64,000 bases of DNA from Clostridia bacterium (GTDB taxonomy: Bacteria > Bacillota > Clostridia > Monoglobales > Monoglobaceae), in assembly GCA_017546145.1 (NCBI GenBank), contig JAFYXN010000013.1, positions 5,213 to 69,212 of the forward strand, given 5' to 3'. Under the pieces are notes generated by a model. It searched no databases. It saw nothing but the letters and a program-made list of their open reading frames with translations, and had not been told where the DNA came from. This document shows positions 1 to 64,000 of this stretch, piece by piece. Within the stretch, counting starts at the first letter, position 1; every line of letters starts with the position of its first letter. Both the position numbers and the translations under genes were made by a program.

Positions 1-688
1 GAAGCTGAAGTGCACTGATGGTCCATGCATGGTCAACGCCGCCCTCTACGCAGTGACGGAGTGCACGTGCCTTGTTATGTCCGCTGATGAGAAGAAGAAC
101 CTCTCTGGAATCGCAAACAGTACCAACACCAACAGAAAGAGCGGTCTTGGGCACCTTGTCGGGGTCGTTGCCGAAGAAACGGGAGTTAACAATAAGTGTG
201 TCCTCTGTCAGAGCACGAACGCCTGTGCGTGAGGTAAGTGATGTAAAGGGTTCGTTGAATGCGATATGTCCGTCAACACCGCTGCCGCCGAGGAACAGGT
301 CAATTCCGCCGTAGGATGCAATCTTGTCTTCGTAACGCTGACATTCAGCTTCAAGGTCATCTGCCATACCGTCTAAAATATTAACATTTTCAGCGGGTAT
401 ATCAATATGGTTGAAGAAGTTGTCGTGCATAAAGTACCAGTAGCTCTGGTCGTGGTCCTTGGGCAGTCCTACATATTCGTCCATATTGAAGGTTACAACG
501 TTTTTAAAGCTAACCTTACCTGCTTTGTTCATTTCAATCAGTCTTTTATATACGCCGAGAGGAGATGAACCTGTAGGAAGACCCAGTATGAAGGGGCGGC
601 TTTCGGAATGGTTGTTGATAGCGTCAGCGATATGCTGGGCAGCCCATGCACACATTTCTTCGTAATTGTTTCTGATAATAAGTTTCAT
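1..688 (-). CDS. nagB: glucosamine-6-phosphate deaminase (3' end runs off the window)
   Basis: I translated the minus strand from the ATG at 688: [66 protein letters not shown]. It is absent from the ORF track because there is no stop codon in the window. Confidence 0.9.
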
Positions 689-718
689 TCGAATACACTC
701 TCCTTTTTTGAGATATTA

Positions 719-740
719 GGAATAAAATGGAATTTATTCC
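719..740. promoter_or_regulatory. inverted repeat GGAATAAA-N6-TTTATTCC in the nagB 5' region (candidate operator)
   Basis: Perfect 8-bp arms read directly, about 30 nt upstream of the nagB start. Confidence 0.3.
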
Positions 741-848
741 ACAGACATATTATACATTTTTTTTGGTATGTTGTCTATATTTTTATAAAAAAATATGATT
801 TTTCTTCAGAACAATATAAAAATATTTTGCCGAGAATTAAAAAAAACC

Positions 849-877
849 TTGATTTTTTGTTTTTTATATGTTATTAT
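849..877 (+). promoter_or_regulatory. sigma-A-like promoter for tRNA-Leu
   Basis: TTGATT, 17-nt spacer, TATTAT, about 30 nt upstream of the tRNA. Confidence 0.45.
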
Positions 878-907
878 ATTGTGGTAGCTCATAAGAGCGT
901 CATATTT

Positions 908-994
908 GCGGATATGGCGGAATTGGCAGACGCGCATGGTTCAGGTCCATGTGCTCGCAAGGGCATGGAGGTTCAAGTCCTCTTGGCCGCACCA
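908..994 (+). tRNA. tRNA-Leu (anticodon CAG), CCA encoded
   Basis: Manual fold. Acceptor GCGGATA/TGGCCGC, D-arm GCGGAATTGGCAGACGC, anticodon stem CATGG/CCATG with loop TTCAGGT. It has a long variable arm, T-arm GGAGGTTCAAGTCCTCT and discriminator A plus CCA. Confidence 0.9.
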
Positions 995-1000
995 AAACGG

Positions 1001-1033
1001 AAAATCCTGTCGAAAGATGGGATTTTTCGTTTA
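1001..1033 (+). terminator. hairpin plus T-run after tRNA-Leu
   Basis: AAAATCC-N12-GGATTTT followed by TCGTTT. Confidence 0.5.
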
Positions 1034-1106
1034 TATTGCTCATTTTTTATTTTTAATAGAATTTGCATGATTATTATTAATTTTACAAAAGGGGCTTAAG
1101 ACGATT

Positions 1107-1760
1107 ATGAGAGAAAATGTTATCAGAGCAATTGAACGTGAAAAAATAGTTGTTATTGTGCGCGGTGTTGAACAGGAAAAGTTGATTCCGTTGGCGGAAG
1201 CTATGTATAAGGGAGGAATACGTCTTTTGGAAGTTACATACACTGCAAATGGAGCAGTTTCTGATGAAGAAACCGCAATCAACATTCAAAAATTAAGCAG
1301 CTATTTTAAGGATAAAATGTATATAGGAGCAGGAACGGTTATTAATCCGCGTCAGGTTGAGCTGACAAAAGCTGCCGGAGGTCAGTTTGTTATTTCCCCT
1401 GATACGTTTGAGGATGTAATAAAGAAGACTCGCGAGCTTGAAATGGTATCAATGCCCGGTGCACTTACCCCAAGTGAAATTCAGGCAGCACACAGATACG
1501 GTGCAGATTTTGTAAAGCTTTTTCCTGTAACGAACCTTGGTGTTAATTATATAAAAGCGGTAAAAGCACCGCTATCTCACATAAAATTTCTTGCAGTTGG
1601 CGGAATTGACGAAAGTAATATATCAGAATATTTAAAAGCAGGAGTATGCGGATTTGGCGTAGGGTCAAATATTGTTGACAAAAAAATGCTTGCAGAGAAT
1701 AAATATGAAAGCATTACAGAATGTGCAAAAAAATATGTTACTGCAGTAAAACAGGGGTAA
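1107..1760 (+). CDS. KDPG/KDPGal aldolase family (2-dehydro-3-deoxy-6-phosphogalactonate or -gluconate aldolase)
   Basis: 217 aa. The pattern IVVIVRG..LLEVTY..GAGTV..FVISP..KLFP..VGGI is typical of Eda/DgoA. It lies 4 nt upstream of a DgoK homolog. Confidence 0.85.
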   Translation: MRENVIRAIEREKIVVIVRGVEQEKLIPLAEAMYKGGIRLLEVTYTANGAVSDEETAINIQKLSSYFKDKMYIGAGTVINPRQVELTKAAGGQFVISPDTFEDVIKKTRELEMVSMPGALTPSEIQAAHRYGADFVKLFPVTNLGVNYIKAVKAPLSHIKFLAVGGIDESNISEYLKAGVCGFGVGSNIVDKKMLAENKYESITECAKKYVTAVKQG

Positions 1761-1763
1761 AAT

Positions 1764-2702
1764 ATGGCGAACTATATTACAATTGACGGAGGAACTACCA
1801 ATACAAGAATAAGTCTTGTTAAATGTGGTGAAATAGTTGATACAGTAAAGCTGAATGTTGGAGCAAGGTCAGGTATTGATGAAAACTCACTTCTCAAAGC
1901 TGAAATAAAAAAAGGAATCATTCAGCTTTTAAATAAAAATAAATTAAGCGATAACGAAATTGACAGAATACTTGCATCCGGGATGATTACATCAGAATTT
2001 GGGATTTGTAAGCTTGATCATATTGTTGCTCCGGCAGGAATCATTGAGTTAAATCAAACCAAGCATGAAACCGTTCTTGAAGAAGTATCAGGTATACCTT
2101 TTGTTTTTATTAGGGGAGTTAAAACTTCGGGAGAAAAGCTTTGCGAATGTGATGTTATGCGAGGCGAAGAAACCGAGCTTATGGGGATAATTACTTCAGG
2201 CGATGGAAAGTGTATCTATGTTTTGCCCGGTTCACATTCAAAGATTATTTATACCGATGAAAATGGCAGAATTACGAAATTCGTTACCATGCTTACAGGC
2301 GAAATGATTTTTTCTCTGACAAACAGCACTATTTTAAAGGATGCGGTTGATTTAAGCATAGTAAATACCAATACCCAATACCTTCAGACAGGCTTTGAAT
2401 ATTGTAAGGATAAGGGCATTAACGAAGCTTTGTTTAAGACCCGCATTTTAAAAAACATTTATAACTGTACAGCCGAGCAAATATACAGTTTCTTTTTGGG
2501 AGTTGTTTTATGTGCGGAAATTTTACAAATTATAAAAAGTGATATAAAAAAGGTTGTAATAGGCGGCAAAGCACAAATAAAAAATGCTATGGCTGAACTT
2601 CTCAGGCGTAATTCAGATAAGATGGTTGTTTGTCTTTCTGAAGAAGAGGTTAACAAATCTACCTCTATGGGTATGATAAAAATATATGAACTAAATAAAT
2701 AA
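1764..2702 (+). CDS. dgoK: 2-dehydro-3-deoxygalactonokinase
   Basis: 312 aa. ITIDGGTTNTR, DVMRGEETELMG, LPGSHSKI and TMLTGEM match the E. coli DgoK blocks IAIDWGSTNLR, VMRGEETQLIG, MPGTHCKW and VMTGEL. Confidence 0.8.
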   Translation: MANYITIDGGTTNTRISLVKCGEIVDTVKLNVGARSGIDENSLLKAEIKKGIIQLLNKNKLSDNEIDRILASGMITSEFGICKLDHIVAPAGIIELNQTKHETVLEEVSGIPFVFIRGVKTSGEKLCECDVMRGEETELMGIITSGDGKCIYVLPGSHSKIIYTDENGRITKFVTMLTGEMIFSLTNSTILKDAVDLSIVNTNTQYLQTGFEYCKDKGINEALFKTRILKNIYNCTAEQIYSFFLGVVLCAEILQIIKSDIKKVVIGGKAQIKNAMAELLRRNSDKMVVCLSEEEVNKSTSMGMIKIYELNK

Positions 2703-2708
2703 GTCGTT

Positions 2709-2745
2709 AAGCGATTTGGAAACACTGTCCAAATCGCTTGCTTTT
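2709..2745 (+). terminator. intrinsic terminator after dgoK
   Basis: 12-bp stem AAGCGATTTGGA/TCCAAATCGCTT followed by GCTTTT. Confidence 0.75.
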
Positions 2746-2747
2746 AC

Positions 2748-2776
2748 TTGACAGCAACAGATACATTTGATAGAAT
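2748..2776 (+). promoter_or_regulatory. sigma-A-like promoter
   Basis: TTGACA, 17-nt spacer, TAGAAT. Confidence 0.55.
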
Positions 2777-2824
2777 TAAATCCAATGACTGTTTTAGTAC
2801 TTATGTTAGAAAAGGCGGTATAAA

Positions 2825-3304
2825 ATGATAAATCATCCCATACAGCCCTTGTATGATGAAAATTCAAAAGTACTTATTCTGGGAAGCTTTCCTTCCGTGA
2901 AATCGCGTGAAAGCATGTTTTTTTACGGACATCCTCAAAATCGTTTCTGGAAAGTGGTTTCGGCTGTGCTTGACTGTAATACTCCCGAAACACTTGACGA
3001 AAAACGTGCGTTTTTATTATCTCATAACATTGCCGTGTGGGACGTAATCGCATCTTGTGATATAAACGGCAGTTCGGATTCTTCCATTAAAAATGTTGTG
3101 GCAAATGATTTAAATATTATTTTAAATAATTGCGATATAAAGCAGATTTATGTTAACGGAAAAACGGCGGAAAAGTATTACAATAAGTATATCCGCAATA
3201 AAATTAATCGTGAGGCACTATGCTTACCATCAACCTCTCCGGCAAATGCTGCATGGAGTTTTGAACGATTGGTTGATGCATGGAAGATAATAACTACAAT
3301 ATAA
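2825..3304 (+). CDS. DNA-deoxyinosine (hypoxanthine) glycosylase, UDG superfamily
   Basis: 159 aa. LILGSFPS and GHPQNRFW are motifs of this UDG family. Confidence 0.75.
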   Translation: MINHPIQPLYDENSKVLILGSFPSVKSRESMFFYGHPQNRFWKVVSAVLDCNTPETLDEKRAFLLSHNIAVWDVIASCDINGSSDSSIKNVVANDLNIILNNCDIKQIYVNGKTAEKYYNKYIRNKINREALCLPSTSPANAAWSFERLVDAWKIITTI

Positions 3305-3358
3305 AATCAAACTTTGTTTTAATTATAAATTTACTTTACCCAAACAGGAGGATTTATT

Positions 3359-3919
3359 ATGGGCGGCTGGGAATTGTTTGCTATTGCATTGGGCTTATCA
3401 GCAGATGCTTTTGCCGTTGCGGTTTGCAAGGGGCTTTCGCTTGAAAAAATAAAAAAAAGAAACTTGATTACGGTGGGACTTTATTTTGGAGGATTTCAGG
3501 CGGCTATGCCGCTCATTGGATTTTGGCTGGGAAGCAGTTTTCAGGAACTTATAACAAATATTGACCATTGGATTGCATTTGTTCTTCTGGCAATTATCGG
3601 ACTGAACATGATAAAGGAATCAAGAGAATGTGCAGAAAAAATAGATGGTTCCTTTGTTGCAAAAGCGATGATTCCACTGGCTGTTGCTACAAGCATTGAT
3701 GCTCTTGCAGTAGGTATCACCTTTGCTTTTCTTAATGTAAAAATTATTTCTGCAGTTAGTTTTATCGGCGTAACAACCTTTATATTATCAGCGGCAGGAC
3801 TTTGGCTTGGTAACAAGTTTGGCGGAAGATACAAGGCAAAGGCAGAACTTGCGGGTGGAATAGTTCTTGTTTTAATGGGTATAAAAATATTATTTGAACA
3901 CCTTGGATTTCTGGGATAA
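3359..3919 (+). CDS. mntP: manganese efflux pump MntP
   Basis: 186 aa, polytopic membrane protein. The N-terminus [15 protein letters not shown] and the internal repeat [11 protein letters not shown] are typical of MntP. Confidence 0.85.
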
Positions 3920-3937
3920 ATATTGAATTATGTAAAA

Positions 3938-3973
3938 AACAAGCCTCACAGAAACAATTCTGTGAGGCTTGTT
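3938..3973. terminator. bidirectional intrinsic terminator (mntP versus the oadB unit)
   Basis: Perfect 16-bp stem AACAAGCCTCACAGAA/TTCTGTGAGGCTTGTT, flanked by an A-run and a T-run. Confidence 0.85.
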
Positions 3974-3976
3974 ACT

Positions 3977-4102
3977 TTATCTTGAAAACTTAGTGAAGAG
4001 GTAAACTATAAGCGAAATAGCCGCCATAACAATAAATATACCAAGCATACCCATCCCCATAAGCTCAAATGCAATCTGTAGATTTTCAAAATTAATATTC
4101 AT
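3977..4102 (-). CDS. 41-aa OadG-like single-pass membrane micro-protein (below the ORF-track size cutoff)
   Basis: I translated MNINFENLQIAFELMGMGMLGIFIVMAAISLIVYLFTKFSR. AAGGAGA lies 8 nt upstream of the ATG, the gene starts 13 nt after the oadB stop, and the terminator follows immediately. Confidence 0.6.
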   Translation of the reverse strand: MNINFENLQIAFELMGMGMLGIFIVMAAISLIVYLFTKFSR

Positions 4103-4115
4103 ATTTTAAATCTCC

Positions 4116-5264
4116 TTATTTAATAAGCTGCGGAAGCAGATTAAGTATCATACCGCCTGCAAGAACAGATGCAATCTGCCCTGAAACGTTTGCGCCGACT
4201 GCATGCATAAGAAGGTGGTTCTGACTGTCTGCTTCAAGACCAAGCTTCTGTATAACACGTGCTGACATAGGGAATGCAGAAATTCCTGCAGCGCCGACCA
4301 TTGGGTTAATTTTGTTTTTTGTAAACAGATTAAGGAACTTTGCAAAGAAAACTCCTGCAACAGAGTCAAAGACAAATGCAACAAGACCAAGTCCCATAAT
4401 AAGAATTGTATCAAGCTTTACAAAATTTTCTGCAACCATACTGAATGAAATAGTAATTCCCAAAAGAAGTGTTACAAGATTTGCAAGAACATTCTGTGCT
4501 GATTCGGAAAGTGTATTAAGAACACCGCATTCACGAAGCAGATTACCGAACATAAGGAACCCAACAAGTGAAACAGATGTAGGAGCAATAAATCCGGCAA
4601 TTATGGTAACAATAACAGGGAAGACAATCTTTAGCGTCTTTGAAACGTTGTTGGGGTTGTATGGCATACGGATCTGACGTTCTTTTTTTGTGGTAACTGC
4701 CTTGATGGCAGCAGGCTGAATAATTGGAACAAGCGCCATGTACGAGTATGCTGCAACGGCGATAGGCCCAACATATTTTGATTTAAGCACCTGAGAAACC
4801 AAAATAGAAGTAGGACCGTCAGCTGCGCCGATGATACCGATTGATGCGGCGTCTATAATATCAAAACCAAGAGCTACGGCAACTGCAATAGTAAAGAAGA
4901 TTCCAAACTGTGCTGCTGCACCAAAAAGAAACATCTTTGGATTTGAAAGCAGCGGCCCGAAGTCAATCATGGCACCAATGCCGATGAACAATAAAAGAGG
5001 CATCGCTTCGGATGCTTCAATACCTGTTTCATACAGCCACTGTACAATTCCCTGTACTTCGCCTATGCCTGCAATTTCCTGATTAAGAGCACCGGAAAAT
5101 GGCAGATTTACAAGAATTGCACCAAAGCCCATAGGAAGAAGCAAGGATGGTTCATAGTTCTTTTTGATTGCAAGATAAATAAGCAATGCTCCTACGGCGT
5201 ACATAACCAACTGTTGCCATGTGACAGACAAAAATCCGTCAAATAAAAAACTCATTTTATACAC
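4116..5264 (-). CDS. sodium ion-translocating decarboxylase beta subunit (OadB/GcdB/MmdB family)
   Basis: 382 aa, polytopic. YEPSLLLPMGFGAILVNLP and the overall composition are typical of this family. Confidence 0.85.
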   Translation of the reverse strand: MYKMSFLFDGFLSVTWQQLVMYAVGALLIYLAIKKNYEPSLLLPMGFGAILVNLPFSGALNQEIAGIGEVQGIVQWLYETGIEASEAMPLLLFIGIGAMIDFGPLLSNPKMFLFGAAAQFGIFFTIAVAVALGFDIIDAASIGIIGAADGPTSILVSQVLKSKYVGPIAVAAYSYMALVPIIQPAAIKAVTTKKERQIRMPYNPNNVSKTLKIVFPVIVTIIAGFIAPTSVSLVGFLMFGNLLRECGVLNTLSESAQNVLANLVTLLLGITISFSMVAENFVKLDTILIMGLGLVAFVFDSVAGVFFAKFLNLFTKNKINPMVGAAGISAFPMSARVIQKLGLEADSQNHLLMHAVGANVSGQIASVLAGGMILNLLPQLIK

Positions 5265-5447
5265 CTCGTTAGAATTTATTTAAAGTTTATCATTTTCTAT
5301 GTATATTCAAAAAAATATTTTATCAATATATAATGGGAATGTCAAGGTAAAGATTTAACTTTAAATCTATAACTGCAGAAAACTACAATAATAAAGTTTA
5401 TTAAATATTAAAATTTAGCAAATGTGCATTAATTTGTTAGAAAGGTA

Positions 5448-5476
5448 TTAACACATTTGATTTTATATGTTATAAT
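5448..5476 (+). promoter_or_regulatory. sigma-A-like promoter of pyk
   Basis: TTAACA, 17-nt spacer, TATAAT. Confidence 0.5.
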
Positions 5477-5509
5477 AATTATCAAATAATGTAAAAGACA
5501 GGTGAGAGT

Positions 5510-6922
5510 ATGCGTAAGACAAAAATAGTTTGTACAATAGGGCCTGCGTCCAACAATGAAGAAACATTAAGCCGCATGTGCCTTGCGGGAATGAATGTGG
5601 CAAGACTGAATTTTTCTCACGGCACGCATGAGGAACATAAAAGAAACATCAGCCTTATAAAAAAGGTCAGAGAGAAGCTGGGGCTTCCCATAGCAATATT
5701 GCTTGATACAAAAGGTCCCGAATACAGAATAGGTATATTTGAAAATAAAAAGATTATCTTAAATGACGGCGATTTATTTACCTTTACAACAGATGATATA
5801 GTAGGAAATACCGAAAGGGTATCAGTAAGCTATAAAGGTCTTACAAATGACATTAATCCGGGCGACAGAATCCTTCTTAACAATGGTCTTGTTGTTTTTG
5901 ATGTTATCGAAGTAAAGGGAAATGATGTGATTTGCAAAACAGTATGCGGCGGCGAGGTTTCTGACAGAAAGAGCATGAGCTTTCCAAACAAGGTGCTGAA
6001 ACAGGTATATCTTTCCGAGCAGGATAAAAAGGATTTACTTTTTGGTATTGAAAACGGAATTGATTTTATTGCTTGCTCTTTTGTGTCGTGCAAGCAGGAT
6101 TTGCTTGATGTCAAGGCGTTTTTAAATAAACACGGAGTAAATGACGTAGAACTTATTGCAAAGATTGAAAATCAAGCAGGAATAGACAATATTGAAGAAA
6201 TATGCAGCGAATGTTCGGGTATTATGATTGGCAGAGGCGATATGGGTGTTGAAATTGCATACGAAAAGCTTCCTGCAATTCAAAAGCATCTTATTACAAA
6301 ATGCCGTATGCTTGGAAAACGCGTAATCACCGCCACCGAAATGCTTGAGTCCATGATTCATAATCCAAGACCTACAAGAGCAGAGATTTCTGATGTAGCA
6401 AATGCGGTTTATGACGGTTCAAGTGCGGTTATGCTTTCGGGTGAAACTGCTGCAGGTAAGTATCCTGTTGAGGCGGTGGGAGCAATGGCAAAGATTGCAG
6501 AGGAAACTGAAAACAATATTCATTACGAAAAACGTTTCAGCAATAATAATTTCAGGATAGAAAACACACTTGATGCTATTTCACATTCAACCTGCTGTAT
6601 GGCAATTGACCTTAATGCAAGTGCAATTGTTGTATGCTCGCATTCGGGGATGACGGCACGAATGGTTTCACGTTTCAGACCGCCTGTTGATATAATAGGT
6701 CTTACAACAAACGAAAAAGCTTCGCGTAAGCTTGCACTCTCATGGGGTGTTACACCGGTTATTGCAGAGGCATATCCGTCTACAGAGGTTCTTTTCTATA
6801 TCGCAAAGAAGAAAGCAACAGAAATCTTTAAGTTAAATTCAAACGATAAAATTATTATAACAGGCGGTGCGACAAACGGCAGTTCGGGAAATACAGACCT
6901 TATAAAAATCGAAACAATTTAA
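5510..6922 (+). CDS. pyk: pyruvate kinase
   Basis: 470 aa. MRKTKIVCTIGPAS..NVARLNFSHG..DTKGPE..MIGRGDMGVE..MLSGETA. Confidence 0.95.
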   Translation: MRKTKIVCTIGPASNNEETLSRMCLAGMNVARLNFSHGTHEEHKRNISLIKKVREKLGLPIAILLDTKGPEYRIGIFENKKIILNDGDLFTFTTDDIVGNTERVSVSYKGLTNDINPGDRILLNNGLVVFDVIEVKGNDVICKTVCGGEVSDRKSMSFPNKVLKQVYLSEQDKKDLLFGIENGIDFIACSFVSCKQDLLDVKAFLNKHGVNDVELIAKIENQAGIDNIEEICSECSGIMIGRGDMGVEIAYEKLPAIQKHLITKCRMLGKRVITATEMLESMIHNPRPTRAEISDVANAVYDGSSAVMLSGETAAGKYPVEAVGAMAKIAEETENNIHYEKRFSNNNFRIENTLDAISHSTCCMAIDLNASAIVVCSHSGMTARMVSRFRPPVDIIGLTTNEKASRKLALSWGVTPVIAEAYPSTEVLFYIAKKKATEIFKLNSNDKIIITGGATNGSSGNTDLIKIETI

Positions 6923-6934
6923 ACAAATATACAA

Positions 6935-6967
6935 AAACGCCGTGCAGATAATATCTGCACGGCGTTT
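6935..6967. terminator. bidirectional terminator between pyk and the permease
   Basis: Near-perfect palindrome AAACGCCGTGCAGATA/TATCTGCACGGCGTTT. Confidence 0.8.
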
Positions 6968-6982
6968 AGTCTGTCTTAAAGC

Positions 6983-8344
6983 TTATTGCTCGTTTTTCTT
7001 AGATGAAAGAATAAGATTTGTTATTATACCAAGGATAAGAGCGCAAGCGATCGAGGTAATTGTTATTTGACCAAAAGTAAGGGTAAGACCGCCTATGCCC
7101 GAAATAAGAATAACACTTACAACAAAAAGGTTTCTGTTATCTTCAAGGTCAACATATTTAAACATCTTAAGACCGCTTACCGCAATAAATCCGTAAAGTG
7201 CAATACAAACACCACCCATTACACATGATGGGATGGAGTTAACAAATGCTACAAAAGGAGAAATAAACGAAATAAGTACAGCACATATTGCTGCGGTTAT
7301 AATTGTAACAACAGATGCGTTTGCAGTGATAGCAACACAGCCAACCGATTCCCCGTATGTTGTATTGGGACATCCGCCAAAGAATGCACCTACCATTGAA
7401 CCGATACCGTCGCCCAGAAGTGTTCTGTGAAGACCCGGCTCTGTGAGCAGGTCTTTTTCTATAATAGAAGAAATGTTTTTATGATCTGCAATGTGTTCAG
7501 CAAACACAACAAAGGCAACAGGAATGTATGCAACGGCTATTGTACCGATATATGCACCGTTTAGTTCGCCGACACCCTTGAAGGCAGTAGCAAAGGTGCA
7601 GTTTGGAACAGAAATAAAGGTTTCAAGATTTACACCATTTGTCACAAGCGCTTTAAAGGGTTCAAAGCTGATAACCTTAAGAGCATCAATGTCAAGCCAT
7701 GTTCCAAGTGCGGTGAAGATTATACTTGCAAGATAGCCGGCAAGAATACCAATGATAAACGGAATAAGTCTTACCATCTTTTTGCCGTAAGTAGAGCAAA
7801 TCGTTGTAACAAACAAAGTAATCAGACCGCAAACCAAACAGATAAGGGGTGACGCAGCCTGGGCGCCTTCTATAAGCACATTGCCTTTGGTAATATCACC
7901 AACAGCGTTGCCGGCAAGCGAAAGACCTATTATTGCAACTGTGGGACCTATAACAATTGCAGGCATAAGCTTGTTTATCCAGTTAACGCCAACAAATTTA
8001 ACAATTATAGCTATAGCAACATAAACAAGACCTGCAAAAACTGCACCGATAATCATGCCAAGGTAGCCCAAAGACATAGAAACACCGCCTGCAAAAGCTG
8101 CAAACATCGAACCGATGAAAGCAAAGGAAGAACCAAGAAATACAGGACTCTTCTTTTGGGTGAACAGGACATAAACAAGTGTTCCTAAGCCTGCACCAAG
8201 CAGCGCTGCGGCGGGATCCATACCGTTACCGATGATTACGGGTACAACCAATGTTGCAGTCATAATTGCAAGCAATTGCTGAATTGCAAAAATAATCAGC
8301 TGCCCGAATTTGGGTTTGTCATCTACATTGTAGATAAGTTTCAT
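6983..8344 (-). CDS. NCS2-family nucleobase (uracil/xanthine) permease
   Basis: 453 aa, polytopic. The start MKLIYNVDDKPKFGQLIIFAIQQLLAI is typical of uracil-xanthine permeases. Confidence 0.8.
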   Translation of the reverse strand: MKLIYNVDDKPKFGQLIIFAIQQLLAIMTATLVVPVIIGNGMDPAAALLGAGLGTLVYVLFTQKKSPVFLGSSFAFIGSMFAAFAGGVSMSLGYLGMIIGAVFAGLVYVAIAIIVKFVGVNWINKLMPAIVIGPTVAIIGLSLAGNAVGDITKGNVLIEGAQAASPLICLVCGLITLFVTTICSTYGKKMVRLIPFIIGILAGYLASIIFTALGTWLDIDALKVISFEPFKALVTNGVNLETFISVPNCTFATAFKGVGELNGAYIGTIAVAYIPVAFVVFAEHIADHKNISSIIEKDLLTEPGLHRTLLGDGIGSMVGAFFGGCPNTTYGESVGCVAITANASVVTIITAAICAVLISFISPFVAFVNSIPSCVMGGVCIALYGFIAVSGLKMFKYVDLEDNRNLFVVSVILISGIGGLTLTFGQITITSIACALILGIITNLILSSKKNEQ

Positions 8345-8412
8345 AAAAATCTCTCCTTTTATTTTGACTTTTTGCTCCGCAGTGTCGTCTGCGTTAATTT
8401 TTACTAAAAATC

Positions 8413-8441
8413 AGTATAGCACATATAAATTATTTTGTAAA
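8413..8441 (-). promoter_or_regulatory. sigma-A-like promoter of the permease
   Basis: On the minus strand: TTTACA, 17-nt spacer, TATACT. Confidence 0.45.
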
Positions 8442-8470
8442 TATTTTTAGAAAAATAATAATAATTAAAG

Positions 8471-8506
8471 AAAAACGTCAAACATATTAACGTATTTGAC
8501 GTTTTT
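8471..8506. terminator. orphan bidirectional hairpin between divergent promoters
   Basis: AAAAACGTCAAA-N12-TTTGACGTTTTT. Confidence 0.4.
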
Positions 8507-8585
8507 TGCTATAGATGCTTTATGCTCAAAACCAGTATATATACATTTTTAACATGCAAAATATGTAATTTTTTGAAGAAAACTA

Positions 8586-8614
8586 TTGACTTTATTGCTT
8601 TAGTGTGCTAAAAT
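8586..8614 (+). promoter_or_regulatory. sigma-A promoter of T-box leader 1
   Basis: TTGACT, 17-nt spacer, TAAAAT. Confidence 0.7.
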
Positions 8615-8629
8615 ACAAACATTAAATGC

Positions 8630-8898
8630 GTTTGAGCAAAAATAAGTAGGCGCGTGAAAGTCTTCAGAGAGTTGCCGGTGGCTGTGAGGCAATGGCGGAA
8701 GCGTGGCTGAATACCTTTTGTGAGCAGTGCACCGAACAGGGCTGATCCTCCTAAGTAGGCTGCAACGGGTGTTCCCGTCACAGGACTGAGGTATTGTTTA
8801 GATACCTTTAAAGGCTGCGGTTGTGAAGCTGCAGTGAATTGAGGTGGTACCACGGGTGTTATCCCGTCCTCTGTTTTTAAAACGAGGACGGGTTTTTT
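8630..8898 (+). promoter_or_regulatory. T-box riboswitch leader, specifier most likely UAC (Tyr)
   Basis: Stem I has a K-turn (TGAG/TGAGCA), the S-turn side ATAAGTA, AGAGAG at 8666-8671 and the distal loop GGTGGCTGTGA. The specifier loop reads GAA-TAC-C at 8709-8715. The T-box sequence AATTGAGGTGGTACCACGGG lies at 8837-8856. The terminator CCCGTCCTC/GAGGACGGG plus T6 lies at 8863-8898. Confidence 0.85.
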
Positions 8899-8935
8899 AT
8901 TTGCCCGTCCCCAAAAAGAAAGGGATGTTTTAAAC

Positions 8936-10480
8936 ATGGTATTAAAAATTGGAATGTTGGTAGTTTTCTTTGCGATTATGATTGCTGTAGGTATTTATTG
9001 CAGAAAAAATTCAACTGACGTAAGAGGCTTTGTTCTGGGTGGTCGTGCAGTAGGTCCATGGCTTACAGCGTTTGCTTACGGAACATCTTATTTTTCAGCT
9101 GTTATATTTGTGGGCTATGCAGGACAGTTCGGCTGGAAGTTTGGTATTGCTTCAACTTGGATCGGTATTGGCAATGCTGTTCTTGGCTCTCTTCTTGCGT
9201 GGATGGTTCTGGGACGTCGTACAAGACTGATGTCACAGCATCTTGAAAGCTCAACTATGCCTGAATTTTTTGGCAAAAGATATAGCAGCACCGCACTTAA
9301 AATTGCGGCATCAGTTATTGTATTTATATTTCTTATTCCATACACCGCATCGCTTTATAACGGTCTTTCAAGATTGTTCTCGATGGCTTTTCCGGGAGTA
9401 AGCTACTCGGTTTGTGTTATTGTTATGGCGATTCTTACCGGTATTTATGTTATTGCAGGCGGATATATGGCTACTGCAATTAATGATTTTATACAGGGCG
9501 TTATTATGATTATCGGTATCGTTGCGGTTATTGCGGCGGTGCTTACTCAAAACGGAGGGTTTATAGCTGCTCTCAATGGCCTTGCAGAGATTCATGTTGA
9601 AGGCAACGCACCCGGTGCATTTAACTCGTTCTTCGGTCCTGACCCGCTGAATTTAATGTTTGTTGTAATCCTTACCTCACTCGGTACATGGGGACTTCCT
9701 CAGATGGTGCAAAAATTCTATGCAATAAAAAGCGAGAAGGACATAACAAAGGGCACAATTATTTCAACCGTATTTGCGATTATTGTTGCAGGAGGATGTT
9801 ATTTCCTTGGCGGCTTTGGAAGATTGTTTACAGACAGACTTACCTTCCTTTCGGACGGCTCAATTGAAGGTGGTTTTGATGCAATTATTCCGACAATGCT
9901 TTCAGGACTTCCCGATGTTTTGATTGCAATTGTTATCATATTGGTGCTTTCTGCATCAATGTCAACACTTTCGTCACTGGTTCTTGCATCAAGCTCAACA
10001 CTTACGCTTGACCTTATAAAAGATCATGTTGTAAAAAATATGACAGAGAAGAAGCAGGTTCTTATTATGAGAATCCTTATAGTTGTATTTATTGCAATTT
10101 CTGCATACATAGCTTTAAACAAAGATAAGCTCAGTGCTATTGCCGATATGATGGGCATTTCATGGGGTGCTTTGGCAGGTGCTTTCTTAGCGCCGTTTAT
10201 GTATGGTTTGTACTGGAAGAAGACCAGCAAAGCTGCTGTGTGGGCAAGCTTTATATTTGGTGCGGGAATAATGGTTCTTAATATGCTGTTTAGAGGTGCG
10301 TTTCCTGCAATTCTTCAGTCACCTATCAACAGCGGAGTGATTGCAATGCTCGGCGGCCTGGTTGTTGTTCCGGTTGTCAGCATGGTTACAAGGAAACCTG
10401 AAAAAGCATTGACAGATGAAATGTTTGCGTGCTACAATAAAGAAGTAATTGTTACCGCCAAAAAATCATTGGGCGATTAA
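8936..10480 (+). CDS. sodium:solute symporter (SSS) family transporter
   Basis: 514 aa with about 13 TM segments. GGRAVGPWLTAFAYGTSYFSA is typical of the SSS family (PutP/PanF/ActP-like). Confidence 0.8.
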   Translation: MVLKIGMLVVFFAIMIAVGIYCRKNSTDVRGFVLGGRAVGPWLTAFAYGTSYFSAVIFVGYAGQFGWKFGIASTWIGIGNAVLGSLLAWMVLGRRTRLMSQHLESSTMPEFFGKRYSSTALKIAASVIVFIFLIPYTASLYNGLSRLFSMAFPGVSYSVCVIVMAILTGIYVIAGGYMATAINDFIQGVIMIIGIVAVIAAVLTQNGGFIAALNGLAEIHVEGNAPGAFNSFFGPDPLNLMFVVILTSLGTWGLPQMVQKFYAIKSEKDITKGTIISTVFAIIVAGGCYFLGGFGRLFTDRLTFLSDGSIEGGFDAIIPTMLSGLPDVLIAIVIILVLSASMSTLSSLVLASSSTLTLDLIKDHVVKNMTEKKQVLIMRILIVVFIAISAYIALNKDKLSAIADMMGISWGALAGAFLAPFMYGLYWKKTSKAAVWASFIFGAGIMVLNMLFRGAFPAILQSPINSGVIAMLGGLVVVPVVSMVTRKPEKALTDEMFACYNKEVIVTAKKSLGD

Positions 10481-10501
10481 TAAATTTGATTTTAATAAAA
10501 G

Positions 10502-10536
10502 AAAAGACTGTCTTTTTTGCAGACAGCCTTTTCTGC
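10502..10536 (+). terminator. imperfect hairpin plus TTTTCT (possibly a partial terminator)
   Basis: AAAAGACTGTCT/AGACAGCCTTTT with one mismatch. Only about 25 nt separate it from the next RBS. Confidence 0.45.
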
Positions 10537-10558
10537 CGTTTAAAAAGGAGATATATAA

Positions 10559-12196
10559 ATGCCGATTACAGAGATTTTACAAAAGAATGCGGATTTTTAT
10601 CCAAATGATGTCAGCTTGATTGAAATCAATCCGCAGATGGAAAAACAGTCAAGAATGACATGGCGTGAGTATTCGCTTATTGAGGCAAACCCAAATGAGG
10701 CATACCGCAAGGAAATTACCTGGAGTGAGTTCAATAAGCGTGCAAACAGATTTGCAAATTTTTTGCTTACACGCGGAATAAAGAAGGGCGATAAGGTTGC
10801 AATTCTTTTAATGAACTGCATTGAGTGGCTGCCTGTATACTTTGGTATTCTTAAAATGGGTGCAATGGCGGTTCCGCTCAATTACCGCTACGCATCGGAC
10901 GAAATAAAATACTGTCTTGAACTTGCTGATGCTGATGTTATTATTTTTGGTCCTGAATTTACAGGCCGTATTGAGCAGATTTGCCATAAGGTAAAGAGAA
11001 TAAAAATGTGGCTTTATCATGGCGAGGATTGTCCGACGTTTGCAGAGAGCTACGACAGTCTGGTTTCATATTGCTCAAGTAAAAGTCCGCAGATTAAACT
11101 GACAGATGACGATGATGCGGCAATTTACTTCTCTTCGGGAACAACAGGATTTCCCAAGGCGATTATACATAAACATCAAAGCCTTGTTCATGCTGCAATG
11201 ACCGAACAGAGCCATCATTCACAGACAAAAGATGATGTATTTCTTTGTATCCCGCCGCTTTATCATACCGGTGCAAAAATGCATTGGTTCGGAAGCTTTT
11301 TGGTGGGCGGCAAGGCTGTTATCCTTAAAGGAATTAAACCGGAATGGATTCTTAAAGCCGTGTCTGAAGAAAAGTGTTCAATAGTATGGCTCTTGGTTCC
11401 GTGGGCACAGGATATACTCGACTCAATTGAACGCGGCGAAATAAAGCTTGAAGAGTATGAGATTTCACAGTGGCGGCTTATGCATATCGGTGCACAGCCG
11501 GTTCCGCCAAGCTTAATAAAAAGATGGAAGAATGTATTTCCAAATCATCAATATGACACAAACTATGGCCTTTCTGAGTCAATTGGACCAGGTTGCGTAC
11601 ACTTGGGTGTTGAAAACGAACACAAGGTAGGCGCAATTGGAAAAGCAGGCTTTGGCTGGCAGACAAAAATTGTTGATGAAAACGGCATTGAAGTCGCACG
11701 CGGCGAAGTAGGTGAGCTTGCGGTTAAGGGTCCCGGCGTAATGACAGCTTACTATAAGGATGAAAATGCAACAAATGCCGTTTTAAAGAACGGATGGCTG
11801 TTTACAGGTGATATGGCAAGGGAAGACGAGGACGGATTTATCTTTCTTGTTGACCGCAAAAAGGATGTTATTATTTCGGGCGGCGAAAATCTTTATCCTG
11901 TTCAGATTGAGGACTTTTTGAGGAAGTTTGATAAAATAAGTGACGTTGCAGTTATCGGACTTCCTGATGCACGACTTGGCGAGATAGCTGCGGCTATTAT
12001 TCAGATAAAGGACGGTATGACCGCAACAGAAGACGAAATTAACGATTTTTGTGCTGAACTTCCAAGATACAAGCGGCCAAGAAAAGTTATCTTTGCTGAT
12101 GTGCCGCGCAATCCAACCGGAAAAATTGAAAAACCAAAACTCAGACAAATTTACTGTGGCGACAGTGTTGTGGCACAGCAGAATGAAATCAAATAG
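10559..12196 (+). CDS. AMP-dependent acyl-CoA synthetase/ligase (class I adenylate-forming enzyme)
   Basis: 545 aa. YFSSGTTGFPKAIIH (A3 motif), TGDMAREDEDGFIFLVDRKKDVIISGGENLYP and a C-terminal GKIEK. Confidence 0.85.
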   Translation: MPITEILQKNADFYPNDVSLIEINPQMEKQSRMTWREYSLIEANPNEAYRKEITWSEFNKRANRFANFLLTRGIKKGDKVAILLMNCIEWLPVYFGILKMGAMAVPLNYRYASDEIKYCLELADADVIIFGPEFTGRIEQICHKVKRIKMWLYHGEDCPTFAESYDSLVSYCSSKSPQIKLTDDDDAAIYFSSGTTGFPKAIIHKHQSLVHAAMTEQSHHSQTKDDVFLCIPPLYHTGAKMHWFGSFLVGGKAVILKGIKPEWILKAVSEEKCSIVWLLVPWAQDILDSIERGEIKLEEYEISQWRLMHIGAQPVPPSLIKRWKNVFPNHQYDTNYGLSESIGPGCVHLGVENEHKVGAIGKAGFGWQTKIVDENGIEVARGEVGELAVKGPGVMTAYYKDENATNAVLKNGWLFTGDMAREDEDGFIFLVDRKKDVIISGGENLYPVQIEDFLRKFDKISDVAVIGLPDARLGEIAAAIIQIKDGMTATEDEINDFCAELPRYKRPRKVIFADVPRNPTGKIEKPKLRQIYCGDSVVAQQNEIK

Positions 12197-12211
12197 GAGA
12201 GGATGTATACT

Positions 12212-13948
12212 ATGAAAAAATTATTGCTCGGTAATGCAGCTGTGGCGCGCGGAGCTTATGAAGCGGGCGTAAACGTTGTTGCTTCATACCCCGGAACACC
12301 AAGCACAGAAATTACCGAAGAAATTGTTAAATTTGGTGAAATATATGCGGAATGGTCTCCAAATGAAAAGGTTGCAGCAGAGGTTGCTATCGGTGCATCA
12401 ATTGCCGGCGGCAGAGCCATGAGCTGTATGAAACACGTAGGCCTTAATGTTATGGCAGACCCGGTATTTACGGTTAGCTACATAGGAGTAAACGGCGGTC
12501 TTGTTTTCTGTGTGGCAGATGACCCGGGCATGCACTCATCGCAAAATGAGCAGGATTCCAGACACTACGCAAAGGCATCAAAGATAATGATGCTTGAGCC
12601 GGCAGACTCTGCAGAATGTAAAGAATATACCAAAATGGCATTTGACCTTTCTGAAAAGTTTGATACTCCTGCATTTATCAGACTTTCAACCAGAGTTTCA
12701 CACTCTCAGAGCCTTGTTGAACTGGGTGAAAGAAAGGCTGTTCCCGTTAAACCCTATGAGAAGAATATTCCAAAGCACGTTATGATGCCGGCTATGGCAA
12801 TAAAACGCCATGTTGTTGTGGAAGAAAGAATAGAAGCTCTCAGAGAATTTGCTGAAAGCTCAGAAATTAACACGATTGAAGAAAATGGGTCAAAAATTGG
12901 CGTAATTACTGCCGGAATTGCATACGTATATGCAAAAGAAGCACTTGGTGATAAGGCTGACTTTTTGAAGCTGGGTATGGTCTATCCATTGCCTCGCAAA
13001 AAAATAGCAGATTTTGCAAAGAAATATGACAAAGTTTATGTTATTGAAGAACTTGACCCGGTTATCGAAGAAGAATGCAGAGCAATGGGTCTTGAAGTCC
13101 TTGGAAAGGATTTGTTCACACTTCTTGGTGAATACACACCCGAAATGATAAAAAAGGTCATTCTGGGTGAAAAGCCTGCTGAAAAAATTATGCCTGCTGA
13201 AAACATTCCTGTAAGACCTCCGGTTATGTGTGCAGGCTGTCCGCACCGCGGAACATTCTATGTACTCAAAAAATTGGGACTTGTTGTTTCCGGCGACATC
13301 GGTTGTTATACCCTTGGAGCAGCGCTTCCGCTTCAGTCTGTTGATACTACAATTTGTATGGGTGCATCAGTAAGTGCGGCACATGGTATGGCAAAGGCAC
13401 AGGGTGCTGAATTTAACAAAAAGCTTGTATCTGTAATTGGTGACTCGACGTTTATGCATTCAGGTATTACAGGACTTATTGACATTGTTTACAACAAGGG
13501 CAATAATACCGTAATCATTCTTGATAACTCAATCACCGGTATGACCGGACATCAGGATAATCCTACAACGGGCTATACAATCCGTGGCGAAGAAACAAAG
13601 CAGGTAAATCTTATTGCCCTTTGCAAGGCATGCGGTATTGACCATGTTACAGTATGTGACCCGTTCAATATAAAAGAATTTGAAAAGGTTGTTAAAACAG
13701 AGGTTGAAAGGGAAGAACCCTCTGTAATAATTGCTCAGCGTCCGTGCGCACTTTTAAAATCAGTTAAGTATACGGGTCATTGCACAATTTCCGACAACTG
13801 TAAGAACTGCAAAATGTGTATGAAGCTTGGCTGTCCTGCTATCACCCTTAAAGAAGGCAAGGTAGTTATCGACAGCACTCAGTGCAACGGTTGCGGACTG
13901 TGCGTAAATGTTTGTCCTTTTGAAGCAATAGTAAAGGAGGAAGACTGA
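12212..13948 (+). CDS. iorA: indolepyruvate:ferredoxin oxidoreductase alpha subunit
   Basis: LLGNAAVARGAYEAGVNVVASYPGTPSTEI, a TPP-binding region, and two C-terminal CxxCxxCxxxCP clusters. I prefer the ATG at 12212 because of its spacing from GGAGAGG; the ORF-track start is 12203. Confidence 0.9.
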   Translation: MKKLLLGNAAVARGAYEAGVNVVASYPGTPSTEITEEIVKFGEIYAEWSPNEKVAAEVAIGASIAGGRAMSCMKHVGLNVMADPVFTVSYIGVNGGLVFCVADDPGMHSSQNEQDSRHYAKASKIMMLEPADSAECKEYTKMAFDLSEKFDTPAFIRLSTRVSHSQSLVELGERKAVPVKPYEKNIPKHVMMPAMAIKRHVVVEERIEALREFAESSEINTIEENGSKIGVITAGIAYVYAKEALGDKADFLKLGMVYPLPRKKIADFAKKYDKVYVIEELDPVIEEECRAMGLEVLGKDLFTLLGEYTPEMIKKVILGEKPAEKIMPAENIPVRPPVMCAGCPHRGTFYVLKKLGLVVSGDIGCYTLGAALPLQSVDTTICMGASVSAAHGMAKAQGAEFNKKLVSVIGDSTFMHSGITGLIDIVYNKGNNTVIILDNSITGMTGHQDNPTTGYTIRGEETKQVNLIALCKACGIDHVTVCDPFNIKEFEKVVKTEVEREEPSVIIAQRPCALLKSVKYTGHCTISDNCKNCKMCMKLGCPAITLKEGKVVIDSTQCNGCGLCVNVCPFEAIVKEED

Positions 13949-13949
13949 T

Positions 13950-14516
13950 ATGACTAAAAAGATAATGATTGTTGGCGTCGGAGGTCAGGGAACTCTTCTT
14001 GCCAGCAGAATTTTAGGTAATGTAGCGATAAACGAAGGCTATGATGTTAAAGTGTCCGAGGTTCATGGTATGAGCCAACGCGGCGGTAGCGTTGTAACCT
14101 ATGTTAAGTACGGAGATAAAGTGTATTCACCAATAATTGATCAGGGCGAGGCAGATACAATTCTTGCATTTGAACTGCTTGAAGCATACAGAGCACTGCC
14201 GTATCTGAAAAAAGGCGGTAAAATGATTGTAAACAATCAGCAGATAGACCCCATGCCGGTGATAACTGGAGCGGCAGAATACCCCGGGGATATTGCAGGA
14301 AAGCTTAGCAACGAGGTGGATACAACCGTTGTTGACGCGCTTAGTGCAGCAAAAGAAGCAGGTAATATAAAAGCTGTTAATGTTGTGCTTATCGGTGTTA
14401 TGGCAAGAACAACGGATATTGCTTATGAAAAATGGATTGAAACCATTAAAACAACCGTTCCGCCGAAGTTTTTGGACGTAAATCTCAAAGCATTTGAGAT
14501 AGGATATAATCTATAA
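13950..14516 (+). CDS. iorB: indolepyruvate:ferredoxin oxidoreductase beta subunit
   Basis: 188 aa. IMIVGVGGQGTLLASRILG. It starts 2 nt after iorA. Confidence 0.9.
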   Translation: MTKKIMIVGVGGQGTLLASRILGNVAINEGYDVKVSEVHGMSQRGGSVVTYVKYGDKVYSPIIDQGEADTILAFELLEAYRALPYLKKGGKMIVNNQQIDPMPVITGAAEYPGDIAGKLSNEVDTTVVDALSAAKEAGNIKAVNVVLIGVMARTTDIAYEKWIETIKTTVPPKFLDVNLKAFEIGYNL

Positions 14517-14528
14517 GGGGTGTATAAA

Positions 14529-15833
14529 ATGAAATACTGGCAGGAAGAAATCGAAACCATGCCTCGTGAGCAAATTAAAAAAGACCAAAGTAAAAAGCTC
14601 AAGTGGCAGGTTGCAAGAATGTACGAAAAGGTTGAGCTGTTCAGAAAAAGAATGGATGAGGCAGGGCTCAAGCCTGATGATATAAACGGTGTTGAAGACC
14701 TCCACAAGCTTCCGTTTTCATATAAGCAGGATTTAAGAGATTATTATCCTTATGGACTTTTTGCTGTACCTATGAAGGATATAAGACGTGTTCATGCATC
14801 ATCAGGAACAACCGGTAAGCAGATTGTTGTTGGATATACTGATAACGACCTTGAAATGTGGGCGGATTGTTTTGCAAGAATGCTTATCGCAACAGGGGCA
14901 GACGAAGATTCGTTTGTCCATGTCGGATATGGTCTTGGCTTGTTTACAGGTGGTTTTGGTGCGCATGACGGTGCTGTAAGAATTGGCGCGACAGCAATAC
15001 CGATTTCTGCAGGCAATACGCAAAGACAGATTCAGACAATGATTGATTTTGGCTCAACGGTTCTTTGCTGCACACCGTCTTATGCAATGTATTTGGGTGA
15101 AACAATTGAAGAAATGGGTCTTAAGGATAAGCTTCAGTTAAAAGCCGGAATTTTCGGCGCAGAGCCATGGACAGAGGAAATGCGTGCACAAATAGAAGAA
15201 AAATTGGGACTTAAGGCTTATGATATTTATGGCCTTTCTGAAATTATGGGTCCGGGTGTTTCTTATGAATGCGAGTATCAATGCGGTATGCACGTTTGTG
15301 AGGATAACTTTATTCCTGAAATTATTGACCCTGACACAGGCGAAGTGCTCCCTGAGGGCGAGTGGGGCGAGCTTGTGTTTACCACAATAACAAAAGAGGG
15401 CTTCCCCCTCATCAGATACCGTACAAGGGATATTTGTTCTCTTAATTATGAACCCTGCAAATGTGGCAGAACACATGTCAGAATGAACAAGCCTCAGGGC
15501 AGAACAGACGATATGCTGATTATTCGCGGTGTAAACGTATTCCCGTCACAGATTGAAGAAGTTCTCCTTAAAATCGGCGGAGAAATTACCCCCAACTATC
15601 AGATTATAGTTGACCGTGAAAACAATACAGATACCTTCCAGGTTAATGTCGAAATGAGTGAAGAACTGTTCTCGGACGGCATCAAAGCAATCCAGAAGGT
15701 TGAAAAGCAGATTTCCGACAGCCTAAGAAGCACACTGGGTATTGGCCCCAAGGTTAACCTTGTTAACCCCAAATCAATAGAACGCAGCGAAGGCAAGGCA
15801 AAGCGTGTTATTGATAAGCGTAAGCTTAAATAA
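14529..15833 (+). CDS. paaK: phenylacetate-CoA ligase family
   Basis: PaaK-type N-terminus ([26 protein letters not shown]), HASSGTTGK and [16 protein letters not shown]. The ATG at 14529 lies 8 nt after AAGGGG; the track start is a GTG at 14520. Confidence 0.85.
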
Positions 15834-15850
15834 TTGAAAGGAGATATATT

Positions 15851-16264
15851 ATGTTTATAAAACAGCTTTCGATTTTTGTTGAAAATAAAGCAGGCAGACT
15901 TCAGGACATCATCAATGCTCTGGGCGAAAATGATGTTAATATCAGCGCACTGTCAATTGCGGATACCACCGATTTTGGTATTCTGCGAATTATTGTTGAC
16001 AATCCTGACAAAGCAAAGCTTGTGCTTAAAGGGATGGGTGTTATTTCAAAAACAACGGATGTTGTTGCGGTTTATATTGATGACCGCAGCGGTGGTCTTG
16101 CATCTGTCTTGAATCTTGTATCCGATGCGGGAATAGGCATTGAGTATATGTATGCATTTCTTGGCAGAACAGAGGGCAAGGCACTTATGGTTCTTAAAGC
16201 TGATGATGAAGTTAAGCTTGAAAAAGTCCTGATGGAAAACGGTGTAGAGCTTGCAGAGCAATAA
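15851..16264 (+). CDS. ACT domain-containing protein
   Basis: 137 aa with two ACT-like halves (LSIFVENKAGRL.. and VVAVYIDDRSGGL..). An ACT protein is commonly found next to ior and paaK. Confidence 0.75.
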   Translation: MFIKQLSIFVENKAGRLQDIINALGENDVNISALSIADTTDFGILRIIVDNPDKAKLVLKGMGVISKTTDVVAVYIDDRSGGLASVLNLVSDAGIGIEYMYAFLGRTEGKALMVLKADDEVKLEKVLMENGVELAEQ

Positions 16265-16286
16265 TTATTCAGAAAGGAGACGTGGC

Positions 16287-17312
16287 ATGGCTATAAAAAA
16301 GCAACTATTTGGCAAGGCTTTTGATAAGGATGTTTATCTTTTTACACTCGACAACGGAAAAGACCTGACGGCAGAAATTATAAATTACGGCGGAATAATA
16401 AAAAGCCTGATTTATAAGGGCGTTGACGTTGTTCTTGGAAGAGATACAATGGAAGAATATCTAAGCAACAGCGGATATTTGGGAGCGCTGGTCGGCAGAA
16501 ACTCAAACAGAATTGCAAATTCTGAGTTTGTGCTAAACGGCAAAAAATATAAGCTCTGCTCAAATAATGGAAAGTGCAATCTTCATGGCGGAAAGCAGGG
16601 CTTTTCTAACAGAGTATGGGATTTTGAATGTAAAGACGAAATTGAGCCTGAACTGATTTTAACATTGAATAGTCCTGACGGCGATGAAGGCTTTCCGGGC
16701 AATGCGGAAATAAAAGTTACCTACAAGCTGACTAAGCGCAATTCAATTGAAGTTCATTATGAGGGCGTATGTGACAGCGATACAGTTATTAATATGACAA
16801 ACCATTCGTATTTTAATCTTAACGGACATGGTTCGGGTACAGTTGATAAGCATATTATGAAGCTTGAAAGTGAGTATTTTACTCCAAACAACGAAGAATG
16901 TTACCCGACAGGCGAAGTTAAAAAGGTTGAAGGAACGGCGTTTGATTTTGCAACACCCAAAAAATTAGAGGATGGATTCAATGCTGATTGCCAACAAATA
17001 AAAATGTTTGGCGGCTATGACCACAACTTTGCAATCTCAGGCAACGGCTTCAGGAAATTCTGTGAGCTTAAAGGTGATTTAACAGGAATTATAATGGAAA
17101 GCTATACAGACTGCGTTGGTGTGCAGGTCTATACAAGCAATTCGCTTGATGAGCCAAATCCATGCAAGGATGGTGCAGTATATGGATTGCATCAGGGAAT
17201 TTGTCTTGAAACGCAAGCTTTCCCAAATGCAGTAAACTACTCGCATTTTCCGTCTTGCGTGCTAAAGAAGGGCACAAAATACGATACAAAAACGGAATAT
17301 TTATTTAAATAA
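16287..17312 (+). CDS. galM: aldose 1-epimerase (galactose mutarotase)
   Basis: NLHGG..GF, TNHSYFNL and the C-terminal LETQAFPNAVN motifs. The ATG at 16287 lies behind AAAGGAGA; the track start at 16251 overlaps the ACT gene. Confidence 0.85.
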   Translation: MAIKKQLFGKAFDKDVYLFTLDNGKDLTAEIINYGGIIKSLIYKGVDVVLGRDTMEEYLSNSGYLGALVGRNSNRIANSEFVLNGKKYKLCSNNGKCNLHGGKQGFSNRVWDFECKDEIEPELILTLNSPDGDEGFPGNAEIKVTYKLTKRNSIEVHYEGVCDSDTVINMTNHSYFNLNGHGSGTVDKHIMKLESEYFTPNNEECYPTGEVKKVEGTAFDFATPKKLEDGFNADCQQIKMFGGYDHNFAISGNGFRKFCELKGDLTGIIMESYTDCVGVQVYTSNSLDEPNPCKDGAVYGLHQGICLETQAFPNAVNYSHFPSCVLKKGTKYDTKTEYLFK

Positions 17313-17444
17313 ATTATAAAAAAGTGTTTGATAAAACACTTCAACTCCCCTGCCCCTCAATCTTAAGGGGATTAAGGTGCATTTTTGTGTAATATAGGAA
17401 ATTACAACAAAAAAGCAGTAATTTCCTATAAGATAAAAAAAGTC

Positions 17445-17480
17445 AAACCCGACAAGTTAAATCTTGTCGGGTTTTGTTGT
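17445..17480. terminator. bidirectional terminator (galM unit versus fic)
   Basis: AAACCCGACAAG-N6-CTTGTCGGGTTT, flanked by A7 and TTTTGTTGT. Confidence 0.75.
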
Positions 17481-17521
17481 ACAAGATAAATTATACTATT
17501 AAATGTTATTAAAAACAAACC

Positions 17522-18418
17522 CTAACCCTTATATGGTACTTTAAAATAGGCCAAATACTTTTTAAACTTATCCTGTGCTGATAGGCAGGTATCAAGCAAA
17601 TAACCCTTTTCGTTGTTCCATTCAGACAAACCTCTGTAATAGAACATTTTAAGGCTGTCATCAATAATAAACGGTACAATATTATTTTTTAGGCATTCCT
17701 TAAACATAATAAGTCTGCCAACACGCCCATTACCATCCTGGAATGGATGCAAGGCTTCAAACTGATAATGAAACTCTATAACATCTTCCAAGGTATGCTC
17801 ATGCTTTTGATTATAAGATTTCAAAAGTTCTTTGATTTTCTGCTCCACAGTTTCAGGACTTGCAGTTTCTTTTCCACCAACTTCGTTAGGAAGCTTTTTA
17901 TATTCTCCCAAATTAAACCAATCTTTTCTTGAATCGGAGGTTCCGGATTTCAAAGTAAAGTGCAGTTCTTTTATAAACTTTTCCGTGAGCTTATAGGTGC
18001 TATTTTCAATTATCATATTAATACATTTGAAATGATTTGCCGTCTCAATAATATCATCAACGTTTAAGGCATCATTTTCTGCTCCAATAGTATTAGTCTC
18101 AAAAATATATCTTGTTTGGTCGTGGGTTAATTTGCTGCCTTCAATATGATTTGAGTTATAGGTAAGCTCTATTTGAATTTTGTGATAAATTCCGCCCATA
18201 AGGGAAGTCTTTTTCTCTTCTTTTAACCTTTCAAGAAGGTTTTGGGGATCACAATTTTTCTTATTTATTCTTTCGGGTTTTTGTGCATCTTCAGGAATAT
18301 TCCAGGTTTTGCCCGTTAAAAACGCTCCGGGAATCTTGTTTTGAGCACAGTAATTCCGTACCGTCCGTTCTGACATATTCCATTTTTTTGCAATATCTGC
18401 AACTGATAAATAATGCAT
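17522..18418 (-). CDS. Fic family protein with N-terminal HTH (class II, intramolecular inhibitory motif)
   Basis: The Fic motif is HPFQDGNGRVGRL and the inhibitory motif is SNHIEG. The N-terminal part LSVADIAKKWNMSERTVRNYC looks like an HTH. The ATG at 18418 lies behind AGAGGTGA; the track start is 18460. Confidence 0.85.
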   Translation of the reverse strand: MHYLSVADIAKKWNMSERTVRNYCAQNKIPGAFLTGKTWNIPEDAQKPERINKKNCDPQNLLERLKEEKKTSLMGGIYHKIQIELTYNSNHIEGSKLTHDQTRYIFETNTIGAENDALNVDDIIETANHFKCINMIIENSTYKLTEKFIKELHFTLKSGTSDSRKDWFNLGEYKKLPNEVGGKETASPETVEQKIKELLKSYNQKHEHTLEDVIEFHYQFEALHPFQDGNGRVGRLIMFKECLKNNIVPFIIDDSLKMFYYRGLSEWNNEKGYLLDTCLSAQDKFKKYLAYFKVPYKG

Positions 18419-18513
18419 ACTGTTTATCACCTCTGCAACACTTTTTGCCGTTATCGGCAAAATTTCTTCTAAAACGTCATAACGTTTTTTGTTTCTTGCT
18501 GATATTTTTTAAA

Positions 18514-18543
18514 AAATAAATACACCATATAGTGTATTTATTT
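18514..18543 (-). terminator. terminator of the tRNA-Ser pair
   Basis: Perfect 12-bp stem AAATAAATACAC/GTGTATTTATTT with a 6-nt loop, and a T-rich tail on the minus strand. Confidence 0.7.
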
Positions 18544-18544
18544 G

Positions 18545-18635
18545 TGGCGGAGAAGGAGAGATTTGAACTCTCGCGCCGCTTTCACGACCTACACCCTTAG
18601 CAGGGGCGCCTCTTCGGCCTCTTGAGTACTTCTCC
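18545..18635 (-). tRNA. tRNA-Ser (anticodon GCU), CCA encoded
   Basis: The reverse complement folds as GGAGAAG..anticodon loop CTGCTAA..long variable arm..GGTTCAAATCC-like T-loop..CTTCTCC-G-CCA. Confidence 0.9.
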
Positions 18636-18664
18636 GAATTTAAAATTTGTTATTAAAATAAAAA

Positions 18665-18751
18665 TGGCGGAGAGGCAGAGATTCGAACTCTGGGTGCTTT
18701 CGCATCACTAGTTTTCAAGACTAGCTCCTTAAACCACTCGGACACCTCTCC
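18665..18751 (-). tRNA. tRNA-Ser (anticodon UGA), CCA encoded
   Basis: The reverse complement reads GGAGAGGTGTCCGAGTGG..CTAGT-CTTGAAA-ACTAG..variable arm..GTTCGAATC..CCTCTCC-G-CCA. Confidence 0.9.
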
Positions 18752-18783
18752 GTAAAACGTATCGCTTTGTTTGCGACTTTGAC

Positions 18784-18812
18784 AGTATAACATATTTGTG
18801 CAAGGATGTCAA
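18784..18812 (-). promoter_or_regulatory. sigma-A promoter of the tRNA-Ser pair
   Basis: On the minus strand: TTGACA, 17-nt spacer, TATACT. Confidence 0.7.
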
Positions 18813-19014
18813 GGCTTATTTTAAGAAATTTATAATTTTTATTTAAAGAGCTTTTGCCTTTGAATTTATCAATTTGTAACAATAAAAAAAACATAAAATT
18901 GTTATTTACACAACTTGACAGTAAAAGTATAATGTGGTATTCTAAAAATAATAAAATTAAAAGTATGCCTGGGAGTGTAAGGGTATATAAAAATAAATGA
19001 AGGAGAATGACAAA

Positions 19015-22000
19015 ATGATTGTAAAAAAACTAATTGCAGCAATAATGATATTTACAATGTTGATGACGTGCGTTCAACCTTGTTTTGCGGCAACAATCAA
19101 CGATACCACGGACTTTGTTCCCAATCCTTTAGAGATGGATTTGGCTGTTGGTGTTACTGCACGTAAAAGTGGGACATCAGATGCATATACCTCGGCTCTT
19201 AGCATAGAGGATGTAGTTGGCGGTGTTGGTGTTGATTATCAGGCAACACTTAATATGAAACCGATTAGGGATATATGCACAGGTGCTTTTATTACAAATG
19301 TAATTGGAAATGACCAGTCTTTAAAAACGGAATTTGACAGTGCGCCAGTTACGACGACTGTAAGTGTTGAGATTGAATATCCTTCTTCAGCCTCAATTGG
19401 CGCAGATTTATCTACAGCAGGTGTTTTGGAAGCAGGAAGCATCTTCAGTGAAGCGTCACCTAGAAGTATTAACGGAAACAAGGTGACAATTACATATAAA
19501 AATGCTGATAGTATTACAGCAAGAGCTCTTGTTGATAATGTAAATTCATATCTTGCTGATATTATATTTACTCTTAATGATGCGGTGACATATTCAACAG
19601 ACGGTTATCATACTGTATCTGTTAAATTGACAGGAGAAACACAAATTGCGTTTTCGTCAAAAGTACAAAAGGTGCAGTATACGGGTGAAGCATCTCACAT
19701 CGTATCAGCTTTAACGATGCATGTGCTTGAAGTTGTTCCTGCTAAGCCTGCAACCTGTACTGACAGAGGTTGGACAGAGGGTGTTAAGTGTAAAACACAC
19801 AGTAGTTATAACTGTGGTGCTCATGGCTTGATTGAACCCCAAAACACAATAGCGCCTTTAGGACACACCACAAGCTTTATAGCAGAAACACCTGCAACTT
19901 GTACAACAGATGGTGTAAAGGCACATTATGTTTGTTTGGTTTGTAAAAAGGACTTTAAAGAAGCATCTGCAACAACAGAAATGAGTGCTGTAGACCTTAA
20001 GATTACAGCAGAAGGACACAAATATACTATTTCTGTAGATGCTGTTTCTGCAACTTGTACAAAAGACGGTTTATCGAGTGGATATATTTGTTCCGTTTGT
20101 AACCACGCAACAACAAGAACCGTAGTTCCTGCAAACGGACATACCGTTGTGGATATTACTGCAGTTCCTGCAACCTGTACAACAGATGGTGCAACCATAG
20201 GTAAAAAATGTTTGTCTTGTGGTGTTGTTCTTATTGCTCCTGTAGTTGTTGCTGCAACAGGTCATAAGTATGACGATAACTGGTCAGAAACTTTAGCTCC
20301 CACAGAATCATCAACCGGTTCAAAGGAAAGAGTATGTACTGTCTGCGGTCAGGGAAAAGAAACTGTTACAATTCCTAAGTTGGAGCACACTTGTGCGGCA
20401 GATCCAAATGCAAGTGTTGTAACAAAAGAAGCAACTTGTACAGAAACAGGCTTACTTCAGAAATATTGTGCTTGCGGTCAGCCTTTTGGTGAAGCAGAAG
20501 TGATTGCAGCAAAGGGTCACGACACAACACACGTTGTGGGCAAAACAGCAACATGTACCGATAAGGGTATAATTGACCACTATGCATGTAAAAACTGTCA
20601 GGGCTTGTATCGTGATGCTGAGTGCACAAAAGCGGTTCAGAGTGCAGAAATTCCTGTTGACAAAACAAATCATGTTGACGGAAGAAGAACCATTCCTGCA
20701 GTTGCCGCAACTTGCGATAAGGACGGTCTTACCGCAGGTGAAAAATGTACAGGATGTAACACTATTACAACACCTCAGACAAAAATCCCCAAGCTCAGTG
20801 ATAATCCTGAAGCTAACTACGAGCGTGTTTCCTATGTGGCTCCTACCTGTGAGGCTGATGGTGTAATCGAACATTATCATTGTTCAAATTGTAATAAAGA
20901 CTATACAATTCATGAATTAGAAGTTCTTGACGATTGTTCAATTCCAAAAACTGGTCACCATTGGGGTGATGTAATCATTGATACTCCTTCAACTGAAACT
21001 ATAAAGGGTGAAGGTCACAGAGTTTGTACAAATAACTCGGATCATACTATCACAGTGGATATAGCATTGAAAGAACACGTTCACAACGAGGAATGTGAGG
21101 AAATAATCAAGCAACCTTCATGTACCGAAAAGGGTAAAAAGAGAGTTGTTTATACCTGCTGTGGTGAAATTAAAAACAAAGAGGTTAACAACGGAATAAT
21201 TGAAATTCCTGCAAAAGGGCACAATTTTAAAACAATAGAGAAAGCTCCTGACTGTTTTAGAAATGGTATCAAGAAGCATAAATACTGTGCAGTATGTGAT
21301 AAAGCTTTTGACTTTACAACAGAAGTTGAGATAACCGATTTAGAAACTTTGAAAACCCATAAACTTACACATAAGTTTGGTAATTGGACAGATAACAAAC
21401 GTGAATGTGAATATTGTCATGAAATAGTTCACAGAAAACAAGAAAATCATAATCACAATGTAAAAGAACATGGTGGTCTCAAGGGTGAAGAGGGAGATAT
21501 CAGAGAAAAACGTGCAGACGAAGAACCCAACAGAGACGTTAAAGTTGAATCAAAGATTACTATTGAAGAAAGAGAAATCTCTGAAAAACTTGATAACGAA
21601 GTACGCAAAGACGAAAAGGCTCATGAGGATAAGGTGGTTTTGGAAATTACTGTTGAAAAGGAAACTAAAACTACCGACACAACTACCAGCAATGTTCTTG
21701 ATATAGATAGAGAAATCGTTAAGGAAACAGAAGATTTGATTGTAATCGAAATTGCTGTTCCTGCAGGAATGCAAGATTTTGTTGACTTCCTCGTTCACAG
21801 ACTTCATATTGATGATCAGGGAGCAGAAAGTTTTGACGTTATTAAAGTTGCACCCAATAACGATGGCGAATTTATCAAGCTTATCAAGAGTGGTGACAAG
21901 GTTGAGAAAATCGAGCTTCATGTAAAGAAATTCTCAGAGTATGCCGTTATTGGTTATGACAAGGTTGTAAATGTTGATCCTGTTACATCTTCATCCGGTG

Positions 22001-22809
22001 GTGGCTCGACATCTTACACAGTTAAGCTTAACGTAAACGGTGGTGTTGTGCTTAACAACATAGTGGTTAAACGTGGCGAAAAGGTTACACTTCCTACGCC
22101 TACAAGAGATGGTTATGTATTTGCAGGCTGGTACACAGACTCCGCATTCAATACACCGTTTGATGCAAATACTGCAATCAACAGAAACTATGTTCTCTAT
22201 GCTAAGTGGATTGAAGCGGGTGAATGTGAAGGTACAGTCGAGGATAATTGCCCGTGTCTCAAGTACAATGACCTCGATCCTGAACTCTGGTATCATGAAG
22301 GTGTTGACTATGTTCTTAACACAGGTATGATGATAGGAACTGGCGATAAGACATTTGAACCTGATACAAGCGTTACAAGAGCAATGCTGGTAACAGTTCT
22401 TTGGAGAGCAGAAGGCAAGCCTGAGGCTGCAAAGGATTCAAGCTTCAAGGATTTGGAAGATGGTCTTTACTATGTTGATGCAGTTGAATGGGCAGCAGAG
22501 AATGGTATCGTAAACGGCTATACCGAAACAGAATTTGCACCCAATGATAAGCTGGCACGTGAACAGATTGCTGCAATTATGTTCAGATATGCAGGACATA
22601 AGGGATATGATGTATCTGTCGGAGAGAATACAAACATTCTTTCATACACAGACTACAGCCAGATTTCAGAGTATGCTATTCCTGCAATGCAGTGGGCAGC
22701 AGGCAGCGGATTAATGACAGGAAGAACAAACAGCACACTTAATCCCAAGGCTGACACAACAAGAGCAGAAATCGCTACAATCCTTTACAGATTTTTCTCT
22801 GCAAGATAA
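19015..22809 (+). CDS. large secreted cell-surface protein: signal peptide, unknown N-domain, about 12 Cys3-His repeats, charged linker, Listeria/Bacteroides-type repeat and 3 SLH domains
   Basis: The ATG at 19015 lies behind AAGGAGA. The signal peptide is MIVKKLIAAIMIFTMLMTCVQPCFA. The repeat YVFAGWYTDSAFNTPF is Flg_new-like. The C-terminal SLH repeats include FKDL..YYVDAVEWAAENGIVNGY and YAIPAMQWAAGSGLMTG. Confidence 0.85.
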   Translation: MIVKKLIAAIMIFTMLMTCVQPCFAATINDTTDFVPNPLEMDLAVGVTARKSGTSDAYTSALSIEDVVGGVGVDYQATLNMKPIRDICTGAFITNVIGNDQSLKTEFDSAPVTTTVSVEIEYPSSASIGADLSTAGVLEAGSIFSEASPRSINGNKVTITYKNADSITARALVDNVNSYLADIIFTLNDAVTYSTDGYHTVSVKLTGETQIAFSSKVQKVQYTGEASHIVSALTMHVLEVVPAKPATCTDRGWTEGVKCKTHSSYNCGAHGLIEPQNTIAPLGHTTSFIAETPATCTTDGVKAHYVCLVCKKDFKEASATTEMSAVDLKITAEGHKYTISVDAVSATCTKDGLSSGYICSVCNHATTRTVVPANGHTVVDITAVPATCTTDGATIGKKCLSCGVVLIAPVVVAATGHKYDDNWSETLAPTESSTGSKERVCTVCGQGKETVTIPKLEHTCAADPNASVVTKEATCTETGLLQKYCACGQPFGEAEVIAAKGHDTTHVVGKTATCTDKGIIDHYACKNCQGLYRDAECTKAVQSAEIPVDKTNHVDGRRTIPAVAATCDKDGLTAGEKCTGCNTITTPQTKIPKLSDNPEANYERVSYVAPTCEADGVIEHYHCSNCNKDYTIHELEVLDDCSIPKTGHHWGDVIIDTPSTETIKGEGHRVCTNNSDHTITVDIALKEHVHNEECEEIIKQPSCTEKGKKRVVYTCCGEIKNKEVNNGIIEIPAKGHNFKTIEKAPDCFRNGIKKHKYCAVCDKAFDFTTEVEITDLETLKTHKLTHKFGNWTDNKRECEYCHEIVHRKQENHNHNVKEHGGLKGEEGDIREKRADEEPNRDVKVESKITIEEREISEKLDNEVRKDEKAHEDKVVLEITVEKETKTTDTTTSNVLDIDREIVKETEDLIVIEIAVPAGMQDFVDFLVHRLHIDDQGAESFDVIKVAPNNDGEFIKLIKSGDKVEKIELHVKKFSEYAVIGYDKVVNVDPVTSSSGGGSTSYTVKLNVNGGVVLNNIVVKRGEKVTLPTPTRDGYVFAGWYTDSAFNTPFDANTAINRNYVLYAKWIEAGECEGTVEDNCPCLKYNDLDPELWYHEGVDYVLNTGMMIGTGDKTFEPDTSVTRAMLVTVLWRAEGKPEAAKDSSFKDLEDGLYYVDAVEWAAENGIVNGYTETEFAPNDKLAREQIAAIMFRYAGHKGYDVSVGENTNILSYTDYSQISEYAIPAMQWAAGSGLMTGRTNSTLNPKADTTRAEIATILYRFFSAR
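19735..21440 (+). repeat. in-frame tandem array of about 40-50-aa Cys-rich units (consensus p-A-T-C-T-x-x-G-x5-6-C-x2-C-x10-25-G-H)
   Basis: Units read from the translation include PATCTDRG..KCKTH, PATCTTDGVKAHYVCLVC..EGH, SATCTKDGLSSGYICSVC..NGH, PATCTTDGATIGKKCLSC..TGH, EATCTETG..YCAC..KGH, TATCTDKG..YACKNC, AATCDKDG..KCTGC and APTCEADG..YHCSNC..TGH. Confidence 0.8.
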
Positions 22810-22830
22810 TTAAGCATTAATAGAATTAAA

Positions 22831-22860
22831 ATATGCCGCATTATTTACAATGCGGCATAT
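22831..22860 (+). terminator. hairpin after the SLH protein gene
   Basis: ATATGCCGCATT-N6-AATGCGGCATAT. The T-tail is weak. Confidence 0.6.
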
Positions 22861-22885
22861 TTCATAAAACAGGAGGATATTGGAA

Positions 22886-23332
22886 ATGATTTATGATATT
22901 TATGAAAACAAAAATCTTTACTCAGGTATGGGTTACGAGAAGGCATTTGATTTTATTAAGCGTGTAGAAAACGAAAATTTGCCTGCAGGACGCTATGAGA
23001 TTGATGGTGACGTTGTGTATGGTGTAGTAAGCGAATACGACACAAAGACGGAAATAGTTTACGAGGCACATAAAAAGTATATTGATGTTCAATATGTAGT
23101 TTCGGGACATGAAAATATTTGCTGGAAAAATCTTAAGGATTGTAAAGTTACAACAGAATACAATCCAGAAAAGGATTGCGGCTTATATGAAGCAACTCAG
23201 CCGGTAGTTTTGGATATGCAAAAGGGAAGCTTTGCGGTGCTTTTCCCCGAGGATGCTCACGCTCCCGGAATTGCGTATAACGGAGAGGTTTCAAAAGTTA
23301 AAAAGATTGTTGTGAAAATAAAGATTGATTAA
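22886..23332 (+). CDS. YhcH/YjgK/YiaL (DUF386, EbgC-like) family protein
   Basis: GRYEIDGD..YEAHKKYIDVQYVVSGHE..FAVLFPEDAHAP. The ATG at 22886 lies 9 nt after AGGAGG. Confidence 0.75.
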   Translation: MIYDIYENKNLYSGMGYEKAFDFIKRVENENLPAGRYEIDGDVVYGVVSEYDTKTEIVYEAHKKYIDVQYVVSGHENICWKNLKDCKVTTEYNPEKDCGLYEATQPVVLDMQKGSFAVLFPEDAHAPGIAYNGEVSKVKKIVVKIKID

Positions 23333-23343
23333 TCGTTAAATAA

Positions 23344-23381
23344 CAAAAAAGCGCATTTGCAGGCTTGCAAATGCGCTTTTT
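23344..23381. terminator. bidirectional terminator (yhcH-like gene versus pyrI)
   Basis: AAAAAAGCGCATTTGCA-GGCT-TGCAAATGCGCTTTTT. Confidence 0.85.
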
Positions 23382-23386
23382 GATTA

Positions 23387-23809
23387 TCATTGTTCGCTTG
23401 CCCTTGTTTCGCAATAGGCACAGCGATATTCGCGTTTTTCGCGGTTTGTAAGGTTGAAAATATTTGGAAGCTCCTGCTCGGTGGTTGTAATGCACCTTGG
23501 GTTTTTACAGAAAATAACATTGGTAAGCTTTTCGGGCAATGACATTTTCTTTTTTTCACAAAGACTTCCGTCGACGATTATATCAACCGTTGCAGTTGGA
23601 GCTACGTACCCTAAAATATCCATATCAATATCAATCTTTGCATCAATCTTGATTATATCCTTTCGGCCCATTTTAGAGCTTGTGGCGTTTTTTATAATTG
23701 CAACAGAGCAATCCAGCAAATCAAGACGGAGGAGGTTATAGATTTCCATGCCCTTGCCGGCTTCAATATGGTCAATAACAATTCCGTTTTTAATTGAATC
23801 TATATTCAT
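23387..23809 (-). CDS. pyrI: aspartate carbamoyltransferase regulatory subunit
   Basis: 140 aa. IKNGIVIDHI plus the zinc domain CKNPRCIT..YRCAYCE. Confidence 0.9.
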   Translation of the reverse strand: MNIDSIKNGIVIDHIEAGKGMEIYNLLRLDLLDCSVAIIKNATSSKMGRKDIIKIDAKIDIDMDILGYVAPTATVDIIVDGSLCEKKKMSLPEKLTNVIFCKNPRCITTTEQELPNIFNLTNREKREYRCAYCETRASEQ

Positions 23810-23810
23810 A

Positions 23811-24722
23811 TTACAGCACCTCCAAAAGCTTTAAAATCAGCGACATTCTCATATATTTTCCGTTTAATACCTGTTTAAAGTAGCACGCTCTGGGGTCATC
23901 ATCAACTGCAACACTTATTTCGTTAACTCTGGGCAGTGGATGCATTATTGAAAGGTCGGACTTTGCCGTGGCAAGCTTTTCAGGTGTAAGAATATAGCTG
24001 TCTTTAAGTCTAAGGTAGTCTTCTTCGTTAAAGAACCGCTCGCGCTGTACTCTTGTCATATAAAGAATATCAAGCTCGGGCATAAATTCTGACAAATCCT
24101 TTGTCTGAACATAGCTGTGACCACATTCTTTTATTTCGTTTTTTACATAGCTTGGTACTTTAAGCTCTTCGGGTGAGATAAGAACAAACTTTATGTTTGT
24201 GTACCGTGTAAGAGCATTAATAAGCGAATGAACCGTACGTCCAAACTTAAGGTCGCCGCAAAGTCCCACTGTCAGGTTGTCAAAGCGCCCTTTTTCTCTG
24301 TGGATGGTAAGAAGGTCAGCAAGGGTCTGTGTTGGGTGATTGTGACCGCCGTCACCCGCATTGATTACAGGAACGGATGCATTCATGGCGGCAACCAGGG
24401 GCGCGCCCTCCTTGGGATGACGCATTGCTATAATGTCTGCATAGCATGATACAGTTTTTGCGGTATCGGCAACGCTTTCGCCTTTTGCGGCAGAGCTTGA
24501 GCCTGCATCAGACATCGAAAGAACATGACCGCCAAGCTCGTACATTGCTGCTTCAAAGCTGAGGCGAGTGCGTGTTGAAGGCTCAAAAAACAGTGTCGCA
24601 AGCTTTTTTCCGTCGCATTTATGTGCGTATTTGTCAGGGTTTTCGATTATGTCTTCGGCAACTGCTATGATTTCTTCAAGTTCTTTTGTTGAAAGGTCTT
24701 TTATATCAATTACACTTCTCAT
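23811..24722 (-). CDS. pyrB: aspartate carbamoyltransferase catalytic subunit
   Basis: 303 aa. [17 protein letters not shown] and HPLPR motifs. Confidence 0.95.
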
Positions 24723-24754
24723 TGAAGTTCATCCTTTCTGTTTATGGGTTTTGT

Positions 24755-25393
24755 TTATGCTCCAATCCAAGATTCATCAGAGGGGTTATTGCGGAAGGCA
24801 ATAAGTCTTTTGATGTCATCGGTTTTGATATAGCCTTCTTCAGCTGCAACCTCGGCAATAACATCAAAATTGGTAAGGCTGACATTTTTAACATCAGCTG
24901 CAGCAAGTCTGTCAAGACCCTTCTGCATACCGTAAGTAAAGATTGAAACAATACCAAGAACCTCAGCGCCGGCTTCACGAAGAATGTTTACAACCTCGAT
25001 TACGCTGCCGCCTGTAGAAATAAGGTCTTCAACTACAACGACCTTCTGACCGGGGAGAAGCTTGCCTTCAATCTGGTTTTGTCTGCCGTGGTCTTTTGCT
25101 CCGCTGCGTACATATCCCATAGGCAGACCCATAAGATGTGCTGTAATTGCAGCGTGTGCTATACCTGCTGTTGAAGTACCCATAAGAACCTCAGCATCGG
25201 GGTAGTTTGCCTTGATTGTTTCTGCAAGAGCAGTTTCAACATCGGTGCGCACGTCGGTGTCGCTAAGAGTAAGACGGTTGTCACAGTAAACAGGGCTTTT
25301 GATTCCGCTTGCCCATGTAAAAGGTTCTTCAGGGCGGAAGAATACAGCCTTGATTTTAAGTAAGTCTTTTGCAATTAAAATTTTTGTTTCCAT
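24755..25393 (-). CDS. pyrE: orotate phosphoribosyltransferase
   Basis: 212 aa. FTWASGIKSPVYCDNR and the PRPP loop VVVVEDLISTGGS. Confidence 0.9.
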   Translation of the reverse strand: METKILIAKDLLKIKAVFFRPEEPFTWASGIKSPVYCDNRLTLSDTDVRTDVETALAETIKANYPDAEVLMGTSTAGIAHAAITAHLMGLPMGYVRSGAKDHGRQNQIEGKLLPGQKVVVVEDLISTGGSVIEVVNILREAGAEVLGIVSIFTYGMQKGLDRLAAADVKNVSLTNFDVIAEVAAEEGYIKTDDIKRLIAFRNNPSDESWIGA

Positions 25394-25406
25394 TTTTATT
25401 TTCTCC

Positions 25407-26105
25407 TTATCCTACAAATTCGTTTATACATCTTCTGTATGCTGCAACAGGGTCTTCTGCTGCAGTAATGGGTCTGCCTACAACAATGTAATCAGAGCCG
25501 ATTTCCTTTGCCTGAGCAGGGGTCATAACTCTGACCTGATCGCCCTTGTCGCCGTCTGCAAAACGCACACCGGGGGTAACGGTCAAGAACTCTTTTCCAC
25601 AAGCATTATGTACCTTTTCGGCTTCAAGAGGTGAACAAACAACACCGTCAAGACCTGCTTTTTTTGCGTTTTCTGCATAGTGCATAACAACTTTGTCAAT
25701 GGGTTCGTTTATAAGAAGGTCTGATTTCATAGTTTCTTCACTTGTAGATGTAAGCTGAGTTACCGCAATAAGAAGAGGACGTGTACCGTCTTCGCGTGTA
25801 AGACCTTCAAGAGCCGCCTGCATCATAGAAATTGTACCTGATGCGTGAAGATTTGTCATATCAACGTCAAGGTTTCTAAGAACAGACATTGATTTCTTTA
25901 CTGTATTGGGTATGTCGTGAAGCTTTAGGTCAAGAAATATTTTATGACCTCTTTTTTTGATTTCACGTACAATTTCGGGGCCCTCTGCATAGAAAAGCTC
26001 CATACCGATTTTTACAAAGGGTTTTTCTTCCTTAAACAAATCAAGAAAATCAAAAACCTGTTTTTTTGTTGCAAAATCACATGCAATAATAACATCCTTA
26101 CCCAT
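25407..26105 (-). CDS. pyrF: orotidine 5'-phosphate decarboxylase
   Basis: 232 aa. [14 protein letters not shown] and VVGRPIT. Confidence 0.9.
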
Positions 26106-27016
26106 TAATGAGCACCTCCAATAATTTCATTTAAATCTTTTATTCCGTATTTTTCCATTGTTTTCGGAAGGTTTTCTACAATGTCACGGCTTGCAAAGGG
26201 GTCAACAAGGTTTGCTGCACCAACCTGAACAGCGGTTGCACCTGCAAGCATCATTTCGATTACGTCTTCGGCAGAGGAAACGCCACCCATACCGATAATC
26301 GGGATTTTAACAGCCTCATATACCTGATAAACCATTCGTACAGCAACTGGGAATATAGCAGGTCCGGAAAATCCGCCCATTTTGTTTGCGATAACACATT
26401 TTTTTGTCTTTAAATCGATACGCATACCAAGAAGAGTATTTATAAGGCTGATACCGTCTGCACCTGCCTCTTCACAAGCTTTTGCAATTGACACAATATC
26501 TGTCACATTGGGCGAAAGCTTGATAAATACCGGCTTTGTTGTAACTGCTTTAACTGCTTTTGTGACCTGTGCAGCAGACTCGGGAGATGTTCCAAAGCTC
26601 ATGCCGCCACCGTGAACATTGGGGCAGGAAACATTAACCTCAAACCAGCCAATCTGGGGTTCGTTGTCTAAAGCCTTGCAGGTATAGGTATATTCGTCAA
26701 TGGAAAATCCGCTGACGTTTGCCATTACCGGCTTGTGAAATACTTCTTTAAGCTTGGGAAGCTCAACTGATTTTACGGCTTCAACACCGGGGTTTTGCAA
26801 GCCGACGGAATTAATCATTCCGCTGTAGCATTCCGCAATTCTGGGCGTTGGGTTGCCAAAACGCGGCTCTTTTGTTGTTCCCTTAAACGAAAACGTACCA
26901 AGACAGTTTATATCATATATTTCGGCAAATTCATAGCCAAAGCCAAAGGTTCCGCTGGCAGGAATAACAGGGTTGTCAATAGTAATGCCTGATAGGTTTA
27001 CTTTTGTGTTTACCAT
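26105..27016 (-). CDS. pyrD: dihydroorotate dehydrogenase catalytic subunit (class 1B)
   Basis: 303 aa. [19 protein letters not shown]-like..IIGMGGV. It overlaps pyrK by 7 nt. Confidence 0.9.
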
Positions 27017-27765
27017 ATAATTTCCTCCCTTTCCAGAACAGGTCCGTCCTTACAAATTCTTTTGTTGCCGTATTTGGTCTTGCATGAGCAGCCCATACAT
27101 GCACCAAAGCCACAGCCCATACGTTCTTCAAAGCTGTATTGTCCTGACGTTGAGGCGATTTTTTCAATTGCCTTAAACATTGGCTCAGGACCGCAGGTGA
27201 AGAAGTAGTCATAACAAATATCTTTCATGGCGTCAGTTACAAAGCCGTGAATGCCATAAGAGCCATCAGCAGTTGTAACAACAGTTTTTGCGCCAAGTAC
27301 TTTAAATTCTTCTTCAAAGAAAACGTCTTCACGGCTGTTAAAACCAAGAACAACAATGGGATGTTTGCCGTCTTCAATTAATTTTTTGCAAAGATTATAC
27401 ATTGGCGGAACACCTACACCGCCGCCAATAAGAAGGGGGGATGTGCCGCTTTTGGAAATGTCAAAGCCATTGCCAAGGGCAATAAGAACATCAAGCTCTT
27501 TGCCCGGCTGGTAATTGCTCATTTTTTCTGTTCCGACACCCACAACTTTGTAGATAAGTGTCAGAGTTTTATCGTCATAATCGCATATAGATATAGGTCT
27601 TCTGAGGTACTGTCCCTCAAGCTTAATGTTGACAAACTGTCCGGGACGGGTTATATCGCTTGTGTCGCCGGAAAGCACAAGAAGGTATATATCTTTTGCA
27701 ATTTTTTGGTTTTTTAATATTGTAAAAATTTCTTGCTTCACAGTAAATTTTACCTTTCTATGCAT
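27010..27765 (-). CDS. pyrK: dihydroorotate dehydrogenase electron-transfer subunit
   Basis: RPISI flavin motif, GGGVGVPP, and the C-terminal 2Fe-2S motif CGFGACMGCSC. The start is uncertain: the ATG at 27765 overlaps the carB stop (GATGCATAG), and a GTG at 27741 behind GAAAGG is the alternative. The track start at 27804 is unlikely. Confidence 0.85.
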   Translation of the reverse strand: MHRKVKFTVKQEIFTILKNQKIAKDIYLLVLSGDTSDITRPGQFVNIKLEGQYLRRPISICDYDDKTLTLIYKVVGVGTEKMSNYQPGKELDVLIALGNGFDISKSGTSPLLIGGGVGVPPMYNLCKKLIEDGKHPIVVLGFNSREDVFFEEEFKVLGAKTVVTTADGSYGIHGFVTDAMKDICYDYFFTCGPEPMFKAIEKIASTSGQYSFEERMGCGFGACMGCSCKTKYGNKRICKDGPVLEREEIIW

Positions 27766-30700
27766 CAATTGTTGAAATGCAGATTGTGTTTTCTTCAAGT
27801 ACATCGACCAAAACCGAAACAGTGTCCAGTGCGGTAAAGAGGTTTACGTTGTTTTCTGTCGCAAGGATTCTGATTTCCTGACCGTCATGGGTCGAATTTG
27901 TGCTGATGTCACTTGTGTTGATAAGGTATGCAATATGTCCCTGACGGATTGCTTCGGGAATTTCCTCGCTGCCTTCGCTTATCTTGCCAAGAGCGTGTGT
28001 GCGGATGCCGTTCTTTTTGAGGAAATCTGCTGTACCCTTTGTTGCCTGAATGTTAAAGCCAAGGTTGTAGAAACGGCGGATAAGTGAAAGTGCTTCTTCT
28101 TTGTCCTTGTCAGCAATTGTAGCAAGCACAGTACCATAGTTCTGAAGATGCATTCCTGATGCCTGAAGTGCTTTGTAAAGGGCACGGTTAAGCTTGTCAT
28201 CATAACCGATAGCCTCACCGGTTGACTTCATTTCGGGCGAGAGATATGCGTCAAGTCCGCGAAGCTTATTGAACGAGAACACCGGAACCTTTACATACCA
28301 ACGGTCTTTTTCTGCAGGATAGGTCTTTTTGATGCCCTGAGATTTGAGGGATTTGCCCATAATTACGTTGGTTGCAATATCAGCTAAACTGTAGCCGGTT
28401 GCCTTTGAAAGGAATGGTACAGTTCTTGAAGAACGCGGGTTTACTTCGATAATAAACACGTTATCGTCTTTATCAACAATAAACTGAATGTTGTAAAGAC
28501 CAATTATGCCAATGCCCAATCCAAGCTGTTTTGCGTATTTAAGAATTGTTTTCTTAACCTTATCTGAAATACTGAATGACGGATATACGCTTATAGAGTC
28601 ACCGCTGTGTACGCCTGTACGTTCTACAAGCTCCATAATACCGGGAACAAACACATCTTTGCCGTCGCAGATGGCATCAATTTCGACTTCCTTGCCGACA
28701 ATGTATTTATCAACCAGAACAGGCTTGTCCTCATCAATTTCAACGGCTGTTTTAAGATAGTGTCTGAGCGCTTCCTCGTTTGCAACAATCTGCATAGCGC
28801 GACCGCCAAGAACAAAGCTTGGACGAACAAGAACCGGATAGCCGATTTCCTGTGCGGCTTTAACGCCGTCTTCTATTTTTGTAACAGCCTTGCCCTTTGG
28901 TTGAGGAATATTAAGCTTTTTAAGTATCTTTTCAAAAGCATCACGGTTTTCTGCACGGTCTATTGCTTCACAATCTGTACCAATAATTTTAACACCACGG
29001 TCTGTAAGTGGCTGCGCAAGGTTGATTGCTGTCTGACCGCCAAGTGATGCGATGGTTCCTTCGGGATTTTCAAAGAGGATAATATTCATTGTATCCTCGG
29101 TTGTAAGAGGCTCAAAGTAAAGCTTGTCCGCTGTTGTATAGTCGGTTGAAACGGTTTCAGGGTTGTTGTTTATAATAATTGCCTCGTAACCGGAATTTTT
29201 AATTGTTGTAACAGCGTGAACTGTTGAATAGTCAAATTCAACACCCTGACCGATACGGATTGGACCTGCACCAAGTACAACAACCGATTTCTTGTCGGTT
29301 ATCTTAGAGTCGTTTTCGCCTGTATATGTTGAGTAGAAGTAGGGAATATATGCACCGGTGTGGCAGGTGTCAACCATTTTATAAATGGGCATAATTTTGT
29401 GCTTTCTTCTCATCGCAAACACATCAATTTCAGACTCGTTCCAAAGTTTTGCAATAAATGCATCACTAAAGCCCATAGTCTTTGCGTCTTTAAGAGTTAC
29501 AGCATCGTTTTTATTTGCTTTAATTATTTGCTCAAAATCGGTTATTTTTTTGATAGATTCAAGGAAGTAAGGGGTAATCATTGTGATGTTATGTAGCTCT
29601 TCAACTGACATGCCGCGTCTTAAAAGCTGCGCAACGGCATAGATTGTATCGTCACGGAATTCCTTGATGTATTCAATCATATCCGCATCAGACATGTTTT
29701 CAAATTTTGCCATCCAAAGATGGTTTACACCGATTTCAAGTGAACGTACCGATTTAAGCATACATTCCTCAAGGGTAGAACCGATACCCATAACCTCACC
29801 GGTTGCCTTCATCTGCGTTCCAAGCTTGTTGTTGGCAGACGTAAACTTATCGAAGGGGAATCTTGGGAACTTGGCAACAATATAGTCAAGACGCGGCTCA
29901 AATGCTGCATTGGTGTTTGCAATTTTTATATCTTCAAGAGACATTCCAACTGCAATTTTTGCAGTAACTCTTGCAATCGGGTATCCGCTTGCTTTTGATG
30001 CAAGAGCAGAGGAACGTGAAACTCTGGGGTTAACCTCAATAAGATAGTATTCTGAAGTGGTAGGATTAAGTGCAAACTGAACATTGCAGCCACCCTCAAT
30101 TTTCAGCTCGCGAATAATCTTTATTGCACTGTCGTTGAGCATTTTGAGGTCTTTGTCATTGAGCGTAAGAATAGGCGCAACAACGATGCTGTCGCCTGTA
30201 TGAACACCGACAGGGTCAATGTTTTCCATACCGCAGATTGTGATTGCAGTATCGTTGGAATCACGCATAACCTCAAATTCAATTTCTTTGTAGCCCTTAA
30301 CGCTTTTTTCAATAAGCACTTGTGAAACAGGAGAAAGCTTAAAGGCGTTTGTGCCGATTTCAATAAGCTCTTCTTCGTTGTAAGCAAAACCGCCGCCTGT
30401 GCCGCCCAGAGTGAATGCAGGACGAAGAACAACCGGATAGCCGATTTTTTCAGCTGCAGCTTTTGCTTCTTCAAGTGAATATGTTATTTCGGAAGGAATT
30501 ACAGGTTCGCCGATTGACTGGCACAGCTCTTTGAAAAGCTCACGGTCTTCGGCACGTTCGATGCTTTCGCTCTTTGTTCCAAGAAGCTCGACATTACATT
30601 CTTTAAGTATGCCTTTCTTTTCAAGCTGCATTGCAAGATTAAGTCCTGTCTGACCGCCAATACCCGGCACAATTGCATCGGGTCTTTCGTAGCGGATAAT

Positions 30701-30928
30701 GCGTGCGATATATTCAAGAGTAAGAGGCTCCATGTACACTTTATCTGCAATAGATGTGTCGGTCATAATGGTAGCAGGGTTAGAGTTTGCAAGGACAACC
30801 TCGTAGCCCTCTTCCTTAAGTGCAAGACAAGCCTGCGTTCCTGCGTAGTCAAATTCAGCTGCCTGACCTATAACAATAGGTCCTGAACCAATGATGAGTA
30901 TTTTCTTTAAATCTGTTCTTTTTGCCAT
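27758..30928 (-). CDS. carB: carbamoyl-phosphate synthase large subunit
   Basis: 1056 aa with duplicated ATP-grasp halves (ILIIGSGPIVIGQAAEFDY.. and VVVLGAGPIRIGQGVEFDY..) and an MGS-like C-terminus. Confidence 0.95.
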   Translation of the reverse strand: MAKRTDLKKILIIGSGPIVIGQAAEFDYAGTQACLALKEEGYEVVLANSNPATIMTDTSIADKVYMEPLTLEYIARIIRYERPDAIVPGIGGQTGLNLAMQLEKKGILKECNVELLGTKSESIERAEDRELFKELCQSIGEPVIPSEITYSLEEAKAAAEKIGYPVVLRPAFTLGGTGGGFAYNEEELIEIGTNAFKLSPVSQVLIEKSVKGYKEIEFEVMRDSNDTAITICGMENIDPVGVHTGDSIVVAPILTLNDKDLKMLNDSAIKIIRELKIEGGCNVQFALNPTTSEYYLIEVNPRVSRSSALASKASGYPIARVTAKIAVGMSLEDIKIANTNAAFEPRLDYIVAKFPRFPFDKFTSANNKLGTQMKATGEVMGIGSTLEECMLKSVRSLEIGVNHLWMAKFENMSDADMIEYIKEFRDDTIYAVAQLLRRGMSVEELHNITMITPYFLESIKKITDFEQIIKANKNDAVTLKDAKTMGFSDAFIAKLWNESEIDVFAMRRKHKIMPIYKMVDTCHTGAYIPYFYSTYTGENDSKITDKKSVVVLGAGPIRIGQGVEFDYSTVHAVTTIKNSGYEAIIINNNPETVSTDYTTADKLYFEPLTTEDTMNIILFENPEGTIASLGGQTAINLAQPLTDRGVKIIGTDCEAIDRAENRDAFEKILKKLNIPQPKGKAVTKIEDGVKAAQEIGYPVLVRPSFVLGGRAMQIVANEEALRHYLKTAVEIDEDKPVLVDKYIVGKEVEIDAICDGKDVFVPGIMELVERTGVHSGDSISVYPSFSISDKVKKTILKYAKQLGLGIGIIGLYNIQFIVDKDDNVFIIEVNPRSSRTVPFLSKATGYSLADIATNVIMGKSLKSQGIKKTYPAEKDRWYVKVPVFSFNKLRGLDAYLSPEMKSTGEAIGYDDKLNRALYKALQASGMHLQNYGTVLATIADKDKEEALSLIRRFYNLGFNIQATKGTADFLKKNGIRTHALGKISEGSEEIPEAIRQGHIAYLINTSDISTNSTHDGQEIRILATENNVNLFTALDTVSVLVDVLEENTICISTIDA

Positions 30929-30946
30929 TTTCTTTTCCTCCCTGAA

Positions 30947-32209
30947 TTATTTCTGTTCCTGCCATACAATATTACCGTCACGTATGGTCATCAAACATTT
31001 TCCGAAAACCTCATAGCCTGCAAAGGGTGTGCTGCGCCCTTTGGAGAGAAAGTCGTCGGGGTTTATCTTATATTGTGTGTTCAGGTCAAAAACCGTAAGA
31101 CTTGCTTTGCAGCCTTCTTTAATTTCTGCCCCTATATTAAATCTCTTGCGCGGATTATCACACAAAAGAGCAATAAGCTTTTCAAGACTGATAATATTTG
31201 TTTTTACCAGATACGTATAAAGAATAGGAAATGCGGTTTCAATGCCTACAACTCCCATAAGACTGTCTTTAAGACCCCTGCCTTTTTCTTCGGCTGAATG
31301 CGGAGCATGGTCGGTTGCAATCATATCAATAGTACCATCGCATATACCCTCAATAAGTGCAAGTCTGTCGTCCTCACTGCGAAGAGGAGGATTCATTTTA
31401 AACCGTCCGTCTTCTTGCAAATCCTTGTCGGAAAGTACAAGGTAGTGCGGGGCGGTCTCGCATGTTACATCAAGACCTTCAGCCTTTGCCTGCCGTATAA
31501 GCTCAACGCTTTCTTTGGTTGAAATATGACATACATGGTACGCACATCCAATCTCTCTGACAAGCTCCAGGTCGCGCTTGATTGGTCCCCACTCGCTTTC
31601 AGAACAAATGCCCTTGTGGCAGTGTGCCTTTGCGTATTCTCCATCGTGAATATACCCACCTTTAAGCAGTGAATTATCCTCGCAGTGTGCTGAAATAATT
31701 TTCCCCAAACGTTTTGCCTCAATCATTGCGTTTTTCATCATTTCAGTATTTTGAACGCCGCGCCCGTCATCTGAAAAACCGGCTACATCAGCCGAAATAC
31801 CAGCCATATCCGAAAGCTCTTCACCAAGGCTTGCATTGGTTATTGCGCCAAAAGGATAAACGTCAATAACTGCTGAATTTTTGATTGAGTCAAGCTGAAT
31901 TTGAAGATTTTCTTTGCGATCGGGGGCAGGTATCAGGTTTGGCATGGAGCAAACTGTGGTATATCCGCCTCGCGCGCATGCTTTTGTGCCGCTTTCGATT
32001 GTTTCCTTATACAAAAAACCCGGCTCTCTCAGATGAACATGAACATCTGTAAAACCGGGAAAAATAAATCTATTGTTAAAAGGAATAACTGTAAAATCAG
32101 AAAAAAGAGGGGAGTATTCAAGAAACACTTTGCCGTCAGTAATGAAAATATCTCTTTTTTCAAACTTGCCGTTTGTATAAACCTGTGCATCTTTTAAAAT
32201 ACAATTCAT
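30947..32209 (-). CDS. pyrC: dihydroorotase
   Basis: FTDVHVHLREPG, SAHCED and ATDHAPH. The ATG at 32209 lies 7 nt after AAAGGA; the track start at 32326 runs into the promoter region. Confidence 0.9.
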   Translation of the reverse strand: MNCILKDAQVYTNGKFEKRDIFITDGKVFLEYSPLFSDFTVIPFNNRFIFPGFTDVHVHLREPGFLYKETIESGTKACARGGYTTVCSMPNLIPAPDRKENLQIQLDSIKNSAVIDVYPFGAITNASLGEELSDMAGISADVAGFSDDGRGVQNTEMMKNAMIEAKRLGKIISAHCEDNSLLKGGYIHDGEYAKAHCHKGICSESEWGPIKRDLELVREIGCAYHVCHISTKESVELIRQAKAEGLDVTCETAPHYLVLSDKDLQEDGRFKMNPPLRSEDDRLALIEGICDGTIDMIATDHAPHSAEEKGRGLKDSLMGVVGIETAFPILYTYLVKTNIISLEKLIALLCDNPRKRFNIGAEIKEGCKASLTVFDLNTQYKINPDDFLSKGRSTPFAGYEVFGKCLMTIRDGNIVWQEQK

Positions 32210-32237
32210 GGTAAATTCCTTTCTGACATTTTCATAT

Positions 32238-32266
32238 ATTTTACCACAAACCATGTTTTGTGTCAA
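32238..32266 (-). promoter_or_regulatory. sigma-A promoter of the pyr operon
   Basis: On the minus strand: TTGACA, 17-nt spacer, TAAAAT. This leaves a leader of only about 20 nt. Confidence 0.65.
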
Positions 32267-32307
32267 CCGTAAAATAAAAGTTTTTACATAAAAATTATTT
32301 GATTTAT

Positions 32308-32336
32308 TTGACAATAAATACTGCAAATGATATAAT
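32308..32336 (+). promoter_or_regulatory. consensus sigma-A promoter of the SGNH hydrolase gene
   Basis: TTGACA, 17-nt spacer, TATAAT. Confidence 0.7.
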
Positions 32337-32376
32337 AATTTTTACTAAAAATGTATTTGATAAAGGTGGGCTTAGA

Positions 32377-33366
32377 GTGTTTGAAAATAAAAAAGAAATT
32401 AATATTGTATTTTTGGGTGGTTCAATTACCCAAGGAGCAGGCTCAAGCGATAAAAGTAAGTGCTTTGCCAACATGACAGGTGAATGGTTTAAAGAAAAAT
32501 ATGGAGCAGATAGGGTTAACTACTATAATAAAGGCGTTGGCGGAACACCGTCTTTTTACGGCTTACTCAGGCTTCAGCGTGATGTGATTGCATATAATCC
32601 CGATATGGTGTTTGTTGAATTTGCGGTAAACGATACAGGCAGTGATTCAAGAGTATATCTTGAATCCATTGTAAGAATGCTGGGGAATATTCCAAGCAAT
32701 CCATATATCGTCTTTTTATATACAACCAATAAAGATTACACAACACCTACCCAAAACTTTGAACAGGTGGCAAATTACTATGGCATACCGCAAATAAGCC
32801 TAAAAGATGCGCTTAAACGGGAACTAAACGGTGAAGACGCGTTTGAGGCAGGTTATCTTGCGGATTCTGTTCACCCAAGCGACAAGGGGTATGAGGTTTA
32901 CTACAACGAAATGATAAGACTTCTTGAAAAAGAGGAATATTATAAAAAGCCAATAAAAAAAGAAAAAACACTTGTCGAAGGATGCTTTGCAGCAGATACG
33001 CGTTTTATTTCTTCAACCGAAGTTTTACATACAGATGGCTGGAAGGTAACAACCATAGGCGAGCGTAAGAGCCTTTTGGCAGAAAAAGAAAACGAAAGTA
33101 TTGAATTTGAGTTTGATGGTAATATCCTTGGTTTTGAACACGGCTTACATCAGGACAGCGGGGTATATAATGTTTATGTTGATGATAAACTCATAGGTAC
33201 AGGAAGCCCGTATTACAGCAACAACGAATCCAATCAGCTTGTTTTTGGATTTGTAACAACAGACCTTGATGACGGACATCACAAGGTAAAGGTTGAAACA
33301 GCAAAAGGCGAGCATGGCGGAACAAGGATATTGTTGTATAATATTATTATAGGAAACAAAAATTAA
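32377..33366 (+). CDS. SGNH/GDSL hydrolase with a C-terminal beta-sandwich-like domain
   Basis: Block I is IVFLGGSITQG, with a later DSVHPS (block V). The GTG at 32377 lies 7 nt after AAAGGTGG. Confidence 0.75.
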   Translation: MFENKKEINIVFLGGSITQGAGSSDKSKCFANMTGEWFKEKYGADRVNYYNKGVGGTPSFYGLLRLQRDVIAYNPDMVFVEFAVNDTGSDSRVYLESIVRMLGNIPSNPYIVFLYTTNKDYTTPTQNFEQVANYYGIPQISLKDALKRELNGEDAFEAGYLADSVHPSDKGYEVYYNEMIRLLEKEEYYKKPIKKEKTLVEGCFAADTRFISSTEVLHTDGWKVTTIGERKSLLAEKENESIEFEFDGNILGFEHGLHQDSGVYNVYVDDKLIGTGSPYYSNNESNQLVFGFVTTDLDDGHHKVKVETAKGEHGGTRILLYNIIIGNKN

Positions 33367-33553
33367 TTTAAAATATACTGTCAGGGTAAAAACCCAATGA
33401 TACAAAACTGCACTTTATTTACAGGTATTATTAATCTTAACTAAAATATATAAAATTTGAAGAAAGTTTTTGCAAGAAAAATAATATAATTTTACGATTA
33501 ATAGAAGAAAATATAAATGATAAAATTACCATATATATTGGAGGTGACGGACG

Positions 33554-34411
33554 GTGAAAAGAAAGTTGTCAATAATTGTTCCTTTGCTGTGTTTATTTAT
33601 GGTTATAACCCCCTTGTATGTGTCTGCAAATATCAGGTATCATTGGGAGCAGGAGTACATTGATGAAGGGTATTCGCAGGAGGATATGTATTATCTTGCA
33701 GGTATAGTTACATATTCGAAAAATAACAGAGGTGAAAAGTATATAATTCCTGATTTTTATATGCATAATAAAGGTGATTGGGATCAAGTTTTGGAAGATA
33801 AGGAAGACCTTGGTACATGGAAAGATGTAGCTTGGTATTATTTTGTTGATTATAAAAAGCTTGAAAATTTTGTAACTGCAAGAAAGGTTATGGACGGGCT
33901 GATAACATGGAAAGAGGTTGAGGCTCAAAGAAAAGCGGAAGAAGCTGAAAAAAATAAATGGAAAAAGCGAATATTTCTTTATGTAGGCAGCAATAAGGCT
34001 ATTGTAAACGATACTGAAAAGATTATTGATGAAGAAAATCCAGATACAGTTGTGTTTACTGAAAACGACCGTTCTTATGTGCCGGTTAGATTTTTAAGTG
34101 AAGAATATGGCGGAAATGTCAATTGGAATGAAGAAATGCAGACTGTGAGTATTTCTTTTGAAGACAGAGATATATCCTTAACAGTGGGAAAACCTGAAAT
34201 TATAGTAAATGGTGAGCCTGTAGAAAATGATGTTGCACCGATTCTAAAAAATGATAGAGTTTTTCTTCCGTTACGTGCCTGTGTTAATGCTATTGGCAGA
34301 TACGTAATGTATAACAGCGGACTTATCGTTGTGGATGAAAACCTTGACATGGATTGGGAAATGAGGAACATGGAATTTGTCAAGGGATTCAGTGAAGAAC
34401 GGTTTAAATAA
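33554..34411 (+). CDS. secreted protein with a copper-amine-oxidase N-terminal (stalk) domain
   Basis: The signal peptide ends in LYVSA. The C-terminal half (YVPVRFLSEEYGGNVNWNEEMQTVSI..VFLPLRACVNAIG) is typical of the Cu_amine_oxidN1 fold. The GTG start lies behind GGAGGTG. Confidence 0.7.
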   Translation: MKRKLSIIVPLLCLFMVITPLYVSANIRYHWEQEYIDEGYSQEDMYYLAGIVTYSKNNRGEKYIIPDFYMHNKGDWDQVLEDKEDLGTWKDVAWYYFVDYKKLENFVTARKVMDGLITWKEVEAQRKAEEAEKNKWKKRIFLYVGSNKAIVNDTEKIIDEENPDTVVFTENDRSYVPVRFLSEEYGGNVNWNEEMQTVSISFEDRDISLTVGKPEIIVNGEPVENDVAPILKNDRVFLPLRACVNAIGRYVMYNSGLIVVDENLDMDWEMRNMEFVKGFSEERFK

Positions 34412-34446
34412 ACGTCAAAATATCCAAAAAAATATTGAAAAAGATA

Positions 34447-34475
34447 TTGACAATGCTGAAAAAGAGTGCTATAAT
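34447..34475 (+). promoter_or_regulatory. consensus sigma-A promoter of T-box leader 2
   Basis: TTGACA, 17-nt spacer, TATAAT. Confidence 0.75.
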
Positions 34476-34489
34476 TACTCTGTTATTTT

Positions 34490-34757
34490 TTAAAAGCTAT
34501 GACGAAGAAGGTACGAAGCGTGACGTCTTCACAGAGAGTCGGTGGGTGGTGCAAACCGATAGCGGCAGTTTCAATGTACCCCTCACTTCCGAGCTGAAGG
34601 TCAGAACACCGATATGGCAAGTAGATACCTTCCGTGAATGCTACGTTAAGTGCAAAAGGCTTGTTAGAGCCTGCAGAGCGGCGAATTTTTTCGCAATTTG
34701 AGTGGTACCGCGAGTGTTTTCACCCGTCTCAAAGCTTTTCTTTGAGACGGGTATTTT
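34490..34757 (+). promoter_or_regulatory. T-box riboswitch leader, specifier most likely CUC (Leu)
   Basis: K-turn and basal helix ATGAC-GAAG ... CTTC-CGAGC. AAGGTA forms the S-turn side, AGAGAG lies at 34533-34538, and the distal loop is GGGTGGTGCAA. CTC-A at 34582-34585 sits immediately 5' of the basal helix. The T-box sequence AATTTGAGTGGTACCGCGAG lies at 34695-34714. The terminator CCCGTCTCAAAG/CTTTGAGACGGG plus TATTTT lies at 34723-34757. Confidence 0.85.
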
Positions 34758-34799
34758 ATTATCATAATCCAATTTTTTACATAAAGACGGAGAAATAAA

Positions 34800-35468
34800 A
34801 TGAAATACAATTATAAAAGGATAACATTGCTTTCTGGTCATTACGGAAGCGGTAAGACAAATATTGCTGTAAATATGGCGTTTGACCTGAAAAAAAACTT
34901 TCACAATGTAACCATTGCTGACCTCGATATTGTAAACCCGTATTTTAGAACAAAGGACAGCCAGACCGAGCTTGAGCAGAGCGGAATAAAGCTTATATGC
35001 TCCGAGTATGCAAATTCAAACGTTGATATACCGGCACTTCCTCAGGAAATGTATTCTGTGATTGATGACAAATCCCAAAGAGCGGTTATTGATATAGGCG
35101 GTGATGACCGCGGGGCACTTGCTCTTGGAAGATATTCAAAGGGTATCATTGAAGAAAATGACTATGATATGCTATTTGTGATAAATTGCTATCGTCCATT
35201 GACTTGTGATGTCCAAACTACGCTTGAGGTCATGAGAGAAATCGAAAATGCCGGAAGGATAAAATTTACAGGAATTGTAAACAATTCAAACCTTGGCGAA
35301 GAAACAACAGCGGACGATATATTGGATTCGCTTGATTATGCATCAGATATTTCAAAAGCAACAAGACTTCCCATTGTGGCAACCTGTGTTAAAGAAGAAC
35401 TGTTTGATGTGTTGTCGGAAAGAATTTCAAATCTGTTTGCTTTAAAATTACAAAAAAAGATTATTTAA
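34800..35468 (+). CDS. P-loop NTPase (SIMIBI class, MinD/ParA/GPN-loop-like), function unknown
   Basis: 222 aa. Walker A is GHYGSGKT, followed by IADLDIVNPYF and a later DIGGDDRG. Confidence 0.6.
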   Translation: MKYNYKRITLLSGHYGSGKTNIAVNMAFDLKKNFHNVTIADLDIVNPYFRTKDSQTELEQSGIKLICSEYANSNVDIPALPQEMYSVIDDKSQRAVIDIGGDDRGALALGRYSKGIIEENDYDMLFVINCYRPLTCDVQTTLEVMREIENAGRIKFTGIVNNSNLGEETTADDILDSLDYASDISKATRLPIVATCVKEELFDVLSERISNLFALKLQKKII

Positions 35469-35484
35469 TGAAGGAGAGATAAAT

Positions 35485-35691
35485 ATGGCAAAGCTTACAT
35501 TTAAAACAGATAACTGCAAAGGCTGTGGACTTTGTGTTGACGCGTGCCCCAAGCAGGTTCTGGAACTGGCAAAAGACAAAATAAACAAAAAAGGTCATCA
35601 CCCTGTTGAAACGGTTAATCCCGATGCGTGCATCGGTTGTGCGTTTTGTGCAACAATGTGTCCCGATTGTATTATTACAGTAGAAAGGTAG
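35485..35691 (+). CDS. 2-oxoacid:ferredoxin oxidoreductase delta subunit (2x[4Fe-4S] ferredoxin)
   Basis: 68 aa. CKGCGLCVDACP and CIGCAFCATMCP. Confidence 0.9.
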   Translation: MAKLTFKTDNCKGCGLCVDACPKQVLELAKDKINKKGHHPVETVNPDACIGCAFCATMCPDCIITVER

Positions 35692-35700
35692 GAGAATATT

Positions 35701-36765
35701 ATGTCAGATAAAGTTTTGATGAAAGGCAACGAGGCAATAGCAGAAGCTGCTATTATCGCAGGATGCCGTCATTATTTCGGTTATCCCATTACACCGCAGA
35801 CAGAAATTGCGGCATATATGGCAAAAAGAATGCCCAAAATAGGAGGAACATTCCTTCAGGCTGAAAGTGAAATTGCAGCAATCAATATGGTTTATGGTGT
35901 TGCATCAACTGGTAAGAGAGTTATGACCTCTTCATCAAGCCCCGGTATTTCGCTGAAGGGTGAGGGACTTTCATATCTTGCGGGTGCAGACCTTCCGTCA
36001 CTGGTAATCAATGTTCAGCGTGGCGGCCCCGGTCTTGGCGGTATTCAGCCTTCACAGTCTGACTACTTCCAGGCAACAAAGGGAGCGGCTCATGGTGACT
36101 TCAGAATGATTGTTCTTGCGCCAAGCTCAGTTCAGGAAATGGCAGACATGACAGTTAAGGGTTTTGAACTTGCAGATAAGTACAGAATGACCGCAATGGT
36201 GCTGGCAGACGGTACAATGGGTCAGATGATGGAGCCTGTTTCTCTTGATTATAAGATTGGCGAACCCATCGAAAAGCCATGGGCAACAACAGGTACAAAA
36301 ATGGAAAGACCGCACAATATTGTAAACTCATTGTTCCTTGAACCTGATGAACTGGAAAAATCAAACTTTGCACGTTACGACAGATACAAAACAATTGAAG
36401 AAAACGAGTGCATGTATGAAGAATATATGATGGATGACGCGGAAATCTGCGTTACAGCATTTGGTATTGCGGCACGTGTTTCAAAAAATGCAATTAACGA
36501 AGCAAGAAAGCAGGGAATAAAGGTTGGTTTAATCAGACCAATAACTCTTTGGCCGTTCCCCAAAGCTCCATACATAAAGGCGACAGAAAAAGTAAAAGAA
36601 ATTATTTCTGTTGAACTTTCAATGGGTCAGATGATTGAGGATGTGCGTCTTGCATCAGAGTGCAAGGTTCCTGTTTCGCTCTGCAACCGTGTGGGTGGTA
36701 TGATTCCCTCACCTGAGCAGGTGCTTGATGCGATAAAAAATGCAGCAAAGGGAGGTAACAAATAA
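35701..36765 (+). CDS. 2-oxoacid:ferredoxin oxidoreductase alpha subunit (VorB/PorA-like)
   Basis: 354 aa. [31 protein letters not shown]. Confidence 0.85.
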
Positions 36766-37520
36766 TGGTAGTTTTTGAAAAACCAAAGGCTCTGGCAGAT
36801 GTCCAGATGCATTACTGCCCCGGCTGTACTCACGGTATTGTTCACCGTCTGGTAGCCGAGGTTATAGACGAACTCGGAATTGAGGGCAAGACAATAGGTG
36901 TTGCACCTGTTGGTTGCTCGGTTATGGCTTATAACTATTTTAATTGTGATATGATTGAAGCCGCACACGGACGTGCTCCGGCTGTTGCAACGGGTGTTAA
37001 GCGTTCAGACCCTGAAAACCACATAGTGTTTACTTATCAGGGTGATGGTGACCTTGCGTCAATTGGTATGGCAGAAACTGTTCACAGTGCGGCAAGAAAC
37101 GAAAATATTACGGTTATTTTTATCAACAATGCGATTTACGGAATGACAGGCGGTCAGATGGCTCCAACATCACTTCCGGGTCAGGTTACACAAACTTCAC
37201 CTTACGGAAGAGATACAGATGCCTGCGGTTTCCCCATAAGAGTTTGCGAAATGCTTTCAACTCTTGATGGTCCCGAATATCTTGAGCGTGTTACCGTAAA
37301 CAATGTTAAAAATGTTAAGAATGCTAAAAAGGCAATCAAAAAAGCGTTCCAGAATCAGATTGACGGCAAGGGCTTCTCACTTGTTGAGGTTGTTTCAAGC
37401 TGTCCTACAAACTGGGGCATGACACCTCAGGATGCACTGAAATGGATTGACGAAAAAATGCTTCCTTATTATCCTCTTGGTGTATATAAGGACCGCAGCG
37501 CAGAAAAGGAGGAAAAGTAA
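36765..37520 (+). CDS. 2-oxoacid:ferredoxin oxidoreductase beta subunit (TPP-binding)
   Basis: 251 aa. [23 protein letters not shown]. The stop and start overlap. Confidence 0.85.
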
Positions 37521-38053
37521 TGAGTACATCACAAATGCTTATTGCAGGTTTTGGCGGTCAGGGAATTTTGTTTGCAGGAAAGTTTCTTGCATACAAAGGC
37601 CTTGTTGAAGAAAAAGAAGTAAGCTGGCTTCCTTCTTACGGACCCGAAATGCGTGGCGGAACAGCAAGCTGCAGCGTAATCATAAGTGACGAGCCTGTTG
37701 GCTCGCCTATTGTATCAACTCCCGATGTTTTGGTAGCTATGAACTTACCTTCGCTTGATAAGTACGAGGCTACAGTTGCACCCGGCGGTAAAATTTTTGT
37801 TGATTCAACACTTATTGAGAGAAAAGTTAACCGTACAGATGTTGAGGTGTATTATATTCCTGCAACAAAGCTTGCCTCGGATAATAATATGCCAACACTT
37901 GCAAATATGATTATTGCAGGCAAAATTCTTAGTGTAACAGACGGATTTTCTGAAGATTCTGTCAACGCTGCACTTAAAAAGGTTATCTCTGCAAAACGTG
38001 CAGATATGCTTGAAACAAACCTTAAAGCTATGCAGATTGGTGCAGAAAACTAA
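37520..38053 (+). CDS. 2-oxoacid:ferredoxin oxidoreductase gamma subunit
   Basis: 177 aa. IAGFGGQGILFAGK..GPEMRGG. Confidence 0.85.
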   Translation: MSTSQMLIAGFGGQGILFAGKFLAYKGLVEEKEVSWLPSYGPEMRGGTASCSVIISDEPVGSPIVSTPDVLVAMNLPSLDKYEATVAPGGKIFVDSTLIERKVNRTDVEVYYIPATKLASDNNMPTLANMIIAGKILSVTDGFSEDSVNAALKKVISAKRADMLETNLKAMQIGAEN

Positions 38054-38074
38054 GTTTTAAAGGAGAACATAAAA

Positions 38075-39139
38075 ATGGATATAAAGATTGTTAAAACAAC
38101 AACACCAAAAGAACATCCCGAAAGCTCAACATTAGGTTTTGGTAAGTTCTTTACAGACCACATGTTTATTATGGATTATTCACGTGAAAAAGGCTGGTAC
38201 GACGCAAGAATAGTTCCTTTCGGCAGAATTGAGCTTCATCCTGCCTCAACAGTACTTCACTATGGTTCAGAAATTTTTGAAGGACTTAAGGCTTATCGCC
38301 GCGAAGACGGAACTGTTCAGATGTTCAGACCTATCGAAAATATTCGCAGAATGAACCGCAGTGCAGAAAGACTTTGCCTTCCTCAGATTGATGAGGCTAT
38401 GGCTATGGAGATTCTTGAAAAATTTGTTGCATTTGAGCAAGACTGGACACCATCTGCTCCCGGAACGTCTCTTTATTTAAGACCTTTTATGTTTGGTAAT
38501 GACGAAACACTTGGTGTTCACGCTGTTCACAATGCTACATTTATGATTATTGCATCACCGGTTGGCAGCTACTACAAAGAGGGCATTAATCCTGTTAAAA
38601 TTATGATTGAAGCAGAGGATGTACGTGCTGTCCGTGGCGGTACAGGTTATGCAAAGTGCGGCGGAAACTACGCTGCAAGCAACCGTGCCGGCGAAAAGGC
38701 TGAACAAAGCGGATATTCTCAGGTTTTGTGGCTTGATGGCCTGGAGAGAAAGTACATTGAAGAAGTTGGTGCAATGAACGTTATGTTTAAAATAAACGGC
38801 GAGATTGTTACACCGGCTCTTACGGGCTCGATTCTTCCGGGTATTACACGTATGTCTTGCCTTGAAGTATTAAGAAAAGAAGGCTACAATGTTTCAGAAA
38901 GGCTTCTCAGCATTGACGAGCTTGAAAAAGCTATGGACGACGGAACACTTGAAGAAGCTTGGGGCTGCGGCACTGCTGCAGTAATTTCACCTATCGGTGA
39001 GCTTCGTTACAAGGACAAGATTTTTGCTGTAAATAATGGTGAAATCGGTGAGGTTACTCAACATCTTTATGATACACTTACCGGAATTCAATGGGGCAAG
39101 ATTGAAGATACCTTCGGTTGGACGTATCCTTTAAAATAA
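38075..39139 (+). CDS. ilvE: branched-chain amino acid aminotransferase
   Basis: 354 aa. FGKFFTDHMF, YGSEIFEGLKAYR and GTGYAKCGGNY motifs of the long BCAT type. Confidence 0.9.
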   Translation: MDIKIVKTTTPKEHPESSTLGFGKFFTDHMFIMDYSREKGWYDARIVPFGRIELHPASTVLHYGSEIFEGLKAYRREDGTVQMFRPIENIRRMNRSAERLCLPQIDEAMAMEILEKFVAFEQDWTPSAPGTSLYLRPFMFGNDETLGVHAVHNATFMIIASPVGSYYKEGINPVKIMIEAEDVRAVRGGTGYAKCGGNYAASNRAGEKAEQSGYSQVLWLDGLERKYIEEVGAMNVMFKINGEIVTPALTGSILPGITRMSCLEVLRKEGYNVSERLLSIDELEKAMDDGTLEEAWGCGTAAVISPIGELRYKDKIFAVNNGEIGEVTQHLYDTLTGIQWGKIEDTFGWTYPLK

Positions 39140-39173
39140 GGTCTTTTATTTAGTTTATTAGGAGGAAAGAAAA

Positions 39174-40571
39174 ATGAAAAATATTAATGTGGCGGACATA
39201 ACTTTGTGTCGCAATGCATCGACACTTAGTTTTAAAGAAAAGATAGAGATTGTCAGACAGCTTGAAAAGCTTAATATAAATGCAATTGAACTACCTGCAA
39301 TTGAAAATAAAAAGACTGACATCCTATTTGTCCGTACAATTTCTTCATTTGTGCAAAACGGTATTATTTCTGTTTCAGCCGGTATGAATGCTGAAGGAGT
39401 AGAATATGCACTTGAAGCACTTTCAGCAGCAAAGCATCCGCGCGTTAGAATAGAATTGCCGGTTTCTCCTGTAGGAATGGAATATACTTGTCACAAAAAA
39501 GCACCAAAAATGCTTGAACTTATTTCAGAAATGGTTTCAAAAGCAAAGGCATCCTGCACAGACGTTGAATTCTGTGCAGTTGATGCAACGCGTGCAGAAG
39601 AACAGTTTTTGATTGATGCTGTTAAAGCTGCAATCTGTGCAGGTGTATCCTTGATAACAATATGCGACACAGCCGGCGAGATGATGCCGGATGAGTTTGC
39701 TGGATTTATTGATGACATCAAAGCAAAAGTTTCTGAACTTGATAAGGTTTCTTTGGGCGTTTCATGTGAAGATAAAAACGGCATGGCAAATGCCGCAGCA
39801 GCAATTACCGTCAGAGACAGCGCAGACACTGTAAAAACTGCTGTTTCTTCCGGAACTGTTTCTTTGGAGATTTTTGCTGAAACAATTAAAAATTGCGGAA
39901 ATAACTGCGGTCTTTCAAGTCAAATCAAATATACTGAGCTTCGTCGCATCATACGTCAGATTTCAAGAATAATTAAAATAACCGATGAAGCTGATGCTTC
40001 TGAAAAGATTGAATACACAGACAGCAATACGCTTTATCTTGATAAAAGCGATGACAGCACTGCTGTTGCCGCAATGACTCAAAAACTGGGCTATGACCTT
40101 AGCGAAGAGGATTGCGAAAAAGTCTATGAAGAGTTTAAAAAACTTACAGAAAAGAAAGAAAAGGTCGGAGCAAGAGAACTTGATGCAATAATTGCAGCGG
40201 TTGCTCTTCAAGTTCCGCCTACATATAAGCTTATAAGCTATATAATCAATACCGGCAATATTATTACTGCATCTGCTCAGGTTAAGCTGTTCAAAGCTGA
40301 CACAGGTGAGGTTGAAGGCGTTTCAATGGGTGACGGACCTATTGATGCAGCATTTCGCGCTATTGAACAGATAACAGGCTCACATTATGAGCTTGATGAT
40401 TTTCAGATTCAGTCTGTAACCGAAGGCCGGGAGGCTATGGGTTGTGCATTGGTTCGTCTTCGCGAAGGAGGACGTCTTTATTCAGGCAGCGGTATTTCTA
40501 CTGACATTGTTGGCGCAAGTATAAATGCATATCTTGGTGCCGTGAATAAAATTGTTTACGAGGAGGCATAA
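39174..40571 (+). CDS. 2-isopropylmalate synthase homolog with degenerate catalytic motifs and an intact LeuA allosteric/dimerisation domain
   Basis: The HMGL-like barrel is recognisable (DVEFCAVDATR, ITICDTAGE). However, DITLCRNAS replaces DTTLRDGEQ and VSCEDKNG replaces VHCHNDLG. The C-terminal part (SAQVKL..GDGPIDAAFRAI..QSVTEGREAMG..GSGISTDIVGASINAYL) is LeuA_dimer-like. Confidence 0.7.
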   Translation: MKNINVADITLCRNASTLSFKEKIEIVRQLEKLNINAIELPAIENKKTDILFVRTISSFVQNGIISVSAGMNAEGVEYALEALSAAKHPRVRIELPVSPVGMEYTCHKKAPKMLELISEMVSKAKASCTDVEFCAVDATRAEEQFLIDAVKAAICAGVSLITICDTAGEMMPDEFAGFIDDIKAKVSELDKVSLGVSCEDKNGMANAAAAITVRDSADTVKTAVSSGTVSLEIFAETIKNCGNNCGLSSQIKYTELRRIIRQISRIIKITDEADASEKIEYTDSNTLYLDKSDDSTAVAAMTQKLGYDLSEEDCEKVYEEFKKLTEKKEKVGARELDAIIAAVALQVPPTYKLISYIINTGNIITASAQVKLFKADTGEVEGVSMGDGPIDAAFRAIEQITGSHYELDDFQIQSVTEGREAMGCALVRLREGGRLYSGSGISTDIVGASINAYLGAVNKIVYEEA

Positions 40572-40574
40572 ATT

Positions 40575-43103
40575 ATGAAACTGTCGTTTTCAACCAAGGG
40601 ATGGCATGGCCGTTCCTTTGAGGATTTTTGCGAAATAGCAAAAGATATGAAGTTCGAGGGTATTGAACTTCATAACATATACAACCCGCTTTTTACAGAA
40701 AAGGACGGCGCGTTTTATAACTATGCAGCTGCTGCAACGGTAAGACGGCTTTATGAGCTTAAGCTGACGCTTCCTTGCATTGACACTCTTTGCGATTGTG
40801 CAGATATTTCCTCTAAGGCTAAAGCATTGGAAGAAATTAATCAATGTATAAAAATTGCAACTAATCTTCATATTCCTAACGTACGTATTCGTGCAATAGG
40901 CGAAGGCATAGAAAAACAATCAGCAATCTCTGCTGTAATGGAAATCCTTTCTGAAGTTGTGCCAAATGCAGAGTCAAACAATGTTTCCCTGCTTTTGGAA
41001 ACCTCCGGAATTTTCTGCGATACAGCGGCACTTCGTGAGGTTTTGATTGATTTTGCAAGTGACTCACTTGGTGCAATATGGGATATGTATTCACCGTATT
41101 TTACTTGTGGTGAACAACCCGAAACAACAATTACAAACTTGGGTGCGTATGTGCGCCATGTGCATATTAAGGACGCACAGCGCACTGAAAATGGCACCGA
41201 ATTTTGTCTTATGGGCGAAGGTGAGCTTCCGATAGGTGAGATGATGGCTGCACTGCGCTCGGTGAATTATGACGGATTTATCTCTCTTGAATGGCATCCG
41301 GGTTGGTGCGAAGAGCTTGATGATATGGAGATTATCTTTGCTCAGTTTGTCAATTATATGAAACAGTACAGTGACCCTGCAAAGAACACACCTGCACTAT
41401 ATTCAAATAACACACATACCGGAAAGTACGTATGGAAAAAAGACCTCTTGATTGATTGCACCTTTGGTCAGGTACTTGACCGTATGGTAGAAGAATTTCC
41501 GGACCAGTACGCTTTTAAATATACAACTCTTGATTACACAAGAACCTACAGCGAATTTCGTGATGATGTTGACGAGTTTGCGCGTGCTCTTGTTGCAATG
41601 GGTGTTAAAGCGGGCACACACGTTGCTGTTTGGGCAACAAATGTTCCCCAGTGGTACATTGCATTTTGGGCAACCACTAAAATCGGAGCCGTTTTGGTTA
41701 CTGTAAACACAGCTTATAAAATTCATGAGGCTGAGTATCTGTTTAAACAGTCAGATACACATACGCTTATTATGGTTGACAGCTATCGGGACTCAAACTA
41801 TTCGCAGATTATTGCTGAGCTTTGTCCCGAACTGGAAGATTTAAAGCCGGGACAGCAGCTTCATGCAAAACGTTTGCCATTCTTGCGCAATGTAATTACA
41901 ATTGGCTTTAAGCAAAAAGGCTGCCTTGAGTGGGAGGATGCAGTTGCGCTTTCTTCAAAGGTTCCTGTTGAAACTGTTTATCGCATGGCGGCAGCAGTTG
42001 ATAAAGATGATGTCTGCAATATGCAGTACACATCAGGTACAACAGGCTTCCCTAAAGGGGTAATGCTGACGCACTACAATGTTGTAAATAACGGAAAGTG
42101 TATTGGTGACCGTATGGATTTGTCAACAGCAGACCGAATGATGATTCAGGTGCCAATGTTTCATTGCTTTGGAATGGTGCTTGCAATGACTGCATCAATG
42201 ACTCATGGTGCAACACTTTTGCCGCTTCCGTACTTTTCACCAAAGCCTGCACTTGCGTGTATCAACCGCGAACATATTACTGCATTCCATGGCGTTCCAA
42301 CAATGTTCATAGCACTTTTGGAACACCCTGATTTTGAAAAAACAGATTTTTCTTATATGCGTACAGGAATTATGGCAGGAAGTCCTTGCCCTATTTCGGC
42401 TATGCAGGATGTTGTAAACAAAATGAATATGAAGGAAATTACCATTGTTTATGGTCAGACCGAGGCATCTCCCGGATGTACCATGAGTTCTGCTGATGAC
42501 CCGCTTGAAGTACGTGTTGCAACTGTTGGACGTGCACTTCCCGAAATTGAGTGCAAAATTGTTGACCCTGACACGGGTGAGGAATGCCCTGATGGTGTAA
42601 ACGGTGAATTTGTGGCGCGCGGATACAATATCATGAAGGGATATTACAAGATGCCCAAGGCAACAGCAGCTGCAATAGATAAAGATGGATGGCTTCATAC
42701 AGGTGACCTTGCTTGCCGTACACCTGAAGGCAATTATAAAATTACAGGACGACTTAAGGATATGATTATCCGTGGTGGTGAGAATATTTATCCCAAAGAA
42801 ATTGAGGAGTTTATTTATACTCATCCGATGGTTAGTGATGTTCAGGTTATAGGCGTTCCTGACGAACAATATGGCGAAGAAATTATGGCTTGTATTATTC
42901 TTAAAGAAGGAGAAAGCATGACCGAGCAGGAAATGAAGGAATATATTCTTGCTCACATGGCAAAGCACAAGGTTCCAAAGTATATAGACTTTGTTAAGGC
43001 ATTCCCGATGAATGCTGCAGGCAAAATCCTTAAATACAAAATGCGTGAAGATGCAGTTGTTAAACTTGGTCTTCAAAAAGCAGACAGCGTGGTGACAGCA
43101 TAA
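40575..43103 (+). CDS. fusion protein: xylose-isomerase-like TIM barrel (AP_endonuc_2) domain plus AMP-dependent acyl-CoA synthetase
   Basis: 842 aa. Residues 1 to about 270 (GIELHN..LLLETSG..HVHIKDA..ISLEWH) form the TIM barrel. Residues from about 300 to 842 carry YTSGTTGFPKGVMLTH, YGQTE, TGDLA..ITGRLKDMIIRGGENIYP and GKILK. Confidence 0.8.
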   Translation: MKLSFSTKGWHGRSFEDFCEIAKDMKFEGIELHNIYNPLFTEKDGAFYNYAAAATVRRLYELKLTLPCIDTLCDCADISSKAKALEEINQCIKIATNLHIPNVRIRAIGEGIEKQSAISAVMEILSEVVPNAESNNVSLLLETSGIFCDTAALREVLIDFASDSLGAIWDMYSPYFTCGEQPETTITNLGAYVRHVHIKDAQRTENGTEFCLMGEGELPIGEMMAALRSVNYDGFISLEWHPGWCEELDDMEIIFAQFVNYMKQYSDPAKNTPALYSNNTHTGKYVWKKDLLIDCTFGQVLDRMVEEFPDQYAFKYTTLDYTRTYSEFRDDVDEFARALVAMGVKAGTHVAVWATNVPQWYIAFWATTKIGAVLVTVNTAYKIHEAEYLFKQSDTHTLIMVDSYRDSNYSQIIAELCPELEDLKPGQQLHAKRLPFLRNVITIGFKQKGCLEWEDAVALSSKVPVETVYRMAAAVDKDDVCNMQYTSGTTGFPKGVMLTHYNVVNNGKCIGDRMDLSTADRMMIQVPMFHCFGMVLAMTASMTHGATLLPLPYFSPKPALACINREHITAFHGVPTMFIALLEHPDFEKTDFSYMRTGIMAGSPCPISAMQDVVNKMNMKEITIVYGQTEASPGCTMSSADDPLEVRVATVGRALPEIECKIVDPDTGEECPDGVNGEFVARGYNIMKGYYKMPKATAAAIDKDGWLHTGDLACRTPEGNYKITGRLKDMIIRGGENIYPKEIEEFIYTHPMVSDVQVIGVPDEQYGEEIMACIILKEGESMTEQEMKEYILAHMAKHKVPKYIDFVKAFPMNAAGKILKYKMREDAVVKLGLQKADSVVTA

Positions 43104-43906
43104 TGATAAACGGCTTTTACGTAATTGATGCGCACTGCCATATATATCCTGAAAAAATTGCATCCAAAGCTGTTGCCGCAACCGATAAATTTTATGGTTC
43201 AACTGCTTACGGTGAAGGAACAGTAAATGATTTGATGTCCTCTTATCGTGAGCTTGGTGTTGACCATGCCGTTGTTCAATCCGTTGCAACAACCCCGCAT
43301 CAGGTAAAAAGTATAAATGAATTTATTGCCAAAGAAGTAGAAGCCTCTGATGGTTTTCTTACCGGACTTGGCACACTGCATCCCGAGAGCGATGATATTT
43401 GCGGTGACATTGAGTATCTTATGGAGCTTGGACTCAAAGGGGTTAAGCTTCACCCTGATATTCAAGGGTTCAAGGTGGATACAGATAATCTTCTTAAAAT
43501 ATATGAATGTTGTGAGAAGAAGGGTCTGTCCATTTTGATGCATACAGGGGATTACAGATACGATAATTCAAACCCTAATAGAGTGTTGCCGATTTTAAAA
43601 GCATATCCAAAACTTACGGTTATTGGTGCACATTTTGGCGGTTGGTCTATATGGGAAGAAGCGTGCGAGAAATATTCAGACCTTCCTAATTTCTATGTAG
43701 ACTGTTCATCAAGCTTTGAGTTTTCAGATGAGGTTGATTTTAAGGCGCTGGTTTTGCGGTATGGAACAGACCGAGTGCTGTTTGGTACGGATTACCCCAT
43801 GTGGTCAGCCGAAAAAGAACTTAAAACCTTTTTTGCAATGAATTTGCATGATGAAGCAAATCGTTTGATTTTGAGTGAAAATGCAAAAAGAATATTTAAT
43901 ATCTGA
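43103..43906 (+). CDS. amidohydrolase-2 (PF04909-like) metal-dependent hydrolase/decarboxylase family
   Basis: 267 aa. IDAHCHI (HxH), MHTG, GAHFGG and LFGTDYP. The start overlaps the upstream stop (TAATG). Confidence 0.75.
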   Translation: MINGFYVIDAHCHIYPEKIASKAVAATDKFYGSTAYGEGTVNDLMSSYRELGVDHAVVQSVATTPHQVKSINEFIAKEVEASDGFLTGLGTLHPESDDICGDIEYLMELGLKGVKLHPDIQGFKVDTDNLLKIYECCEKKGLSILMHTGDYRYDNSNPNRVLPILKAYPKLTVIGAHFGGWSIWEEACEKYSDLPNFYVDCSSSFEFSDEVDFKALVLRYGTDRVLFGTDYPMWSAEKELKTFFAMNLHDEANRLILSENAKRIFNI

Positions 43907-43908
43907 AC

Positions 43909-43933
43909 AAAAAACAGCCTTAGGGCTGTTTTT
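43909..43933 (+). terminator. intrinsic terminator ending the T-box(Leu) operon
   Basis: AAACAGCC-TTAG-GGCTGTTT followed by TTATTTT. Confidence 0.75.
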
Positions 43934-43976
43934 ATTTTCTTATTTTGGTTAATACTGAAAATAAGGAGATGATTAA

Positions 43977-44144
43977 ATGCGGATAATAAGATATATAAAC
44001 GGAAAACGTGTCAGCAAGCCCTTTGACAACAGCATAATTGTTGATAAAAACGAAATTTCACAGGCAATAAACAGCGCAAATCGCAGATTGAGAGGCACAG
44101 ATAACAGAAATATTCATGCCAACTTTGGTTTAGAAAATGAGTAA
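43977..44144 (+). CDS. 55-aa basic protein of unknown function, translationally coupled to the recombinase (below the ORF-track cutoff)
   Basis: I translated MRIIRYINGKRVSKPFDNSIIVDKNEISQAINSANRRLRGTDNRNIHANFGLENE. AAGGAGA lies 7 nt upstream, and its last 8 nt (ATGAGTAA) overlap the recombinase start. Confidence 0.5.
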   Translation: MRIIRYINGKRVSKPFDNSIIVDKNEISQAINSANRRLRGTDNRNIHANFGLENE

Positions 44145-45492
44145 AATTGCAGCAATCTATATTCGTGTTTCAACGGATGCTCAAAGGGAAGAAGGCTATT
44201 CAATAGATGCACAAAAAGAAATGCTTACGGCATACTGTGTGTCAAAGGGAATAAAGTGTTTTGAATATTATATTGACGGTGGATTTAGCGGAAGCAATAT
44301 TGAACGTCCTGAATTGAAAAGGCTTATAGGGGATGTCAAGGAAGGAAAAATCGGATGCGTGCTTGTTTATAAGCTTGACCGTCTTTCAAGAAGTCAGAAG
44401 GACACTCTTTATTTGATTGAAGATGTGTTTAACCCGTATGATGTGGATTTTGTTTCGCTTAACGAAAGCATGGATACATCAACACCGCTTGGTAGGCTGA
44501 TGCTTGGTATACTTTCGGCATTTGCACAGCTTGAACGAGAAAACATTAAAGAACGTACAAGTATGGGTATGAAGGAAAGGGTTAAAGAAGGCTACTGGAT
44601 GGGTGGAGGCCGTGTTCCGTTTGGCTATGACTATGATTCCAAAAAGGGTATTCTTGTCCCAAACCAAGATGCCGAAACTGTACGAAAGGTCTATGAACTG
44701 TATCTCGGCGGTTATTCAACCAATGCAATTGCAAGAATGGTTGGCTTAAGCTATGAACGGCTTGCAAGACAAATTCTAAAGCGAAAAACCAACGCAGGGT
44801 TTATTGTTTATAAAGGCGAGGAGTTCTTAGGAAAGCACAAACCTATAATAAGTCTTGAAACCTATGAACGTGCTATGCAAAAAATGTCAGAACGCTCGGG
44901 CAAATTTAAAGGCGACGCCCAAAACCTTCTTACTGGATTGGTAAAATGCGGTGTTTGCGGAGCAAAGATGCGATATCATAAATGGGGAAAACAAGGCTAC
45001 AAGCTGGTTTGTTATTCAAAGGATAAAAGTAAACCGCATCTTGTAAAAGACCCTGACTGTACAAATAACGGAATTTGGGCTGATGAACTGGAAAATGTGG
45101 TAAAAGAAGACCTATTTTCATTGGGTATAAAAAGCACTAAAACAAAATTTGATAACGAAAAAAGTGTTATTGATATTTTAAAAGAAAACGAAAAAAAGCT
45201 TTCTGATAAGTTAAAGCGGCTTTATTCTCTTTATGCAGAGGCGGAGGATGAAATTCTTAAGGAGTCTATTAAAGAAATAAAGATTAATTTGGATAGTATA
45301 CAAAAGCAGATAAAACGCGAAGAAAAAGAAAGGGTTATCTCTAAAAGGAACAATGAAATAAAAAAACAACTCAGTACGCTTCGTGAAACATGGAAATATC
45401 TTACCCCAAAAGAAAAACGAAATATTATTGAAAGCTGTGTATCAGAAATTGTTGTAGCAGATGATAATGCAGAAATATACTACAAATTTTAG
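44137..45492 (+). CDS. large serine recombinase (SpoIVCA/phage-integrase type)
   Basis: 451 aa. The catalytic region is AAIYIRVSTDAQ..YKLDRLSRS. It also has a recombinase domain, a zinc ribbon (CGVCGAKM..CYS..DPDC) and a coiled-coil tail. Confidence 0.9.
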   Translation: MSKIAAIYIRVSTDAQREEGYSIDAQKEMLTAYCVSKGIKCFEYYIDGGFSGSNIERPELKRLIGDVKEGKIGCVLVYKLDRLSRSQKDTLYLIEDVFNPYDVDFVSLNESMDTSTPLGRLMLGILSAFAQLERENIKERTSMGMKERVKEGYWMGGGRVPFGYDYDSKKGILVPNQDAETVRKVYELYLGGYSTNAIARMVGLSYERLARQILKRKTNAGFIVYKGEEFLGKHKPIISLETYERAMQKMSERSGKFKGDAQNLLTGLVKCGVCGAKMRYHKWGKQGYKLVCYSKDKSKPHLVKDPDCTNNGIWADELENVVKEDLFSLGIKSTKTKFDNEKSVIDILKENEKKLSDKLKRLYSLYAEAEDEILKESIKEIKINLDSIQKQIKREEKERVISKRNNEIKKQLSTLRETWKYLTPKEKRNIIESCVSEIVVADDNAEIYYKF

Positions 45493-45493
45493 T

Positions 45494-45535
45494 TTTTCTA
45501 CATGGTACATTCATTGGCACAGCGTACGTAGAAAA
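45494..45535. repeat. att-like imperfect inverted repeat centred on the sigG breakpoint
   Basis: TTTTCTAC (45494-45501), 26-nt spacer, GTAGAAAA (45528-45535). Inner GTAC elements lie at 45505-45508 and 45524-45527. The dyad centre at 45514/45515 coincides with the last SigG-like codon. Confidence 0.6.
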
Positions 45536-45799
45536 CTTAACACCGTGAGAGGTATCAAAATTATCAAGTGCCTTAATAAGCCCGATGCAACCTACCTGAA
45601 ATAAATCGTCTATATTTTCGTTCCTGTTTGAAAATCTTTGCAGTACACTAAGTACAAGTCTTAGATTGCCGTATATAAATTCTTGACGGGCGTTTGTATC
45701 GCCCCTTTGAATTTTGGAAAAAAGCTCTTGCTTTTGAGCCTCGCTCAAAACGGGAAGCTTTGATGTGTTTACTCCGCATATATCAACTTTGTTAATCAT
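45512..45799 (-). pseudogene. sigG: 5' fragment (96 codons, regions 1.2-2.3) of sporulation sigma factor G; the 3' half is missing
   Basis: MINKVDICGVNTSKLPVLSEAQ..GNLRLVLSVLQRF..DDLFQVGCIGLIKALDNFD..VKFSTYAVPM matches B. subtilis SigG (KVEICGVDTSKLPVL..FSTYAVPMIIGEIRRYLRDN). The sequence after PM is unrelated (NVPCRKTKICS..) and stops at 45425 inside the recombinase gene. The RBS GGGGGA and an upstream GTATA-N16-GAAATAATA are intact. Confidence 0.8.
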
Positions 45800-45938
45800 T
45801 TTCCCAATATCCCCCTTTTGTTTTCCATAATATTATTTCACAAACAAACTTTGGATATACCGAAAATTATTTTCTTTGTTTTAAATTCATAAGGTAAAAT
45901 TTTTTGGCATAAAGTATGTAAAAAAGGGAGGGATTCAG

Positions 45939-46178
45939 TTGAAATGCAGTATAAACGAGCTTAAAACAAAGGAAGTAATAAATGTTTCCGATGGAGCAAG
46001 ACTTGGATTTGTTTCAGACGTTTTGCTTGATTTAAAAGAAGGCAGAATTGTTGCGTTGATTGTTCCGGGAGCATATCGGCTTATGGGCTTTCTTGGAAGA
46101 GATGAAGACGTAATAATTAATTGGGAAAATATCAAAAAAATAGGTGATGATATTATAATTATTGATAATATTTCTTAA
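45939..46178 (+). CDS. YlmC/YmxH-family PRC-barrel sporulation protein
   Basis: 79 aa. ELKTKEVINVSDGARLGFVSDVLLDLKEGRIVALIV..INWENIKKIGDDIIII. The TTG start lies behind AAGGGAGGGA. Confidence 0.8.
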   Translation: MKCSINELKTKEVINVSDGARLGFVSDVLLDLKEGRIVALIVPGAYRLMGFLGRDEDVIINWENIKKIGDDIIIIDNIS

Positions 46179-46214
46179 ATTTTGCACATTTTTTACATTA
46201 TTTATCAAAAGTAC

Positions 46215-46243
46215 TTGAAATATTTTGGGGTGAATGGTATACT
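46215..46243 (+). promoter_or_regulatory. sigma-A-like promoter of pncB
   Basis: TTGAAA, 17-nt spacer, TATACT. The 12-bp palindrome TATATTAATATA lies at 46249-46260. Confidence 0.55.
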
Positions 46244-46294
46244 TATTCTATATTAATATAAGATAATAACAAAAGAAAGGCTGTGGTGATTTTT

Positions 46295-47725
46295 ATGAAT
46301 AATACATTGCTTACCGACTTTTACGAAATAACCATGGCAAACGGCTATTTTAAAAACAATATGCACAGCGAAATTGCATATTTTGATATGTTTTTCAGAA
46401 AAGTTCCTGACAACGCAGGCTTTGCAATTATGGCAGGTGTCGAACAGGTAATAGAATATCTGGAAAACCTTAAATTTGAAAAAGATGATATAGAATTCCT
46501 TCGCGAAAAGGGTATTTTTTGCGAGGAATTTCTTAATTATCTGGCGAATTTTAAGTTTGAATGTGACGTTTGGGCAATCCCTGAGGGTACACCTATTTTC
46601 CCTAACGAGCCGATTCTGACAGTCAGGGGTCCGCTTATTCAGGCGCAGTTTGTTGAGACTATGATTTTGCTCACTGTAAATCACCAAAGTCTTATTGCAA
46701 CTAAGTGCAACCGAATTGTCCGTGCGGCAGAGGGCCGTCCTGTTATGGAATTTGGTTCGCGCCGTGCGCAAGGCACAGGCGGTGCGGTTCTTGGTGCAAG
46801 AGCGGCGTTTATAGGCGGTGCTGCCGGTACAGCATGTACCGTTACGGACAAGCTGTATGGAGTTCCCGCATTGGGAACCATGGCACACAGCTGGATTCAG
46901 TCCTTTGACAGCGAGTATGAGGCTTTCAAAGCGTATGCCCTTGCATATCCTACGCAGTGTACACTTTTGGTCGATACCTATAATGTTTTAAAATCAGGTA
47001 TTCCCAATGCAATACGTGTTTTTGACGAGGTGCTAAAGCCTATGGGTATCAGACCCAAAGGCGTCAGAATAGACAGCGGCGATATAACATATCTCACCAA
47101 GCAAACAAGAAAAATGCTGGATGCAGCAGGATATAGTGATGTGGGAATTGTTGTGTCAAATTCACTGGACGAGCATATTATCCGTGATATTTTAAGACAG
47201 GGCGCGTGTATTGACTCGTTTGGCGTTGGTGAACGCTTGATTACCTCAAAATCAGAACCTGTTTTTGGTGGAGTATATAAAATTGTTGCGGTGGAAAAAA
47301 ACGGCGAAATGATACCAAAAATAAAAATAAGCGAGAACGTTGCCAAAATTACCAACCCTTGCTTTAAAAAGGTATACCGCCTGTTTTCAAACGAGACAGG
47401 AAAAGCCATTGCGGATGTTTTGACCCTTGCGGATGAAGTAATAGACGACAGCCGTGAATATGAAATTTTTGACCCCGAACATACATGGAAAAGAAAGAAA
47501 GTTACAGATTTTCACGCAGTAGAGCTTCAGGTTCCCATTTTTAAACATGGAAAGTGTGTATATAAATCACCCAAGCTTGTTGAAATAAAGAAATTCTGCG
47601 AAGAACAAATCAATACCATCTGGGACGAAGTAAAAAGATTTGAAAATCCCCACGAATATTATGTAGACCTCTCGGAAAAGCTTTGGAATATCAAATACAA
47701 GCTTTTGTCAGAGCATAAGGGGTAA
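46295..47725 (+). CDS. pncB: nicotinate phosphoribosyltransferase
   Basis: LLTDFYEITMANGYF..EFGSRRAQG..GTMAHSWIQ..VRIDSGD. It is collinear with B. subtilis YueK-type NAPRTase. The start is uncertain (ATG 46295 or GTG 46283/46286). Confidence 0.9.
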   Translation: MNNTLLTDFYEITMANGYFKNNMHSEIAYFDMFFRKVPDNAGFAIMAGVEQVIEYLENLKFEKDDIEFLREKGIFCEEFLNYLANFKFECDVWAIPEGTPIFPNEPILTVRGPLIQAQFVETMILLTVNHQSLIATKCNRIVRAAEGRPVMEFGSRRAQGTGGAVLGARAAFIGGAAGTACTVTDKLYGVPALGTMAHSWIQSFDSEYEAFKAYALAYPTQCTLLVDTYNVLKSGIPNAIRVFDEVLKPMGIRPKGVRIDSGDITYLTKQTRKMLDAAGYSDVGIVVSNSLDEHIIRDILRQGACIDSFGVGERLITSKSEPVFGGVYKIVAVEKNGEMIPKIKISENVAKITNPCFKKVYRLFSNETGKAIADVLTLADEVIDDSREYEIFDPEHTWKRKKVTDFHAVELQVPIFKHGKCVYKSPKLVEIKKFCEEQINTIWDEVKRFENPHEYYVDLSEKLWNIKYKLLSEHKG

Positions 47726-47822
47726 ACAGCTTAAGGCAAGCCTTGAAAACTTTTCTTGAACAATGATATGCGATTATAATTAAAGCTTTAAATACATTAC
47801 AAAAAACCAAAGGAGAAATCAA

Positions 47823-48953
47823 ATGAAATCAACAATTGAATCCTACAATCTTGGCCGTCTTGGTGTCATCGGTATGACAGGCTGTGAGAATTTTTGCGAG
47901 AAGGTTGATTATTATCTTAAAACCTTCAATGCCGACGATGTAAACAATCTTGGTACATTTCTTTTGCCTGTTAAGCTTTCAAGATTTGGTACGGGTGAGG
48001 CAAAAGCAACTCTTCTTCATTCTGCAAGAACCTATGATGTTTATATCATAGTTGACTGCTTCAATTATGGTGAAACCTACAAGCTGTACGGAACAGAGAT
48101 TCCCATGAGTCCGGACGACCACTATCAGGATCTTAAAAGAGCCATTTCTGCAATCGGCGGTAAGGCAAAGCGCATAACTGTTATTATGCCTATGCTTTAT
48201 GAAGGTCGTCAGCACAAAAGGTCTTCAAGAGAGTCGCTGGACTGTGCTATGGCACTGCAGGAGCTTTGCAACATAGGCGTTGATAACATTATTACCTTTG
48301 ATGCACATGACCCAAGAGTTCAGAATGCTATACCCCTTAAAGGATTCGAAAATGTTATGCCTACATACCAGATGATAAAGGCTTGTCTTAAGTATGATAA
48401 GGATGTTATTTTAAATAAAGAAAACACATTGATTATTTCTCCTGACGAGGGTGCAATGAGCAGATGTATGTATTATTCGTCTGTTCTTGGCATGGACCTT
48501 GGCATGTTCTATAAGCGCCGTGATTATTCAAAGGTTGTAAACGGCAAAAATCCGATAGTTGCTCACGAATTTTTGGGCAGAGATATTGATGGCAAAAATG
48601 TTATTGTTGTTGATGATATGATTTCTTCAGGCGACTCAATGATAGATGTTGCAAAAGAACTTAAAAAGAGAAAGGCTGCAAGAGTATTTGTGTTCTCTAC
48701 ATTTGGTTTGTTCACCGAAGGCTTTGAGCGCTTTGACAAAGCCTATGAAGAAGGTTTTATTGAAGGAGTGTTTACAACAAATCTTATCTATGCAAAACCT
48801 GAGCTTCTTACAAAACCGTGGTATCATCAGGTTGACATGAGTAAGTATGTTGCTCTTCTTATCAGTGAGCTTAATGCAGAACACTCAATAAGTGAATTAC
48901 TTAATCCTATCAAGAGAATTGAAAAGATTTTGGATAAATACAAGAATATGTAA
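47823..48953 (+). CDS. ribose-phosphate pyrophosphokinase (Prs) family, long divergent paralog
   Basis: 376 aa. RFGTGE (versus RFSDGE), YEGRQHKRS (versus YARQDRK), FDAHD, ISPDEGA and VVDDMISSGDS. Confidence 0.7.
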   Translation: MKSTIESYNLGRLGVIGMTGCENFCEKVDYYLKTFNADDVNNLGTFLLPVKLSRFGTGEAKATLLHSARTYDVYIIVDCFNYGETYKLYGTEIPMSPDDHYQDLKRAISAIGGKAKRITVIMPMLYEGRQHKRSSRESLDCAMALQELCNIGVDNIITFDAHDPRVQNAIPLKGFENVMPTYQMIKACLKYDKDVILNKENTLIISPDEGAMSRCMYYSSVLGMDLGMFYKRRDYSKVVNGKNPIVAHEFLGRDIDGKNVIVVDDMISSGDSMIDVAKELKKRKAARVFVFSTFGLFTEGFERFDKAYEEGFIEGVFTTNLIYAKPELLTKPWYHQVDMSKYVALLISELNAEHSISELLNPIKRIEKILDKYKNM

Positions 48954-48971
48954 GACCGACAGAGGTATTAA

Positions 48972-49790
48972 ATGATTAGATTACAAAAATTTCTCGCAAA
49001 TGCCGGAGTGGCATCAAGGCGTGGTGCCGAAAAAATTATAGCCGAAGGCAGAGTATCTGTAAATGATCAGATAATCCGTGAGATGGGTGTGCAGATTGAT
49101 GAAAACTATGATGTGGTCAAGCTGGACGGCGAGATAATAAAACACGCCGAAAAGAAAGTCTATATCATGCTCAATAAGCCGGTTGGATTTATAACAACCG
49201 TGTCTGACGATAAAGGTCGTCCAACTGTAATGGAATTGGTATCCGACATTTCATCAAGGATTTATCCGGTGGGCAGGCTTGATTATGATACAGAGGGTCT
49301 GTTGCTTCTTACAAATGACGGGGACCTTACATTCAGGATAACTCATCCTAAGCATGATATTGCAAAAACTTATGTCGCCGAAGTTACCGGTGACGTCAGT
49401 ATGGATACTATAATTCAATTGCGGCGCGGCGTTATGCTTGATGGTCAAAAAACCAGCCCTGCAGAGGTAGAGGTTGTTGGTGCAACACAGTATGGTACAA
49501 AAATAGAAATTACAATACATGAGGGCAGAAACAGACAGGTAAGAAGGATGTTTGAAGCTTTGGGTTGTGTTGTAAAAAAGCTTAAAAGAACAAAGGAAGC
49601 GGGTCTTACATTGGGACATCTTCCTGTGGGAAAATGGCGCAAACTCAGTGAATCTGAGGTGAATATGCTAAAAAAGATCGAGGCAGTATCTTCTTCAAAA
49701 AGCAAATCCGTTATTTCGCAGGGAAGAAAATCTGTAAAGCCGTTTAGCAGAAACACTAACCGAAAAAACACACCCAAAAGGGGCAGGTAA
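48972..49790 (+). CDS. rluB: 23S/16S rRNA pseudouridine synthase, RsuA/RluB family
   Basis: The S4 domain is RLQKFLANAGVASRR and the catalytic motif is GRLDYDTEGLLLLTNDG. The C-terminal tail is basic. Confidence 0.85.
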   Translation: MIRLQKFLANAGVASRRGAEKIIAEGRVSVNDQIIREMGVQIDENYDVVKLDGEIIKHAEKKVYIMLNKPVGFITTVSDDKGRPTVMELVSDISSRIYPVGRLDYDTEGLLLLTNDGDLTFRITHPKHDIAKTYVAEVTGDVSMDTIIQLRRGVMLDGQKTSPAEVEVVGATQYGTKIEITIHEGRNRQVRRMFEALGCVVKKLKRTKEAGLTLGHLPVGKWRKLSESEVNMLKKIEAVSSSKSKSVISQGRKSVKPFSRNTNRKNTPKRGR

Positions 49791-49795
49791 AAGTT

Positions 49796-51037
49796 ATGAG
49801 TGAAATTACAGCAGATGTTGTTGTTATAGGTGGCGGTGCTGCAGGAATGATGGCTGCAGGTACAGCTGCCGGACGAGGTAAAAAAGTTATTCTTATAGAG
49901 AAAAATCGTATTTTGGGCAAAAAAATGCTGATTACCGGCAAAGGTCGCTGTAATATTACCAATGCGTGTGAGGATGTTGAAACGCTTCTTGAAAATGTTA
50001 CGGTAAATCATACATTTCTATACAGTGCTTTTTACGGTTTTACAAATGCTGATACAGTAACTTTTTTTAATAATTTAGGTGTTGAAACAAAGGTTGAACG
50101 GGGAAACAGAGTTTTCCCCGTTTCTGACAAAAGTTTGGATGTTGTAGAGGCGATGTCAAGATTTATTAAGCACAGCGGAGTAAAAGTAATCCACGATTCG
50201 GTAAATGAAGTTCTGACAGAAACAAATGGTTCTGTATGTGCTGTTTTAACAAGTAAGCACGGAAGGATTTCGGCTAAATCGGTGATTGTTGCAACGGGTG
50301 GACTTTCATATCAGGGTACAGGTTCGACCGGTGATGGATATGCTTTTGCAAAAAAGCTTGGGCATACGGTTACAGATATAATTCCTTCACTTGTTCCTTT
50401 GAAGGTTGCTGAAAGCTGGGTGTATGACCTTATGGGTACTTCGCTGAAGAATATAGAGATAACAGTTGTAAATAAAAACAACAAAAAAATATATAAAGAT
50501 TTCGGCGAAATGATGTTTGCGCATTTTGGTCTTACCGGACCGGTTATACTAAGTGCATCTGCACATCTTAGACCAATGATGCCGGATGAGTATAAGATTA
50601 TACTTGACCTCAAGCCTGCACTAAGCGAAAAAGAGCTTGATACAAGACTACTCAGAGATTTTCAAAAGTTTAATAACAGAGATTTCGTAAACAGCCTTGG
50701 CGATTTGCTTCCGCAAAAGCTTATATACATAGTCATAAGCCTTTCGGGAATTGAGCCAAGAAAAAAGGTTAATTCAATCACAAAAGAAGAAAGAAAAAGG
50801 CTTATTTCTGTAATTAAAGGCATAGAATTTAATGTTACAGATTTTTGTCCGATTGAGCAGGCAATAATTACTTCGGGCGGTGTTTCGGTCAAAGAGATTG
50901 ATTCATCCACAATGGAATCAAAAAAAATTCCGGGACTTTTCTTTGCCGGTGAAATAATTGATGTGGATGCTTATACAGGAGGATTTAATCTTCAGATTGC
51001 TTTTTCCACAGGGCGTCTGGCCGGGCTTTCATGCTGA
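49796..51037 (+). CDS. NAD(P)/FAD-dependent oxidoreductase, HI0933/BaiN-like
   Basis: 413 aa. VVVIGGGAAGMMAA..ITGKGRCNITN..TGGLSY..FAGEIIDVDAYTGGFNLQ. Confidence 0.8.
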   Translation: MSEITADVVVIGGGAAGMMAAGTAAGRGKKVILIEKNRILGKKMLITGKGRCNITNACEDVETLLENVTVNHTFLYSAFYGFTNADTVTFFNNLGVETKVERGNRVFPVSDKSLDVVEAMSRFIKHSGVKVIHDSVNEVLTETNGSVCAVLTSKHGRISAKSVIVATGGLSYQGTGSTGDGYAFAKKLGHTVTDIIPSLVPLKVAESWVYDLMGTSLKNIEITVVNKNNKKIYKDFGEMMFAHFGLTGPVILSASAHLRPMMPDEYKIILDLKPALSEKELDTRLLRDFQKFNNRDFVNSLGDLLPQKLIYIVISLSGIEPRKKVNSITKEERKRLISVIKGIEFNVTDFCPIEQAIITSGGVSVKEIDSSTMESKKIPGLFFAGEIIDVDAYTGGFNLQIAFSTGRLAGLSC

Positions 51038-51101
51038 TGCATTCTCTTGAAAACCGCACTGAAAAAAATCTCAAAAATTTGCCTTTTTTGTCAAAAAAAT
51101 A

Positions 51102-51130
51102 TTGCATATACAAATCTGTTGTGATATAAT
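51102..51130 (+). promoter_or_regulatory. sigma-A promoter with an extended -10 (gdhA)
   Basis: TTGCAT, 17-nt spacer ending in TGA, TATAAT. Confidence 0.6.
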
Positions 51131-51173
51131 ATTTTGAAAAGTAATTTTATTTATCAATTAGGAGATGGTTACA

Positions 51174-52529
51174 GTGAGTATCAAAAACGAATACTTAAAG
51201 CGTGTCTACGAAACAGTAGAAAAGCGCAATGCAGGCGAAAGCGAATTTTTGCAGGCAGTATATGAGGTTTTAGAATCTTTGGAGCCTGTTATTGAACAGC
51301 ATCCTGAATACGAAGCAGCAGGTCTTATTGAAAGACTGGTTGAACCCGAAAGAGTTATTACATTCCGTGTTCCTTGGGTTGACGATAACGGCAAGGTTCA
51401 GGTAAACAGAGGTTACAGAGTTCAGTTTAACAGCGCAATCGGTCCGTATAAGGGTGGACTCAGATTTGCTCCAAATGTATATGCGGGTATTATTAAGTTC
51501 CTCGGCTTTGAGCAAATCTTTAAAAATTCACTTACTGGTCTTCCTATCGGCGGCGGCAAGGGCGGTTCTGACTTTGACCCCAATGGTAAATCAGATGCAG
51601 AAGTTATGAGATTCTGTCAGTCATTCATGACAGAGCTTTACAGACATATCGGTGCAAATACCGACGTTCCTGCAGGTGACCTTGGTGTTGGCGCAAGAGA
51701 AATCGGATATCTCTTCGGTCAGTACAAAAGACTTAAGGATGTATACGAAGGCGTACTTACAGGTAAAGGTATTCCTTATGGCGGACTTAAAGGAAGAACA
51801 GAGGCAACAGGCTATGGTATTGTATTCTTTGCAAGAGAAATGCTCAAGCGTTTTGGCGAAGAACTTAAGGGCAAGGAAGTTGTTGTTTCGGGTTTTGGTA
51901 ATGTTTCATGGGGTACCGTACAGAAGCTTAATCAGCTTGGTGCAAAGGTTATTACAATTTCAGGTCCCGATGGTTACATATATGATCCCGACGGTGTAAC
52001 AGCAGGTGAAAAGGAAGATTATCTCCTTGAACTTCGTGCATCAGGTAAAAACATCTGTGCGCCTTATGCAGAAAAGTTCCCCAATGCAAAATTCTTCCCG
52101 GGCGAAAAGCCTTGGGGTGTTAAAGCTGACCTTTACATACCTTGTGCAACACAGAATGAAATCGGCATGGAGGAAGCAAAGGCTATGGTTGCTGCCGGTT
52201 GTAAGTTCCTTTGCGAAGGTTCAAATATGCCCACAACAAACGAAGCTGTTGCATACCTTCGCGACAACGGCGTAGTTATTGGTCCTGCAAAGGCAGCAAA
52301 TGCCGGCGGCGTTGCATGCTCATGCATTGAGATGGGTCAGAATGCAGGCCATACAGTATTTGCACCTGATCAGGTATACGCACAGCTTGAAAGCATCATG
52401 ATTAATATTCATGACAGTGCTGCTGCAGCTGCTGAAAAGTACGGTTTTGGATACAACCTTGTTGCAGGCGCAAATATTGCAGGCTTTGAAAAGATTGCAA
52501 GTGCTATGATGGCTCAGGGTATTGTTTAA
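51174..52529 (+). CDS. gdhA: NADP-specific glutamate dehydrogenase
   Basis: QFNSAIGPYKGGLRF..GGGKGGSDFDP..GVGAREIGY. I prefer the GTG at 51174, 9 nt after AGGAGA. The ATG at 51165 overlaps the RBS. Confidence 0.9.
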   Translation: MSIKNEYLKRVYETVEKRNAGESEFLQAVYEVLESLEPVIEQHPEYEAAGLIERLVEPERVITFRVPWVDDNGKVQVNRGYRVQFNSAIGPYKGGLRFAPNVYAGIIKFLGFEQIFKNSLTGLPIGGGKGGSDFDPNGKSDAEVMRFCQSFMTELYRHIGANTDVPAGDLGVGAREIGYLFGQYKRLKDVYEGVLTGKGIPYGGLKGRTEATGYGIVFFAREMLKRFGEELKGKEVVVSGFGNVSWGTVQKLNQLGAKVITISGPDGYIYDPDGVTAGEKEDYLLELRASGKNICAPYAEKFPNAKFFPGEKPWGVKADLYIPCATQNEIGMEEAKAMVAAGCKFLCEGSNMPTTNEAVAYLRDNGVVIGPAKAANAGGVACSCIEMGQNAGHTVFAPDQVYAQLESIMINIHDSAAAAAEKYGFGYNLVAGANIAGFEKIASAMMAQGIV

Positions 52530-52554
52530 TTAACCAATAAAGAAGTTTTTACTG

Positions 52555-52583
52555 CGGGCAGAATGTTTTTCTGCCCGTTGTTT
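52555..52583 (+). terminator. intrinsic terminator after gdhA
   Basis: CGGGCAGAA-N5-TTCTGCCCG followed by TTGTTT. Confidence 0.7.
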
Positions 52584-52626
52584 ATCTTATAGGTAATTTT
52601 TACTTTAAAAGGAAAGGTTGACGTAT

Positions 52627-53175
52627 ATGGTATTTAACGAAAAAACCATTACTTCCGAAAAAAAGTTTGAAGGACGTATATTCGATGTCAGGGTCGAAAC
52701 AGTAGAGCTTCCAGATGGCAAAACCGGTTATCGTGAGCTTGTTGACCATCCGGGCGGCGTGGGTATTCTTGCAATTACAAACGATAATAAAATTATTATG
52801 GTTTCGCAATACCGAAAAGCGGTAGAAAAGGAGTTACTTGAAATTCCGGCAGGAAAGCTTGAACGCGGCGAAGACCCTCTTGAGTGCGGTATTCGCGAGC
52901 TTGAAGAGGAAACCGGGTATAAAGCAAAAGAATTTATACCTCTTGGCTATCTTTATCCGTCACCGGGGTTTGCCAATGAAACAACATATTTGTTTCTTGC
53001 AAAAGGTCTGTACACTGGAAAAGTAAACCCTGACGAGGACGAATATCTTGATATTTTAGAGTATGACATACATGAGGTTTGGGACAAAATAATGGCTAAT
53101 GAAATAACTGACGCAAAAACTGTTATTGCATTTTTTAAAGGAATGACAATTTTAAAAAACAAATTGGAATTTTAG
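52627..53175 (+). CDS. NUDIX hydrolase, ADP-ribose pyrophosphatase type
   Basis: The Nudix box is GKLERGEDPLECGIRELEEETGY. The N-terminal region (F.GRIFDVRVETVELPDG) is typical of NudF. Confidence 0.8.
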   Translation: MVFNEKTITSEKKFEGRIFDVRVETVELPDGKTGYRELVDHPGGVGILAITNDNKIIMVSQYRKAVEKELLEIPAGKLERGEDPLECGIRELEEETGYKAKEFIPLGYLYPSPGFANETTYLFLAKGLYTGKVNPDEDEYLDILEYDIHEVWDKIMANEITDAKTVIAFFKGMTILKNKLEF

Positions 53176-53184
53176 GAGATTACT

Positions 53185-53553
53185 ATGGAAAAGAAAAAAG
53201 TTAAGGTTCTTATAAACGGTGCAGAGTACACCTTGGTAACAGCCGAACCCGCAGAGTATGTTCAAAGAGTTGCGGTAAAGGTGGATAAGACGCTTTCAGA
53301 AATTTCTGTTGCCAATCCCCGGCTCAGTACAGCTATGCTCGGAATGCTTACATCCATAAATTTGGCAGACGAGCTTCTTAGACTTGAAGATTCAGCAGAC
53401 AATCTCAGAAAGCAGATAGCTGAATATTCAAAAAGTGAAATTCAGTTATCAACACAGGTTTCTGAAAAGACTGCCAGAATTGAAACTTTAGAGAAACTGG
53501 TTCAGGAGATTCAGATTGAACTTGCAAAAAGTTCTGCAAGAAACGGTTACTAA
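53185..53553 (+). CDS. zapA: cell division protein ZapA
   Basis: 122 aa. VKVLINGAEYTL plus a C-terminal coiled coil. Confidence 0.8.
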   Translation: MEKKKVKVLINGAEYTLVTAEPAEYVQRVAVKVDKTLSEISVANPRLSTAMLGMLTSINLADELLRLEDSADNLRKQIAEYSKSEIQLSTQVSEKTARIETLEKLVQEIQIELAKSSARNGY

Positions 53554-53573
53554 ATTAAAAGGATTGAAAATAA

Positions 53574-55658
53574 ATGAATAAAATTGAGTTGCTTGCCCCT
53601 GCAGGTAATTTCGCCTGCTTAGTTGCAGCGGTTCAAAACGGAGCAGATGCGGTGTATCTTTCGGGCAAGGCGTTTGGTGCAAGAAGCTTTGCTGATAATT
53701 TTGATAAGCTTGAACTCGAAAAAGCGGTAGATTACTGCCACTTGCGTGATACAAAAATTTATGTAACAGTAAATACTCTTGTTTCGGATAGTGAGATGTC
53801 TGAACTGAGAGAATATCTCGTTTTTCTTAATAATATAGGCGTCGATGCAATAATTGTACAGGATATGGGCGTTGTCAAAATTGCACGAAAAATTGTTCCT
53901 GAACTGCCTATTCACGCAAGCACGCAAATGACAGTGCATAATTCTGACGGCGTAAAAATGCTTGAAGCTCTGAATATTAAAAGAGTTGTTCTTGCCAGAG
54001 AAGTTTCAATTGAAAATATAAAAGAAATTGCGGAAAAAACAAAAGCAGAGCTTGAAGTGTTTGCGCACGGAGCTTTGTGTATGTGCTATTCAGGCCAGTG
54101 CCTTATGAGCAGCATAATAGGCGGGCGCTCCGGCAATCGCGGCAAATGTGCGCAACCATGCAGGCTTCCTTATAGTATAAATAACGGCAAATCAAAAAAA
54201 TTCTTTATGAGTCTTAAGGATTTGTCATCTATTGAACACATAGGCACTTTGTCTGAAATCGGGGTATCATCTCTTAAAATTGAAGGAAGAATGAAAGGCG
54301 CTGCATACGTTGCTGCAGTTGTGGGGATATACAGAAAGTATATTGACAATCCACATCCGGTTGAAAAATCAGACCTTGAATTGCTTGACCGGATATTCAA
54401 CCGCGGAGGGGTTACAGACGGATATTTAACACACAAGCCTGGCAAAGAGATGTTTGCATTTGATAAGCCGGATAATCCTTATCTTAAGGGGTCAGACGCA
54501 ATTAAACAAGAGCTTTTGAATAAAATTAAATCAGAAACACGCAAAATATCGCTTAGTTGCTGTGTAAAAATTCGACTTGGAGAAAATCCCAGTATTACAA
54601 TCAGCGGCACAAATATATTTGAAGAATATATTTGTGATACGATTGTTGAAAAAGCTCAAAAAATACCTATTACAGAGGAAACAGTCAAGTTGCAGATAAG
54701 CAAAACGGGCGGAACGCCCTTTGAGTTTTCTGAGATGAAAATCGAACTTGACGATGGTGTGTTTGTTACTGCAGCCACGCTTAATTCGATGCGCCGAACT
54801 GCGCTTGAACGCTTTAAGCAAAAACTGATAAAATCATTTAAAAGACAAAATCCTGAACCTGTTGAAGAATTTGTCAACAACAATACTGAAACGCACAGTG
54901 GCTTTGTGTGTGAAGTAACATCTTTTGAGCAATTTGAGGCAGCAAAAAACGAAGACTTTACCCAATTTTATATTCCGCTGCAAATAATCGAACAAAACCT
55001 TGATGCAATAACTCCGTATAAAGAAAAAACAGTAATTGTTTTACCGGCGATTATTCAAGAAGATGCTGCAACAAATATTTATAACAGAGCAAAATTGTTG
55101 CTTGATAAAGGCTTTTATGCAGTTCTGGCATTAAATCTTTCGCAAATACAAGCTTTTAAAAATTATAGGGTTTTGGGCGGATTCAGACTTAATATATTTA
55201 ATTCAGATGCTCTTGAGTTTTATAAATCTGTGGGTCTTGAAGCTGCAGAACTGTCGCCGGAACTTAATTTGCGGCAGATAGAAAAAATAAAAAAAGTAAT
55301 TTCGGTGCAGACTATGGTCTATGGAAGACTTCCGCTCATGGTGACCGAAAATTGTATAATACGAAACGACTCCAAGTGCCCTTGTACTGGTAATAACAAA
55401 ATAATTGACCGCTTGGGTATGGTTTTTCCGGTAATAAAAGACGGGGCGTCCTGCCGCAGCGTAATTTTAAACTGCAAAAAGACTTTTATGGGATTTGATT
55501 TAGACAAATTAAATAATGCAGGGGTGGGCTTGTTCAGAATTTATTTCACGGATGAAACGCCCGAAGAATGTGCTCGTATATGTAATACTTTTTTCAGAAA
55601 CGAAAAGTATCGACCGCAGGATTTTACAGGCGGTCACTATTCAAAAGGTGTACAATAA
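53574..55658 (+). CDS. peptidase U32 family protein (long form with a DUF3656-like C-terminus)
   Basis: ELLAPAGN..AVQNGADAVYL..HASTQM..EVFAHGALCMCYSGQCLMSS..RSGNRGKCAQPCR. Confidence 0.85.
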   Translation: MNKIELLAPAGNFACLVAAVQNGADAVYLSGKAFGARSFADNFDKLELEKAVDYCHLRDTKIYVTVNTLVSDSEMSELREYLVFLNNIGVDAIIVQDMGVVKIARKIVPELPIHASTQMTVHNSDGVKMLEALNIKRVVLAREVSIENIKEIAEKTKAELEVFAHGALCMCYSGQCLMSSIIGGRSGNRGKCAQPCRLPYSINNGKSKKFFMSLKDLSSIEHIGTLSEIGVSSLKIEGRMKGAAYVAAVVGIYRKYIDNPHPVEKSDLELLDRIFNRGGVTDGYLTHKPGKEMFAFDKPDNPYLKGSDAIKQELLNKIKSETRKISLSCCVKIRLGENPSITISGTNIFEEYICDTIVEKAQKIPITEETVKLQISKTGGTPFEFSEMKIELDDGVFVTAATLNSMRRTALERFKQKLIKSFKRQNPEPVEEFVNNNTETHSGFVCEVTSFEQFEAAKNEDFTQFYIPLQIIEQNLDAITPYKEKTVIVLPAIIQEDAATNIYNRAKLLLDKGFYAVLALNLSQIQAFKNYRVLGGFRLNIFNSDALEFYKSVGLEAAELSPELNLRQIEKIKKVISVQTMVYGRLPLMVTENCIIRNDSKCPCTGNNKIIDRLGMVFPVIKDGASCRSVILNCKKTFMGFDLDKLNNAGVGLFRIYFTDETPEECARICNTFFRNEKYRPQDFTGGHYSKGVQ

Positions 55659-55677
55659 CCTACAAAGGAAGCGTGTA

Positions 55678-56061
55678 ATGATGTTGTTTACCAAAGGCGA
55701 TAAAGTCATTATATTTACAGTGCTTTTGTCAGCGCTTATGATTTATTTAGGATTTACGTTTACTGTGTTTGCAAAACGCCCTCAAATGGTGGAGATATAT
55801 TTTGACGGAAAACCGTATGCAAATTACGCTCTTTCGGAAATTAAAGGCAGCAAAACCGTCAGAATTGAAACATCATACGGTATCAATGTTCTTGAAATCA
55901 CACCCAATGGCGTCAGGATGACAGATGCTTCATGCCCTGATAAAACTGATATAAAAAGCGGAAAAATTACAAAAGCAAATCAAATGATAATCTGCATTCC
56001 AAACCGGATTTCCGTAAAGCTTTCCGGCTATAATGCGGATGTGGATAAGGTAGCTCACTGA
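55678..56061 (+). CDS. NusG domain II-containing (DUF1312) membrane-anchored protein
   Basis: 127 aa with an N-terminal TM segment, then VEIYFDGK..VLEITPNGVRMTDASCPDK.C. The ATG lies 6 nt after AAAGGAAG. The track ORF start at 55516 overlaps the U32 gene. Confidence 0.75.
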   Translation: MMLFTKGDKVIIFTVLLSALMIYLGFTFTVFAKRPQMVEIYFDGKPYANYALSEIKGSKTVRIETSYGINVLEITPNGVRMTDASCPDKTDIKSGKITKANQMIICIPNRISVKLSGYNADVDKVAH

Positions 56062-56576
56062 TGAATAAACATATTACAAAAACACGAAAAATAGGAATAA
56101 TGGCAATTTTTGTTGCAATTGGTATGGTTTTGCAGTATGCCGAGTCCCGGCTGATAGTTACAAGCGTGCCGGGCGGCAAACTTGGGCTTGCCAATGTTGT
56201 TACTATTATAAATATTTTTATGTTTGGCAACAAGAGTGCAATTTTGATTTCTGTTATAAGAGCAACGCTCGGCTGCCTTATTTCGGGCGGAATTACTGCA
56301 TTGCCGTATAGTCTGTCGGGTGCCTTTTTCTCGACATTGTTTATGTGTCTTGCAAAAAAATTAATATACCCAAGAATAAGTACGATTGGCATAAGTGTTA
56401 TAGGTGCTGCCATACATAATATATCCCAAATATTTGTTGCAGCCTTAGTTTTTTCATCGTGGTATATTTTTTCGTATTTGCCGGCACTTCTTGTAGTTGC
56501 TGTAATAAGCGGCGTGCTTACGGGATATACGGCTGATGTGTTTTCAAAACGTATACTTAAGGAGATTTACAAGTGA
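56061..56576 (+). CDS. Gx transporter family protein (Hpre_diP_synt_I-like)
   Basis: 171 aa with 5 TM segments. LQYAESRL..PGGKLGLANVV. TGATG overlap with the upstream gene. Confidence 0.75.
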   Translation: MNKHITKTRKIGIMAIFVAIGMVLQYAESRLIVTSVPGGKLGLANVVTIINIFMFGNKSAILISVIRATLGCLISGGITALPYSLSGAFFSTLFMCLAKKLIYPRISTIGISVIGAAIHNISQIFVAALVFSSWYIFSYLPALLVVAVISGVLTGYTADVFSKRILKEIYK

Positions 56577-57160
56577 AAAAAATAATTTTGGCATCAAATT
56601 CGCCAAGGCGAAGAGAGCTTCTTTTGGCACTTGGACTTGAATTTGAAATAATACCCGACAATACACCTGAAATAATGGAGAAAGGCTTGTCCCCTTGCGA
56701 AACAGTTAAAAGCCTTGCAAAATTCAAGGGCGAAAATATCCGCAAAACATTGTCCTGCGATGCTGATGCTGTTATCATTTCAGCAGATACTGTTGTTGCA
56801 ATAAATAATATGATTTTGGGTAAACCCAAAGATTATGATGATGCTGAAAAAATGCTTAAAATGCTGAGCGGAAATATGCATTGCGTTTATACAGGTGTAT
56901 ATGTGGTGGAAAATATATCGGGAAAATCAGCAAATTTTTACGAAAAAACGGAAGTGTTCTTTAAAAACCTTGACATAAACGAAATTAAAGATTATATTAA
57001 TACTGGAGAGCCGATGGATAAAGCCGGAGCATACGGAATCCAAAATTTTGGCTCACTGTTTGTTGAGAAACTGCAAGGCGATTATTTTAATGTGGTCGGT
57101 TTGCCTGTTTGTGAACTCGGAAAGGTATTAAATAAAGATTTTGGAATAAAATTCTTTTAG
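56573..57160 (+). CDS. maf: Maf nucleoside-triphosphate pyrophosphatase
   Basis: ILASNSPRRRELL..ADTVV..GKP..DKAGAYGIQ. Confidence 0.9.
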   Translation: MKKIILASNSPRRRELLLALGLEFEIIPDNTPEIMEKGLSPCETVKSLAKFKGENIRKTLSCDADAVIISADTVVAINNMILGKPKDYDDAEKMLKMLSGNMHCVYTGVYVVENISGKSANFYEKTEVFFKNLDINEIKDYINTGEPMDKAGAYGIQNFGSLFVEKLQGDYFNVVGLPVCELGKVLNKDFGIKFF

Positions 57161-57194
57161 AAAATAACAAAACAGAAAGTGTGGTTAAGAATTT

Positions 57195-58187
57195 ATGTTA
57201 AACGAAATCGGAATTGATTTAGGTACTTCAAATACTATAATTTATCTCAAGGGCAAAGGTATTGTTGTAAACGAGCCTACCGTTGTAGCTGTCAGCAAAA
57301 AGAACGGTAAGGTGCTTTCAATAGGTAAGGAAGCAGGCGAAATGCTGGGCAGAACCCCTCAGGATATACGTGCACTTACACCTATAAAGGACGGTGTTAT
57401 TGCAAACTTTGATATTACAGTAGCTATGCTCAGATACTTTATAAAAAAGGCAGTAAATTCTTCGTTTTTAAAACCAAAGGCAGTAATTTGTATTCCGTCA
57501 CACATTACTGACGTTGAAAAACGTGCGGTAAGAGATGCCGCGCTTGCGGCAGGAGTGAAAGAAGTATACCTTATTGAAAAATCCATGGCTGCGGCTATCG
57601 GTGCAGGTATTGAGGTTCATAAGCCGATAGGCTCCATGATTGTTGATATCGGTGGCGGCACAACCGAAATTGCGGTTGTATCTTTAGGCGGAGTTGTTGC
57701 AACACAGAGCCTTAGAATTGCCAGTCATACTCTTGATAACGATATTGTACAGTTCCTCAAAAAGAACAATAATCTTATTATCGGTGATATAACTGCAGAG
57801 GAAATAAAAAAGAATATTGGCTCTGCGTGCCCTCTTAAAGAGGAACTTTCTATGGATATAAAGGGACGTGATTTGGTTTCTGGACTTCCAAAAACAATTA
57901 CAGTAAAATCCTCTGAAATAAGAGATGCATTTCAGGAGAGCCTTGCAGCAATTATAGACGGTATAAAATCTGTTCTTGAAAAGACACCGCCCGAGCTTGC
58001 AGCAGACATTTTTGAATCAGGTATTGTTATGACCGGAGGCGGCTCAATCCTAAGAGGTCTTGGACGTCTTATCAACGTACATACCGAAATTCCCATTTTT
58101 ATTGCGGAATCTCCGGCTGAGTGCGTTGCAATCGGCGCAGGCAAAGCACTTGAGGAAATAAGAACACTTCACAGCATTCTCAGCTGA
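57195..58187 (+). CDS. mreB: rod shape-determining protein MreB
   Basis: IGIDLGTSNT..DIGGGTTEIAV..MTGGGS. Confidence 0.95.
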   Translation: MLNEIGIDLGTSNTIIYLKGKGIVVNEPTVVAVSKKNGKVLSIGKEAGEMLGRTPQDIRALTPIKDGVIANFDITVAMLRYFIKKAVNSSFLKPKAVICIPSHITDVEKRAVRDAALAAGVKEVYLIEKSMAAAIGAGIEVHKPIGSMIVDIGGGTTEIAVVSLGGVVATQSLRIASHTLDNDIVQFLKKNNNLIIGDITAEEIKKNIGSACPLKEELSMDIKGRDLVSGLPKTITVKSSEIRDAFQESLAAIIDGIKSVLEKTPPELAADIFESGIVMTGGGSILRGLGRLINVHTEIPIFIAESPAECVAIGAGKALEEIRTLHSILS

Positions 58188-58212
58188 TTTTTCTTGAGAG
58201 GAGATACTTCTT

Positions 58213-59049
58213 TTGCGGAAGCTATTTAAAAATAAAGCAGCATTATGGCTTATTGTTTTAGTGATTATACTTGGAATTGCAGTGGGCATTCTTAATGCTA
58301 CAAAAAACGATACAACTATTTTTGAAAACGTTACCAATATTATTGTAACTCCTGTGCAAAAGCTGTTTACAAATATAGGACACGGCGTATCTGATTTTTT
58401 TGGTTATTTTTCTGATGTAGATAAGCTTAGAACTGAAATTGATGCTTTAAAAGCCGAAAATTCAGAATTAAAAAAAGAAATAAATCAAAATGAATCAAGC
58501 AGGCTTGAAAATGAACAGCTGAGAAAGCTCCTTAACATGAAGCAAGGCAACACCGAATTTGAACTTGAAGCTGCTTCGGTTATTGCACGCAACCCTTCAA
58601 ATTGGTATAATACATTCACTATTGATAAGGGCGCGGCAGATGGCATTGCGCTTAACCAACCGGTTGTCGCATCGGGCAACGCTCTGGTTGGAAGGATAAG
58701 TGAGGTAGGAACAACGTGGTCTACGGTTTCGGTGATTACCGACTCTGAGCATGCCGCAGGAGCTCAAATTGTTCGTTCCGGCGAATTTGGCATTTGTGAG
58801 GGAGACAGCGGTCTTGCCGCTGACGGAAATTTAAGACTTTCTTTTGTTTCAAAAAACGCTAATATAATTGTTGGTGATACAGTTGTTACATCGGGGCTTG
58901 GCGGTATTTATCCCAAAGGCCTTGTTATAGGAAAGATTTATAAAATCCGTCCTGATATTCAGGGGATTTCTCAATATGCAGTCATTACCCCTGAAACGGA
59001 TATTAAAAATCTTTGTGCAGTTTTTGTTATAAAGAATCCTCTTGATTAA
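58213..59049 (+). CDS. mreC: rod shape-determining protein MreC
   Basis: TM segment, coiled coil (LRTEIDALKAENSELKKE) and a C-terminal VVTSGLGGIYPKGLVIG. TTG start. Confidence 0.85.
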   Translation: MRKLFKNKAALWLIVLVIILGIAVGILNATKNDTTIFENVTNIIVTPVQKLFTNIGHGVSDFFGYFSDVDKLRTEIDALKAENSELKKEINQNESSRLENEQLRKLLNMKQGNTEFELEAASVIARNPSNWYNTFTIDKGAADGIALNQPVVASGNALVGRISEVGTTWSTVSVITDSEHAAGAQIVRSGEFGICEGDSGLAADGNLRLSFVSKNANIIVGDTVVTSGLGGIYPKGLVIGKIYKIRPDIQGISQYAVITPETDIKNLCAVFVIKNPLD

Positions 59050-59072
59050 TTTTTCTGAAAGGTCAAAAGTTA

Positions 59073-59576
59073 ATGAAAGTTGCAGTACACGGAATATTTT
59101 TAGCATTTTTTTTGATTGTTCAGGCAACGTGGCTTGAAGCAATTGCCGTTTTTGGCGTAAAGCCAAATCTGTTTATTATTTATATTGTTACATTAAGCTG
59201 TTTTTGCAGCAAGAAAGAGGGAGCCATAACCGGCTTCTTCTTTGGGATTATGCTGGATTTTGTGATTGGTAAGGCACTGGGACTAAACGCTGTGCTTTTA
59301 CTTGCTTTAGGCTTTCTTACTGCACAGTTTTGCGAAAAGGTAATTCGCAAGAACTCGGTTTTAATTGTTATGCTTATAACATTGATTACATCTGTTTGTT
59401 ATGAGTTATTTTATTATGTTGTTTCATTTGTAGGCGATTTGGAATTTAAATCAGTTTTTTTCAGAACATTGCTTCCTGAATGTATTTATAACAGCCTCAT
59501 GACGCTTCCAGTTTATTTTGTAATTAAGAAGCTTTCGAACCGGCTGTGGGTTGATAAGGGTGAAATTATTGGATAG
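59073..59576 (+). CDS. mreD: rod shape-determining protein MreD
   Basis: 167 aa, polytopic, in the expected position after mreC. Confidence 0.75.
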   Translation: MKVAVHGIFLAFFLIVQATWLEAIAVFGVKPNLFIIYIVTLSCFCSKKEGAITGFFFGIMLDFVIGKALGLNAVLLLALGFLTAQFCEKVIRKNSVLIVMLITLITSVCYELFYYVVSFVGDLEFKSVFFRTLLPECIYNSLMTLPVYFVIKKLSNRLWVDKGEIIG

Positions 59577-61602
59577 AAAAAGTTTCAAAGGACGACTTAT
59601 TTTAATATATTTTATTTTTGCGGTTTTTACTTTCCTTTGTATTGCAAGGCTTTTCAATCTTCAGATTGTAAACGGCGACGAATATAAGGAAATGGCTGAA
59701 AACCGCCTTGTTCGTGCTGCCACAATTAAGGCTCCGCGCGGCGAAATGATGGATAGATACGGAATCCCCATGGTTACAAACAGCATGGGTTATTATATAC
59801 AAATTCACAGTGTTGACAAAGAAAACAGCACGCTTAATGATACCTTGGCGGCTTTAATTAAAATATGCAAAGCAGATAAAGTTGAGTATTTTGACGATTT
59901 TCCTGTTTCAGATATACCGTATTCATTTGATTTTGGCAATGATACAACAGATGAAATGATTGTAAAATGGAAAAAAGATAATAAGCTTGAAAAGTACGAA
60001 ACCGCAGAAGATATAGTAAATCATTTTTTTGAAAAATATAAGATTTCAGAGCATGTTTCGCTTGAAACAGCAAAGGAAATTGTTGCAATAAGATATACAA
60101 TGGATTCAAAAAACTTCAGTGTAATGAATCCTTATACCTTTGCAAATAATATAAGCATGGAAACCGTGCAAAAAATAAAAGAATGCGCATTTACCCTAAA
60201 AGGTGTAAGTGTAGAGATTGAGCCTGTGCGTGAATATCTTAACGGTTCAATGGCAGCGCACATTTTAGGCAGAACGGGTATTATTTATAAAGAAGAATAC
60301 GACGAGCTTAAAAATCAAGGCTACGGAATGAATGACATAATAGGTAAAGATGGTCTTGAAAAGGTGTTGGAAAAGCATCTTAAAGGCAAGGACGGATATA
60401 AAAAAGTAAACCAAGGAAAAACCGGAACTATTTCTGAAACTCTGAGCGTTAAAGAGGCAGAAACAGAGAATTTTGCTGTGCTGACCATTGATTCGGGGCT
60501 TCAGAGAGTAACAGAAGAATCTTTGGCAAAAAATATTACAGCAACAAGAGGCGAAAAAGGATTTGATTGCTTCAGCGGAGCAGCTGTGGCTGTTGAAATT
60601 GCTACGGGGGAGGTGCTTGCCATTGCATCACACCCAACCTACAATCCGTCTGAATATACAAAAATTTATAACAGCTTACTTAACGACCCTCACAAGCCTT
60701 TGTTTAACAGAGCGCTTAACGGAGCATATACTCCCGGGTCTACATTTAAGCCGCTTACAGCTATTGCTGCTCTTGAAGAAGGGATAATAACCCCAACACA
60801 AATTATTGAAGACAAAGGTGTATACACATACTATGCACCGTCATACCAGCCAACCTGCCTTATTTGGAAGAATACAGGTAAGACACACGGCCCGATTAAT
60901 GTTTCGGAAGCAATTGGCGTTTCGTGTAACTATTTCTTTTATGATGTAGGCAGAAAGCTTACAATTGACACACTTGGAAAGTACGCAAAAAAATTTGGTC
61001 TTGGACAGACAACAGGAATTGAATTATCAGAATCAAGTGGGATTGTAGCAGGCCCGGAATACAGAGAAAAAATGGGCACAGAGTGGTATCCCGGCGATAC
61101 ACTTCAGGCATCTATCGGTCAGTCTGATAATATGTTTACTCCGGCTCAGCTTGCAAGCTACATTTCAACAATTTTAAATAACGGAAGCAGATATGCACTG
61201 CATCTTGTAAAGGAAGTTCGCAACTATCATACCGGTGAGCTTGTATATAAAACTGAGCCCAAAATCGTATCACAAACTGAGATTTCTGAAAGTACGGTCA
61301 TAGCAGTTAAGGACGGAATGCGACGGGTTACAGAAGACGGAACGGCGCAAGCAGTTTTTGATAATTTTCCGGTTCCGGTAGCAGGCAAAACGGGTACAGC
61401 CGAAGTAGGAAGCGGAAGTGATACAGTTCTTTTTGTAGGCTTTGCTCCATACGATAATCCGCAAATTGCCGTGGCGGTTGTTTTGGAACACGGTGCCACA
61501 AGCCGTTATGCAGCTATGGTCGCAAAAGATATGTTTGAAAAATACCTTGGTCTTTCTGATGTATCCGATACTGTTAAACCCGTAAATGCGCTTCTTGAAT
61601 AA
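59551..61602 (+). CDS. mrdA: penicillin-binding protein 2 (elongation transpeptidase)
   Basis: TM segment, APRGEMMDRYG, and the STFKP, SCN and KTGTAE motifs. The start is uncertain (TTG 59551, GTG 59560 or TTG 59569) and overlaps the mreD end. Confidence 0.9.
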   Translation: MIRVKLLDRKSFKGRLILIYFIFAVFTFLCIARLFNLQIVNGDEYKEMAENRLVRAATIKAPRGEMMDRYGIPMVTNSMGYYIQIHSVDKENSTLNDTLAALIKICKADKVEYFDDFPVSDIPYSFDFGNDTTDEMIVKWKKDNKLEKYETAEDIVNHFFEKYKISEHVSLETAKEIVAIRYTMDSKNFSVMNPYTFANNISMETVQKIKECAFTLKGVSVEIEPVREYLNGSMAAHILGRTGIIYKEEYDELKNQGYGMNDIIGKDGLEKVLEKHLKGKDGYKKVNQGKTGTISETLSVKEAETENFAVLTIDSGLQRVTEESLAKNITATRGEKGFDCFSGAAVAVEIATGEVLAIASHPTYNPSEYTKIYNSLLNDPHKPLFNRALNGAYTPGSTFKPLTAIAALEEGIITPTQIIEDKGVYTYYAPSYQPTCLIWKNTGKTHGPINVSEAIGVSCNYFFYDVGRKLTIDTLGKYAKKFGLGQTTGIELSESSGIVAGPEYREKMGTEWYPGDTLQASIGQSDNMFTPAQLASYISTILNNGSRYALHLVKEVRNYHTGELVYKTEPKIVSQTEISESTVIAVKDGMRRVTEDGTAQAVFDNFPVPVAGKTGTAEVGSGSDTVLFVGFAPYDNPQIAVAVVLEHGATSRYAAMVAKDMFEKYLGLSDVSDTVKPVNALLE

Positions 61603-61622
61603 CAGGCAGGAGGAGAAAATAT

Positions 61623-62306
61623 ATGATTAACGAAGCTGTTACACTTAAACTTTATAAGGAAGGTATGGTTGTTTATTTAAACAATAAACTTTCCTTTGAT
61701 GAACTTAAAACACAGGTTACTGAAAAATTCAGAAAATCCGAAAGCTTTTTTAACGGATTGACACTGAAAGTTGGTTTCAAAGGTTCAAATGAGCTTAGCA
61801 AAGAACAATATGACGAATTGATAGACGCAATATCTGCTGTTTTAAACTGCAAGGCTGTTTTGTGGGAAAATCCACATCCGGTTGATGAACAGAGCGACAC
61901 TAAAATGCCCGAGCACCTTTCGGGTGAACAGCTTGCTGATAAAGCATTCAGATTGAATCTTGAGGATGAATTTACAAAGTTTTATACTAAGACCATTCGT
62001 TCCGGTCAACTTCTGGAATCCGAGGGCAATATCGTTGTAATCGGAGATGTAAATCCCGGTGCAGAATTGGTTGCAGCAGGAAATATTGTTGTTATGGGTA
62101 CTGTAAAGGGTACAGTTCACGCTGGAGCTAAGGGAAACCGTGAAGCAATAGTTACTGCGTTTAATTTGTCACCAACTCAGCTAAGAATTGCTGATGTAAT
62201 TACACGCTCGCCTGACGATGATGAAATTCATGGTCTTGCACCTGAAATTGCATATATAAAAGATGACCGTATTTTTATTGAAGAATTTTTGCAAAAACGC
62301 AAATAA
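61623..62306 (+). CDS. minC: septum site-determining protein MinC
   Basis: The C-terminal beta-helix has IRSGQ..GNIVVIGDVNPGAELVAAGNIVVMG. Confidence 0.85.
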   Translation: MINEAVTLKLYKEGMVVYLNNKLSFDELKTQVTEKFRKSESFFNGLTLKVGFKGSNELSKEQYDELIDAISAVLNCKAVLWENPHPVDEQSDTKMPEHLSGEQLADKAFRLNLEDEFTKFYTKTIRSGQLLESEGNIVVIGDVNPGAELVAAGNIVVMGTVKGTVHAGAKGNREAIVTAFNLSPTQLRIADVITRSPDDDEIHGLAPEIAYIKDDRIFIEEFLQKRK

Positions 62307-62370
62307 TATTTTGACAATTGTATGTTTTTATGATATTATGTGATAAATAGATGTTTATGGAGGTTTTTAA

Positions 62371-63165
62371 ATGTCACAGGTAATTGTTGTTACTTCCGGC
62401 AAAGGCGGAGTTGGTAAAACCACAACTACTGCGAATTTGGGCGTTGGACTTTCCAAACTCGGCAAAAAGGTAGTTTTAATTGATACAGATATAGGTCTTA
62501 GAAACTTGGATGTTGTACTTGGCCTCGAGAACCGTATAGTATATGATTTGGTTGATGTTGTGACGGGCGTTTGCACACCTAAACAGGCTGCAATTAAGGA
62601 CAAGCGTTTTGATGGATTATTTTTGATTCCTGCAGCCCAGACAAAGGACAAGGATTCTGTTACTATTGAACAGATGCAGGATTTGTGTGAAAAGCTTAAA
62701 GAGGATTATGATTTTATTATTATAGATTGCCCCGCAGGTATCGAGCAAGGCTTTAAAAATGCCATTGCAGGCGCAGATAAGGCTCTTATCGTTACAACAC
62801 CTGAGGTTTCAGCTGTGCGTGACGCAGACAGAATAATCGGACTTCTTGAAGCAAACGAAATCGAAGAACACTATCTTATAATAAACAGAATTCGTCCTGA
62901 TATGGTAAGACGCGGCGACATGATGAATGTCGACGATATTATTGACATACTCAATATTGATCTTATCGGCATAGTACCGGATGATCAGGATATTATTATT
63001 TCAACAAACAAAGGCGAGCCTGCCGTTGTAAATCCTAAGTCATTGGCAGGTCAGGGCTACAGAAATATCACCGAAAGACTTAACGGCAACAATGTTCCGC
63101 TTATGGACCTTGAAGGAAATACGTTTTTGGGCAAGCTTAAAAAGCTTTTTACCAAAAAACAATAA
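62371..63165 (+). CDS. minD: septum site-determining ATPase MinD
   Basis: VVTSGKGGVGKTTTTANLG..DCPAGIE, with a C-terminal amphipathic helix. Confidence 0.95.
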   Translation: MSQVIVVTSGKGGVGKTTTTANLGVGLSKLGKKVVLIDTDIGLRNLDVVLGLENRIVYDLVDVVTGVCTPKQAAIKDKRFDGLFLIPAAQTKDKDSVTIEQMQDLCEKLKEDYDFIIIDCPAGIEQGFKNAIAGADKALIVTTPEVSAVRDADRIIGLLEANEIEEHYLIINRIRPDMVRRGDMMNVDDIIDILNIDLIGIVPDDQDIIISTNKGEPAVVNPKSLAGQGYRNITERLNGNNVPLMDLEGNTFLGKLKKLFTKKQ

Positions 63166-63203
63166 TATCCGCCGATAATTGAAAATTTAAGGAGAGAATA
63201 CAG

Positions 63204-63479
63204 ATGCTGGATTTGTCTAGAATTTTTGGCAGAAAAAACAATTCCAAGGATGCAGCAAAAGACAGACTTAAACTTGTTCTTGTCCATGACAGAGCAAATG
63301 TATCACCGGAATTTTTACAAAAAATAAAAGATGAGATTATGCAGGTCTTAGCAAAATATATGGATGTTTCAGACGGAGGTCTTGATATAAACCTCACGAC
63401 TGCAACAGGTGAAGACGGAAAGTCCAGAGTTCCTGCGATTACCGCTAATATACCAATAAAAAGTATTAAACAAAAATAA
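63204..63479 (+). CDS. minE: cell division topological specificity factor MinE
   Basis: 91 aa. SKDAAKDRLKLVLVHDR. Confidence 0.9.
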   Translation: MLDLSRIFGRKNNSKDAAKDRLKLVLVHDRANVSPEFLQKIKDEIMQVLAKYMDVSDGGLDINLTTATGEDGKSRVPAITANIPIKSIKQK

Positions 63480-63516
63480 CACAAGAAAAGCATTGCCATA
63501 TTAGGAGGGTCAGTAA

Positions 63517-63927
63517 ATGAATATAGCATTAATTGCGCATGACAAAAAGAAGGAATTAATGGTTGATTTTTGCATAGCTTATAAAGGTATCCTAAGCAAA
63601 CATAATCTTTGCGCAACCGGAACAACAGGCGGACTTATATCAGACGCAACCGGTTTAAATGTTAATTTGTTTTTGTCAGGGCCTCAGGGCGGTGACCAGC
63701 AGATTGGCGCAAGAATAGCATATAATGAAATTGACCTTGTTTTGTTCTTCCGCGACCCGCTCACAGCTCAGCCCCACGAGCCTGACGTTTCGGCTCTTTT
63801 CAGACTTTGTGATGTACACAATATTCCGCTTGCGACAAACAGCGCTACAGCAGAAGTATTGATACGAGGTCTTGAAAGAGGCGACCTTGATTGGCGTGAT
63901 ATAGTTAACCCCAAAATCTCAAGATAA
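63517..63927 (+). CDS. mgsA: methylglyoxal synthase
   Basis: [40 protein letters not shown]. Confidence 0.9.
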
Positions 63928-63950
63928 TTATTTTTATAATACAAAACATT

Positions 63951-63996
63951 AAGCCGCAATATCCGCGAACTTTTAACGCGGTATCGCGGCTTGTTT
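63951..63996 (+). terminator. imperfect hairpin after mgsA
   Basis: AAGCCGC..CCGCG-N9-CGCGG..GCGGCTT followed by GTTT. Confidence 0.5.
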
Positions 63997-64000
63997 AACA

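Follow-up and report, generated by a model that had tools for sequence, protein, structure and literature searches.

The window, that is, the whole 64-kb stretch of DNA analysed here, contains an ORF of 124 aa on the minus strand (45425..45799) that begins as a gene for the sporulation sigma factor SigG. The NCBIfam SigG equivalogs match residues 1–98 only. PRK08215 scores 168.7 bits over profile positions 2–99 of 258, far from the cut-off of 372 for a full-length SigG (PRK08215/TIGR02850), which identifies the ORF as a half-gene; the SigF model gives 91.8 bits. In a tblastn search, residues 4–98 of B. subtilis SigG align to 45793..45512 with 67% identity. The sigG 5' half (45512..45799, minus strand) consists of codons 1–96, covers sigma regions 1.2–2.3, and ends in ...FSTYAVPM. 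The similarity stops after the ATG at 45512–45514, and the frame then crosses the 3' end of a convergent recombinase gene. The tail read through here (45425..45511, minus strand) is not sigG sequence; it is the antisense strand of the recombinase 3' end and of the P' arm described below. An earlier note on this DNA had correctly placed the abrupt end but counted 29 unrelated codons, where there are 28 codons and a stop.

A promoter-like element, GTATA-N16-GAAATAATA, can be read in the sequence upstream of the half-gene (45831..45860, minus strand), with GTATA at 45856–45860, a 16-nt spacer, and GAAATAATA at 45831–45839. It is followed by a ribosome binding site, AGGGGG, at 45811–45816. From the sigma-F/G consensus, we take this element to be recognized by forespore sigma factors. 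The assignment of the ORF to SigG for 96 codons, with its ribosome binding site and GTATA-N16 element, was thus sound in the earlier note. The same promoter pattern lies upstream of the orthologous half-gene of a second species (L002) and of the intact sigG of a relative (L238). The divergent gene on the plus strand (45939..46178) is the sporulation gene ylmC/ymxH (NCBIfam TIGR02888, 89 bits; cut-off, 44). L002 and L238 have this gene at the corresponding place, and it marks the native sigG locus.

The convergent gene (44137..45492, plus strand; stop codon TAG at 45490–45492) encodes a large serine recombinase of 451 aa. Its Pfam domains are Resolvase (residues 5–153, 147.6 bits), Recombinase (177–253), and Zn_ribbon_recom (264–326), the latter two above their cut-offs. 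The resolvase catalytic domain has the serine nucleophile, and an RVSTDAQ motif is located at residues 10–16. The protein matches the integrase family PHROG 95 (E = 2.4e-120) and the catalytic domain of TP901-1 integrase (E = 8e-40), which is its nearest relative of solved structure. None of the NCBIfam equivalog cut-offs was reached. Hence, the earlier label "SpoIVCA-type" can be kept only as a broad term for large serine recombinases. Orthologues at other sigG junctions are 37–70% identical, and the best relative in a search of cultured phages was an unannotated metagenomic "Bacteriophage sp." protein (49.6% identity). By analogy with its family, the recombinase would be expected to catalyze attP x attB recombination and, with a directionality factor, attL x attR recombination.

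An ORF of 55 aa (43977..44144, plus strand) overlaps the start of the recombinase gene. In all groups, the recombinase gene is preceded by a small ORF to which this one is homologous, and the motif they share is (I/V)xRY(I/L)NG. On position and size only, it is a candidate recombination directionality factor. No Pfam or PHROG match was found for it or for the att-adjacent protein of 168–205 aa present in relatives. The DNA upstream of the 55-aa ORF contains neither a sigma-70-type promoter nor a clear GTATA-type −35 element; therefore, the sequence does not support forespore-specific expression of this ORF. A GGnnAATA-like −10 element recurs upstream of the small ORF, without a consistent −35 element. 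On its other side, the recombinase module borders the terminator of an amidohydrolase operon (43910..43933, plus strand), which is the boundary to the core chromosome and is homologous in L002. The 44 kb on the recombinase side consist of core genes, including POR, ilvE, the pyr operon, and pyruvate kinase, in agreement with the earlier description of this DNA as ordinary metabolism. The phage genes that would lie between the junctions of an integrated prophage are absent from the window.

At the break, comparison with junctions of N-halves and C-halves reveals a hybrid attL-type attachment site (45494..45535, minus strand). It is composed of a B arm (TTTTCTACGTACGCTGTG, 45518–45535), a crossover dinucleotide CC (45516–45517), and a P' arm (AATGAATGTACCATGTAGAAAA, 45494–45515). 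The crossover, which is the CC of a Pro codon, was placed by comparison with about 200 other junctions. The site contains an inverted repeat, TTTTCTAC (45528–45535)-N26-GTAGAAAA (45494–45501). A search with the 22-nt arm gave one occurrence in the window against zero expected, and there is no second att-like site in the 64 kb. The repeat and its interpretation as a hybrid site of a large serine recombinase, both proposed earlier, are confirmed. However, the break is not at the exact dyad centre; the CC lies 2 nt away from it because the spacer is 10 nt in the sigG arm and 14 nt in the element arm. The motif TTTTCnAC is found 10 nt from the CC in sigG arms and 14 nt from it in element arms, and these offsets fit the rule expected for attB and attP half-sites of serine integrases.

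Read as a mirror image, the P' arm of the window corresponds to the P arm of C-half junctions (L097) and to the attP of a free phage (L226). This attP lies between the recombinase gene and a gene for a 202-aa protein, and its inverted arms of 20 nt match perfectly and enclose a 4-nt spacer. The attB consensus from 78 intact sigG genes is TTTTCnAC-N10-CC-N10-GGnGAAAT, a quasi-palindrome that is held constant by the protein sequence. Short inverted arms, a central dinucleotide, and attP arms longer than the attB arms make this an integrase-type site. In sequence terms, what is present in the window is a single junction, ordered sigG arm, CC, element arm. It belongs to a site-specific recombination system whose components are the TP901-1-like large serine recombinase and the conserved small ORF.

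Among 120 truncated SigG N-halves, taken from a protein list biased towards short proteins, about 100 with distinct sequences break at this same nucleotide of the Pro codon. The break is also found in at least 118 C-half junctions among at least 120 metagenome stretches, and in IMG/VR proviruses. Codon 96/97 of sigG (...AVPM|IIGE...) is evidently an integration site in wide use by temperate phages of one large family and by the remnants derived from them. The split sigG of the window is not a singular case, because many truncated halves and provirus ends share the break. The elements range from complete prophages to mini-elements of 8.4 kb and 2.5 kb and inserts of 0.43 kb without a recombinase. 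Phage structural or replication genes lie between the junctions in L097, L186, L222, L226, and L232, and prophage carriers have terminase, portal, capsid, and NrdD genes. Both halves of sigG flank the element in five relatives (L005, L009, L117, L187, and L212), and they are in direct orientation around elements of 0.43, 0.6, 2.5, and 8.4 kb. The split sigG shows the pattern of interrupted sporulation genes, being cut in frame at one defined site by an element with its own recombinase at the edge. In L005, a separate spoIIAA-spoIIAB-sigF operon adjoins the split sigG. The 0.43–0.6-kb inserts were also considered as introns; they have no Rfam match, and both of their ends are att arms, so that this reading was rejected. 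One species carries intact and split alleles of sigG with identical halves, which is indirect evidence that the recombination reaction takes place. Contigs often stop at the junction.

Agathobaculum presents a mirror image of the window. The gene order there is pta, small ORF, recombinase, and sigG C-half, and core genes lie directly beside the module. This order is kept across species whose pta genes are 76–100% identical, and the dN/dS values are 0.06–0.15 for the C-half and 0.07–0.24 for the recombinase. No Agathobaculum N-half was found among the candidate fragments. L014–L016 provide a third case.

The junction of the window is identical on six to seven independent contigs (NCBI, ENA, and Logan) of up to 185 kb, the length of ENA contig ERZ28019117 k141_402893. 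The sigG/recombinase arrangement is also present in L002, in three JGI samples, where the boundary is built alike (terminator, then about 30 nt, then the small ORF) and synteny extends over more than 10 kb. Between the window and L002, pN and pS are 0.095 and 0.78 for the N-half and 0.21 and 0.78 for the recombinase, compared with 0.084 and 0.61 for ilvE, which was used as a comparison gene. The element arm of L002 still matches the family consensus. Judging from these comparisons, the module, the half-gene, and the site arm have all been under selection since the arrangement arose. The phage body is evidently gone from the lineage of the window, and the recombinase module has become fixed with core genes on one side and the sigG 5' half on the other. 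Intact sigG genes exist with N-halves identical to that of the window at 84 of 96 residues; therefore, its clade is not uniformly split. These genes rule out the idea that all nearest relatives are split, which had come from a protein list favouring short proteins.

The missing 3' half is not in the window. A tblastn search with B. subtilis SigG finds sigma regions 2.4–4.2 nowhere in it, as the earlier note had stated, so that a 3' half is missing from the 45.5 kb to one side of the junction and from the 18 kb to its other side. Nor is the C-half of this clade among the at least 120 metagenome stretches with a P-B' junction, where the best candidate has 78% identity to the C-half of L018 and 83–86% would be expected. 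The C-half fragments listed include none from an NCBI metagenome-assembled genome (MAG) of the clade. A scan of genome collections with a chimeric full-length SigG query, the ranking of which favours full-length matches, returned intact sigG only. The MAG of the window organism is the one holding proteins MBR5614451.1 and MBR5614452.1. The partner half is very probably present elsewhere in the chromosome, since purifying selection acts on both the half-gene and the recombinase. Gene orientation and GC skew do not differ between the two sides of the junction; therefore, there is no trace of a recent asymmetric inversion. Three scenarios agree equally well with this result: an inversion that is old or symmetric about the origin, a direct arrangement, and a deletion that is simple and local.

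On balance, we favour the explanation that the partner 3' half lies elsewhere, that the recombinase and its factor rejoin sigG during sporulation, and that the split state is restored afterwards. Our confidence in it is modest. The 3' half and a reciprocal site, expected to read TTTTCTACnnnGTACnTTCAT-nCC-RATGATnATnGG, would be located at a distance of 45 kb or more. In the course of sporulation, the two sites would be joined by the recombinase and a directionality factor, and sigG would be rebuilt. This factor may be the 55-aa protein, the att-adjacent protein of 170–200 aa seen in relatives, or both. The intervening DNA would be either inverted or excised as a circle that is retained in the forespore. 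Rejoining by inversion is a tentative proposal, and rejoining by excision and re-integration of a large arc is only slightly less favoured. Without the factor, the recombinase would perform attB x attP recombination, its natural direction, and bring back the split state after germination, so that the arrangement would be inherited. A specific form, in which sigG is rebuilt in the forespore by a reversible chromosomal flip between distant inverted sites and integrase alone reverts it after germination, is speculative and by itself rather unlikely. If it were true, both sites would be needed inside the forespore, and sigma-G synthesis would be tied to completed chromosome translocation. Applied to excision and re-integration, this logic would also account for the survival of the 2.5-kb and 0.43-kb elements through the spore stage.

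Alternatively, the locus may be a dead relic. A prophage in sigG would later have lost its body, the reciprocal site, and the 3' half, up to the amidohydrolase operon, and sporulation would have been lost with them. Such a deletion is the simplest single event that places the module directly beside core genes. It would leave GC skew and gene orientation undisturbed, as observed, and the flank is oriented like native downstream genes, since all neighbours of the intact sigG in L238 are antisense to it. The absence of a 3' half from an NCBI MAG of the clade among the C-half fragments listed also agrees with it, as does the loss of sporulation that is reported to be common in gut Firmicutes (PMC8340488). 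However, the boundary is common to L002, and the event is therefore older than the split between the window and L002. Since then, the frames of the N-half, the recombinase, and the small ORF have stayed open, with non-synonymous change 4–8 times below synonymous change. The non-coding element arm fits the family consensus, and the promoter pattern has been kept. Moreover, the promoter-less C-half of Agathobaculum has a dN/dS of about 0.1 across several species, unlike a deleted gene. We therefore regard this explanation as unlikely. Insertion plus deletion with loss of sporulation was one of three options in the earlier note, and it is the least likely of them, since the half-gene, the recombinase, and the arm are kept under selection.

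It is still less probable that the element has no developmental role, blocks sporulation at the sigma-G stage as long as it is present, and leaves spores to be formed by a cured minority in which its loss has restored sigG. Many carriers are indeed ordinary prophages with the phage genes named above, the species with intact and split alleles is polymorphic, and contigs ending at the junction are expected of mixed populations. However, the window has no phage to cure, and its module is conserved nonetheless. The 2.5-kb mini-elements and the 0.43-kb two-arm inserts persist with intact halves and are unable to spread as phages. If spores came from cured cells only, the element would be lost in every lineage that passes through a spore.

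A two-piece sigma factor, with halves that are translated apart and assemble on RNA polymerase without DNA rearrangement, is very improbable. The C-half always begins at the duplicated ATG of ...AVPM, its co-transcription with the recombinase is possible in co-directional arrangements, and SigO-RsoA of B. subtilis provides a precedent for a two-subunit sigma factor. However, the C-half ATG is not preceded by a ribosome binding site in the junctions read, the cut separates region 2.3 from region 2.4, and the conservation of a recombinase and symmetric sites exactly at the cut would be left unexplained. Finally, the window comes from a metagenome-assembled genome, and its contig might join sigG to an unrelated locus, but this chance is negligible, because the junction is identical on six to seven contigs of different assemblies of up to 185 kb, recurs in a second species in three samples, and coincides with the site at which hundreds of other elements are inserted; the chimerism that the earlier note wished to have checked is refuted for practical purposes.

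Among the papers searched, none describes a sigG that is interrupted, in line with the earlier view that an unusual intervening element or an inversion in sigG would be an undescribed arrangement. The intervening elements known from spore formers sit in mother-cell genes, and sigma-G is forespore-specific (PMC4191935); the interrupted gene here is therefore not a mother-cell gene. The argument that a programmed excision in the forespore, the germ line, would be inherited is a fair statement of current views. According to the accepted rule, irreversible excision is affordable only in a genome that is discarded, and split sigG genes in hundreds of genomes, with halves and recombinase under purifying selection, are at odds with this rule. 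The cell that becomes the spore may be able to reverse the rearrangement, or else the genome copy of the spore is treated differently; both would be new for bacterial development. A practical value of the sigG family is its large set of natural serine integrases, which form at least three clades and have a 40-bp target that is known, along with candidates for their directionality factors. Agathobaculum butyriciproducens is a cultured, common carrier from the human gut; its recombinase is WP_253007698.1/MCO7159486.1, encoded on a 2.86-Mb contig. The "phage-carried sigG" of gut virome catalogues may partly represent host half-genes at provirus ends.

The closest parallel is the skin element with SpoIVCA in sigK, known from B. 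subtilis, C. difficile, and 12 further species. Skin elements range from about 2.6 kb to 48 kb, with no other gene common to all (PMC5025042, bioRxiv 10.1101/2022.02.25.481979). In both systems, a prophage-derived element interrupts the gene of a sporulation sigma factor in frame, and a large serine recombinase is located at the element edge beside a gene half, together with a small directionality factor (a candidate in the window). Unlike mother-cell sigma-K, the target here is the forespore factor sigma-G, so that the rearranged genome would be inherited, and the two halves in the window do not flank a compact element. SP-beta (SprA/SprB, spsM; PMC4191935, PMC5499854) is likewise an active temperate phage with a sporulation gene as attB and a small factor gene directly upstream of the serine integrase gene, and reduced derivatives occur. 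However, a mother-cell promoter precedes sprB, and no such promoter could be assigned in the window. The gin element in gerE of B. cereus ATCC 10987 is a minimal non-prophage element with hardly more than a recombinase and its sites, comparable to the 2.5-kb sigG elements of L009 and L187, but it interrupts a mother-cell gene with adjacent halves (PMC5595907).

In Anabaena, XisF, a large serine recombinase, rebuilds a gene interrupted by the fdxN element during differentiation. The recombinase of the window aligns end-to-end with the XisF model (NCBIfam NF041201), at 142 bits, far under the equivalog cut-off of 375. Unlike the cell in which sigG acts, the heterocyst is a terminal cell. The integrases of Bxb1 and phiC31, together with their directionality factors, invert DNA between inverted attL and attR sites and revert it without the factor. 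Engineered switches of this type perform the reaction that the inversion reading requires, although they are artificial and act over short distances; we know of no natural chromosome-scale attL/attR inversion switch. The comK prophage of Listeria monocytogenes differs in its recombinase type and has no developmental programme, and the reversibility that it would share with the sigG element is, for the latter, our inference. In its "active lysogeny", excision is reported to restore the gene while the element is retained (PMC6957869, PMC13492144). Such a cycle, in which the cell lives on and the element is kept, is the only kind that would be able to keep an element in sigG in the germ line.

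The product of the minus-strand ORF at 45425..45799 begins with 96 SigG residues and ends with 28 that are unrelated to SigG. Residues 1–98 match profile positions 2–99 of 258 in the NCBIfam SigG equivalogs, whose score is about double that of the SigF model. In a tblastn search, residues 4–98 of B. subtilis SigG aligned to 45793..45512, and no further match to this protein was found in the whole 64-kb window. Convergent with this N-half is the gene of a 451-aa large serine recombinase (44137..45492) with Resolvase, Recombinase, and Zn_ribbon_recom domains; it is a member of the phage integrase family PHROG 95, and its closest solved structure is TP901-1 integrase. A 55-aa ORF (43977..44144) overlaps the start of the recombinase gene, and the terminator of the amidohydrolase gene (43910–43933) lies directly upstream of it. 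Beyond this module, core chromosome extends for at least 44 kb, where neither a phage nor a small element was found: after the amidohydrolase come an acyl-CoA ligase, a leuA-like gene, ilvE, a 2-oxoacid:ferredoxin oxidoreductase, a complete pyrimidine operon, pyruvate kinase, and other core genes. The right flank contains ylmC, NAPRTase, and PRPP synthetase; mreBCD-pbp2-minCD follows further along. The window encodes MBR5614451.1 and MBR5614452.1, which belong to a "Clostridia bacterium" MAG; judged by SigG, the named relatives closest to it are Ructibacterium (family Oscillospiraceae). In an 842-aa protein (40575–43103), an AP_endonuc_2 domain (a xylose-isomerase-like TIM barrel) is joined to a fatty-acid CoA ligase.

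The earlier note described sigG as split at an att-like site beside a serine recombinase. This observation is correct, and both the recombination site and the enzyme class were confirmed. In the consensus of 78 intact sigG genes, AAATTTTCcACttAtGCaGTtCCtATGATaATaGGaGAAATa, the motif TTTTCnAC and its mirror GnnGAAA(T) flank the CC of the Pro codon at a distance of 10 nt on either side, and the protein sequence KFSTYAVPMIIGEIRR is what fixes these bases. In the element arms, this motif lies 14 nt from the CC. The structural model of serine integrases, reportedly due to Rutherford et al. and to Van Duyne and Rutherford (both 2013), predicts that the distal motif lies 4–5 nt further out in attP than in attB. 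The repeat TTTTCTAC-N26-GTAGAAAA proposed in the note is indeed present; because of the two spacings, it is now read as a B (sigG-side) arm (10) + CC + a P' (element-side) arm (14). A free attP on the contig L226, TTTCGACTAGGTACATTCAT CGGC ATGAATGTACCTAGTCGAAA, has perfect inverted arms of 20 nt each. The arms are palindromic, so that the polarity of the central CC with respect to the recombinase gene is the sole determinant of orientation; this dinucleotide is CC in the mini-element locus L009 and GG in L226 and the window.

The same break recurs widely. In about 100 of the 120 short proteins matched by the 96-residue N-half, SigG similarity extends only to ...FSTYAVP(M), after which comes NV(L/P/I)(W/C)..., the translated conserved element arm. 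This match list is biased towards short proteins, and there are also intact SigG proteins whose N-halves share 84 of 96 residues with that of the window; the list therefore demonstrates abundance, not exclusivity. At the DNA level, the pattern of the reciprocal junction (element arm, CC, sigG 3' half) matched at least 120 metagenome stretches, and a sigG C-half follows in 118 of the 120 listed. A representative library at 50% identity contains well over a hundred distinct clusters that combine a SigG N-half with another sequence. This codon is used by at least three recombinase clades, 63–70%, about 50%, and about 37% identical to the recombinase of the window. A single species has both an intact sigG (P0365) and split halves (P0062/P0050, P0264) of identical sequence. 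The earlier interpretation was right in kind; its scope was too narrow, as many elements use the same codon.

These elements differ greatly in size. Free phages among the IMG/VR contigs have the order small ORF (homologous to the 55-aa ORF), recombinase, attP, 202-aa gene, and terminase, portal, and capsid genes. Integrated prophages occur in both orientations, with the recombinase either convergent with the N-half as in the window (L221–L224, L240–L242) or co-directional with and abutting the C-half (L229–L231, L257–L265). At the far end, an att-adjacent gene of 168–205 aa lies beside the other sigG half (L097, L186, L227, L232). It belongs to a family of 168–245 aa (N-terminus MTRKQAL...; L009 7504–8061, L097 9460–9966, L226 11391–11999, also L186, L192, L212, L213, L227) that is always beside the att site, on the side away from the recombinase. 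Searches of Pfam and PHROG gave no match for this protein, which may act as a regulator or be the true directionality factor. It is retained even in a 2.5-kb mini-element consisting only of a 185-aa gene, the small ORF, and the recombinase (L009, L012, L187). An 8.4-kb reduced element (L212, 1454–9800) carries toxin-like and unknown cargo: non-phage MazF/PemK-like 123-aa, 922-aa unknown-function, and 479-aa proteins follow the recombinase, and it may be a small defence island. ParA- and ParB-like genes at the element end adjoining the C-half in L213 (4174–6754) indicate that some elements may be plasmid-like or phage-plasmids. Inserts of 0.43–0.6 kb at the same codon have both att arms, no recombinase, and no Rfam match (L005–L008, including L005 10297–10724 and L007 2497–2937, and L117); they resemble non-autonomous elements that depend on a recombinase provided in trans. 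Dozens of predicted 30–110-kb IMG/VR proviruses (L240–L293) end in a host sigG half, and the sigma-F/G genes tallied as phage-carried in gut virome surveys (PMC10294663) may in part be host fragments.

A second break was found in region 4.2, where similarity ends after ...EIGI or ...EIHIS, before QAQVSRLEK, at about codon 141–145 of the C-half (L101, L113, L119, L131, L137, L142, L148, L150, L182, L185, L213, L219). Conserved foreign tails follow (xHSKMxYxFxRNxDAYKG or PNKRKQEKG), sigG ends normally in sister contigs from the same species, and the last 20 or so codons are absent within 6–7 kb downstream. In some genomes, sigG may be cut into three pieces.

The arrangement of the window is shared by a second species (L002), in the order ylmC, N-half, recombinase, small ORF, amidohydrolase, ilvE, POR, CbiA, pyrC, and carB; there too, core chromosome and not a phage or small element lies beyond the module. 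The boundary between core and module is homologous (terminator, about 30 nt, RBS, small ORF). Therefore, the arrangement predates the split of the two species. The N-halves are 85% identical (pN 0.095, pS 0.78) and the recombinases 70% (pN 0.21, pS 0.78), and the neighbouring ilvE has pN 0.084 and pS 0.61. The small ORF keeps its frame and N-terminal motif, the non-coding element arm of L002 (AATGAGTGTCCGTTGGGGAAAT) still matches the family pattern, and the element GTATA-N16/17-G(A/C)AAATA(A/C)T, which also precedes an intact sigG, is kept upstream of the half-gene. From these comparisons, a functionless gene fragment plus integrase would not be expected to show such conservation. The 842-aa fusion is missing from the syntenic region of L002. 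The ylmC gene (45939–46178) is upstream of and divergent from sigG in the window, L002, and L238, a relative with intact sigG; in most Clostridia (L028 and many intact loci), it lies just downstream on the same strand.

The mirror state was found in a high-GC human-gut group, identified as Agathobaculum by exact protein look-ups. Its order is antisense pta, small ORF, recombinase, site, and C-half (L173, L101, L113, L141, L144, L156, L190, others); pdxS, pdxT, and an alanine symporter lie beyond, and there is no N-half within 6.5 kb. A 2.86-Mb contig of A. butyriciproducens encodes pdxS (MCO7159491.1) and the recombinase (MCO7159486.1); the pta match is from A. hominis. The carriers, which include both species and their relatives, are common, cultured, and from the human gut. 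The order is constant over species whose pta are 76–100% identical, and dN/dS is 0.06–0.15 for the C-half and 0.07–0.24 for the recombinase. In the Agathobaculum-type contig L175 (3774–4890), the recombinase gene is reduced to its last ~440 nt before the site, and an unrelated 364-aa ORF precedes this remnant; the contig is either chimeric or a deletion variant. A third case (L014–L016) lies beside polysaccharide genes. L192, in which only the 202-aa gene separates a non-phage gene from the C-half, may be the corresponding partner type. Together with L002, these cases establish one sigG half plus a recombinase module amid core genes as a recurrent, stable, and selected state.

By number of events, it would be simplest to regard the half-gene and recombinase of the window as functionless leftovers. 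However, this conflicts with the selection on the module, half-gene, and arm in the window and L002, and with the mirror state conserved in Agathobaculum and the further case in L014–L016. An element that merely blocks sporulation until it is cured agrees with the true prophages, but not with the window module or the mini-elements. A two-polypeptide sigma factor is opposed by the C-half, which lacks an RBS in the junctions read, and gives no reason for the presence of the recombinase. Replication of the split junction on 6–7 independent contigs excludes a chimeric contig.

The arrangement in the window is very probably functional. The data establish the site, the enzyme class, the family, and the selection. 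The sigG 3' half and the reciprocal site would be located elsewhere, and during sporulation the recombinase and a directionality factor would join the two sites. Sigma-G acts in the forespore, and serine integrases without a directionality factor perform attP x attB only; the reverse reaction would therefore restore the split state. Gene orientation and GC skew are uniform on both sides of the junction, which excludes a recent asymmetric inversion and nothing else. The halves could be joined by inversion or by excision of a large arc. Origin-symmetric large inversions are the commonest way in which prophage ends separate with the strand bias undisturbed; therefore, inversion is rated slightly higher.

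Full-text literature searches, whose coverage is incomplete, did not return any account of a sigG gene that is interrupted. In a survey of 180 Firmicutes genomes, split sigK was reported in 15 species, and all that was said of sigG is that every spore former has it. Sporulation genes of gut phages are the subject of another paper, which lists sigma-F/G homologues as phage-carried and does not mention integration. The papers on skin, SP-beta, gin, and recombination units concern mother-cell genes only, and the germ-line argument is explicit in them. The split sigG resembles these intervening elements in that a sporulation gene is divided. It is notable among them because its target acts in the forespore and because, in the window, the two halves of the gene are separated.
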